Positions 1-64,000 of a stretch of 64,000 nucleotides of DNA are shown one piece after another. Each line of letters opens with the position of its first letter. Positions within the stretch are counted from its first letter, which is position 1. Source of the stretch: Phoronis australis (lineage: Eukaryota; Animalia; Phoronida); NCBI GenBank assembly GCA_002633005.1, contig NMRA01000096.1:761691-825690 (forward strand), given 5' to 3'. The position numbers were made by a program, and so were the translations under genes. A model generated the notes under the pieces. It saw nothing but the letters and a program-made list of their open reading frames with translations. It had not been told where the DNA came from and made no database searches.

Positions 1-505
1 ATACCTAGGACTGGTGAAATACTAACAATCGCTCATAGGCCCCGTAGGCCTAGGTTTGATAAGTATTCTGGAACAGGCACATTGACTGAACTCACCCTGC
101 CCTTCCGGCGGCACTGGGTGTGAGGGCACGTTGATGCAAAAACTGGACTTGTCCAGGAAAGTCAGGCAACAAAATTTATTGAGACTGATGCAATACGAAT
201 CTGAATTGACGGAAGGCAAAGCATCAGGAACATGAAACCAAAGTAAGGCAATAAAAAACTTACAAAGACGGTTTCAGTCCCAAGAAAAAATTGTGGTTCT
301 TCCAAAGTTTCAACATCAGACGGAAGAGGGCACTAGTGCATCGCGCAAGTTATTTTTCACAATATAATTATACAATACATTTTACTAAAATTTATATCAT
401 TTAAAATTTTAATATATTATTTAAATATTTTTTGTGTCTTAAAAAGTGACATAAAAGAAGATAACATGAATATCATTAAAAGTTTAGTTGGTTCGCTATG
501 TAAAA

Positions 506-519
506 ATTGCCAAGGCGAC
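506..519. promoter_or_regulatory. Candidate RFX X-box upstream of ciliary gene BBOF1
   Basis: ATTGCCAAGGCGAC (reverse complement GTCGCCTTGGCAAT) resembles GTNRCCNNRGYAAC and lies about 80 bp before the ATG. Confidence 0.5.
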
Positions 520-600
520 AAGGAGAAACCGGAAAAGCCATTTTTGTTGACTACTTTGCTGCATTTTTTATTATACGTGTCTTCAAAGGCAAAGGTCAAC

Positions 601-653
601 ATGCCTAAGCCTAAAAAGGGAAAGAAAGGCTCCGGGAAGAAAGGGAAGAAGGG
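601..653 (+). CDS. BBOF1: BBOF1 exon 1
   Basis: ATG, MPKPKKGKKGSGKKGKK, donor GG|gtatgc. Confidence 0.85.
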
Positions 654-3600
654 GTATGCATTTGAGAAATCAGATAAAAATTAGTTTTAGCCGATAAGTG
701 GCTACTGCTCGGACAAAATTGCTTGGCCATGCTAGACAGTACCACCGTCTCGACTAACCTTCGGGATAACGAAGCTCCTGTAGGCATTTCATATGCCGAA
801 TGGTTTTTTGTAAACTATGCCTCACACTGCATTAAAAATTAAAGTCACATTATAAGTGCCTTGGCTTTTGTGCACAGAGTTAACCTGTCCGTACTCCTGT
901 TAGGCAGCTTCAGAGGCTGTTGATGTCTTTTAGTTCCTTCCAACAAGAGCAAATATTTCCGTAATCAAACTTTTTTTGAGAAGTCCTTCCTTAGTTGTTC
1001 AAATCGGTAACTGGCCATTTTTAACAGTCAGTGCACCAAGGAAATGACGTCTTATCAATTATGATCTGTTCGAACATTATAGAGCCAACTTCTCGTAACC
1101 AGATATTAGAATAACCATCATGATTGCTTTTTTGTTCACTTGTGAAGATTAAAGCCAAAGGCTTTACTAAGCACGGGATCTTGTTTATTTTGATCTGCAA
1201 GAGTTAGCCTTCCAAGAAATTTTCCAGTGAAATTGAAAATTTTGATGAAAAATATGTAACTTTGTGTTTGAAATTGACCAAGAATATGAATTTCATTGCA
1301 TGATGATATTGGGCTTAATTCATATGTTGTGTTCTGGTGTCTGGAAGTTTGCTCTAATGTCAATTGAGGTGTCTGGTTATCAGGGTTACACAGCACAACA
1401 AGATAACTGATAAGTATGACTAATGAGGAATAACAGATTTGGGTTTCTCAGGTGTCGATCTTTGGAAAAATCTTCTCATGGAAATTTAGTTTGCTTGACA
1501 GGCAAAGCATTTCGTGAGTTATGTCTACCTTTAAATCTGTAGAATTCACTAATGTCAGTTAAGCCAAAGTGTTTATTGATACTCACTAAGTTTACCCTGG
1601 CTTGGTCAAGTTTTCAAAATTGTAAAAAATGTTCTTTTGCAGCTACAATCGCTCTCATTCCACAATTTCTACAGTATCATGTGATACGTTGTCTGAATAT
1701 GGATTTGGTCTCAGCAAGTAGTATGTGAACAATCTGTGTTGTATAGCACACACCGTTTAGATTTAATTGAACGTGATNNNNNNNNNNNNNNNNNNNNNNN
1801 NNNNNNNNNNNNNNNNNNNNNNNNNNNNNNNNNNNNNNNNNNNNNNNNNNNNNNNNNNNNNNNNNNNNNNNNNNNNNNNNNNNNNNNNNNNNNNNNNNNN
1901 NNNNNNNNNNNNNNNNNNNNNNNNNNNNNNNNNNNNNNNNNNNNNNNNNNNNNNNNNNNNNNNNNNNNNNNNNNNNNNNNNNNNNNNNNNNNNNNNNNNN
2001 NNNNNNNNNNNNNNNNNNNNNNNNNNNNNNNNNNNNNNNNNNNNNNNNNNNNNNNNNNNNNNNNNNNNNNNNNNNNNNNNNNNNNNNNNNNNNNNNNNNN
2101 NNNNNNNNNNNNNNNNNNNNNNNNNNNNNNNNNNNNNNNNNNNNNNNNNNNNNNNNNNNNNNNNNNNNNNNNNNNNNNNNNNNNNNNNNNNNNNNNNNNN
2201 NNNNNNNNNNNNNNNNNNNNNNNNNNNNNNNNNNNNNNNNNNNNNNNNNNNNNNNNNNNNNNNNNNNNNNNNNNNNNNNNNNNNNNNNNNNNNNNNNNNN
2301 NNNNNNNNNNNNNNNNNNNNNNNNNNNNNNNNNNNNNNNNNNNNNNNNNNNNNNNNNNNNNNNNNNNNNNNNNNNNNNNNNNNNNNNNNNNNNNNNNNNN
2401 NNNNNNNNNNNNNNNNNNNNNNNNNNNNNNNNNNNNNNNNNNNNNNNNNNNNNNNNNNNNNNNNNNNNNNNNNNNNNNNNNNNNNNNNNNNNNNNNNNNN
2501 NNNNNNNNNNNNNNNNNNNNNNNNNNNNNNNNNNNNNNNNNNNNNNNNNNNNNNNNNNNNNNNNNNNNNNNNNNNNGCAGCTAGTATGATGATGCTTCAC
2601 CCGAGAACCAGAACGTCCGTTTTTTTACTTGACTAACTTTAAACGTCAAATTGGAGAAAATGATTTTCATTTTGTTCTAAAACTTATGCAGTGGATAAAA
2701 TTATAATTATTTAGCTCAAAAGCGTACAACGAGGTTGTTTTGTGTTAGATTTATTAAATGTTGACCTTTCAACTGTTTATAAGTCACATACCGCAGCCGG
2801 GAGCCTGGTGATGAGTAAAACTCAAAAGCGCCGCGTATTACAAAGCGAAGTGTCCTTTGTTGCTCACAAAAGATTTCGGTGGATTAATCGGCACAAGACC
2901 TGCATATGCATACGTATATAGCCCCATTGTATGATCTGTGTAGGCCTAACGGTAATAAATCTTAGCCTGTTAGTTATTGCGGTTTTAGTCCCCGGCGGTC
3001 CTGTTTTGTGGTGGGGCGGTCATGTTTTTGGGTGGGTCAGTCCCATTTTCTGGTGCGGCGGTCCCATTTGATCCCCGGAGGTCCTGTTTAGAGGACCGGC
3101 GGTCATGTTGTTTCTCACCCGTGTTAATGGCAGATTGATATGAAGTCAAAAGTCAAACTTTATAGGCTTTTTCCTGATTGCGTATACTTTCTGAGTTCAA
3201 CTATAGTTTTGTGTCTATGAATACAGACTTTCAGGCAAGAGTTTTACGTTATAATATGTGCTCAGCATCCTATATCTTTGTCTATTTTGAAAATAGGATA
3301 AAAATATTTTAAGCCTGTTTAGATTCTCATTCTTCAGTGTACATGTAGTGCAATCAAACAAAATTCCCAATACTAACATTTTATCTGATCATCAAAACAT
3401 ATGTTTTTCAGTCTACACATACTTATACCCTGTGGATGCATGTGCTTTGTCTAAGGGCAAGATTCAAATGTTTGCAGTGCTGTATAATTGTGTTATGGTG
3501 GACTTTTTTTAGTATTTTCAACATTGTAAAGAAATCTACCTGCCAATGCCAAGTAATACGTTCATGGTACGCACTCATGAAGCCGTCCATTTTGCATGTT

Positions 3601-5454
3601 TTAGCACTTGACGTAGTAGTCATGCACTGATATCTTGTGTGGAATTTTTAGGGAGTCGGTCTTGGATGAATCAAGGTAGCTTTGTCGATTACATGTAAAT
3701 AGTTCATGCTATGTGAGGTTTGAACACTGATTTTGCACTTTTTATTGTTTTTGAGTTTTGTCGCTAATTTGAATTATTAGTTATTTGGCATGCTGCTATT
3801 ACTATGTTTCAAAATAATTGATATTTTGTAGTTTAGTGGTGGAAATAACTATTATTTCTGAAAGAATGTAATTTTTTTTCTGTTCAGTTGTGGGCCTGTT
3901 TGGATGGTCAATTTAGTGTGCATTGAAGTGAAAAAAATTTTGTGTGCTTTCACTGTGGATTTAGTAATTTGTTTTTGTCTGGAAGGGTGGTTTAGCTAGA
4001 GCATGTAATATGTAAAAGAGTCGTTTATTTCTCTGCAGGTGCTATTTAATGAAGACAAGGTTTCTATGTTGATTAAGTGGAAAACAATGTCTAGATGGAA
4101 ATAATCCCCTTTATCCATTTGAGAAGTTCTATTTTTCTATCAAGGACTTGTATTTCTAAACTGATTTATTAATGGCCGATGAGATGCAGTTTTTAGGAAA
4201 GATTTGCGTAAACTATATTCAATCAGTGCACGTAGTTGGTACATGAATTCTAATAAAAGGCACAGTACACTAGAGCATGATACTACTGCGAATATTCTCC
4301 ACTTTACGCAAGGTCGGAGCTTGTGCCAAATTCTAAAAATAAGCAATGTTGGCCGTCCCAAATTCAAGTATTTTAATCAAGAACAAACAATCATTCACCT
4401 TGATGTTATATACTGCGGGAACGATTGAAACTGTTGCGCCACTAGCTACAGTTTTTGAAGAATTTTTTGAATTGTTAAGTCTGTTTTCAGACTATGTTAA
4501 CAGAACGTGTCCAATATTAGAGAAATGTGGTGAACTGCAAAGTTGCGTCAGTGTCCCGATCTTCAGAGTCAAGAAAATTCGTTTTGATTTGAGATGTCCC
4601 AAATTTTAGAGACTATATCAAAATGAAGAATTTTTACTGTTAGTATTCAGTCAAACTACAGTGCACAGGGAGGGAATGGGCTAGCATTTCCTATAATCCT
4701 GCTAACGTGTAAGATTGTTCTAAGCATTTTGTGACTCTTTAAATCTATCCTATTCAAAAGATTTTAATTCAACAGTCAGTAATGCATGATTGGTACGCAT
4801 GTCCTTTGTAAAGAATTAATATGTTGAGATGCTGTAAACATCCCCTTTAAACCTTGTCAGCACCACCAGTTCATTCCCTTTGCAGTTTTAGTGGGCTAGT
4901 CATCAATAGCATGAATATTCACTAGGTCACATAGTGAGGGTAATTACTGTTTCTTATCAGATCATATATAAGTCAAAGACTTCAAAGATACCACACTCTA
5001 TTTTTCCATTTTCTTTTTGGGGCATGAAAACCAATGGAAAACATAAAATCTCATTAGAGGAGTACAACAGACTAGGTGGGTTCTTGAATTTTCAAAATTG
5101 GTCAATTAATTTTGTCAACAAAAGACCTGTTGCAAGCCTATTAATCATTGGCTGGAAAGTAATTTCCAACATGGCTATATCAGATAATTATACGCATCAT
5201 TAACTCACAAATGAAGCTGTGCCTGAAAGAATGTGGATAAACCCCTCTGGTTGTGATAAGGAATCTTGTGTAAAGGGCATATTCACCACATGAAGGTCTG
5301 TTGTTATACAGAAGGGTTGCAATTTCAAACAGGTGGTGTTGACATAAAAATTGCATACACACATTGGGTGTTTATATGCAGTCTGCACTTGACAACTATA
5401 TTTGAGTGAGTGTGTTCAATGAAATGATCAAAAGTTCATGTCTTATTTAGTCTT

Positions 5455-5486
<32 letters not shown>

Positions 5487-8400
5487 GAATTAATTTGTAG
5501 TAAGAAGGGAGGAAAGAAGGCCAAGAAAGCAGAGAGTGTGGCCAAGACTGCCATGGCCAACTCAGTGATGTGGGAGACACGGCTCCACCTGGTGGAAAGT
5601 AGTAGGAATGACTACAGGTAAGCTCAGGCTACTAGTAGAATAATCCTTTCACAAAATGCCTTGCTGACATGCCCATTGTTTTGTGTAAAAGTCATGTGTT
5701 TGTGTCACCTTTTGTAGTTAGCTATTTAAGCTTGCTAAGGAATGAAGCTTCTTAATTGCAGCTATCGAGTTACATATTAATTTCTCTNACCTGCCAATGC
5801 CAAGTAATACGTTCATGGTACGCACTCATGAAGCCGTCCATTTTGCATGTTTTAGCACTTGACGTAGTAGTCATGCACTGATATCTTGTGTGGAATTTTT
5901 AGGGAGTCGGTCTTGGATGAATCAAGGTAGCTTTGTCGATTACATGTAAATAGTTCATGCTATGTGAGGTTTGAACACTGATTTTGCACTTTTTATTGTT
6001 TTTGAGTTTTGTCGCTAATTTGAATTATTAGTTATTTGGCATGCTGCTATTACTATGTTTTAAAATAATTGATATTTTGTAGTTTAGTGGTGGAAATAAC
6101 TATTATTTCTGAAAGAATGTATTTTTTTTTCTGTTCAGTTGTGGGCCTGTTTGGATGGTCAATTTAGTGTGCATTGAAGTGAAAAAATTTTTGTGTGCTT
6201 TCACTGTGGATTTAGTAATTTGTCTTTGTCTGGAAGGGTGGTTTAGCTAGAGCATGTAATATGTAAAAGAGCCATTTATTTCTCTGCAGGTGCTATTTAA
6301 TGAAGACAAGGTTTCTATGTTGATTAAGTGGAAAACAATGTCTAGATGGAAATAATCCCCTTTATCCATTTGAGAAGTTCTATTTTTCTAACAAGGACTT
6401 GTATTTCTAAACTGATTTATTAATGGCCGATGAGATGCAGTTTTTAGGAAAGATTTGCGTAAACTATATTCAATCAGTGCACGTAGTTGGTACATAAATT
6501 CTAATAAAAGGCACAGTACACTAGAGCATGATACTACTGCGAATATTCTCCACTTTACGCAAGGTCGGAGCTTGTACCAAATTTGAAAATAAGCAATGTT
6601 GGCCGTCCCAAATTCAAGTATTTTAATCAAGAACATTAACGATCATTCACCTTGATGTTATATACTGCGGGAACGATTGAAAGTGTTGCGCCACTAGCTA
6701 TAGTTTTTAAAGAATTTTTTGAATTGTTAAGTCTATTTTCAGACTATGTTAACAAAACGTGTCCAATATTAGAGAAATATGGTGAACTCCAAAGTTGCGT
6801 CAGTGTCCCAATCTTCAGAGTCAAGAAAATTTGTTTTGAATTGAGATGTTCTAAATTTTAGAGACTATATCAAAATGAAGAATTTTTACTGTTAGTATTC
6901 AGTCAAACTACAGTGCTCAGGGAGGGAATGGGCTAGCATTTCCTATAATCCTGCTAACGTGTAAGATTGTTCTAAGCAATTTGTGACTCTTTAAATCTAT
7001 CCTATTCAAAGATTTTAATTCAACAGTCAATAATGCATGATTGGTATGTATGTTCTTCTGACCTTTGTACTCTATTTTTCCATTTTCTTTTTGGGACATG
7101 AAAACCAATGGAAAACATAAAATCTCATTAGAGGAGTACAACAGACTAGGTGGGTTCTTGAATTTTCAAAACTGGTCAATTAATTTTGTCAACAAAAGAC
7201 CTGTTGCAAGCCTATTAACCATTGGCTGGAAAGTAATTTCCAACATGGCTTATCAGATAATTATACGCATCATTAACTCACAAATGAAGCTGTGCCTGAA
7301 AGAATGTGGATAAACCCCTCTGGTTGTGATAAGGAATCTTGTATAAAGGGCATGTGCACCACATGAAGGTCTGTTGTTATACAGAAGGGTTGCAAGCTGT
7401 TTCAATTTCAAACTGGTGGTGTTGACATAAAAATTGCATACACACATTCTGTGTTTATAGCAGTCTGCACTTGACAACTATATTTGAGTGAGTGTGTTCA
7501 ATGAAATGATCAAAAGTTCATGTCTTATTTATTCTTATATATATATTTATATATTTATATGCATTAATTTGTAGTAAGAAGGGAGGAAAGAAGGCCAAGA
7601 AAGCAGAGAGTGTGGCCAAGACTGCCATGGCCAACTCAGTGATGTGGGAGACACGGCTCCACCTGGTGGAAAGTAGTAGGAATGACTACAGGTAAGCTCA
7701 GGCTACTAGAATAATCCTTTCACAAAATGCCTTGTTGACATGCCCATTGTTTTGTGTAAAAGTCATGTGTTTGTGTCACCTTTTGTAGTTAGCTATTTAA
7801 GCTTGCTAAGGAATGAAGCTTCTTAATTGCAGCTATCAAGTTACATATTAATTTCTCTTCACTTAAAAAATTGAGTTTTGAATGAGCAGCAATTGAGGAT
7901 GATTCTTGCTGTACTGTCTCTTATTTTTCTGTTTGTGTTTAGATTAACATGTGCCCATGTTGATTTCGAATATAGCAACTGTAATCAATTAAAATATGCT
8001 TGATAATGTTATGATGCTGAAGCATCTGATAGACCTGAATTCCGTCTGTAGAGCTGTTAACATAACTGTGAAGATAGTCCATAAACCAGTAGTCAACATT
8101 TAGAGACTGGTTGTCGATTAATTAAACCTTCGTGAAAGACTCATGCTTTTGCTCCTAAATATAAATAAAGGTAAATTCTGTCCTCTTTTAGGGAAACCAC
8201 CAAAAAGTTGCAGACAGAGAACGACGCTCTTCAGACCCAAATGCATCAGACAGAGAAAGACACGATTGATGTGATTACTTACCTAAGGAAACAGGATCAA
8301 CACAAAGATAATGAGGTAATTGTCTCAACTGGGAAGGGGGCTGGTTATAGACACTGTGTTGTCGGGGAGGGGGATCAAAGAAAAAAGAACCAACACAATT

Positions 8401-11400
8401 ATATTGATGATATGGGTTCACCTGAGTACAGGGTTTTATGTACTGAATTGTGTTGATGGGATTTTGTACTTGTGGAAGTGAGACCAACCCTAAAATGAGG
8501 TAATGAGCTTGCATAGGAGGGTGGTTGGTTGTGTTGGTGAGATTATGTGCCTGGGTAAATGGGCCCAATTCTAGGATAACCAGGTAATGCTCTTACTTGG
8601 GAAGTGGGTGGATTTTAGAGACTGTGTTTTAAGTTATGTGAGGGTCCAACAACTGTAAGTTGGTTGCACATTGACGATTAACTTATTTTTTAATATTTCA
8701 GATTGAAAGATTGCATCAACAGATTAAGGATTTAAAGAAAGAAAACAGAAAGGAAAAAGAACAATTGGTAAGCATTATCAGCAGATATTTTACAGTTATT
8801 TGTTTATTTATTTTTTGCATGTTTTATGGTGAGCATTAATGAATTTGGAAGAAAGTTTTTCTGTTTTTCAAATATTTACTACATTTTCAGGAAGTGTTCA
8901 AACAAATTTTTCTGCAAAGACCTCTTTGAATACACTAATCAATACTACCAACAACCTTATAAGTACTTAGAAGTTGCCGTTGTCAAGAAATTTCACAATA
9001 TAAAAATTCCACTTCGTTGCCGTATTGTGTCCAGAACTGGAGAATTTCTGTGGTATACCTAGGTATGTGTTTCAAATTCCTATTTTTCATAGTATATTGT
9101 TCCAAAATATCAAGTTTTGAATTACGTTGCATTAATTTTGGACTATAGTTTGAAGCTGGAATTAAATTGGTTTTACCCATAACGTATAGTTGCCTAACAG
9201 TTAATGGTCTTTCTCTAGATTGCCGAGTTCAATACCCAACTGCAAGAGCTTGAAGAGCGACTTGGTCAACGTACGAAAGAGGTTGAGCTGATGCAGAGTG
9301 AGCTGAAACTTGTGAAAGAGTTCCGCAAGAAACGCGCGCAAATGCAAAAGGAGCTTGATGAGATCAAGGAGGCCATGTTCCTGACCAATAAAGAGCACAA
9401 GAACACTCTGGCCAGGATGGAGCATAAATTCTTTGAAGAGAAGATGCGTTTGCAACAGGAGGCCAATCAGAAGATCGCTGAACTCGCTGAAAAGGCCCAC
9501 ACTGAGGCTATTGCGTATGTAATGAACCAGGTTTTTGTCTGGGAACTGGAATTTTTAATTTTGTCTTGCCTTCAATCTTTAATGGATTGTTTATTGGTGT
9601 GCATTTTTATGCTAATTTAACCTTTTGTGGTCTTTTCATCAACTCATGAACAAGAATGTCATTTGGGTCATTCTGTGCATATCAGTGCTGCTCAGAGTTG
9701 GACATTTGATGCTAACAAAAATTGAATTTTTGTAGGAATCTTGACGAGACGACCCGTTCCGTTTACAAGGAGAATGTCCGGTTAACTGAGGCTCTTAGTC
9801 TCCACATCCGGGAAGGGGAGGAGCTGCAGAAATTAAAGAGTCGGCTACATTCTGAGAACGAGGACCTAAAGGGGCACAAGGAGCTGAATGACCGAATTGT
9901 ACAGGAAAAAGTTGTGGAGAGCAAACAAAATAAAGAAAAAATACAGCAGGTATAGCAAGTGTAGTGATGGAAATTGTTTGATGTAGTTTGCTTTTCATGG
10001 CTTTTACAAAAAGTTGATTACAAGTTTATTGAAAGATTGGCGTGTTCCTCTTTGGTTACACCCATCCTGCGTCAAAAAAAAACAAGTTTTGACTTAGACC
10101 ATATATTCTACTGTCATGAATTAGGTCTCAAAATGTTATTTATTCATATTAGAAGTAATATCAATGCTTCAAAAGAATTGAAAAGGTTCTGTTTCTTAAA
10201 GAGTCTATTGTCTTTTGGACTTTTTGATATGAATCAGTCAACAGATGGCTTAGTTTGTTTCTCAAGCTAAAGCTAAGCTAAGAGTAGGAAAATCTGCATA
10301 CAACTCGACGCCAAAAGACAGAAATCCGTAGCCTGCTGGAGAGCAGACTAAAAGCCAAAAAATACAACTTTTGGCTATAGACTCTTCATGAAGTAGTCCC
10401 CCGGTCTTTCAAGTTGGTTTGTTAATCTGCCAAGCCAGCACTTAAGAGGAATAACAAACTGTTAGTTGTTTGCGAACCTAGAAATCATTCTCCATCCGAG
10501 CAAAAAGAAGTTGAGACAAAATTTATAATGTTAAGCAATTTAATGAATATTAAATAACTGCTTGTAACCCAACTGAAACTTGGACCCTGTTGCACTAAAA
10601 ATATGACATTATGCGAGTTCTTTAATTAAATATTATGTGTATTGTTGTTGTATTTTATGTGTTCTATTTCCTTTTCAGCTTGAAGGCAAAGTTAAAGTTC
10701 TTGAACAGTCTTTGAGTCATGTGGTGACAGAGTTTGAGCGAGATCGCAAGTCATTGATAGAAAAGTTCAAAATAGAAAATGAATCCTCATTGGTTGAGAT
10801 TGACAAACAGAAGAGGGTGATTGACCTGAAGACAAAAGAAATGAACAAAGTGAAAAAGTTGGCGAAAAACATTCTCGACCAACGAACAGATGTCGAGAGG
10901 TTTTTCTTGGAGTCACTCGAGGAAGTGAAAAAGGAGATTGCACTTAACCAGTGAGATCTAGTTTCTTTAATTTTGGGTTAGATGTGAAAAAATATGAATG
11001 ACATAATGAAACGTGTGTTAAGTTTAGGCGAGTTGTTGTCTAAAACTTGGTTGCTGTATTGGAGAAACCGAGAACCTAAGTGCTATTTTTTTTCTTAATT
11101 CAGCCACATTTATAGTGTAATGTGTTTTGTGATGTGTTTTAAACTATCTGCTACATTACCATCTTCGTATAGTAAGCAAAGCCTCTTGATTTTTAAAATC
11201 CATCAACATTGCATTTATGATGCATAAATAATATCATTAGCTAGATTCGTTTAGTTACGTTTCACACATATTTTTTCAGACTACAATATAAGAAAGATGC
11301 GGAGAGGGCCTACCATCAGCGTATGTTGGCGGCTCATGCTGGCAAGGCTGACTATCCCAAGGTGCGCACCTTTAACAAGGCCGAGTACAGCACCAATAGT

Positions 11401-14112
11401 GTCTTCCGTGACCTTGAGGCCGCTGAGAGGCTGTAAGTACATGCGTACACACACAAACACACACTTAACACAAATCACCATGTGGATCTTGGAATAGTTC
11501 TGCTAAATGTGAATGATAAGCCTTTTCATACTACACTTTTACTCTACGCTCTTACTGAGTGAGTGAAATTTGTAATTTATGCAACCCAGTCCCAATCTCT
11601 GCATTATAATCAAAGCTTACAAAATGATAGCCACCAACCTTATGGTTCAGTCAGCCGCCTTCAGAGAGTAGTCATTTTTAATTCATGTTATTACAGTGTC
11701 ACTGTCAAAGTTTTTCTATCATTGGAATTTCATTCTAAAGTTGTTGAAAAGTAAGTTTCAAATTACTATGAAACACGAGGAATTGGTGTTTTTAAATTTT
11801 GGCTGAAAGATTTCTGTGAGAGGTTTTTTTTCAAAAATTACATTATTTGGAATTCTCATCTTCTGGGCATTCTTATCTCAAGTCATGATTCAAGAACTGT
11901 TGTTGAATTTAGAAATTCAATGTTAATTTTTGTGTTCAAAGTTTTTGAAATTAATCTCTTGATAATATTATGTGCTCCGTGGTGCTTGAGTTTTGAGTAA
12001 GAACTGGTTTACCTATTGTAATTCTTACCCTTATGTCTAGAAGACTATATGTAGACTGTTGTTTGATGTTTAGATGATTATGTATTGGTTTGGCTTGACC
12101 TAGTTTACAGGACTCGTTTCATGATAATATGTCAGTTAAGTGTTCGCACAAGTTGGTTCAATGAGTGGGAAAAAGTGGCGTTCTAGTCGCTGGCTAGAGG
12201 GAAAAGTACATCGGTTTAAGAATGGCGTATTGTGTCAAACCGAGAATTTATGCAAGAAATTATGATTTTTAGTGCAATGAATTCCAGTAGTCTTGATAGC
12301 TGCATTGATATTCTTGTTGTTACTACCTGCCTGCTTGCCTGCCTGCCTGCCCTATGTCATTGGCTGAGTCTGTTCTGCTGTGTATTAATTAAGCTGTGCC
12401 AATGATACTTGATGTTTGTCTCTAAAATTAATTGAAAAGACAATACGGGTTAATATTGAGACCCAACTTGGTTCTCATTGAACAGTGTGTGAGAGTTCTG
12501 CTGCAAATTTGTCCGATATGATAGCTAATCGCCTATAGTTTAACCTTAGTTTTGTATTTGCATGTCAATTTAGAGCTGCAGCGCAGCGTTATTGTGTAGA
12601 TTTCATGTTTAGCTTAAAAGGTCTAGACCAACAATTTGTTATTTACGAGAATTAAACAAAAAACATCTGTTTCATTTCAACTGTCTCTTGGATTTACAGA
12701 AGGAAGGTCAAGTAAGTTAACTGCTAAACACATAGCAAATAGGCAGAACATGTTAAGATAAGTGAATATCTATAACCCCCCCCATACAACTTTTTCAGTT
12801 GAATTCCTTCAAATATTGCCCAACTTAAAGAATAACGTGCTGCTTATGCTGGGTTTAATTCAAAATGTTCAGGTAGTTAATACCTGTTGCTATTTTAACA
12901 AATATTAAAATATCTAAACAAAATTGTTAGATTTCGTGTGCTCACACATGCCAAATAGATCGTGAATTGACATTTGTCTAATTGCTTTTTAGAGTGAATA
13001 TATTTGGTAAGGTTGACATCGCCGATTTAACCTGGGAACAGAAGGAACGAGTTCTGCGATACCTGTTTGCCAAGATGAACGGAAAGGACAAGTCCGTCAA
13101 ACAGAAAACATTGCCCGCACTCACTCAGGGTCCACTTGGATTACCTGAAGCCGAGGAAATGTAAGTTGGGATATTGGGCTGTGTAGATAAATAGAATGTT
13201 GTTATCGATTGTAACTCAGAAAATGGTCACTTGTAGGGTTTTGTGGGCTGTTTACTGGGCTAAGTGTTCATTACCAATAACCAATGAATATTCCCCAAAT
13301 GTGCAGGTTCATGTCACATGGTTTATGGTTAGTTGCCTTGGTGCAATAAATGCAAACATGTACGCTAATGTGCCTAACAAGTGAAGTTTCTGAAGTGCAT
13401 TTTATCCAAGAAGTGTTTGCTCAGACAAGTGCTTCACAGCAAGAATGATCGACTCGTACAATTCCAAGCCTAACTGATTTTTTGTTTCTTGAATTTACAT
13501 GGATTGTTATTTTGGTGATATTACTATTACATTGAGACATTCAGTTTCGTGCAATGGCAGGTGTGGAATGCGTCGAATTATTTTTGCGATGCATCACAAA
13601 AAATAAAGTCGTGAAATATGGCAAGGTAAAACTTGCATTTCACCCCATTCAGCTGGCAAAAACTGAAAGTTGAATGAGGCCTTTTACTCTCTGTGAAATC
13701 GGTCTCACGATATTCTTTGGTGCGACAAGATCCTATCACAATAATCAATATTGCGATACCAGTTTTAGGAGAAAAAGGCCCAATTCACTTTCCTCCTTTT
13801 GGCCAGTTGAAGGGTGAAATGCATCTTTTGCACGTCTTGCTCTGTATGGTTATATTGTGGTCTGATTGGAGTTTGTCTTACTTTGAAATTGGGACCATTT
13901 TGACCCACCAAAATGACACTCAGTGGGACTTTATCCGTTCCCTGTACTCTTCACTAAATGTATGTTCATTTGCCTAATATTTCAGTGCCGCTGACGTGAA
14001 TGACAACACGTTTCTCACACAAGCACAAACTGACGAGCAGGGTCGACTGAGCAGACACGCCGTGATTCCCGACATCGGTGCTAAAGTAGAAATCACTGCT
14101 GGCATGAACTGA
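601..14112 (+). CDS. BBOF1: Basal body-orientation factor 1 (CCDC176), 10 coding exons, 529 aa
   Basis: Hand-spliced GT-AG exons: 601-653, 7575-7691 (duplicate at 5501-5617), 8192-8315, 8702-8767, 9219-9514, 9736-9949, 10679-10950, 11280-11432, 12993-13160, 13986-14112. All phases are consistent. Recognised motifs: MPKPKKGKK, ANSVMWETRL, YLRKQDQHKDNE, FFEEKMRLQQEA, KEMNKVKKLAKNILDQRTDVERFFL, DYPKVRTF..STNSV, VDIADLTWEQKERVLRYLFAKMNG. Confidence 0.93.
1778..2576. other. Assembly gap (N run)
   Basis: 799 N bases; ORFs spanning it are artefacts. Confidence 1.
2990..3121. repeat. Degenerate ~21-bp tandem repeat (GGCGGTC core), probably a transposon subterminal region
   Basis: Repeated ggcggtcc/ggcggtca/ggaggtcc units. 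Confidence 0.45.
5501..5617 (+). CDS. BBOF1: BBOF1 exon 2, copy in duplicated (haplotype) block
   Basis: ttgtag|TAAGAAG...TACAG|gtaagc; identical to 7575-7691. Confidence 0.7.
7575..7691 (+). CDS. BBOF1: BBOF1 exon 2
   Basis: KKGGKKAKKAESVAKTAMANSVMWETRLHLVESSRNDY; canonical splice sites. Confidence 0.85.
8192..8315 (+). CDS. BBOF1: BBOF1 exon 3
   Basis: ETTKKLQTENDALQTQMHQTEKDTIDVITYLRKQDQHKDNE; tttag| and |gtaatt. Confidence 0.9.
8702..8767 (+). CDS. BBOF1: BBOF1 exon 4
   Basis: IERLHQQIKDLKKENRKEKEQL; ttcag| and |gtaagc. Confidence 0.88.
9219..9514 (+). CDS. BBOF1: BBOF1 exon 5
   Basis: IAEFNTQLQELEE...AEKAHTEAI, coiled coil; ctctag| and |gtatgt. Confidence 0.9.
9736..9949 (+). CDS. 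BBOF1: BBOF1 exon 6
   Basis: NLDETTRSVYKENVRL...KEKIQQ; tgtag| and |gtatag. Confidence 0.9.
10679..10950 (+). CDS. BBOF1: BBOF1 exon 7
   Basis: LEGKVKVLEQ...AKNILDQRTDVERFFLESL; ttcag| and |gtgaga. Confidence 0.92.
11280..11432 (+). CDS. BBOF1: BBOF1 exon 8
   Basis: LQYKKDAERAYHQRMLAAHAGKADYPKVRTFNKAEYSTNSVFRDLEAAER. Confidence 0.9.
12993..13160 (+). CDS. BBOF1: BBOF1 exon 9
   Basis: VNIFGKVDIADLTWEQKERVLRYLFAKMNG; tttag| and |gtaagt. Confidence 0.92.
13986..14112 (+). CDS. BBOF1: BBOF1 terminal coding exon
   Basis: ttcag|TGCC, AADVNDNTFLTQ...GMN*; phase matches exon 9. Confidence 0.75.
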
Positions 14113-15644
14113 GAGCATTCTTGTATGGAGTGTTTTAAGTTTTGTGGAACTGTAATTATAGCTTGTACTAGTTTGTGACTCCAGTGGTATTTCCTGGATT
14201 TATTTATTAAAAACTGAGTACAGAATTTGTTCATTTTTTCTTGCATCAGAAAAAGGACTTGACCGCAAAAATTTTATGCAATGAAGGAATCTCTATAATG
14301 TTGAGTGAAGATAAAAATGTGCCTTTGTTGATCAGAGATTGAACGCAAAACATCATGAATTTACTTATTTTGTCAGTTTACATTAATTTTGTAAATTAAG
14401 AGACCTATGGTTTTAAAAGTGTTCTGGATGACATAAACTATGAAAAGACCTTGTTTGTAAATATTGTTGGCAAGTTTAATTGACTGAAATTGCACAACAA
14501 AAATTTATGTAAATACAATCATGTACAAACCAAACAATAAATTGTTGTTGCTGTTACAATATTATTTAACTTTTATTTATAAATATAGGCTATTTACAAC
14601 TGAATTGCATCACCACTTACAACTGGCTCATAAAGTAGCAGACGCAACAACCAAGTGATCCCAACAAGACTTGTAGAGCAATGTCGTCTGCTCATATGGG
14701 ACATCACTCCTGCTGCCACCTGGCAGTAGATGAAAGAACTTGTAACAAAAGTTGTTCCATAGACAGATAGAGGGCGGTGTTAATTACTGGTTTCATGATT
14801 GGTTGCTTTTGCTACTGAAGCACAACAGTGCAAACTGAGCTCCATGGCACTGACAGCCGATTAAAAACCAGAAAACAAAAATTACAGTATTTTCTACGTT
14901 TACACTCAACAAGTGAGCAATAAAAAGTCAAAACCCCTAAAACCTAGATAAAAAACTCCATAGTTAGTCACTTTTCAAAAACTCACAATTGGATAAAATT
15001 TGCAACACAATGACATGTTCTAATAAAGTGGTAAAACATTGAACAAAGATTCAGTAACAAGTGGTTTAATAAAAACTTGGCCCACAAAACTTACTGAGGT
15101 TATAAAACAAAGAACAATTACACAGTGACTACACATTAAACTTAATGTCAAAGTTGATGAGCTGTTTAAAATGAAAATTAAAACAGAAACTTTACAAGAT
15201 TTGCTTAAAAATTCCCTGCTTCCCCAATCGAGATCGTCAACTAACTTCCAGTTAAAGAACATTATATAATAATGGAATTGCCTTTGTGCAAGTTTTTGTT
15301 TGGAATTGTAGCAGACTGAAATCTTACATGATTATCAAAATAAATTGAAAATCAACATTTCAGTCTTAGCCTCAATATACCTGAATATCAGATGGACCCA
15401 TCACCAAAATAATTTGCATTGCTGAATAACTGCTTCAAGTTTACTTATTGTGCAAGAACTTTCAATTGATAACCACGTGGCTATACAACACCTCGTATAC
15501 CACACAGCACCTTTTCCTGAGCTCTAGTTCAGGGCTATCCAACAGTTAATGACACAATCCACTTTTTGATGCCATTAAACCATGTTCCATGTAGCTTTAG
15601 CACGGTTAAACACCACCTTCTTGCCTACACATTCTTGGAAGCCC

Positions 15645-15756
15645 TCAGACCAATTTGACCAGCAGCAGTCCAAGAACAGAGCCCAGTCCTAAACCGCAGG
15701 TAAGAAAGAAGGACATCATGGCACCTGTGGTCTCGACGTGTTCCCTGGGAACTTTT
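15645..15756 (-). CDS. ENT terminal exon (TM11)
   Basis: KVPREHVETTGAMMSFFLTCGLGLGSVLGLLLVKLV*. Confidence 0.9.
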
Positions 15757-18700
15757 CTAGGAAAGTACAAAAAATTCATTAGTAATGGTAATGATTATGT
15801 TCTCAGCGTTTACAAACCATTTAAAGCTAAGCACTTTTATCTATCAGTTTTAAAACCATGAAATTTAAAGCTACCTGTAGACCATGGACTCGTTCCAACA
15901 AAACTGACTTAGCTAAGACAAATCTTAAATTTTTGTTAATTTTTAAATAAAAGTTAAATTTATTTCAAAACTAATTCAAGAAAGAGATCTTAGGTTGACT
16001 TAATTGTTTGACATACGTTTTGTGTTCATTTTGACTAACTTTCCGAATGTGGAAGTTTCAAAGTTTGGAAGTTAAGACAAATCTTAAACTTATGTTAAAG
16101 TAAAAAATGAACTGAGGTAAGTTTCTTGGAACAGACCCCGTGTTTTGGTTTCAAAAACTGCTTTCTTGATACAACACATATTTGCTCAATACATCCAAAG
16201 TAACTTCAACGTGTACATATCTTTTGCCTGAACAGAAACTGGTAGCAATAAAAAGCCAGAACGCCTCCTGGCAGCCATGTAGCTTCGACACCTGAAACTA
16301 ACCCACCCTGACTAGCAAATTTTGTGAACCTTGTATGCAACAATCATGATCTGTCTGTTCTTCTTGAGCTTAGAAATCATTTCCAATCTGGGTACGGAAA
16401 AAGATGAGACCGGTTCTATAGCGGTAAGTGGTGTAGATCAAAAGTTGCCACCTTAGACCGACAGTTGATTTGGTGCCTGTTGGCTCTAATATTTCTTCAT
16501 CATTAGGAGTGGCATAAGTCAATTAGAAGCTCTTGATTAACACAGCCTTGTAGCTTATATAGCTATTATTGTTACTTGTCTATTGGCAATTTGCTTTAGA
16601 CTGGAAGATCGGAAATTTTACAGAGAGTATGAGTGAGTGTACATCAAGCTGTCCAACAGAAAATATAGTCATGTTTTCACAAAAAGAGTGGAACAAAAGC
16701 CATTGAAGAAGGACTGCTTTCGCAGATACCCGAGAAGAAACTTAAGCCTTTGAATGTCTTGATAACACAATAACTCGTCAACACGTCATGTAATCAAACA
16801 CATAACATTAGAATTGATATGTGCCTAGTGCTAAAAGCACCAGACCACAGGACCTCCCCTGTTCACTACGTCACTAGACAACCCAAGTTCACTAGGCCGG
16901 TGGCATTCTCAATGTTCTAATGATTACAAAAAGAAAAAATGACAAAACCCAACTTCAACTGAAATATCTGCACTGCTTGATCAATTTGCATAAGTTTATG
17001 CACAATTCATTCAAAAGTAATAATTCTTACGAGAAGATGACGACTTTACAATAACAATACACATGACAAAACAGCAGTGAATTCATGTGAAGTCAACTTC
17101 CAGTTTTAGAAAGCTTGCATTTTGATAAATTACTGTTAATGGTATCCAGTTGTCACCCACCTTTACAGTTCAACATTTTATATATATATAACTTTTGTAA
17201 TTACTGATATCTGTGGTAGTTTAGTTTGTCATAATATATATGACCTTTTATCTCAACTACACATGTTGTTTCACTGTAAACTAGCTTCGGTATTGCTTCG
17301 CAGTTAGCGAATATAAATTACTGTTAATGGTATCCAGATATCTAAAAAGACATTTTACTTCCTATTATTTACCCCAATGTCCACAAAACCCAGAATTTTT
17401 CTTTCAAGTACTAGGAAACATACCCACAGAAAACAAAACAAAAACATTTCACAGCCATCAGCTTTGCATACTCTACTTATGTGATATGTTCATCATTTCA
17501 CAGCCATTAACTCTGCATACTCTACTTATGCGGTGCGTTCACCATTTAACAGCCATTAGCTCTACATACTTTACTTAATGGTGCGTTCCTCATTTCACAG
17601 CCATCAGCTTTGCATACTCTACTTATGTGGTGCGTTCATCATTTCACAGCCATCAGCTTTGCATACTCTACTTATGTGGTCGCGTTCATCGTTTCACAGC
17701 CATTAGCTCTGCATAGCCTACTTATGTGGTGCGTTCATTATTTCACAGCCATTAGCTTTGCATACTCTACTTACTGTGGTGCGTTCATCATGCACAGCCA
17801 TTAGATTTCCATACTCTACTTAATGGTACGTTCATTATTTCACAGCCATTAGCTTGGCATACTCTACTTACTGTGGTGCATTCATCATGCACAGCGTGCC
17901 AAAGTAACCATTGGTAAAAGCGAGAAGTGTGGTGAAGATGACAAAGTACCAATCACTGTTGAATACAACAGGAAGGTAATGACGAGGCTGAATGTTGCAC
18001 ATCATGATGAGAGGGATGAAGCCAACACGGAGTATACTGAACAGTGGCAGGAGGCGAGAAGGCTGGAAAAGACAGATGCAAAATAGTGCAAGTATAGGCC
18101 CATCAGTGAAACCATCCGGGCATTAAGCAATTTGGGGGATTTCATCTACGGTGCTGCTCCCATATTTCAAATGTGGGACAGTTGTCGGCAGCCCGGTGAT
18201 GTCACAGATAACTTGGTAACATGTTAACAATATGTGTCAGAGAACAACAACATGTCATTTGAGAGAACCAGAATTGAAAGCATAGGTCCACAGCAACATG
18301 TTTTTTGATGTGAGTACAGCTAAAAAACCATCGTACAAATTTAGAAATTAGAGAGTGAAAATGAGTCTCAAAATGCATCAAATAAATAATACAAAAGCAA
18401 ACCTTTTTTTTCGTAAAAAAAATCTAAATCACATGCCATCTGGTCATGCTTCAAGTGCCCGCATAAATAACCGCACAAAATGACAACAGCCCTAATGTAT
18501 TCAGCTGACTTGAATATTTTTGGCATGCAAATTCTCCATTCAATTTCAACATTAACTATGGTAAACACTACACCCAACAGAACCACTCACGAGTTGCAGA
18601 AATCCAGCTGCAGTGCGGCCACACAAATCTCCAACGTTGAAGAGCAGGAAACAGGTCAAAGGAATGAATAAGTCACCTGAAAAAATCCATTCACAGAACC

Positions 18701-21700
18701 GGTTTTATCCACTGAATAAGGGGCACCAAACTGGTTCTCAGAATGTGGGCACGTTATATCTGACCACCAAGGATGATATTTGACTGCTTCCTATAAGCAG
18801 CTACATGTCTAAACCTACCTTCCATAAAAATGACTTTTTATTTAAAGACCTGACAATAAGGTTATAAAACTGGTCTTAATAATACAGTCCTTACTCAAAT
18901 TAGAGGTGATAGTGCTGGGAAGAATTGAGACTTTCTGATTGGTGGAGATCATGCTCGACAGGCTGACTAGTCACCGTGGACCATATCCCCAAGTACTACA
19001 CCCGGGGGGTTCACAAGGTGCTCGCACGTGTTCACCAAAAATTTCTGCGAGACCCTTTATTGTGGGTGCTAATAACCAACCCCTTTTAAGGGATAGACTT
19101 TTCTGTAGAAAGAAGGCAAGTGAGTCTTTTGCGGGGCTGAGGCCAATGCAGAGGGCCTTTTGCAGGCACGAAATGAAATTTAGGGGCCTATTGGACCCCG
19201 CGCGGGTCCCGCAAAACTTGCCTACCTACAATTTTGGTACATGTCTGCAGGCACCTTGTCAATATGAGTGACTCCCCGGGTACTACTGAATTATTTGTTT
19301 TTCCCGAGTCCAGAGATCATCCTCCATCCAATAAAGACCAACTTGACACTAAATTGCAGTACCGTATTCGCCGTAATAACCGCCCAGGGCGCTTAGAAAA
19401 ACTCTGTTCGGGGGGGGGCGCTTATCATAACCCAAGGCGGTTGAAACCCGGTCTCCAAAACGGGTGAAATCGGAGGCTAAGATTCATCAAATTTACGTTC
19501 TGTGACATATCTGTAATCTATGAAAGACTTCCAACAAAACTGTGGTGCATTGGTACCAAACTTTGCTGCTAAATTACGATCATTTTACAGAAAATTGTGC
19601 TGAAATCCCAGGGCGAAAACTCGCCGACTGACTGCCTCAAGATCGCCGTCTTCGATATGGCGACTTCAATGCTTGACTAAAAATAGTTTCGACTCAAGCA
19701 AATTACCTGAAATCCTCATTAAGTTTTCTAAGTAGCGTCCCTAAGACTTCTTTTAAGTTCCCGTGGAGTCTGGATTTACGGCAGTTTTAAGTACAAATCT
19801 GCGCAACATCGTGCCATCTACATGTATGATCGGCAACACATCGAGAAAAATGTCTGGACGAACACACATGTTGTTGTCACGTGACGTTTGTTTTGAAGTT
19901 CGTCTGCGAGTAAGCGAGCGCGTGCGTGTAACCAGAGTTCATTTGCCAAAGCAGAGACCGTCTTTTGGCCAGAGCCACGCAATCTAATGAGCTAGATGTG
20001 CATTGCATCTAAAGAAACTCGCACAAGCAGTAGGCCTAAACCAGAGCGTGTTTCATTCAGCACTTGCCGGACTCGTGCTAATAACGTTCGACATTTGTTT
20101 TGGTAAGGCCCATATTAGTCGCCGTGTAGCTGGATGCGTACGTAACTATCTGACAGTTATTTTTCGGTGTAAGGGTGTGTAAGCATTCACTGTCAGTTGT
20201 CATTTTATCGGATATTCGGCTTAAAAACACCAATTATGGTTAATCAAACAATCCATCTAAAAAATAACGCAAACATGTTTTATAGCATTAGAAATTGTCG
20301 GAAATTAGGGCCAATATTCATTTCTTACCGTTTCATGAATGGATAGTTCCCGACTAATGTCTTTGATGACAGCTAGGTTCATATATGTAGCGCGCACTTT
20401 CTGGCCACGTGCGGTCAACACCGAGTTATTTTTATTCATGAGACAGTCGATGTGTCTACTGAAAGGTCAGACCATAGTGGGACACGGTCGTCATGAAAGT
20501 AGCAATGCTGTTGCGTTCTTTTTGAAGCGCTGTGTTACTTTGAAGTGTATAGTCATGGCTAAATACAAACGTAGCAGTACCGCTGGTGGTCTAGAAGACC
20601 CGTGCAAAACTTTTTTGATAAATTGAAGACGTTACTGTAGCCGAGTTTTAGGACTGAAGGTAAGTCATTGTTCGCATGTACACGTTCATGGACTGGGCGC
20701 TTATTTCAGCAAAGTCTGAAAACGCGTGGGGGGGGGCGCTTATAGGGGCATGGGCGGTTATTACGGCGAATACGGTAAGTAGTTTATAAAATGTTTGTGT
20801 GATGGCCAAAGGTGGCTCTTAGCCACATTAAGTTATGAATTACAGTAGTTTTTGTATTGGCCTGAACATATTCCGTCACACACTTTGCTCTACTATGTGA
20901 TTAAGTGGTCATAAATGCATTATCTTCATCAAAAAATCTCAGCAAACAATGAGCGGTTTTAGATACATTATGTCAAAAAGAAGCTGCTAAGTACATAAAA
21001 GTCCTTGTTTTTGGGTGACTGATGAAGGAGTGTAGACAACCACTGAAATTAAGCTGTTTGGTGATCAATGACATTGAAAATTGTTTGTTTTCATTTTCTC
21101 GTTCTTGGGAAATGAATACACTGTAATGTGATATCTACAATCAGCAAATTTATGCTCAAATGTGGTCAGTTTCACTTTAGAGTTACATCAAGCGCTACAT
21201 CGCTACATTTATGGGTTATAAAATTATTGACCAACTTCAAAGTAAGGTAAAATAACATTGGTTCACTTTATCCAGCCAAAAATAACACTCTTGAGTTCCA
21301 TTCTGAAGACAGTATAAACAAAACACCACACCAGAAGTGCTAATTGCCTCATTTCATAACTTGTTTTTTGTGACTGCTGCAAAGATATGAAATCAAAATA
21401 TTCGACACTTGCTATTGAGTGAAATGGGATGCTCTGAGGCAACAGTCAACAGTGCTCAATATACCTTTTTGTTGCTAACTGATTTTTATTCTGTCATGAA
21501 TTCCGTTTGTTACCAGTTTCAAAATCCTATAGAATTGTTAACCATTTTTAGAGATCTTGGAGACTAGATCACAGAGTTCAAGCTTTAAATTATTTAGTTC
21601 ATTTTCTCCATAATATTTGAAAGAAGAATAACCTTATCAGTTTAAGACCAAGCTTCCCATCACATTCCTCCAAAAAAACCAAATTAACATACAGAATCTG

Positions 21701-24700
21701 ATACAAACAAACACTGACAACTTCCTACATATTGCATTTTGTTAATATAATCTCCGAGTCTTTCATGCAAACAGATAAATTTACGGACTATAGGGGACAG
21801 TTGTCAACTTACCTGTGAATATACTGTTCGACTTGTCCTGGTCAACAGACACTGCGAGTGTGGCGACGGAGGGGAAGACAGACAACGTCACCAGGAAGAT
21901 AAACAGAACACTAAAACCTAACACCCATACCTGAAACGAGAACACACTTCCACTGTTTTATAACACCATTCTGCAACATGCCAAACACTAAAGGAACACA
22001 ATAGGTCTTACGGCCAAAAAACACATTTTCAGGATATCCATTGGACAGGGTGAATATCTTGAAATTATTAGCTTTGACCAGAGCTATTGTGTTGTTGTAA
22101 CTTTATTACAAATCCCCACTGCTGGTTGTTTGCTGCCAGCCACTCACTGAAATTGAAGTTCATAAATATATCACTCACTTAAAATACTCTATTTATTGTG
22201 TGTACAAGCATCAGACGGCAGCCTCTGAGGTCATGAGTTCAAATCCATTGTGAAGTTGTTCAAGANTCATTTCACAGCCATTAGCTCTGCATAGCCTACT
22301 TATGTGGTGCGTTCATCATTTCACAGCCATTAGCTCTGCATAGCCTACTTATGTGGTGCGTTCATCATTTCACAGCCATTAGCTCTGCATAGCCTACTTA
22401 TGTGGTGCGTTCATCATTTCACAGCCATTAGCTCTGCATAGCCTACTTATGTGGTGCGTTCATCATTTCACAGCCATTAGCTCTGCATAGCCTACTTATG
22501 TGGTGCGTTCATCATTTCACAGCCATTAGCTCTGCATAGCCTACTTATGTGGTGCGTTCATCATTTCACAGCCATTAGCTCTGCATAGCCTACTTATGTG
22601 GTGCGTTCATCATTTCACAGCCATTAGCTCTGCATAGCCTACTTATGTGGTGCGTTCATCATTTCACAGCCATTAGCTCTGCATAGCCTACTTATGTGGT
22701 GCGTTCATCATTTCACAGCCATTAGCTCTGCATAGCCTACTTATGTGGTGCGTTCATCATTTCACAGCCATTAGCTCTGCATAGCCTACTTATGTGTTGC
22801 GTTCATCATTTCACAGCCATTAGCTCTGCATAGCCTACTTATGTGGGGCGTTCATCATTTCACAGCCATTAGCTCTACATACTTTACTTAATGGTGCGTT
22901 CATCGTTTCACAGCCATTAGCTCTGCATAGCCTACTTATGTGGTGCGTTCATTATTTCACAGCCATTAGCTTTGCATACTCTACTTACTGTGGTGCGTTC
23001 ATCATGCACAGCCATTAGATTTCCATACTCTACTTAATGGTACGTTCATTATTTCACAGCCATTAGCTTGGCATACTCTACTTACTGTGGTGCATTCATC
23101 ATGCACAGCGTGCCAAAGTAACCATTGGTAAAAGCGAGAAGTGTGGTGAAGATGACAAAGTACCAATCACTGTTGAATACAACAGGAAGGTAATGACGAG
23201 GCTGAATGTTGCACATCATGATGAGAGGGATGAAGCCAACACGGAGTATACTGAAAAGTGGCAGGAGGCGAGAAGGCTGGAAAAGACAGATGAAAATAGT
23301 GCAAGTATAGGCCCATCAATGAAACCATCTGGGTATTAAGTAATTTGGGGGATTTCATCTACGGTACTGCTCACATATTTCAAATGTGGGACAGTTGTCG
23401 GCAGCCCGGTGATGTCACAGATAACTTGGTAACATGTTAACAATATGTGTCAGAGAACAACAACATGTCATTTGAGAGAACCAGAATTGAAACCATAGGT
23501 CCACAGCGACATGTTTTTTGATGTGAGTACAGCTAAAAAAAACATCGTACAAATTTAGAAATTAGAGAGTGAAAATGAGTCTCAAAATGCATCACATAAA
23601 TAATACAAAAGCAAACCTTTTTTTTCGTAAAAAAATTCTAAATCACATGCCATCTGGTCATGCTTCAAGTTAAGTGCCCGCATAAATAACCGCACAAAAT
23701 GACAACAGCCCTAATGTATTCAACTGACTTGAATATTTTTTGCATGCAAATTCTCCATTCAATTTTAACATTAATTATGAATGGTAAACACTACACCCAA
23801 CAGAACCACTCACGAGTTGCAGAAATCCAGCTGCAGTACGGCCACATAAATCTCCAACGTTGAAGAGCAGGAAACAGGTCAAAGGAATGAATAAGTCACC
23901 TGAAAAAATCCATGCACAGAACCGGTTTTATCCACTGAATAAGGGGTACCAAACTGGTTCTCAAAATGTGGGCACGTTATATCTGACCACCAAGAATGAT
24001 ATTTGACTGCTTCCTATAAGCAGCTACATGTCTAAACCTACCTTCCATAAAAATGACTTGTTATTTAAAGACCTGACAATAAGGTTATAAAACTGGTCTT
24101 AATAATACAGTCCTTACTCAAATTAGAGGTGATAGTGCTGTGAAGAATTGAGACTTTCTGATTGGTGGAGATCATGCTCGACAGGTTGACTAGTCACCGT
24201 GGACTATGTCCCCAAGTACTACTCCCGGGGTTCACAAGGTGCTCGCAGGTGTTCACCAAAAATTTCTGCGAGACCCTTTATTGTGGGTGCCACGTCTGCT
24301 AATACCCAACCCCTTTTAAGGGATAGACTTTTCTGTAGAAAGAAGGCAAGTGAGTCTTTTGCGGGGCTGAGGCCAATGCAGAGGGCCTTTTGCATGCACG
24401 AAATGAAATTTAGGGGCCTATTGGACCCCGCGCGGGTCCCGCAAAACTTGCTTAAAAAGTACCGCTTACCTACAATTTTTGGTACATGTCTGCAGGCACC
24501 TTGTCAATACGAGTGACTCCCCGGGTACTACTGAATTATTTGTTTTTCCCGAGTCCAGAGATCATCCTCCATCCAATAAAGATCAACTTGACACTAAATT
24601 TATAGCAGTAAGTGGTCTATAAAATGTTTGTGTGATGGCCTAAGGCGGCTCTTAGCCACGTTATGAATTTGTAGTTTTTGTATTGGCCTGAGATATTCCG

Positions 24701-27700
24701 TCTCACACTTTGCACTACTACGTGATTAAGTGGTCATAAATGCATTATCTTTATCAACAAATTTCATCAAACAATGAGCTGTTTTAGATACATTATGTCA
24801 ATAAGAAGCTGCTAAGTAGATAAAAGTCCTTGTTTTTGGGTGACTGATGAAGGAGTGTAGACAACCACTGACATTAAGCTGTTTGGTGATCAATGACATT
24901 GAAAATTTGTTTGTTTTCATTTTCTTCTTCTTGGGAAATGAATATATTGTAATGTGATATCTACAATCAGCAAATTTATGTTCAATTGTGGTCAGTTTCA
25001 CTTTAGAGTTATATCAAGCGCTACATCGCTACATTGATGGGTCATAAAATTATTGACCAACTTCAAAGTAAGATAAAATAACATTGGTTCACTTTATCCA
25101 GCCAAAAATAACACTCCTGAGTTCCATTATGAAGATAGTATTAACAAACCACCACACAAGAAGTGCTAACTTGCATCATTTCATGACTTGTTTTTTGTGA
25201 CTGCTGCAAAGATATGAAATCAAAATATTCGACACTTGCTATTGAGAGAAATGGGATGTCCTGAGGCAACAGTCAACAGTGCTCAATATACCTTTTTGTT
25301 GCTGATTTTTATTCTGTCATGAATTCCATTTGTAACCTGTTTCAACATCCTCTAGAATTGTTAACCATTTTTAGAGATCTTGGAGACTAGACCACAGAGT
25401 TCAAGCTTTAAATTATTCATTTTACCTATAATATTTGAAAGAAGACTAACCTTATCAGTTTAAGATCAAGCTTCCCATCACATTCCTCCAAACAAACCAA
25501 ATTAACATACACACAGAATCTGATACAAACAAACACTGGCAACTTCCTAAATATTGCATTTTGTTAATACAATCTCCGAGTCTTTCATGCAGACAGATAA
25601 ATTTACAGACTATAGGGGACAGTTGTCAACTTACCTGTGAATATACTGTTCGAGTTGTCCTGGTCAACAGACACTGCGAGTGTGGCGACGGAGGGGAAGA
25701 CAGACAACGTCACCAGGAAGATAAACAGAACACTAAAACCTAACACCCATACCTGAAACGAGAACACACTTCCACTGTTTTGTAACACCATTCTGCAACA
25801 TGCCAAACACTAAAGGAACATAGTAGGTTTTACGGCCAAAAAACACATTTTCAGGATATCCATTGGACAGGGTGGATATCTTGAAGTTATTAGCTTTGAC
25901 CAGAGCTATTGTGTTGTTATCACTTTATTACAAATCCTCATTGCTGGTTGTTGGCTGCCAGCCACTCACTGAAATTGAGGCTCATAAATATATCACTCAC
26001 TTAAAATACTCTATTTACAGCATCAGACGGTGACCTCTGAGGTCATGAGTTCAAATCCATTGTGAAGTTGTTCAAGAAACACCTTTTTCAATGACTGATT
26101 TTGTCTGACACTTTAAACCAACTAGCATGATGACAATCATGAGACATGGTTCTTTTCAATGGCCAGTGAAACAGGATTGGGTACGTAGTGTTCTGTCATC
26201 TGCTAATGTAAAAATTGTAGCTATTTCCCATAGAATTTACTATTAACTAGTTCAAGAACAAGAAATTACCCAGCTTGCAAATCGGAGTATTTGACAGTGA
26301 CTGGGTAACTCCTCAAAAGGTGTAACTGGAAAAGAAAAAATCTCCCAAGGGACTTCGACGATTTTAAAAATGATTTAGTAATGAACTGCTTCTTATGAAG
26401 TTTTGAATATGAAGACCTTTTTCGACAAAAGATTGCTTGAAAGCAACTTCACAATGAAAAGGTTACAAACATTGCATTAGTCAACCACCACAGCATTATA
26501 TCTGACCTCTTTGAAGACCACCAGCAGTGATGGTCCCATTCTTGTTGTCACGGTGATGCTTCCATCTTCTTCCAGACTGTCCAGGCTTTTGGCTAAGTAA
26601 ACAGAGACAACAAATGCTGAGATTATTTTGTTATTCCTCTCAAGCAAGCTATTACGGCAAGGTTTGTAAGCAATTTTCAAATTACTTTACTGATAAATGA
26701 TGAGGGGGCATACATTTCAAATAGAACTCAGAGAAAAGAATTTTGTATTTACAACATGTAAACTGGCGATTATAAATGATGAGATGAGCAGGCAAAAATT
26801 AAATTAGGACTTGCACATTTAAGCTACTTAATCATAATGGAAGAAACACCCGCAGTACCACCGAACACCAGTTGAATAACTTTAAAGAGCTTCGTACATT
26901 TGGTAAATTCGTGCATTCCAACAACTTATTCTTTTCTTCAAGAAAAAATATTCAGACATTGACACATCCTCACATGAGACACGCTGATGGGCAAAGGTCA
27001 ATATTGATAAATATAAACTAGAAGGTCACAGCAACATAGCAAAAAGGACACACATACTCATAGTGATATGACCTTGCATGTCCCACAAAATAGAGACTAG
27101 CCCATGTGACGTACAAAAAGGGGATTAGTCTCATCCCAAAACTTTGACAACAGCAAAATGTACAAGTGAATGAAAACTAATTTTTCATTATACAGTAAAC
27201 ACTGTTAGCAGCTCTGTCTCAAAGACCTTATTCTTTTCTGCATTCCAAAACAAACAATAACTTGAATGACTTTTTAGCAGATAACTCTTTAAATCAGAGA
27301 CTACAAATAGCCCACTTTTTCAGTGGAATGTTTCCACGTCAGTTTTGGCACAATTTATCACTTTCAGGGGTCCTGAATTTTGAGAACCAGTTTCGCTTGA
27401 ATATTACTCAGTGGAGAAACTGGTTCTCAAAATACAAGACCCCTGTAAGTGACTATTTCTGCAGCTTCAATATTCAACTTCCTGCTGTCCCATCAAATGC
27501 ATGACCATTACCAAAAGCAGGCACACGCCTACACTTTCTTACTTCACCATCAAAAAACTGTAATTTGGGATTAAGCCAATTATATTCAGAATACACACAA
27601 ATAAGCAGTCAATTTTGCTTTCTTGTGGGAAATGGGACGTTAAAACATGTCGATATAATAAGGTCATCTTATATATTATTAATGTTAGAAATATGGGTCT

Positions 27701-30700
27701 TGAGTAAATTCATTCTTACCAAGTTTGACCTTGGTCAAGTTGTCATCTAGAACAAATAGAAATCTCTTTGCTGCTCTCTAGTATCAAACAGAAGTTGTAC
27801 TAACATTAAGAATCCAACACAAATAGGACATCCTACACCATGAAACATACACATGAGGATTGGTGTATCAAAAATACATCTCCGACTATCAGGCATTCCA
27901 GTGATAAATAGACCAAGAGGTTATACGTTAATTATAAAATGAAGTAAATTTATTAATAAATAAGTCAGTTGTAAAACCTTTTTGGTTGAATGATTTATAC
28001 ATCATGTTCATGCTGTTACCTAATTCACTGGTCTGAATGAGGTTTAAGGGACCCTAACAAGAGTGTAGCTTTTATGCAGTTGATTGTAAGCAGTCAAAGC
28101 TTGAAGCGCCACCTTTGGGTCTATTTATCACTTCTCCTATTCACACACTTACCATGAAGATCTATGTGATGTTTTGCAAACTCCGTCTTTTTCAGGAACA
28201 AATAGGCTATCAGTGCAATGACAAGGACCAGCGTGGCTGACAGGAAGTAAGCAAGGGCGCTCATGGTGACGCTGGTTCCCACCACGATGGTGATGATGCT
28301 AGCTACAGCAGCAAATGTACCACCCATACCCTGATGGAGAGAGGGTGAGATTAGCGTGGGATAGTGGAGGGAAACGACCAGTTTGAATACTAAACATCTT
28401 GAAAGACGGTATAAAGTACAATCTCATCAATTTCAGACAAAAAAAGTTGTCAGAATTGCTTCTTTCAATTTCCAATCCTTTCAAACATTGTTTTTTCAAA
28501 ATATTGTATGGTGGTATGGTAGCTATAGTACAGAGCTTGGAACGTGGAAAAAATAATTGTCACCTAAAAACTATCAAAAATTATGTAAAACTCATTGTAG
28601 AAGTTTAAAAACAAAACTTTTACTTCAATAAAACTGTATTGGCAGCAAGATGACATATACTGAGCTAGTAAGCCCATGTGGCAGGGATATTCACATCTGT
28701 CATGTATTACTTTCAATTAGTTGCTGTCTATGCTTGTGAATCCATGTCACTAACAATAATAAATAAACAAATAAATAAATTTGTTGCACTTGTCCTGAAT
28801 TGGTGAAAGACTTACTGCAAATCACTGCACGGCAGAATCACCAATTTACAACTGACACTTAAAGAACAATATCTAATGATAGAGCGTTAAGTAATGCCAA
28901 GAACCAATCAACTACTCTGTCGCATAACTCAACTTTTGCTTGAAAACCAAGTGAACCAAGATAAATACTATGTACAAACAGTTCTTGTTAATCTACTAAT
29001 TATTTTTTTCTGCAATCAAAGATTAAGAAGCAAAATGCATCAAGCGAAAGATGTAAGAAACCCCAACCAAGAAAATTACATCACTGCAAAAATACTGCAA
29101 CAAGATATGACACAGACACTAATATCCAAAGTAATGTTGTGACTTTATTGTGTTTCGGATGTTTCTCAAAACCTTGAAAGTATTAAAAACAAGAGTTCAT
29201 TGATTTTGTGCTAGTAAAGGGTCCCAATAAACGGTGATGTTAATCCCAGTTTACATTATTGCCACTAGTCATTTGTGTAGCAGCAACACAGAAACACTGC
29301 TACAAAGTTACTGTGTTATTCTTTAATATGCAACTTCTCATCTGGCACGATACAATAGATAGAAAAGTACGAAATTGAACAGATCGAGTGTCACTAAACA
29401 CAAAATCGTTTTGTCAGGATCTCTCACTCTTCACAGTTAGACCTAATGTGCCTCTAAATCACAATGACAGAGATGCACTACAACTTGAAATGCAACTAAA
29501 TTGCGTGGCCTACAATGGACAAAACAACTTCTGTTTTACCTGCCCACCCATGAGAGCCTGAGTGTAACGGCCGGGAAAGAGGCCCGCTAAACCAAACATT
29601 CCACCTTGTAACATGGCCGAGGCAGCTGTGACGAGAAAATGGGAGAGGCACAAGACTCAGATGTGCACGCGTGTGGTAAAAAATCTAAACAACTATGTCA
29701 CTGAAGACTTTTACCAACCCTCACCAGTTGAAAATTCTCTGAAGTTTGCTAAAAAGCAAAAGTTATTGCCTTGGTGATGAAATTGCAAAAGAAAATGGAT
29801 GGGACAGGGTTCAACACAACCAGTAGAGCAATCACAGGGGGGTGGTTTCAAAGATTTATTAAAGTGATCTATAATTGTGATTAACCTCCACGCATGCAAA
29901 TCTGAATGAAATGCCTCTTAAACAGGCAGCTGCCGAAAAGAACACATGAAAATAGGGAAAGCTCAATTCAAATGAACACCTTATTAACAGCATATTGATA
30001 GATATCAAAAGGTCATTACGCTGAAAAGATGCACTTCAAGTGATACAGGGAAGTTGTCAACATCAAACTTAAATGAACATGAAGTCAGTTGTGTTTCGTT
30101 TCGGCAGTCCACCATGATTGGACAATACAGATAATGCTTAAGTGCTGTTTCATGCAACCAGCCATGCAAAGCTACCGACATCAGAGCACAGATTAATATC
30201 CATGGGGTTGGATTTGTGGATTATGCAGTAATATTATAATGCTAATCTGATAACTATTGCAACTGTTTGAAACAGAAAATGGATTACACATGGGATAAAA
30301 ATAGTGATGGCATTTATTTTAAAACCGGACATGTCATCACATAGTAGATGCAAAGAGCACCAGCCAATCGTACGCAAGAATTTGGAGTGATATGCCAGAA
30401 CCACTGAGCCATCAACTTGAACAACAGAACCAGAATAATGAATCACAACGTACCGCATTATACAGAGAAACAACAAATCATATAATAATATTATACGAAC
30501 TGGAAAATTGTTGTAACAAAAATTAGATGCGAGATCATCAAATGCAGCTCATGACAGAATGCAGTTCTCCCTTTATATGATGTTGTGGTTCAGGCGTATG
30601 ATTCGATGGTTCAAGTGATTTAGGCATGATGCAAAATTTGTGAGTGTGATTGTCTTTTTCATGGTAATGAAATTACTTGTCAAAAACCTAAAGTTTCAAA

Positions 30701-33700
30701 ATAGATTGTTTTTGTTTTCATAACATGAAAATATTTACAAGTTCGCAATTTGAATTATTAATTGTCTCCTGGGAATGAATAAAGACGATTTCTTTTTTAT
30801 TTTGGAACATCAAATTTGAATATTGAAAAAATTACAATTACAAGAAAAATCGAAACTGTTGACCCAATCACCCATTTGAGTGAGCAATTTAGCATTAGTG
30901 TAACTGACAAAGGCAGGCAACCACAGATCCATTAAATTTCAAAAGAATAAAAGCCAACATTTAAAAGATCCCGCAGAAAGCTTTGTTCCGTCTGCTCCCC
31001 TTGGGGCAGCCATCTTACCTGACCCGACATTAGGGCTTGCACGTATTTACTGGGAAACATGCAGGCCAAACCAACAGAAGCACCAGTCAAGATGGCTGAA
31101 CAGGCTGTCGCAATGAAGATAAAGTTTCATAAACAAAACACAAGTCATCATAGCTCAATGGAGTTGGATGCTAAATATTTAGACATTTAAAGTTGTACTT
31201 AATAAAAATCAGTTGTACATAATATTTGCATTTAAAATATCTTCAAAATATCCTTTTCTTAATTTATGTGTATACTTACCATTAATAATGACTACTGTAA
31301 CTATGGTGAATGCAAAGAAAGTAATCTGCCCTACAAATAGATAAAAACAAAATCTGTAACAATAATTAGAACATCCATTACCTGACGTGATGTGTGACAG
31401 TTAACAAGCGAATGGGAATTAATGTATTGAATGCTAATAAATTTCTCACATTTTTGCATTTTTTATCATGAGATCTTAACAACCTTGCTCGTGTTTGTGT
31501 TAATGAAACATGACATTTAGTAACTAGTGAAGCCATCACAAGACACACAATTTGTCACATGAGTTTCTTGCCAACTGACTATTTACAGGTAAATGGAAAT
31601 AAAATCTAATAGCCAAGAATGACATTCAGTGTGAAAAATCACAAGACACTAATTGTACCCCATGATCAAGTGCTTAAAAAATCAATAAGGTAACTGAGTA
31701 CTATGAAGACAACATCTCAGCAGGTGACATTGTTTTTATGAGAAGGGCGGGGAATAACAAGTAAGAATAGCATATTTTGTTTACACAAAATCAGAACGGG
31801 GAGACAATCATAAATCACAAAGGGGAGACAACTGAGTTTGTTTCATAAAAAGTAACTTAACAATTAATTAATTAAGAAATTTGATCTTAAAATTATTTCT
31901 GAAAAATAATCAAGTCTCACTTGGGCGAAAATACAGTCTTTGAGAACATACACATGATTGCTACCAAGATAATTTCTATGAATTACTTCTTGACTGTGAT
32001 GTGATCATAATTACTTAGCTAAATCTTTATTCAGCAATTTTCTGTCTTAAGTCATCAGTCACATTCATGAAACAGACCCTTGAATTAGTCACATGACCCT
32101 TTGATGGAACTTAAGGCCTTTTCCCATTCAGTCAATTCCCCTACTATCGAAGCTTCCATGATAACCAGTGGTTAACTGCAAAGTTAAGCTTTACTGTTTC
32201 CTTCAGTGGAGTTATTGCAAGGTATATGAGTATCAGATGATCTGAACAAAGGCAATATGAAAGTATGGTGGGAACTCATTTTGCGTACGTTCAGTGAGTT
32301 TTTTGGGAATCCAACAAATAAACAAATCAACAGAAACCGAACAATTGTGCTGCCAAAATGATATTATCAGAACAAAATATTAACAAATATCAACCAGTCA
32401 CTGCCCTCTGTTGGCAAACGCAATGGCCCCTGCTGATAACTTTGATGGCATCGAAATTAAGTGTTCCCACTGTAGCAAAGTGTCAACACGTCACAGTTAA
32501 ATCCACCTCTTTACTCTGCAGTAAACTCGTGCTGTTACCTTCGATCCTAAGTGTTAAATTTTAAATTAAGTGTTTCCCATTGACCAAAAACTTTGCCAAC
32601 GCCAAAGCTTAGGAGCCAGTGGAAAAGGCGTTTGGGATAGCTACGGAGCTGACACAATGTCCACTTACAGGGGTCAGTGTTGACCAATACCAGAGTGACT
32701 GTGCCAGCAAACATAAGCAACATAATGATGAAAGAGGCCACTAGACGAACCTTGATGGGGATCCTGCAATAGAAGACGAATCCAGTAACATGGTGTCACC
32801 CAGGTGAATCCATGACTTATCAGGGGATGTTCAGTGACGAAATTCCCGTTTTGCGGAACATTCAGGATAAGGACAGAAGTTGACAGAACCGTGATTAATG
32901 TGATCGGGAAGTGAAGTTTAGTTCCCTGATTAAGAAATTCATGCCTAAAGAAAAGCATTTAAATGTGCGATCTGTAAAACACAAGGCTAATAATACGTTG
33001 AACCCTTCAGTGCTAACCGTTTTCAAAAATCTGTAGCAAACAGTCTTGTTTTCTGGAACTGACTTCATATGTTTCACAACATATAAATCCTCACATCCAT
33101 GCTGTTTACATAAACTGACCAACCAAACCTTAATTGTGACTGGTTAACGGTATCACTACATGGGGGCTTTAAGGATCACTCTGAAGACGAGAAATACCCA
33201 CGACAGCAAAGACCCGTTAATCCAGGATACAATTAAAGGTGGAAAGCAGAATGCGACTTTTTGTCAATCACTTCATTGTTAGCTGCAGAAAACATTTGAA
33301 AAATTTTCGAGCATTTACAGTGACTCATTTAGTCATTGAAAAACGACACTTTGCACAGAAACTTTGGTGAGAAATTAAAGACCTTTTATCTTCTATTCTA
33401 GACCAGAACAGGCAATACTTTCACTTACCATTTCGTAGCTAGTGTGTTGAACACATTGAACAAAATGTTAGGAATCATGGCTGCTATTGAGAAGTAGGTC
33501 TCAAATGTATTCTGGAGTTCTGTTCTGTGGGCTGGCTTGTTGTAAATGGCTGGGTCGTTGATGCTCACATTTCTGAACTTGAAGCGAAAGTACTAAAAGA
33601 GAGTTGAAGAAACATTTAATTGGCCGCCTGACAACGCCACCTATCATTTATGAAGCAAATCTCAATCAATTTGTACTTTTAAGAACTCACTTGGAACTTG

Positions 33701-36700
33701 GAGCCATGTTAAAACAGAGCAAAGTCCAAGTTGAGAAGAGTTTCGCTATCACTGTACAAATACGACAAGAAATTAAGCCAGAATTTGAGCAGAAGTCATC
33801 TTTTAGAATATTCGGAATTGAAATGATTTAGTTCTGATCCACTCGACACCTTCATTTCTAGAATACATTTTAAAGCATTCTAGATTGGGCTATTCTACAT
33901 GGGGTAATAAAACAGTTATTTTCTCAACCTGGATCATAAACCTGTATTTAGTTACACAATCCAACTGGAACAGTTGAGCAGATTTCCTAATTTTATACTG
34001 TTATGCTAAGACTAAGTGGTGCTCATTGACTCGATCCAAGGCTACCTAAGTTTCCCTGTTATCGCACTTAAAGGTCCTTTCATATTGACTTAACTCTGGT
34101 CTGAGCAAAGCGTCGACGTAAGCAGCACAGTTAAGTGGACCATTCATACTGGCTTCGATAGTAAATGAACATCCAAGTAAACAGTAGGTGACACTGTCAT
34201 TACCGAAGTTATCGCAAGGTAACGCTGCACGCTAAGATTTTTTTCAATGTGACAATTTGGGAACATTCACATGCGCTAACTGACATTAAACTTATTTTTA
34301 AATCGATTGGTTATTATTAGAGAAAAATATAAGCAGCTATTAGTGACGGCACTACCTTGTAATTGTTGACGATAACAGAGACACCTAGCGATAACTTCGA
34401 CTGGACCGAAGTTAACTGTTCATACTGCACCGCAGCATCGACACTGTGCTGTTAAATTCACCTGTTAACTGCGATGTTAACTGGTGCTGGTAACTTCAAT
34501 CCAGGACCGGAGTTAAGCTTTCATACTGACCGCAACTCCCCAAACCATCGACGCCTCATCGTTAGTATGAAAGGCCCTTAAGTTTGTATTTTGTTTTGGG
34601 TGATTTTTCACTTTACTACATACCACAAATAAGATAAAGATTTTTGTGGCAGTAGAAGACTAAAAAACACCTCAGGAACTTCTGGTTTTAATAACAATGT
34701 TTATTTTAGACCCAGAGGTGTCTATAATGAACACGTTGCATTTTTTTTCTGTGCCAGTAATATTAAAACTGATAAATCTCATGAGCAATGTAGTGGACTT
34801 TTGAAAATTGAAAAATGACAGTTTTAGCAATTGCTTATAACTTTTTCTTTGCTGAAATAATAGTTTAACACAACGGCTATGTAGCCATAATTGTATTTCA
34901 TTAGAAAACGAGTCGAACCATTCACAGACTTCCAACAGTTTTGAATGCAGATGCTTAATAACATGTGTGTAATGGTGACATACATTTGCACAGTCCAGTC
35001 TGTAATCTCTAAAGGCATGATATGATATCTAGGCTGTAAGTACCACAACAGTTTAATGGGTAAATGCACACCCAAATCATGGGCATACAACCACAGCACA
35101 TCATTATCAGCAAAGTTCAGATCATTTTCATATTAAAATAGACAACTCATGAACTGATATCTTTCTAATAATAATGAGCTATGGTGTGGGTTTAAAACTT
35201 AAAAACCAATCCAAATTTAAAAAAAGTGTTGAGGTTGATAATACAACTAAGCTGGGGACATCGCATTTCACTCAATGGGGAATTACAAAAAAAATTAAAA
35301 CCATTCATCAACAGGTACTAGAAATTCGAAACCTATTTTGGCTAATTTTTATTGTATTTATTTGGATGAAAATGATCCTCACATAGCTTTTCACGAGGAA
35401 TTCAAATTCAGAAGCCAAACAGTTGAAGAACACCACTATCAGTCCACAATACATCAATTTATTTTTACAGCAGTTAAGCCATTGCTAACATGATAATTGA
35501 TCTACACCCTGCAATAGCACCTACGGTAAAATCTCATCAATTTAGGACACAATATGGCAGAAAAGAGAAATTTTATGTTTTCATTTTTTAATAAAAGATA
35601 AGTAGCACCAAAAAAATGCTACACCATTTTAAATGCCATAGCTACCTTCAGACAATGTTTCCAGCAACTGTGGACATTCAAAACAATAATTATTAGAAGT
35701 GTTTGAAAAATGAAAAAAGAGCAATTTTGGCAATTATTTTTGTCCGAAATTGGTGAGGTTTTACCATAATAGATCAGATTCTCTGACAAGCTAAGCAGAC
35801 CTCTTGACAGTAGGAAGTGTACTAGTAAATCTACTGACCAAGTATAATGTGTTGTGAAACTGATAAGTTTCTAATGGACAATAGAATGTTAATTCTTCAA
35901 TCCGAACAGTTGTGAAACCAGGTGACTTTTATGTTTATATAGCCCTTGATCAGGATGGAGCTCGTATGTTTTTTTTGGCGTAATCAACCGCTTCATTCTA
36001 AATTCATCCTACTTTTTAACTAGGTCATTTATGACCACCTGATGTAGTGATCAATAACTTTTTAATACGGACAGTTGGAATCTGGGCTAAACATTTGAAA
36101 CTGCATAAGAGGTGTATGAATGAAACGTAAGCATCAAATGACTTTTCAAAGTGCTGGAAATGAAAAATAACTGATTGTTCTGGACATAGTCAGAACATAG
36201 TCATAGGCTTATGTTACCATTTTATGCTTATAAAAACTTACGAGGTTCTTAAAAAGACAACAGAAAACAGAGCAAGGTACCAAAGGTTAAGATGAAGATG
36301 GTGCATGTGTTTACACTATGTGTGTCACAGATGAAAAAGCCTCCATGTGTCAGAACCCAGGTCAGTGCTGCTTGTGTCTAAATTTCATCTCTCTCTCACT
36401 CACAATAGGAATGTTTAGCATGACGTCATTTTGACGTCATTATGACGTTTTGGACCCAGTGTGACGGCATGTCTTATCTTATTTCCAGGTCCAAATTGCG
36501 TCATCTACTGCCATGACATGTCATCACTAAAGATCTGAACACAACTGCAGTCTGTCACAGTATGAGAGAAGGCAGGGGTAATCAGCCTACCAGCACCACA
36601 CACTACTTTCTAAGATGGTTTAACACTTTCTCACCAGGGCTTTCTCACCAGAGCTTTGAATCAAAGTAATACACACTGTTTAACCTGGTTAAATAGACAC

Positions 36701-38538
36701 AATACCAACAAAAAGCACCCTCCTTACATGAAGACAGCTGACAGTTATAGGGTTTGTGGCACATTTAGAGTACTTAGGTATAATTAAGGGATTACAACCA
36801 TTGTCATGCACAGTAAGAAGACTGTCAAATTCAAGGGGCCAGTGTGGCCCACAGCAAAACAACAGATGTCATGACACCTGGTGCCAATTATCTGAATGAA
36901 GTGACACATACTAACGGTAAACACTTGTGTTTCTTGGGAAGGTTTAAAGTAAAAGAAATTCACCTGATTGGCAGTGATGAAGAAATTCCATGGTAACAAT
37001 GAGGCTATCCCAAGGAGATAAAAAATAATGTAGACAAGTCGCAACCTGCAAAGAGAGTTGGTTTTATTATATCATGATAGGTCTGTAAAGTAAATCTAAA
37101 TACGACGTAAGTCCCAGTTTACAAAACAACACTTGAATTTCACACTATTTACCCACAATGCTGCAACATCTGCCGAGCAGATCTCTAGCCTCGTTTTTGC
37201 ACCATTGAAGTTTCTCACGTTATATGTTGGTACCACACTTTGCTGCTTTTTTCAAGTTTTCTTGGCTGCATTAATCGTATTCAACCTTCTTATGCCAGTG
37301 AAGTGTTACTGCTGTGTTGTGGGTTGCAACTCCAATAACAAAAAGTTGGATAGACTTGAAAAATAGCCATGGATGCCATATTTTCCAACACAATTCCTAG
37401 AATCAGGTCGACATTTCTAAAATGAGACCAGCGTAACAACTTGTATTCCTTCCTCCGAAAAAAAGAGATTTCTATCTGGAACCAGCCTATGGACAATACT
37501 TAAACTAATTCATTACAACATGTTAGGATCTAGAATAAAAAAGCACATATGTAAATAGTTTTATATGAATCTACTCTTCTATTTATTTGATATGACATTC
37601 AGAACTCCGAAGTTAGCCAAATTTGGAATTTTTCTGTGGTCTTGCATAACCTTAAGCACCGGATACAATGTAATATACAACTTATCAACTGCCAATTCAC
37701 CGACTAATAGTTCACAATCTGTTAGATATGAGTACTGATCGACCACTTCAATCATACCTTTGAACAGAATTAAAAGCAAAAGGTGAGACAATACATATCA
37801 TCGGTGGATGGAGCAGCTCATTAACCAATTTATTTTTCGATTGATGAAATAAAGCAATTTATACAATATGGATGAAAACAGTTACATGTGAATAATAGAT
37901 TTGATTTAAATACTGCATCAAAACCGGAATGATTTGATTTTTACTTTTGTCCAAAATTTGTGAAAGCACAATTTTAAACATGTGGCCAAGTAAATTACCG
38001 TGGTATTTCTGAATGTTTTAGGATTGATTCAACTTAATTGCAAGGGTAATTAAACGATCAAAGAACACCCAAAAACGTCGAAGTTCATTAACAGGTAAGT
38101 AAAATTGGTTAAATACACGAACAGTTGTCGTTATTAACAATCTTTATTCCGTTCCGTTGTATCCTTGGAACAAAGTTCGACACTCACCAGAACAAATTGG
38201 TAAAGCAACAGGTAAGTTTAAACTTTTTGGGCTTTCTGGTTTTCAGCATATTTTCTCTCAACAGTTATCACCAGCCCCTGGCAATAACTGTTGGTTTACA
38301 AGTTACCCAAGAGGATTGCCAACATTCCCCCTGGAGCTGAGGTCAAGATCGGATTGACCAGAAGGACGAACTTAAGTTAATGACTTATCACTTACTTGTC
38401 TCTCGGGACATAAGTTCGGGATGAAATGAGAACACTCCGTTCATCTTCAGTTTCACTGTCATAGTCTTGAACACTCATAGTGTCACTGTTGTTATTGGTC
38501 CTGCTTGAGAGGCTCTCAACTAACTCAACGTCACTCAT
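15645..38538 (-). CDS. Equilibrative nucleoside transporter, SLC29 family (ENT3-like), 12 exons per transcript, 463 aa
   Basis: Exons on -: 38538-38396, 37045-36964, 33592-33429, 32763-32669, 31330-31280, [31104-31019 OR 29625-29540], 28330-28153, 26592-26507, 25752-25635, 23899-23814, 23276-23086, 15756-15645. Exons 9-11 are also duplicated at 21930-21813, 18676-18591 and 18062-17872. Family motifs: LGIASLLPWNFFITA, FGLAGLFP..Y.QALMGGQGMGG, VTLSVFP, FNVGDLCGR, FTNGY, GLGLGS. Confidence 0.93.
15886..16138. mobile_element. Degenerate MITE (PIF/Harbinger-like family)
   Basis: Imperfect terminal inverted repeats ggactcgttccaacaaaact... / ...agtttcttggaacagaccc; relatives at ~31835-32080 and ~49707-49960. 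Confidence 0.45.
17445..17896. repeat. 49-bp minisatellite, about 9 units (haplotype 1)
   Basis: Unit tcatttcacagccattagctctgcatagcctacttatgtggtgcgttca, running into the end of ENT exon 11. Confidence 0.92.
17872..18062 (-). CDS. ENT exon 11, second haplotype copy
   Basis: Near-identical to 23086-23276. Confidence 0.7.
18591..18676 (-). CDS. ENT exon 10, second haplotype copy
   Basis: Synonymous variants of 23814-23899. Confidence 0.7.
19001..19280. mobile_element. MITE with CCCGGGG termini (allelic copy at 24224-24525)
   Basis: Imperfect TIRs cccggggg.ttcacaaggtg... / ...caccttgtc..gactccccggg. TACTACT lies on both sides in the 24224 copy. Confidence 0.6.
19362..20775. mobile_element. Non-autonomous Tc1/mariner superfamily (Tc2/pogo-like) DNA transposon, 1.4 kb, polymorphic
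   Basis: Perfect TIR CCGTATTCGCCGTAATAACCGCCCA / TGGGCGGTTATTACGGCGAATACGG with TA duplicated. Empty site gcagTAagt at ~24605-24613. No transposase ORF. Confidence 0.9.
21813..21930 (-). CDS. ENT exon 9, second haplotype copy
   Basis: Near-identical to 25635-25752, with a K/N difference (DQDK vs DQDN). Confidence 0.7.
22267..23109. repeat. 49-bp minisatellite, at least 17 units (haplotype 2)
   Basis: Same unit, period 49 (22267, 22316...); many copies are identical. Confidence 0.95.
23086..23276 (-). CDS. ENT exon 11
   Basis: PSRLLPLFSILRVGFIPLIMMCNIQPR...FTNGYFGTLCMMNAP. Confidence 0.85.
23814..23899 (-). CDS. ENT exon 10
   Basis: DLFIPLTCFLLFNVGDLCGRTAAGFLQL. Confidence 0.85.
24224..24525. 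mobile_element. MITE with CCCGGGG termini, haplotype 2 copy
   Basis: TACTACT direct repeats on both flanks; imperfect TIRs. Confidence 0.6.
25635..25752 (-). CDS. ENT exon 9
   Basis: VWVLGFSVLFIFLVTLSVFPSVATLAVSVDQDNSNSIFT. Confidence 0.88.
26507..26592 (-). CDS. ENT exon 8 (cytoplasmic loop)
   Basis: KSLDSLEEDGSITVTTRMGPSLLVVFKE; phases fit neighbouring exons. Confidence 0.8.
27365..27445. repeat. 81-bp palindromic mini-element
   Basis: caggggtcctgaattttgagaaccagtttc ... gaaactggttctcaaaatacaagacccctg; related core at ~18690-18748. Confidence 0.65.
28153..28330 (-). CDS. ENT exon 7
   Basis: GMGGTFAAVASIITI...SALAYFLSA...TEFAKHH. Confidence 0.92.
29540..29625 (-). CDS. ENT alternative exon 6B (canonical type)
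   Basis: 86 nt, phase 1-0, (A)ASAMLQGGMFGLAGLFPGRYTQALMGGQ; cacag| and |gtaaaa. Confidence 0.88.
31019..31104 (-). CDS. ENT alternative exon 6A
   Basis: 86 nt, phase 1-0, (A)CSAILTGASVGLACMFPSKYVQALMSGQ; gacag| and |gtaaga. Confidence 0.8.
31280..31330 (-). CDS. ENT exon 5
   Basis: WQITFFAFTIVTVVIIN; gtag| and |gtaagt. Confidence 0.88.
32669..32763 (-). CDS. ENT exon 4
   Basis: IPIKVRLVASFIIMLLMFAGTVTLVLVNTDP. Confidence 0.9.
33429..33592 (-). CDS. ENT exon 3
   Basis: YFRFKFRNVS...LQNTFETYFSIAAMIPNILFNVFNT. Confidence 0.9.
34072..34578. mobile_element. PIF/Harbinger-type MITE
   Basis: TIR AGGTCCTTTCATATTGAC / GTTAGTATGAAAGGCCCT with TAA on both flanks; internal TTCATACTG repeats. Confidence 0.7.
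35524..35766. mobile_element. Tc1/mariner-type MITE
   Basis: TA|CGGTAAAATCTCATCAATTTAGGACA ... TGTCCGAAATTGGTGAGGTTTTACCA|TA. Confidence 0.65.
36964..37045 (-). CDS. ENT exon 2 (TM1)
   Basis: LRLVYIIFYLLGIASLLPWNFFITANQ. Confidence 0.92.
38396..38538 (-). CDS. ENT exon 1 (acidic N-terminal tail with dileucine-type motif)
   Basis: MSDVELVES...DSETEDERSVLISSRTYVPRD, donor AA|gtaagt; phase fits exon 2. Confidence 0.8.
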
Positions 38539-41500
38539 TCACTATCAGCTGTTCCAATGTCACTGCAAGGCCAACTAAAAATCATGTGACTTAGATCAGT
38601 TCACTCGACCGACCCATTTCTTGGTTTCCAGTTTGACAACGATAGGCCTACATCAACGTGGAAGTCATCGAATAGAATCGATCCCTGCATGGCAAGTTTT
38701 ATTGTTGAACCGAAGCTAAGCACTTCACCCTTTATGCCCCATCAACATGCGAGGCTCACGAAGCACTTGTTATGTCAAATTGTGCCAAGTTGTTTACGTT
38801 TACACTCTCCTTCGCTCCTCTTGTTTGTTCTTGTAGCGGAAATGCTTTACAGCACATGCGCATTTTCTAAAAGGCTACTGAGAAGGCTACTGAGACCAAA
38901 GAGGTGTCTCTTATCAGTGTTGAGACCATTGCCGGGCGGCATGGGTGGGGGGGTCCGTAGTAGTTTTCTCGGGGGGGGGGGGCAATGGACCTGTCAGCGG
39001 GATGGCTTTCGACATTTTCTCTTCATAACGCCACAAACACATATATTTCTATTGAAATGGGCATTGTAACAGAGGGGATCGTCGGACGGTGAACCCGTGC
39101 ACACTCTCCCTCAGCCTAGTACGCCGGGCTACGGGCACGAATGGCTACATGGCGGCTAGTTCTTGCCACTGATTTTGTTCCTCAAAGCTCGATCATGAGT
39201 GTCAGACGAGTTTCCGCCCGTAGAACCGGTGCATTCATCGTGGTTTCCGGCAAGTAAACCTTCCATTTGTTACTCAAGGGGGATTCAGGAATTGCGCCGC
39301 GGCGCTGAGTCCCACGGGTCGGTATGGGCATATGATGTAGGCGATCGCGGGTTGGTCCCGCATGAAAACGAAAGACTTTTAACTGAACGCAAAAAAGCCT
39401 GTCTTTCAAAATACGGATAGTTTCGACAAAGCACAGTTGCCCACGCCTCTGTATCGTCCTAGGGCCACGCCCAAGATGATCGTTACCCGATGATGACTGC
39501 CACAGGCAGCACAAGTCACAAAAAAATAAGCCCGGCCAACTTGAACTGAAAAGAGGCCAAATGGGCGGCAGTTCCCATTTGCAGCAACACTCAATGGGCT
39601 CTGCGCTATAGTGCTTTGATCATTATTTCACCGATAGGCCTAGATTGGATCGATTTAGTCGAGGAGACCCAGGGGCAAGACCTACGGAGTGAGTCGGTTC
39701 AGTGGCACAGGCATATATCCACCAAGAGTCGGTCTTACATCACCGCGCCCGGCCCTGCCAGCGTCCACTGAAACAACTGAGGCTTCATTCACAAAAATCT
39801 TATCTTAGATGTCCATAGTTTCAGTTCCCGAGATACTATTCCAGATATGTCCGCACTTCAGTTTACGAAGCTATACGTTGTAAACTGCTCTTCCACGTAG
39901 CACTGATTCGGCATTCCCGCCACACACTCACATCATGCACATTAATTGACTAACATTAAAAAATAAATAAATTAATGATTAACGTACAATTTAGAGAGGC
40001 ATATATGGAACGCGCAAATCTCGATCGCCAAAAATATCTTTTAAACAATTCTTGACAAAAGTACCGTCTCGCAACGTCTAGTACAGAGTAATTCACTTTC
40101 CCCTGTGAGGAAATTTCCAAAAAAAAACAAATTCATGATTTTTGAAATACGCGAGAAGGAAAAACTGTGGTAACCACAGAGTTTCTAATCTCCCTCCCAC
40201 GTATGATAAATGTGCGCATGCGTTCACAGTCAGTTGCTTGAGGTCAAAGGTCATATTTTCCATATAAGGGAAACGGACTGTGTCTATGCCTCGCATTACC
40301 AAATAAGGAGACGTGCTTTGCCTTGAGGGAGAAAAATCGACGAAGTGGCGATCAGTTGACAAATCTTTTTTTTTGAAATTTGAAATTAAAGAAAATGCTT
40401 TGATATCAACAAAAAATTAAAATCTTTGCGAACAAACCCTAAAAAAACCAGGTGAGCAAGTTGGATTCTGTTTCAGTGGTTGAGAAACACTTTCAATATT
40501 GCAATTTAGTCGCGTTCCAGGCCTCTTTAAAGGAGGTTAATTAAACTTGAGCAGCATTGCAATGAATTACATCCTTATGTTCGGCGACAAGATTAAGGGC
40601 TCACGGGCCCATGAGCTATTTCGTAGCACAAAATAAATGGTCTTGGGAAAAACCACTTATGCAGACGAATATCAGCCAACTGATCGTGAAATCTAATAAA
40701 GCTTTTTAGCAACAGGCGCTTCTCCGATAGTTTGTTCTCTGTATATCGGTGATTTGCATAAATGCGAAGCTCCACGGTCAATACAAAGACACCTTCCTTT
40801 TTTCCAAAGATGTGGAATATGGCGAAGATGACGGCACTTATACGGTTATGTCGTCATGCTCTGCATCAACTGGGACCATTCATCACCACCACGCTCCTTT
40901 CGAAACCCAGGGAAAACGCTGGGTCAGATAGATACCATGAGATAGATAAAATTGTAACGGGAATCGGCGGAGTGTCCAGCATCGATATAATAATTTTTTT
41001 CGGACTGTTTCGTCAGAGTGAAATATGACTGTAACGTTGTGTGTTTTTAGTTTGTTTGTATCAGAACCGTGGTGATATCTTACAAAGTACGGAACAACAG
41101 AGTAGATACAAGACGGTTTATTCAACACTCAAACAACTACAAACTTACAACTCATTCTTAGTCAGCTGTTATCGACGACATCATCCTCAGTTACTTTAGT
41201 TTGGGGCCACTCTAAAATCGACCAATTCTCCAAATTCAAAGGTCAAAAAGTAAAAGATGACTTTGAATGTTGTAATTGAAGCCTAAAGTTTAAGTTTAAG
41301 CAGAGTCTCTTACCTAACAGAAACCAAACTTGATAGATTAATCCGAATTTACTGCCCAAGAGACCCGGTTATATACAATTCTGCGCTGAGAATGTTCCAA
41401 AATACGCTATAATTTAGGATTCTAAAGTTTTAGGAAAAAACCAGTAAATATGTAAAATCAAATTTCATCATCGGATATGCCAAGTTTGGGATTTAGTTAA

Positions 41501-41699
41501 TAGACATCCCTATCAATGAACTAAGCCAGTTGCCGCAAAATTGGGACAAGTTTAATCCAGTAGATGGCATTCCTGTCACAAAATAGTGTCGGTTTTAGAA
41601 ATGAACTGGTGAACACTAGCGATGGGCTATAGCCTAATCAAAGACAATTAGGCAGTTTAAATGAATTAAAATAAATATCAAAACATATGAACAGGTTAA

Positions 41700-42170
41700 A
41701 ATGTAAATTACCAACAAGTTAAAAGAGATCCGTGAAGGATTCACAATGAGGCCAGGTGAGGCCACAACTCACACTGTAGGCCTAAAGGCAGCAACCGCAA
41801 TGATCACTGACGGTGCAAACCGACAGGCTGCGTCTCAGCCTCAGCACCAAGCCCATCCACCTCCCTCATTGCATACGGAAGAGAGTTCCAAAGCCTCGCA
41901 CGGAAACCCTCAAAGGAGTTCAGACCGTATCTGGTAGTGCGCACATGGTGGACACAGAGAGTGACACCACCGGACCTCGACAGGTCGGTACGGGGAGTGA
42001 GTCTGGCCTCAAACAGGCCCACATGAAACTAGCGGACAGTCGGGGCAAGGCTCTGAAAACCTCGAGAATCGCTCGCTTCCTCATTTGCTCTAAAGAAGAA
42101 ACATTCGCTCTTTCTAATAACAATTCACAGTGACTAGTAAAATCCTGGAACATAAACTCTGTACTAGCAA
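41700..42170 (-). mobile_element. 5'-truncated non-LTR retrotransposon (CR1/L2-clade ORF2 C-terminus) fragment
   Basis: Frameshifted FQDFTSHCELLLERANVSSLEQMRKRAILEVFRAL... and VRTTRYGLNSF...ARLWNSLP, typical of the post-RT tail of CR1/L2-group LINEs. Confidence 0.7.
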
Positions 42171-44294
42171 CTCGGGATATAATCATCATTCACACGCAGA
42201 AATCCCGAACGATATCACAGTAGTTAAAATGACTCGGGCTTAGGATAAACTGATTTGAGAAATTGAAATCGTAAAAAATCAATAACGCTTTTTCTAAACG
42301 GTTTTTAGTAAGCTTTTCAGCGTTTGCGTTTTAAAGACTGACAAATGCTTAATAAGAACTACACTAAATCTTGACGTCACTGGATATTTTGATAACTTCG
42401 CCTCCGTGTTACCGAAGTGTTAATTCTAAACGGTTGACCAGTGCTACTGAGCAAACAATAGCATCAAAAGGTTTAGTGTTTTCTATTACCCGGAACGAGG
42501 GGAACAGTCAGTAGCTGGTTGCATGAAATAGTCCCAAATAGGGTTTCAAAGTGTTCGTTCAGTCAACTTTTCACAAAATTCGTGGACTTGTGAAAAGACT
42601 GATTATTCATTTTAATGCTGTTTTATTCTGATTACTAAATCAAGTTTCCTATTTGATACGCATCGTGAGAAAACTCTACGTTGAATTCTCAACATTGCAG
42701 AAAATAAATGGGTGTTTTTGTGTAACGCCCCTAATTTAAGAACTAAGTCCCTATTTATTTTCCTTGAAATAGTGTCGTTAGTCAAAACGGAACTCGTAAA
42801 AAGATAGAAAATATAACATTTGTGGGTAAACAAAGAGTGACATAAATAAGTGGAAGATTTAGGGAACTTAGTTGAACTCCTAGGCTATTTCATACTACCC
42901 GGCACAGAAACCCTAATCCTAAAAGACCCCCTTTGAAAAATGCCAGTCAACCGAGGGACCAAAGTATGTCTGGCATCATTCGGATACAACCTGGAAAAAT
43001 ATAAATCTAAGTCACCCTAAGGTAAAGAAATCAGAAACAGTAATCAATCATTATGGATGCTTATGTTCGTGATTTCAGTCAACATACGGAGAAATGCCGT
43101 ATTGGGCTGGCAGCTTGCCAATGTGAATTTTTTGGTGATTAGAGGGGGGACAAGGAGGCCATGCCCCCCTAAATTCACCCAGATTCCTTTTGGCAGTTCG
43201 GGGGTACTAACACCTGAAGGGCAAAATCATGGCTAATATTGTTCTGCCGTGCCCCCTAACTCAAAATCCTGGATCCGTCCCTGGGATTAATTCCATAAAA
43301 GCAACCTTTTGGTAGCGATTGCTTATTCATTACACCCGAAATTGGGCCGTAAGAGAGGCCGTGGGTTAAAAAATAAGGACATCTTTCACAACAAAAAATT
43401 TAAGGTAGTTAATATTAGAAACCCTGCTGTAGATTTTGAGTAGTTAGAAAAGAAAGCTTTTTGAGTGGATTTAATATCGCAAAGTGAAATGTTTGGGGTA
43501 TTTTGCCAGAAAAGGCACCCTTTCGAAGAGACTTGTGTAAGAAAAGGCATCTTTTCAGTTCGTAAGGAATCTGGCGTGAAATGTTACCCTTCTCTGAGCA
43601 CCTCCCTTGTGCCTCATTTATGGCAAAGCCCCCCCCCCAGATCCCAAAACTATTGGCCTCGATCTTGGCACTGGGGTCTGATGGCCCACATCCAGTACTT
43701 TTATATACTGATGTGAGACGTGGCTTTTGGTTTATAACGTTCTTTAGCCATCATTTCGTATATATTGGCAATACTTTTTGTCGAAAGTACCCATTAGTCA
43801 CAAAATAGATTAAGTCTCCTGGTTTCTGAGCTTTTTGCCTTTGTTTTAGTTAGAATAGCAAATTAAAATTGCTATATTGGTCCTACCCTAAATACAAATT
43901 CGGTCATTGTTTTCCAAAAAGGATTGATAATATAAAGAAACAACGTGTAACGAAATCCTAAACTTCAATACTATCAATTATCAGAATGTAAATGCAATAT
44001 AAAACTTTATTTTCATAAGGCGTTGCTATATACGACAGCATGTTATACCCCAGTTACTATGTAAGTTCTTGTAGACGTCCTAAAATGGTTATATTTTATG
44101 ATGTTCCTATTTCCTAAATATATAATGTTGAAACGTAGTAGAATACGAAAAAAGTTTCCCAATGTATAAAAACAGTTATTCAATTTAAGTATATTGAGGA
44201 AAGTTTACTATAATCGAATTTTATAAAACACGTCATTATCTTTATTACGTAATAAAGAATGACGTAAAAAAGAAATACTCATTCGTAATTTATA

Positions 44295-45850
44295 ATGCGC
44301 GTGATTGCCCATAGCTGAACAAGATCGACCTTTTCTTTAGTGGAGGTACACGAATTGAAAATAATGGTTGGGACGATTTCGGATAAAAAGGACGTCCTGA
44401 AAAAGACTAACGAGAGTCTCAAACTGTATATGTCGAGAGAGAGAGCCAAAGAACGAATCAAAAAGTATAGAGCAATGCATAACAATGGTGCCCATTGCTC
44501 TACTACTAGTCGAAAGCCGCGTAGACGACAAGTTACTCATGACGAGAAGATAACATGGGAGGCGGTGACCACGAGGGGGTGGTAAAAAGTGACGACTTGC
44601 CAGACCCTACTTGTTCTACAGAGCCCCCAAAACGGATAACAGAGCACGGAAGTATACGTAACAAACGTGTGCATTGCTCTAGCACTCAGCTAGAGCCACG
44701 TAGGCCTATAGAAGTCATCCCTGAGGAGGACGCCGGGTTGGAATGCTCCAACTGTGAAGGTGAAACCAAGACTGACAACGCATCACTACCTGGATGCTCT
44801 AGTGATGCCGATGGTTTTGAAGATAGTAGCAATACCTACTCCACAAAGATACCAGAAAATTGTCTGACCGTGTTTCCAGAAGGAGTGACAGAAACTGAAT
44901 ACGTCCCAGTAGCTGGAACGAGCGATGACGGAGGAGGTTTAGATAAAGACGGCGAACAGCGAAAGTTATAATTTTTGCGGAGAGCAGTGCGTATAAAAAG
45001 TGAAATCGGTGTTTTCCAAGAAGAGTAATAAAAACAGTAGACATTGGTCTGAACATGAATCAGCTTTCCCATTTCCAACTTTCAAGACATCACCCTTTCC
45101 CGATCTAGCAGACTCTGAGTCTAAATTTGGTGCCACTGTTGTTCACGATCCTATGAGCTATCATTACATTAATTTTATCGTGACGGAAAACCCGTTGTCA
45201 TTGATAGAGGAAACTATGGCTGTGTGTACCTAGTTGAGCAGCAGCAGATGCTCTATGCTCTCAAAGTGTTTCGCAAGGAGTCATCATCTTTATACGATGT
45301 CTGAAAAGAAGTTGAAGTTTTCCACTTTGCCAATTTCGAGGATTTTTTTCCGTTAGAGGAAAATTCAATTCATATTTCTTGGGAAATTTTAATTGATTTT
45401 GCTGGAAGCGCTATCCACAAAGGACAGACATTGCGTCAGTTGCTCAGCGACTACAAGAAAAAGTCTGGGTTTACTCCACTGACAGACCGAGAGTGACTTG
45501 ACGTTCTGATCACGATATGTGAGCAGGTTAACGTTCTGAATAGAGCCGATGTGATGCTGAGAACCGTGAGTGCGGATAACATAGTAGTGATCAAGGCCAA
45601 TGGTTTGTACGAGGCACAGTTCTTGGATTTCCAAGACGCAACGTTGTTGAAGTACCATCCCTGTGCCACGTATTACGGCGACTTCGTTAAGGTACGCGAT
45701 CTAATGGGCCTTATCAACTGGGAGACAGACTCCAGCGAGAGATTCTACGATGCTCGTCAGCTGATGTCTCAAGTGCCAGCTAGAGCTACTTGGGATGACG
45801 TCATTAAGGCCCTGAGGACGGAGAAGTTCTTCACCCGCTCTATCTTTTAA
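44295..45850 (+). pseudogene. Intronless, disrupted protein kinase-like (pseudokinase) gene
   Basis: Frame from 45179: RDGKPVVIDRGNYGCVYLVEQQQMLYALKVFRKE..*KEVEV..ILIDFAG..GQTLRQLL..E*LDVLITICEQVNVLNRADVMLRTVSADNIVV..FLDFQDA. TGA stops at 44316, 45302 and 45494, plus frameshifts. AATAAA at ~46182. Confidence 0.65.
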
Positions 45851-46617
45851 AACTGAGTAGTTTCTTTGTCAGAATAATGATGTCAGCTCATGCGTGTGCG
45901 TGCCGAAGCCTGTACTTTATGGTGAGTACGCCGCAGAACATCCGGGCACACCTGACTTTTCCAATCGCTTGTACTATCAGAGCAACGGCCGCTGAGCCTG
46001 GAATACTAACTAAGCAAGAACGCCTACGACCAAGTTAAGACATTGGTGCAACCAACTTGCAAATTTGCTGATGTGATATGGTGGGGACTTGGCTGAAGTA
46101 TTTGTTTGCAGCCATTATCAGAAACTCGATGTAATTTTGATTAGAGGATTAATTGTTTGTATTAAGTTAATTTTTCTTTGCAATAAACGTTGATCAATGT
46201 TTCTTGTCAAGTAGTGTTTATTTATTTATTAATGAAGTATTTATTCCCCATTTTATCGCTAGACGGGGCATCAGAGAGCAGAATCTTTCGAATTTAGTGT
46301 GCTCCTACACCAAGCCTCATCTTTACAGGTATCATTTCATGTCATCTAGCCCTTCAATCATATGACAAAAACATAAAAAGTCTGGAAAATCGCAGGAAGG
46401 CAGCCGAACGAAACGCTAACATTAATTCGTTCACTGAGTATTAGCTATATAATTGACAGTCCGCAAAGCCTGAAATTCCTGCCTCCTTGCGGAAGAATTT
46501 TAGCGAAACTTCGAGGCATGTTTCGAGAGAATCACCGTGTACCCTGATACGGCACCTGATTTACCTTTTTGCCAGACCCCATTGAAGATCATTAATCCCC
46601 GGATCTTGTGCAAATGC

Positions 46618-46758
46618 CAGGGGCGGATCCAGAAGTTTGAGTTGGGGGAGGGGGGGGCAGGGCAGTATGTGTCAGGTGTTTGCCCTTTAGGCATTCGCAT
46701 ATGGGAGAATTTTAGGGAGGGGGGCATGGCCCCCTTGGCTCCCCCCACTCCGCCACTG
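46618..46758. mobile_element. Short CAGGGGCGGATCC-type DNA element
   Basis: CAGGGGCGGA ... TCCGCCACTG with AATGC on both flanks. Family relatives at ~43140-43283 and 61120-61147. Confidence 0.6.
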
Positions 46759-49706
46759 AATGCGTACGTCTACTCTGGGCCACACACGAGTAAATTTCGA
46801 GACGCTCCTCGTTATCCATACATGACCAGTATAAGAAAACCATTAGGCTGTGCTCATTTTTTCTAGTCATGGTAATGCTGGTTTTTCCCAAACTGATGAA
46901 GGGAGACCAGGGCGAGTTCGCCCCTTTTCATAAAAATTGTCGGGCAGTGGAAGAGAGCTTCAATATTAGGTTTCTTGAAAGTTGTCAGTTTTGAATATGC
47001 CATAGTAGGCTAAATGTGGCATGCATTCAAGAATTATACGAAAATTTTTATGATGTATTTTCTGATTGAAAAAATGTGGTCAAGGGGGCAAACTTGCCTC
47101 CGCTTTAAGCGAGTTTGCCTAGTTCTTTGCAAAGATTAGGATGAAGAAAAACAGAAGATCGTTTTTATTTAACAAATCTAAATTTAACTATTTAAACGAT
47201 TTTCAATCCCATTACATATTTTGGAAAGTTAAAATATCAATCTGAAAATACAAAAACTGCATCTGAAAGTTAAACACTAAAGTCTACTCAAGCATTTAAC
47301 TTTGTCTTAAAGCCTAACTTACACGGAATTTTGTTACTTTAGATGTATTAGGCTAACTAAATAGTCCTAGCGAAGACGCGAGTTCAGTCACGCAAGTGTA
47401 AGCCCGTCAAATTATAAGTGAAGCAGTCTTTTCGTGTCCTGCTGCGTCACCGCGAGATCCTAGCACAAACAACAAAAGGTTGTATTGAATAGGGGTCTAA
47501 ACAGAACACCATTGCGTACGGGTGTTATTCGCAGCTGTTTGAAGTAACAGGTGATTCTCGCGGTGACGTAGACAAAAGCGAGCCAATACGCCTAATAGTT
47601 CGTTATATTTGACAATTCATGGCACTAGTGGGCTTAGAACGATGCTCTTAACATACTGTAGGAACCAAATTTACTTATGATACCCTGAAGATAGGCCTTA
47701 AATATTAGTAATATTTACTAACAGTAAACACTAACACTCATACAAAAGAACCATGAAGCCGCTTGAAGAAATTGAAAAACGAGAGATCGCGAACTCATAT
47801 AGGCATTGTCTAACTCACCTCAGAGAAGAGAACTTGAAGGCAAGTAAGAGGAGAACACAAAGTATTTTTCAGAATGGCGTTTTAATCTCGTGCTTCTAAA
47901 ATTTTATTAATTTCCAAAAATAAAATGCCGAAAACTTTTGAGTGAACTCGGAATAAATTTCTATCACGAGTTCACGCGCTTGAGTATTAAGCAAGCATTT
48001 GAGACATCTAATGTGCAAATTTTAAGTAAATGTTCGCTGTATACAAACACGGCCCAGTCTCTCAATATCTTTTTACTAAGACATGGCGTTTCCATTTTAA
48101 TTACTTTTAATATCCATTTTGTGTCAGGCTAGGATGCCGGCCAAACACAGTTTCTACAGTACTAGTACCTACCTTACCGGGAGGGGTTTGCACTAAACAG
48201 TGCGCTGGTTTGGTTTCACCCAACTCAACTCGTTTTTCCCATGAAACACAACTTTTGAGAATTGTAACACGGGGATACTCCTAAGTACCACTACTTACCC
48301 CTGAACACACGGTTTGAATGCACTTGCACATATGCTGATTAACAAAGAGAAAGAAAACTCATAGGAAACAATATTAGCTGTATTTACAAAATTTACATTA
48401 TTTATACAAACGCCTGCTATCACAGAATACATTATAAACTGTATAAAACATCAGCACTTTTACACGTTGCCTTAAAATAGTCGCATAAATATGTACGGAT
48501 CAGCGTTATTTACAATACATACTTGTACTTACAAATATAGTGTAAGTGTATGCATCTCTGTATTTGACCTCCAATATCACTAGCTACCAAAGAACTTCAT
48601 GTTTCAAGTTACCTATGTATATCCATGCCCATGTAGTCAACCAATGTGAAGATGTGACTTTATTCGACATCAAGCGACTGGACGCAGAACACTTCAGCAA
48701 ACAATACAAGCCAGTTTTTGAAAGAGCAGCTTGACATGGCGGTTACCCCAGAAGCGGGAGCAGTTATCAGAAACTTGAGTACCTATGTTTCAACAAGTGA
48801 TTTGTACCACTGACTCAAACTCCTGTTTCAAAGTTTACTGCTTCAAGTGAACTATCCTAGAATTGGGCCCTAATCAGGGACCTTGCTCACCTTAGGGGAA
48901 TGGTGCCTGTGCCTTCGTAGAGGGTATCCCTAAACCACCAATTCCACTCCCAGTCATCACCTCACTACCCCTCATTAGCAATGTCTCAGGTAGCCAAGGC
49001 TTAACATGTTGTTGAAGTGATTTTAATCTTAGAGGAATTTTGATCATTGGAGGAAACTCTTTGGCCTGACCAGGGTAACCTCGCATGATCTTTACATATT
49101 CATCATAAAGGAATGGTACCAATGTTCATCCCCACAGTTGAGGGCACTGGTAATGAAGTGAAATTCATTAAAATATCCCCTCATAGTGCCCATGCCTCTT
49201 GTTGAAACAAGTACACCAATTTCTAGTGACTGCCTCCTACCCCGGGCCAGTTACGAAATCGTACATGTCAACCAGTATTCAACAACTATTAAATACGAAA
49301 AGTTCAAATGAGCACAGACACAAAGAAAATACATTGAAGGAGACATGCGCATAACCAACCGATAATGCAAGCAACATGTGCCAATACCCAAAACACTTTA
49401 GACAAAAAATTTTTGACAAAACATAATATTTGAGATACAGACCTAAGAGCCAATGTGTGCACTTATACAGTAGCAACAAAAACAAGAGGACATGTCACAA
49501 AAACAGTAAGCTGCCAGTAGTTGTATTCACGGAGTCACGTGATCTGGAGTACAAGACACCTTTAGATAACGTTTTGTCACAATTTCCCAACCCATAATGT
49601 ACCGATAATTCTAAGGATGATTACCGCAGGCAAAGCAAATTCCGCCAAGAACGTTGGGTGCTAGGACACAAAATTACAACTTGATCCGAGAGCAGTAACT
49701 AAACCA

Positions 49707-49960
49707 GGTGTCTGTTTCATAAAAAGTGACTTAAGGCTTAGACAGAAATTTTATCTCACGCTCCACCTTCACAATTGGTGAAAAACGTTTTGTCAAGTAA
49801 CTATGAGCGCATCTAGAAATAATTGATAGAAATTATCTTGCCGTTATGTGCACATTCTCAAACATTTTGTGTTTTTGTTAAAGTCAGATTAAATTATTTT
49901 CCAGAAATAGTTGCATAGTTCTCGCTTAAATCTGAAGTCACTTTTCATAAAACAAATACC
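49707..49960. mobile_element. MITE in the probable SIPA1L 3' UTR region
   Basis: gtgtctgtttcataaaaagtgactt ... aagtcacttttcataaaacaaatac; CAG on both flanks. Confidence 0.55.
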
Positions 49961-52408
49961 AGAGTAAACAAGCCAGACGCTCAAGAGATTGACAAAGATA
50001 GCTACGTATCGCCCCTAAAACCAGCTTATCAACCTAAAATCCATTGAGCTACAAATCACATATTAATGGCCGCACACACAAGTTGCGCGTTTGCAAACAA
50101 CACTTCGATCCATTTCAACAACGCAGATATCTTAAGAGTACATCTCACATCAATTATAGAGAGAAATGTAAGGAAAGTTCAATAGTACACAGCATTATAC
50201 AAAAGATAGCTTTACATCTATAAAAATGGTACCTGACTACCTTTGAAGGCTAATACTGCTAAATGCAGAAGGTAGTGAGCAGTGTACTCCACGTATACAA
50301 TACAACATGATTTAAGCATCTCCCACAGAATGTAAGTACGGCATTTTTATCATAGTTTGATTATTGTAACTTTGATTTTGATTCTCTTTAAAATGTTTCA
50401 ATAACAAGTTTCACTTTGTGAATTTCGGTCTTCATGATTTCTTACTAACCTAACTGATCTGCTCAGGGGAGATCACTACCAAATGTATGCTGATGCTAAA
50501 TAACATTCATATTATGCACATTAGTAAGACAATGTCAACACATACCACTATAGGTCAAGCGTTCTAAAACGGTAGTAATACAAACACACAAGACAGATCA
50601 AACAAGTCTCAAGTCCAAAGAGAAATGTCGATAGCTCTATATCTGTTCAAAACATTTTTGTACACAGAACTATTATTCTTTGATTAATCAGCCAACCACA
50701 AATAAAGTGTCAATCGAAAATGTTAGTTCAAGGCACTTACTGTTTATGATATTCAATGATAACAGAATTTACAGGCAACATGAAAAATCTCAAATATTTG
50801 TGAAGAAACCCAATAAGTGTTGGAGATCACATGTGACTGCCAAAAATTCAAAGTGATAAGCTTAAAATTTAATAAAAACAGCAAAAATGTAAAACTTAAA
50901 ACAAAAACACGCCATCTCTTCTTCTCATACTACAGCATGCGCAACCAATCTGTCCCAAATCTTCAAACAAATGTCAGAGATTGACCTGCACAGCTTTGTG
51001 ATAGTTAACAGTGCACTTGATTTTTCACCTTAATCTTCTACATATTACTTCATCTGATGTTAATTGCGTATACGTTATTATATTCATAGCTGGTCACATA
51101 AGAATCACTAACTACATATAAAACTTCACAAACACAGGACAAATCTATCATTATACACTTCCTATTTTACAAAAAAATGCCCAAAACGCGAAGCTATTTT
51201 CCCCAAGACATAATAAATTACTAGATGGCTACGTCAACAAACCCACTCCTTATGCTTTAAATTACAAAATACATTTGACTAATATAAAAATAAATATCCG
51301 ACAAGTGGCATACAAAAATACTTTTTGTTGCCTGTTTCAGTAGACCAAAAAAGGCAGATTTAGGATTTCTCATGATATTCAAAGGTCACTTAGTCCCGAT
51401 ATCACAACAAGGAGATCGTGATACACTGGGTCCATACATCCCTGGCGTCACAACAGAGAAATAATGAGATATTCTGGAACCATTAAGGTCTGATACCAGA
51501 ACACAGAAATCATTTGATATACTGAGCCCATACATCCCTGATGCCACAAATCAGGTGATCTTTTGGTCTACTAAGATCACAGAACACAAACAGAGAATCC
51601 ACGTGACTACAGAAACAGAAAATCTGCTATTTTGGAAAAGCAACTGGTGAGAATAAATTATGAACACCTCTTTAACATAACGTAGTAAACCACTTTTAAG
51701 TAAGACGCAGTGTCATGTAGGTCAAGCCAAAGACATAACTTATAAATTCGAATAAACCAAGTAAGTGGTGAGATTTTAACAGACAACTCTGTGTGATTAT
51801 TCAAAACTTCAACTAAACCAGCGAAGTACTCCTCCATTTTGTGGCTTAAAACCCATAACCCTCACTACGCTACAAATGTGCGTATTTCCATCCACTTTTG
51901 TACAGTGTTGGTACTGGCTGTTATGAGGTTCGGTACAACAAGTTTCGTTTCATTTCAACTTAACTGTAAAGTGGACAATACAATTTCTGTGAAAATTCAA
52001 GAACGACATGGTTCATCTCAGAACAAGATTCCTCTGAGCTAGTGAGGTCATGCGAATATCTAACATTATATGACCACCAGGTGGGGCTCAGTGATCCCTT
52101 TGTAGAGTCTCGGATGTGAAACACAATGTCGGATAAGTTGTGGCAAGACTGCTCTAAAATACTGAGTACGGATACTTTGCAAATCCGTGGACAGTTGGGT
52201 TCAAAACGGGTGATAAAAACAAATAACATTTTAAATAGATAAATTACAGGGAACAATTCGATGTTCTAATCCATCATTTGCTCAAATTTGCATGGATTTC
52301 GCACCAGTGGAGGACATGATTTCCCTGCAACTTTTCATTTCACTATAACTCATCATGAGAATCTGCAAAAAACATAAAGATCTTGTAATCTGGAGCTCGC
52401 AGTAAAAT

Positions 52409-52552
52409 TCACTGTTTGTCAATTGTCTGAAAGAACCATTCCGTGAACCGGCGTAGTTGGGCTGCTGCCTTCTGAGATTCATCTTGCAGACGTAAGTTGT
52501 CACGCTTCAGTTGCTCAACTTCAGTGACCAGCTGTGACTTTTCCTGCTGCTC
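52409..52552 (-). CDS. SIPA1L: SIPA1L terminal coding exon
   Basis: EQQEKSQLVTEVEQLKRDNLRLQDESQKAAAQLRRFTEWFFQTIDKQ*. Confidence 0.9.
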   Translation of the reverse strand, partial: EQQEKSQLVTEVEQLKRDNLRLQDESQKAAAQLRRFTEWFFQTIDKQ

Positions 52553-55500
52553 CTGTGAATGAAGTCAACGGCATCTATAGCTCAACGACATCTATAACTC
52601 AACTGCTCAACAAGTGAATAACACTCTTTGACCTTTTACGGTTAGCCAGAAACTGATGCTAGTGCATCAAAGTAGAGACTTATAAGAAATCCCAGCTTTA
52701 CTCCATGTGACTAGCATTTTTTGTCTGCAATGAAGGTGGCGATTTCAAAGAGTCCATCACGCACACGATTTCACACGTAATCCCATAAAACGGACACCAG
52801 AAATTTTTCCTGTGTTGTGATGGTGCACAGACTCAGCATGCAGAACAGCACTGAGTTGCGACAATATAAAACAGATATGAAGCTAATCTGCCTAGCATAC
52901 AATATGGTGGACCAGTCGAAATTCAGCATGTCAAACTTCTCTGCAAAAACGCAAAATCTTTTACTGACACGGTTTTCACTGCATGCATAACTGCTGAGCT
53001 CTTGCACAATTGGAAAATCACAACCTTTTAATATAACTGATCATATTTGCGAAAAATATCTAAAGAAGAATTGTTAACACGCTTCTACACCAGAGAGAGA
53101 GTACACATTCTGTGCAATGTTATTTAGTCTAGGAAAACAGCAGCAAGAACACTACCAATTCATTGCCTACCTGGTCTAATTGATGTTGCAGGTAGGAACA
53201 CCGGTCTTCAAGCTCCAGTATCCGTTGCGTAGTGTTCGTAGCACTGGGCCTCCAGGGTGCGCTACTGAAAGGTCACAATTATAACAGTTTAGACTGGAGT
53301 GATAAGATTCAGATAAACGGTATGGATCTTTTGTTTCACTGCCAGAATTACTGTGAAGTTTAACTTTGACAATTTACAAACGATTGCTGTTCTTAGAATT
53401 TAAGCATGAGTTGTCACTAAGTCCTAGTATCTTTGTGATGGTCATAGTCCCAATATTAAAGAAGACGCACAGATATCAGATCAGTTTACTTTTTACACTG
53501 TTCCAGCGCATTCAATAGTTCTCTACGCTCAGATGTATGGAAATAAAGCATTAATGGCGCACATAAATACAGAGACTGAAACACAGTCCCAACAGCCTAG
53601 CACCAGATTTTGATGGTGTTTTGCTTGCATAACCTGTCCAGAGATGTCGCCGTGTGTGGGCTATCAAACATATCAAATGACTCTATGCACGTATGTGGAC
53701 TTCATCATTACCTTTGAATAAATTAAAAAACACGGACAGAAACATATACTGGCAACAAACTGATCTGTTTTCATGACATGCCAATAGATCAGTCTTAGAA
53801 TGAGGTCATTCCGGGTCAAACTGAAGTGTCTATGAGATTTTATGTTGTTGTCTAGATGAATTACAGGAAATATCAAACCTTATAGAAACATAATGACATT
53901 TAACACACGTTCACGTTACTCTTGCGACTTCATTTAACAGAAACATAATACATCAAGTCAAATATGAAATACCATCGCAATGTCCTACAGTGTGCACGTT
54001 GCTGACTCACCACAAAGAGGCTACAATCAATCAAGTTTAACCAATTTCCGTACCTCATAACAACCTAGAATCTTTACCTTTTGCCGCCTTTTTGCTCCAT
54101 GATTACAGGCTAAACTGCACACAAAAAATAATCCCATAAAATGAACCCGAATTCTTCATCATGGCAACTACGGACAAGTGGAATTCACTGGACTAATCAG
54201 TCATGATAGTTATGGCTTGTAAACAGAATTCTGTTTGCATGAACCTTCCACACGACTTACTTTGTTACGGGCTTGGCTGGCATGCTGGTCGTCCTACTCG
54301 ACGGTATATCAGACTTGGTAGGCTTGCTGAGAGCTGCGCTGCGTATGTCAGGCATGTCTGCCAGAGTCTTTAGGCTAGCTTTTGAGCTGGGATCTATACC
54401 TGGAGATATAAAAACAACAAATACATGGAGAGAATTTTAAAGTAACTACTCAAAAGTGCAGACACTATTAATGAACCAAAGCAACGGGAAGCCTTGACAT
54501 GGACCCAAAGAATGTCGCAAACAACTAAGTCTCTAGGGGTGCTTATCAGTTTCATGTATGGTACAATGAGACAACAATTTGATCACAAGGGGAGCTGCAA
54601 TAGTCAGAATTGGCAAAAAAGTACAGTAACTGGAATTTGTCTAATACCAAAATGTTGTGTTCATGCTGCGCTCTAGCATCATTTTTGTTTTCGCTTCTTA
54701 GTTCTGTAGATATCATCCCGAAACGCTCTTCCTCGAAACTGAAAATCCCTCCCCTTGGCCACGGGGCATATTGACAAGTGGCACGCACCACCCTAGTGAT
54801 GCCCTACAGCCTTGTGCCAAATTTCATCAAACCACAACCAAACAAAAAGGCCAGTGCTAGATGCTTCAATAGACGAATCTGCTAGAAAATTGCCATCAAA
54901 TACTTGTATGCATATTCATTAAAATCCATCAAATGTTATCTAGACATCATCTGGAAACTCTCTAACCCAAAAACTGTGAAAAGTCCCTTGATGGGACCAA
55001 AACGGCCACTAGAGGTTGCTGAAGTGGTCAAATCCGTCTAAAAATCAATTGATGCCTGCAGATTGATGTCACATACCACCGAGTCAAGATTCATTAAAAT
55101 ATTTTAAATACTTCTCATTCAAGATATCATTCAGCAATTCTACCCTCCCCAAAACACACATAAAGTCTATCGTCGAGACCAAAATAGCCACTAAGATATA
55201 CGCTGTCGTCGAATCAGCCCAAAAATTGTCTGGTGCTGGCACATTAGCGTCACATTACTCTAGATATTATCCGGAAAAGTTCTTTCCTAAAAGCTCTGAA
55301 AACCCTGTCCTTCTGGCTATAGGAGAGTGGCATGCACCACCCCAATGATGCCCTACATCCTTGGACCAAATATTAAGAATCGACCAGGAGTTTTTGAGAT
55401 CTTTGAATTCATCATTGGTTTTATTCAAAGGATACTCAGAACTCTGTTTTGGTGATTTCCAGGCAAAGTGGTTCAATCAGCTGATATTTTACAATGAGCG

Positions 55501-58500
55501 ACCAGATATTTACTAGGTGGCACTAATGAAGAAAGGAGCCTCTTTTTAACATCCGAACTTATCAAGTGCAGGAAGCAGTCCAACAGCATGGGCTCGTGCG
55601 TGGAATCAGAATACCACATTATTACCAGAAGCTCGATGCTGACAATTTTATGAGTGGGTCACCCTAGACTAGCATCAAGCTGTGAATATTGGGCTACCCA
55701 TTGGTAAAAATGAGCAAATATTTAGCGTATACGCGCCGGCTGCATCACAGAGTATCGTGGCAATTTGAAACAGCCATCCACCAGTGAAACATCATAAATG
55801 TCAAGTTTAATGAACAACCATGCAATTCACCATCTTAGAAAAACAGAGACTTAAGGGGAAATGATGAAATGACTGTCCCCCGATAACAAAAGCATTGTTC
55901 AATGACAGAAACTTGATATTCAACAACATGGCAACACTGTAGAGATATACACGTCATGCACACTGGCTCGGTTCATTAATTATTGTACTGTCAGTAATAA
56001 CACCGGATTATCCATTATCCCTGCCCTGGCTAAATAGATAGGGGAAGTATGGGAAAGTATCAGTTATTCCTGTCAAATAAAGGTTTTTGTGCAGTTTTTA
56101 GTTTTCTAAGAGTTCCAGTATTGCTGTGAATGCCCACAAGCTTTCAAAAATTGATTCGATGCTACGACGCTATAACACAGATGTCGAAAACGGTAAATTA
56201 TTCATTTGGCATTGTTCATTTCCTTTTGATAATTTTGCCTTTGTGTCATTTTATTAACCACGGTATTTACAGAGCATAGAATTAATTTTATGCATGTGTA
56301 CATTAAAAGACTGGTACTGAATAATCAATAAGAATCTTTTTCATTTTTAACAAATTCTCTCAGACACATAAATGCCACAGTACCTATCCAGTTGCAGGAG
56401 GGATACAGATGTTTTGAGCAGTCCATCGACTTCTGGGTGCATACTTGCTAGAAGAGCATAGCTATGCATATAGAGTGCCATACACACATAGACTTACCCT
56501 GAAACAAGTTACTACTGGATGCTATTTAAGCTAACGTTATTCTCTGTGAGACCAGAAAGGTGGGGCAAGGCAGAAGTAATTTTCTGATGCGATTACATAC
56601 AGACGGGTCTTCTTTTGCATGCTGTATTCGTATTAGCTGTCCATAGTCATGCACAGAGTGACAACTTCCACGTCCCTCCCCCCAATTATCCGGTATGTGC
56701 GAGTGGATGCTCCACTCAAAGTGGGGCAAGTTGCACTAGCGCAAGTTGTTCTGGGACAAGTCTGCATGTGGACGGGACTTAATGCACTAAGCTTTGGCTA
56801 AATGAACTCACAAAATAACACTTACAGTAAAATTTCTCAAAAAATACACAATGACAGTCACAAAGAATCTCATTTTGTCATATTTCTTGATAAAAGCAGA
56901 CAATAATTTGTTTTATCATCCAAATTGAAAAATTCTTACCATAAACCATGTAAGAAATCAACAACTACAGACCTCTGACGACCTAGTGACATTCAATCGC
57001 GTGAATGATGATAAAAAATTAACGGACACTACACAGTTGCCAGGACCTGGCCAACTGCAGATCTGCATAGTACACGCGACTTCCTAAATAATTGATATGC
57101 ATGACAATAGCAAATTTCTAAAACGTCCTCACTAGATGGTTGACCAGCTCATAGGTTCATAATAAAGTCATACCATGAACAGACTAATATGAGAAAACAT
57201 TGCAGTACACACTTACATACACAATATCATAGGGGGCTTTGTTAAACCAACCTGCTTGGGCATAGATGAGGGCTACTTGCAAATATCACCTGACCTCAAA
57301 TGGAAAAATACACAGACAGTGTTGCACACAGCACAGATATGCAAAATGACCTTTAACTTAGACATTCCCACTTGACGGGAGAAATGCTTGTTAACTGAAA
57401 ATAGCCCCAAGGGCCCCAAAAGGAAGTTGTCCAAAATTTAATTCCACGAACATCGATCAAACAATTTGGTAGATACCAAGGTGTTCATCAAATAATCATA
57501 ACTGCCACTACAAAGCGCAGCATTGGTGCCATTTGTAAGAAAATTAAGGGGCTGCTGTTTCATCGCTAATTGAAACTTTACATTAGTTCTAAATTTCTCT
57601 AACAAGATCACTTATTAAGTGGTTGGGCAGAAAGAGATGGACGCCAAAAAACTAAAATTGCCACTATGGAGACAGCAAATTTGTCTGAACACTCATGGGC
57701 GATGTCCAATCCCCTAACAGAAACAGACTTGAATTTCATAACTATCTTTTAGATGATGTGATACACACAGAGGGAGCTGTGTCAAAATAAATCACAACTA
57801 GGGAACACCACAGCGTTAACTTCACCCATCGCAAATTAATCAAGAGCTGTGTAATCCTCAACATAGACATATTTTCCAAATTTTAAATTTATGAAGATCC
57901 ATCAGTAGACGGAGGAAACCAAATTGCCACAAGGGGGCGCCCCATTAGTCAAATCTGAAACGAGTCTCGACTGTGGGATGGATTTTTGAAATTTAAAGTG
58001 AGCCACAGTGCCATTACGCCCCCTCCCAGGGGCAGTGCCATTACGCCCCCTCCCAGGGGCAGTGACAAGGAATCATCAATACAAAGGTGTAACACTTGGG
58101 AGTCCTACAACATACCCATACTTTGAATGAGAATAACTGCGTTGTTTACTGACATAGGAGCTAGATTACTGGCTTAAATTCATAAAAAGGTGATCAAAAA
58201 AGGAATTAAGCTTTTAAGCCATAACAAATGTATTGTTAATGATCTTTAGGAGAAAGATTAATGGCGCATTGCACTTCTCACACATTTGTCAGTTTCCAAA
58301 TTTTTGTTCCCCAAAACGGAAATATTTGTTTGCCATTCCAGAGCGTACAAAGCACGCGGCGACTCACGCGTCCACTTTCACATCAAGGTGTAACAATACA
58401 GTCGGCCCGGGGAAAGGTCTGATCCACGGGAACTATATTTGAACTCTCGGCATTGTACTGAAGTTTGAGTACATTTTTGCGGGACACCCTGTATTGGTTG

Positions 58501-59970
58501 TAACTATAAGTCAACTCGAAAAATGTGAGATAGTTCAAGCTCAAGCTGTGTCTAGTAACATTTTAAAACAAAAATCAAAAAAAAAAATTTTGAAGGAAAT
58601 TCAACCTGCTGGATACATAATAGCCTTGATCGGTCTTCAAGAAGAAACGTCTAAATAATTGCATCTCTTTTGCTGCTAAATTACCAAGATAACACAGTGC
58701 ACAGACAAATTACCAAAATCTCGACAGGCAAATTAAGAAGCCGATATTTTGTTTTACACTTTACAAGAAACAATTCTGTGCCAAACCTGTGTTTTGTCCT
58801 TGCAGCCTCACAGTCTATACCGTGTCCTCGCTACGACAAAGTCCTTATGAAACACATGTACTGCACTAGTGGCAAATCAAATCAAATAAACAAATCAATC
58901 CTGTAACCGAGGCCACAACATTAACTTACCAAAGAGCTGAACCAGCATACCTAATAGAGCTAACATAATTCAGCAGCCTCAACGCTTAACCAGTGTAAAC
59001 CATTGTTGCTAACGGCTCCTGAATCAGTATACTGTAATCACTCAACCGATTCTGACGAGATTTCAGGTTAATTTTAACTAATCACTGTTTAATGGATGAG
59101 TGACGTCATGGCAACACAGCACGGCATCTTAAAAGAAACACCTATTGTAAAAATTGTGTAAAAACTTAAACACACTAAACCAAGCCAATGAAGCATGACG
59201 AAGTCAAACACGGTAATTTAATTGCAAATACGATCCTAGAAGAGTTAATTAAAACTAAATATTTGCATACCTATTGTATCTGGCTTGATCCCAAGACTTA
59301 ACAGAAAATTATTTGTAAGGATGAAGTTCAGAAGAACCTATCAAACTGTTATTGATGATGGGCTAAAAATATGTGCTGTTTGCGTCATTCATGAGTGATC
59401 AGTCTGGGGTTTCTAGCCAATTAAATTAATACGCAATTATTGTTCTGAGGCTGTTTTATGAAGAGGCAGACGTCATAGTATAAACAAAGGTATGGAAATT
59501 GATGGCTAGCTCCAGTGAACTGCGTGTAGACTATTAATTCAGCAAACTAAAATTAGATATCCTCAACCGATGGTGAATATTTTTAGAAAACAGAATGTGA
59601 CTAGAATAAAATTTAGCAGTACCTTTTTCACACTGTCTGGTTTCTAAGATATGCATGCATTATTGATGCAGGGAAATTGCTGCATACATGTTGGTAGCTG
59701 CAATTCTAGACAAGGCAGTTAGGAACACAAACAAAAATTCTTGACAAAAACATTAAAATGGTGAGCATGATGCGATAGAGCTACAGTAACGCAGGTTTCA
59801 TCACTCGACAAATTTACCAGACAATGGTACAAGTGCTCAGCTGCCTCTTACCCTCAAATGCCTTCTTCGCCGTTTCCACAAGGTTTGTCCAGTCCATGTC
59901 AGCACAGGGGTCGGGTAGCGGCATTGCAACTTCGGTGGTCTTGCGTCGCGGATGCTCCTTAGAAGGACTC
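52409..59970 (-). CDS. SIPA1L: Signal-induced proliferation-associated 1-like (SPAR/SIPA1L RapGAP), last four coding exons; gene continues beyond the window
   Basis: Exons 59970-59852, 54399-54261, 53264-53171 and 52552-52409, phase-consistent. MPLPDPCADMDWTNLVETAKKAFE and C-terminal EVEQLKRDNLRLQDESQKAAAQLRRFTEWFFQTID match the SIPA1L C-terminus. Confidence 0.88.
53171..53264 (-). CDS. SIPA1L: SIPA1L exon (coiled-coil start)
   Basis: SAPWRPSATNTTQRILELEDRCSYLQHQLDQ; CAGTAG tandem acceptor. Confidence 0.8.
54261..54399 (-). CDS. SIPA1L: SIPA1L exon (low-complexity linker)
   Basis: IDPSSKASLKTLADMPDIRSAALSKPTKSDIPSSRTTSMPAKPVT; phases 1-2 fit. Confidence 0.75.
58006..58064. repeat. 27-bp direct tandem duplication
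   Basis: cagtgccattacgccccctcccagggg, two copies. Confidence 0.9.
59852..59970 (-). CDS. SIPA1L: SIPA1L exon
   Basis: SPSKEHPRRKTTEVAMPLPDPCADMDWTNLVETAKKAFE. Confidence 0.88.
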
Positions 59971-60459
59971 CTAAACAAAAACACACGATGAGCCCCTAAA
60001 TCGTCAAATGCATAACCATCAGAAATGTTATGAGGTACAATGGGGTTCAACAAGTTTATTATTACCAATAGAAATCCCATCAAACATAACGATACCTTGA
60101 GCGACATCTCACTAATTTCGGACCAAAACAATTTCCACAATTTCATTGCACTTTTTTCCTCTCCAAAAGGTTTCTGCCATGATTGCCCACAAAATCACAA
60201 AACATTGTTTGATGGTACCTATAGTGTAGAACTCAATGGCCACAAAGTATTTTTGGTGCAACTTGTCTATTATCAAAAGCTGAAGGTCCACCCAGTCCAG
60301 TTACATTGTTATATTAAAAACACTCAAATTGTCCCTCCAGGGATGTAAAACAGCACCCCCACATATCAAAGTGACTAGAATACAGGTCCAGAATGTTTTA
60401 CTTGGATGGAGGTGACTGGTGACTGCATACTGGAAGCTGAACAACTGATACTACGTTGA

Positions 60460-63400
60460 CTAGTTGTTTTTACAAGAGCAACTCGGCACGTTGAAATGCG
60501 CCAATGCATGCACCGCAAACAATGTGCTTCCAGGGGTGTTTATTCGTATCCTAAAAATGGTTATAGATGGCGCAAGAAAACGGCAACATGTCATCATTTC
60601 TTTAACAGAAAGCTATTTACTTAATTTCATAAAAAGCCGTCAGGGTACTTCAGAGAAACAGAAAAAATGTAATTTTCACTCGGGGGCCGAGAGTTCGTTG
60701 GATCCGTCTGAAAGTCGTCGTCCGTTGTCAACTTATACACTTGCTAAATTTAACACAGACCCTACAGTGGGTTTAGGAGATACAGCTATGAAAGCAGAAA
60801 ATCAAAACTGCCACTAGGCAGCACCACAGTAGTCGAAGTCATCAGAAAATCATCATCAACCGTCTTCTTCACACAAGGAGCATATATGCCAATTTTCACA
60901 ATCATCCATAGATATGTCTGAAAGTCGTTGTCTTCCGTTGTCAACTTCAACTAATTACTCTTGTTAAATTCAATAAAGCTCCTGCAGTGGGTTTGGGAGA
61001 TACAGCTATGGGCGCAAAATATGCCATGGACGCCAAATTATATGAAAATCCGTTGAGGATCTTTTAAGGTAACAGCTAAATGTAAAAAATTAAAATTGCC
61101 ACTAGGGGGCACAGCGATNTGGCCCCCCCCCCCTAAATCCGCCTATGCATCAACAGTCTTCTTCACACAAGGAGCATATATGCCAATTTTCACAATCATC
61201 CATAGATATGTCTGAAAGTCGTTGTCTTCGTTGTCAACTTCAACTAATTACTCTTGTTAAATTCAATAAAGCTCCTGCAGTGGGTTTGGGGGATACAGCT
61301 ATGGGCGCAAAATATGCCATGGACGCCAAATTATATGAAAATCCGTTGAGGATCTTTTAAGGTAACAGCTAAATGTAAAAAATTAAAATTGCCACTAGGG
61401 GGCACAGCGATAATCCGATCCGTTCCAAAGTCGTCCACATCCTTTATCAACTTCATATAAATACACTTGCTAAATTTAAAAAATAACCTGTAGAGTGTTT
61501 ACGAGATATAGCCATGGACGTAAAATCAAACAAAATTAGCACTGGGAGGCACCACATTAGTCAAAGTCATCCGAAAATCGTCAGCTGCCCTCTTCACAGT
61601 AAAAACATACATGACAATTTTCACAATCATCCTCAAAGCGGTTTGGTTGATAGAGGGGCAGACGCAAAAGCTCAAACACTGTAAAAATGGCCACTAATTC
61701 GTTGCGGACCTTTGAAGATACATTTATTTGATCAATGCAAAAAACTATAATTGCCACTAAGGGGCACACAAGTAGCCGGATCATTCATTGTCATCTGTCG
61801 TCAGCTCCATAGGTACATCATCAAGATCTTCCGAGGGGTTTAAGAGATACAGCTGTGGGCAGCAGACATACACAGACGACACCAATATACAACCACATAT
61901 AACATGTGGGCACATAAATAGTACAAGCTATTTGAATGAGCAAAGTTGACCGTGCACTGTGCGCTGAAAGCGGATATGCAGGTACAATGAATGACTTAGG
62001 AAGCCCAAATTTGAATAAATTGTGTAAATCATATTCCCAATGCGTTGTATCCATGTAGTCATAATCTCTCGCATTTCCCAGTAAATTAATTAATCAAGGT
62101 TTTCCAACAAAAATAACCTGTTAGAAAATCTTACTTTGATGTTCGGTACATCTGTCTTCTAATTAAACATTTTAAAAAACTTTGAGCATTAACAGTTAGT
62201 ATTACTACTCCGAGCAAAATAGTGAGAGAGAAATTTTAACAACTATTTTCATCCAAAATTCATTTCTTTTTACAAAACTCAGGGGTTGATCAATGATGAG
62301 TAAAAGAAACACATAAAAAACAGAAGCATATTAACGACGTATTGATGTCTGAGACTGACACAGTGCAAATTTCACAAGCAAAAAATCTTGTCTAGTGTTG
62401 CATACGTTACTATTCAATAACTAGTTTTGCACGAAATAAGAAACCTCAAAATAGTTCGACTTTGTGCAAAAATTCCATTATTGGATGATTGCGAGTTTTT
62501 TCCTATAGCACTGAGTATATGCCATAATGGAAAGAATAGGTCAGCAATGCAATGTAAGAGCAACGCCGAGCGTTGAAATGTGCCAATGAATGCAACGCAA
62601 ATGTGTGCTTTAACGGTCGTTTATTTGTATTATAAAAATGGCCACTAGATGGAGCAAAAACGTCCAATCCATTCGAAAATGGGAACATGTCATTGCTTCA
62701 TTAATAGAAAGCTATTCATCAAATTGCATAAAAATCTGTCAAGGAACTTCAGAAAAACAAAGGAAAACAGAACAAAATGAAATTGCCACTAGGGGGCACA
62801 GCGTTCGTTGCATCCACCTGAAAGTTGTTGTTGTCTGTTGTTAGCTTCTTATAAATACACTTACTAAATTTAATAAAGATTCTGTAGTGACTTTATATGA
62901 TCAGCTATGGGCGCAAAACAAAACAAAACTACCACTACGAGACGCCAAAGTAGTCAAAGTCATCATTGTCAACTGTCCTCTTAACACTGAGAACATATAT
63001 ACCAATTTTCAAAACCATCCTTAGAATAGTTTGGTTGATGGAGGAGTGGATGCTAAAAACAGATTCGAAAACAGAAAAAAATGGCCACTAGGTGGCACAA
63101 AATACCTTGATTCCATCTGAAAACAGGAGGATAGTGTCATCTCACCAATAGATGTCAATATTCAAAATTTTATGAAAATCCGTTGAAGATCTTTGAAGAT
63201 TCAGAGGTAATGTAAAACTCTAAAATTGCCACTAGAGGGCACACCGATAGTCATATCCACTTGAAAGTCCTCGTCGTCCGTTGTCAATATCATAATGAAC
63301 TTGATTAGTTTAGTAAAGATCCTGCAAACGGTTTAGGAGATACAGCCATAGGCACAAAAACAAAACTGCCACTAGGAGGTGCCAAAGTAGTCAAAGTGGT

Positions 63401-64000
63401 CGGAAAATCATCGTCAGCCATCCTCCATTTTTCACAATCATCCTAAGAGTGGTTTGGTTGATAGAGGGGTAGATGCCAAAATGCACTTGAAAACAGTAGA
63501 AATGGCCCCTAGGTGGCGCAAACTACGTCAAATCCACCTGAAAACGGATGGATAGCGTCATCTTACTAATAGATGTCTATATGCCAAATTTTATGAAAGC
63601 ATATGGAGGGTCTTTGAAGATACAGAGGCGAACGTTAAAAACCAAAATTGCCACTAGGGGGCACACCAGTAGTCACACCTGTCTAAAAGTCGTCGTCGTC
63701 CATTGTCAACATCATATCAATATACTTGCTAATTTTAGTAAAGATCCTACAAACCGTTTAGGAGATACAGCCCAAGGCGCAAATTGAACAAAACTGTCAC
63801 TAGCAGGCGCCACAGTAGTCGGAAGTTGTCCGAAAATCATCGTCAGCCGTCCTCTTCATACTGAGAACATACATGCCAATTTTCACAATCATCCTTAGAG
63901 CATTTTGCTTGATAGAGGGGTGGACGATAAAGCGTAAAAATGGCCACTAGGTGGCGCAAACTACGTTGAATCCATCCGAAAACGGGAGGAAAGCATCATC
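60460..64000. repeat. Satellite-like array of ~145-bp monomers in a three-monomer higher-order pattern (possibly Helentron/HINE-associated)
   Basis: CCACTAG cores at ~62642, 62786, 62932, 63085, 63229, 63369, 63506, 63651, 63797 and 63944. Shared head sequence AAGAGCAAC...GTTGAAATG at ~60475 and ~62555. Degenerate relatives at ~54780-55400 and ~57650-57960. Confidence 0.75.

What the first reader, a model, noticed from the sequence alone, without database searches (positions are those of the whole stretch)
29540..31104. Mutually exclusive exon pair that rewires the substrate pocket of a nucleoside transporter
Seen: two paralogous exons of identical length (86 nt) and phase (1-0) sit in tandem between ENT exons 5 and 7. 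Both have intact AG/GT sites and open frames. 6A encodes ACSAILTGASVGLACMFPSKYVQALMSGQ; 6B encodes AASAMLQGGMFGLAGLFPGRYTQALMGGQ. They are heavily diverged at the DNA level and their flanking introns look unrelated, so this is an old duplication, unlike the N-centred haplotype duplicates. Including both or neither shifts the frame, so use must be either/or. Knowledge (recalled): this segment corresponds to human ENT1 ~S152-Q180 (TM4 to TM5), including the nucleobase-contacting Gln158 and the NBMPR-sensitivity position 154 (Ser in both exons). 6B keeps LQG..FG; 6A has LTG..VG. Inference: one gene may produce two transporters with different substrate or inhibitor specificity by splicing. I am not aware of this being described for SLC29, but have not searched.
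Basis: partly seen in the sequence, partly recalled or inferred. Interest (0 to 1): 0.82.

Follow-up and report, generated by a model that had tools for sequence, protein, structure and literature searches.

The report
Swappable pocket exon in nucleoside transporter
An invertebrate nucleoside-transporter gene carries two old copies of one exon, RNA reads show each copy spliced in on its own, and the swap changes the residue that grips the base in the human protein, so one gene likely makes two transporters predicted to differ in what they bind.

Summary
Observation confirmed. Two 86-nt, phase 1-0, AG/GT exons (6A 31104-31019, 6B 29625-29540) lie between exons 5 and 7 of one ENT/SLC29 gene; both or neither gives an early stop. 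RNA reads show all four joints: 5>6B 11/9/8 and 5>6A 0/2/13 in three runs, 6A>7 1/2/6, 6B>7 only 3 reads in one run; no 6A>6B or 5>7 joint was listed. Both copies are under purifying selection (pS 0.71, pN 0.31). At human ENT1 position 158, a base-binding Gln, 6B keeps Gln and 6A has Thr; 0 of 30 vertebrate ENT3 and 0 of 23 mollusc homologs have Gln there, against 21 of 28 other invertebrates. A predicted 30-bp stem covers the likely 6B branch point. No relative with the pair was found (28 genomic loci, 16 isoform groups). Altered specificity is inferred, not tested. Verdict: a real new case of a known kind (duplicated mutually exclusive exons in solute carriers); none found in print for SLC29. 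The scan noted an unproven similar pair in a Perkinsus transporter.

The parts
31019..31104 (-). Exon 6A (upstream alternative; Thr at hENT1 158, Val at 162)
   Evidence: AG/GT, open frame; joints 5>6A 0/2/13 and 6A>7 1/2/6 plus one contig; PF01733 E 0.00037
29540..29625 (-). Exon 6B (downstream alternative; Gln at 158, Phe at 162)
   Evidence: Joints 5>6B 11/9/8; 6B>7 3 reads in X1; PF01733 E 4.2e-07; matches 6ob6_A
31280..31330 (-). Exon 5, shared upstream exon (51 nt)
   Evidence: Joints to exon 4, 6A and 6B
28153..28330 (-). Exon 7, shared downstream exon (178 nt)
   Evidence: Joints from 6A and 6B, loose ends to exon 8
29889..29918 (-). 5' arm of a predicted stem in the 6A-6B intron
   Evidence: Inverted repeat I2; fold z -4.54; prediction only
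29644..29673 (-). 3' arm of the predicted stem, 19-48 nt upstream of the 6B acceptor, over the likely branch point
   Evidence: branch point inferred from position and motif
38396..38538 (-). Exon 1 (coding start)
   Evidence: Gene model, frame continuity; joint to exon 2 not tested with reads
36964..37045 (-). Exon 2
   Evidence: tblastn; loose ends at exon 3 match it
33429..33592 (-). Exon 3
   Evidence: tblastn; joint to exon 4 9/8/20
32669..32763 (-). Exon 4
   Evidence: Joint to exon 5 13/11/39
26507..26592 (-). Exon 8
   Evidence: Loose ends at exon 7 match it, 9/13/47; frame
23086..25752 (-). Exons 9-11, first copy (25752-25635, 23899-23814, 23276-23086)
   Evidence: tblastn and Pfam; not covered by reads here
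15645..15757 (-). Likely last exon with stop codon (approximate ends)
   Evidence: tblastn, translation

Best explanation
One ENT/SLC29 gene carries two old tandem copies of exon 6 that are each spliced in alone, likely giving two full-length transporters that differ at 12 residues of the TM4-TM5 segment and are predicted to differ in base binding or inhibitor sensitivity. Shown: both exons are joined to the same exons 5 and 7; usage differs between three runs (B-rich, B-rich, A-rich); both copies keep coding constraint. Inferred: 6B keeps the Gln158/Phe162 pocket of ENT1/2-type proteins, 6A puts smaller residues (Thr158, Ser161, Val162) on roughly the same helix face, as ENT3 and mollusc proteins do at 158, which would lose or move a hydrogen bond to the base and widen the pocket. 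Exclusivity is likely secured by the frameshift (decay of double-inclusion or skipping products), possibly helped by a stem that hides the 6B branch point until opened. Steric hindrance and U2/U12 mismatch do not apply (1393-nt intron, ordinary GT-AG sites).
For: Joints in X1/X2/X3: 5>6B 11/9/8, 5>6A 0/2/13, 6A>7 1/2/6; 6B>7 3 reads in X1, 8 more short 5>6A overhangs in X3; no 6A>6B or 5>7 joint listed. Usage differs: chi-square p 0.0009 on reads, 0.006 on distinct starts. pS 0.71 vs pN 0.31, Fisher p 0.0009; a copy neutral for 0.5 changes per site stays intact and 16/28 alike in 0.17% of 20000 simulations. 6A scores at the 38th and 6B at the 95th percentile of 139 natural segments. Gln158 hydrogen-bonds the NBMPR base, and loss of the equivalent Gln kills PfENT1 (PMC10729961 passages). 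Residue tallies. Stem: only 1 of 11 acceptors of the gene has it, z -4.5.
Against: 6B>7 is thinly seen (3 reads in one of three runs, against 28 reads for 5>6B); about 3-fold depth runs on past the 6B donor in X1 and X2, and sense-strand depth of 10-20 covers much of the 6A-6B intron in X3, so much of the RNA may be incompletely spliced. Joints under 3 reads per run are not listed, so rare 6A>6B joints are not excluded. Only 18-19% of each run was read; tissue is unknown and the samples carry different alleles, so ratio differences may be genetic. Thr and Ser at 158 are common (57 of 139), so the change may be mild. No protein, transport or decay data. No relative with the pair. The stem window was chosen after seeing the repeat; 1 of 50 background windows folds better and 4 more reach z -3.0 to -3.6.
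Confidence: 0.6

Rival explanations
1. Both isoforms are made and work, but are functionally near-equivalent; the pair persists for regulation of amount, location or stability rather than specificity.
For: Ser154, Gly179 and Gln180 are shared; Thr at 158 occurs in 30 of 139 natural segments; the pair is absent from all relatives examined.
Against: The changes fall on a ligand-contacting residue and on 162, where Val occurs in 0 of 139 homologs; variable residues of such exons tend to lie near functional sites (PMC7954323 abstract and passages).
Confidence: 0.25
2. The cluster mainly acts as an expression switch: one route ends in retained-intron or intron-terminated RNA (truncated or degraded), and only one isoform matters as protein.
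For: Intronic sense depth is high only around the cluster, zero in two bins of intron 3; in X3 depth rises to 19.9 at 29801-29887 and falls to 5.8 before 6B, downstream of an AATAAA at 29860; 6B>7 joints are few.
Against: Both exons show purifying selection on protein; all four in-frame joints exist; depth after the 6B donor is 0.02 in X3.
Confidence: 0.1
3. 6A is a dead exon, an exon of a paralogous gene, or an uncollapsed allele.
For: The window holds haplotype-like duplicates elsewhere; X1 has 0 reads for 5>6A.
Against: 6A is joined to this gene's exons 5 and 7; 58% DNA identity and unrelated introns against 93-97% for the duplicates; X2 and X3 use both exons; X3 has depth in 30 of 30 bins across both.
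Confidence: 0.03

Closest known systems
Tandem-duplicated mutually exclusive exons in solute carriers (SLC7A2, SLC39A14, SLC12A1, SLC25A3)
   Same: Internal homologous exons of equal length, one per mRNA; for SLC12A1 double inclusion shifts the frame (PMC8373072 passages and supplement). That these swaps change substrate affinity is recalled, not read here.
   Different: Different family (SLC29); no SLC29 gene is in that human catalogue (0 hits, positive controls found); those pairs are conserved across vertebrates, this one was found in one species.
Human ENT1 (SLC29A1; PDB 6OB6)
   Same: Same family; 6B matches its 155-180 segment and keeps Gln158; L26, W29, D341, R345 motifs are present in shared exons.
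   Different: Best named homologs are only 47-50% identical (Lingula, Lineus); orthology to ENT1 versus ENT3 is unresolved.
Vertebrate ENT3 and mollusc ENT3-like proteins
   Same: Non-Gln residue at 158 (0 of 30 and 0 of 23 have Gln; Thr in 7 and 15), like 6A.
   Different: There it is fixed in a gene; here it is optional. Likeness at one residue does not make isoform A an ENT3: lysosomal targeting and proton dependence (recalled ENT3 traits) were not tested.
RNA-structure control of mutually exclusive exons (Dscam docking/selector type)
   Same: A predicted intronic stem lies at the cluster.
   Different: One stem only, masking the 6B branch region; no competing partner found; no conservation evidence.

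Membership tests
Homologous mutually exclusive exon pair | Adjacent homologous exons of like length, same phase and intact splice sites | tested here: met
Homologous mutually exclusive exon pair | Each exon joined to both shared flanking exons in RNA | tested here: met
   6B>7 rests on 3 reads in one run
Homologous mutually exclusive exon pair | No joint between the two, no skipping of both | tested here: met
   None listed in 4 runs; listing threshold 3 reads from 2 starts per run
Homologous mutually exclusive exon pair | Both copies under coding constraint | tested here: met
   pS 0.71, pN 0.31, p 0.0009
Homologous mutually exclusive exon pair | Pair conserved in related species (common, not required) | tested here: inconclusive
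   Single exon in 9 of 9 loci spanning exons 4-7 and in 16 isoform groups, but all are distant; no close relative found
Homologous mutually exclusive exon pair | Both protein isoforms made | not testable with these tools
   No proteomics
ENT/SLC29 family | PF01733 domain | tested here: met
   6 of 7 exons scanned hit PF01733, 3 above the curated cut-off
ENT/SLC29 family | Ligand residues L26, W29, Q158, D341, R345 of hENT1 | tested here: met
   All in isoform B; isoform A lacks Q158
ENT/SLC29 family | Nucleoside transport | not testable with these tools
   Needs uptake assay
ENT3 orthologue | Groups with vertebrate ENT3 in a tree | tested here: inconclusive
   Quick tree without exon 6: open fork beside Lingula and Lineus, no starred set holds it
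Docking-site/selector splicing | One site pairing alternately with two selectors | tested here: not met
   Intron 5 duplexes no better than shuffles, 4/25 and 11/25; best alternative partner of the stem arms 2/60 in 8 tests

The most novel reading that the evidence does not exclude
A regulated splice switch, gated by a stem over the 6B branch point, lets one gene make both an ENT1/2-like (Gln158) and an ENT3-like (Thr158) pocket, doing by splicing what vertebrates did by gene duplication; with the unproven Perkinsus pair this would point to repeated evolution of pocket switching in nucleoside transporters.
Probability: 0.3. Interest if true: 0.72.

Novelty: new member of a known kind. Interest (0 to 1): 0.5.

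Why it matters
The two isoforms are identical except for 12 residues around the base-binding Gln, both kept by selection. They are a natural matched pair for testing what Gln versus Thr at ENT position 158 does, a difference that separates ENT1/2 from ENT3 in the sample examined and bears on nucleoside-drug uptake and inhibitor binding. It would add SLC29 to the transporter families tuned by duplicated exons. The mechanism class is well known and the pair seems restricted to one lineage, which limits the surprise.

Tried and rejected
No genome held, so no genome-wide paralog check. No indexed RNA holder listed; the reads came from same-species runs. Single-exon protein searches found no close relative: 2 hits at 51-58%, none; weak evidence. 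Metagenome scan: L001's second match is a near-identical 3' half without acceptor, not a pair; L016 and L027 are chance matches. Isoforms of 16 groups show no alternative exon 6 beyond single-residue differences; Lingula X1/X2 differ by a 29-aa loop elsewhere; cluster lists were capped at 15 members. First alignment A1 was poor and dropped. Careful tree unfinished; only the quick tree was read. Steric hindrance and U12 incompatibility rejected from intron length and donor sequences. Docking/selector pairing not found. Supplements of PMC5740500 and PMC7954323 gave no hit even for positive controls, so they say nothing; the Drosophila exome paper is not held. No ENT3 structure in the PDB search and no ENT3 structure paper. 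No fold was run because single exons are too short to place a pocket.

Full report
Observation. A gene model over exons 1-11 is open with either exon and stops at codon 220 with both and codon 189 with neither; a likely last exon lies near 15757-15645. Six of seven exons scanned hit PF01733. The exon-6 pattern matches twice in the window and never in 100 shuffles; a profile scan finds no third copy.

RNA. Three raw-read runs (18-19% of each read) and one contig set of the same species label were laid on the locus; reads are stranded and fit a minus-strand transcript. Joints in X1/X2/X3: 3>4 9/8/20, 4>5 13/11/39, 5>6B 11/9/8, 5>6A 0/2/13, 6A>7 1/2/6 plus an X4 contig. A second lay showed 6B>7 as a loose end matching exon 7 in 3 reads of X1, and 8 further short 5>6A overhangs in X3. 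No 6A>6B and no 5>7 joint was listed; the threshold is 3 reads from 2 starts in a run. Usage differs between runs (p 0.0009 on reads, 0.006 on starts; small counts), but tissue is unknown and the samples differ in alleles. Against a clean picture: 6B>7 is thin, depth of about 3 continues past the 6B donor in X1 and X2 (0.02 in X3), and X3 has depth 10-20 over much of the 6A-6B intron, dropping to 5.8 before 6B. Slow splicing or intronic polyadenylation could explain this.

Age and selection. The exons share 50 of 86 nt; identity by codon position is 19, 22 and 10 of 29. pS is 0.71 and pN 0.31 (Fisher p 0.0009); a copy neutral for 0.5 changes per site would be intact and this similar in 0.17% of 20000 simulations. 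Each copy is about as far from the other as from exon 6 of distant animals (45-56 of 86 nt), so the duplication is old and cannot be dated here.

Pocket. 6B aligns to chain 6ob6_A; the +1 offset was fixed on L26 and W29, so the exons span human ENT1 152-180. Passages of PMC10729961 state that Gln158 hydrogen-bonds the NBMPR base and that mutating the equivalent Gln135 abolishes PfENT1 transport; PMC12061832 passages name Q158 as an inhibitor anchor; PMC11787452 passages link Gly154 to adenosine recognition; PMC5359181 passages show Gly179 matters and cite, by title only, Ser160. Twelve of 28 residues differ, at 153, 156, 158, 160, 161, 162, 166, 167, 170, 171, 173 and 178. Among 139 distinct segments from 156 homologs of 380 aa or more, position 158 is Gln 56, Thr 30, Ser 27; 6A's Val162 occurs in 0. 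In hand-picked named groups (unnamed rows left out) Gln is in 3 of 3 vertebrate ENT1/2, 21 of 28 other invertebrates, 0 of 30 vertebrate ENT3 and 0 of 23 molluscs. On an ideal helix 162 lies 40 degrees and 161 60 degrees from 158. So 6B looks ancestral and 6A shrinks the pocket-facing side chains, paralleling ENT3 at 158. This is inference; Thr is evidently tolerated, which argues both that 6A works and that the effect may be modest.

Relatives. Best named homologs are Lingula (49-50%) and Lineus (47%); a quick tree without exon 6 leaves the gene in an open fork with them, suggesting a lophotrochozoan lineage without a close relative in the collections. Of 30 metagenome loci, 28 carry an ENT exon 6 with the same boundaries (13 distinct); none has a second full copy, and 9 span exons 4 to 7. 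Sixteen groups of isoforms or cluster members show one exon-6 type each. The pair is therefore not shown outside this species.

Exclusion mechanism. The 1393-nt intron and ordinary donors rule out steric and U2/U12 routes; passages of PMC5740500 list these routes and note that 60% of human clusters have lengths not divisible by three. The frameshift is the default safeguard. An inverted repeat (29889-29918 with 29644-29673) folds with z -4.54 and pairs the region 19-48 nt upstream of the 6B acceptor. It is the only such case among 11 acceptors of the gene, but 1 of 50 background windows folds better and the window was chosen after the fact. No competing partner was found. It is a candidate only.

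Literature. Searches for mutually exclusive or duplicated exons with ENT/SLC29 terms (open-access library only) gave no report of such a pair; the hits that were opened (PMC8750444, PMC12025770; passages) concern other events, PMC11552377 was seen only as a listing, and 40 of 93 papers were listed, none of the 40 holding the words nucleoside transporter. The human catalogue of PMC8373072 holds SLC7A2 and SLC39A14 but no SLC29 gene (supplement). Gene tables of PMC5740500 and PMC7954323 were not searchable and could bear on this. PMC7954323 (abstract, passages) shows that variable residues of such exons generally cluster near functional sites, so the principle is established. PMC8246967 and PMC6844579 (passages) added nothing. 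The scan's own note e1-9722528 describes an unproven duplicated pair in a Perkinsus nucleoside transporter; I could not test it.

Verdict. A real, expressed, selected pair of mutually exclusive exons: a new member of a known kind, apparently first for SLC29 within the searches made. Interest 0.5.

Noticed in passing
window 17445-22265 vs 22660-26077: Exons 9-11 and their introns are duplicated at 93-95% identity around a single N at 22266; likely an uncollapsed allele, not tested with reads.
   Followed up: partly
window 29627-31018: Sense-strand intronic depth in X3 rises towards 29800-29890 and drops before 6B; X1 and X2 have almost none at 29714-29974. Possible intronic polyadenylation after 6A (AATAAA at 29860, 30318, 30801), retention, or an allele difference over the stem.
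   Followed up: partly
window 28331-28520: Reads run unspliced from exon 7 into the upstream intron (depth 7/0/8 at 28339), in X1 mostly from one allele.
   Followed up: no
window 31894-31932 and 28415-28444: Short stretches matched by many reads of other transcripts (loose ends on both sides); likely repeats.
   Followed up: no
window 27358-27452: Strong inverted repeat in intron 7 (fold z -10.2), probably a small mobile element.
   Followed up: no
window 22267-23109 and 17445-17895: 49-nt minisatellite right after exon 11 in both copies.
   Followed up: no
L001:528-568: Near-identical duplicate of the 3' half of exon 6 with its donor, no acceptor, 315 nt downstream of the full exon: a possible early stage of exon duplication.
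   Followed up: partly
window 28185, 28188, 31310, 33529: Amino-acid-changing alleles in shared exons among the runs; none was listed inside 6A or 6B, though the lists were truncated.
   Followed up: partly
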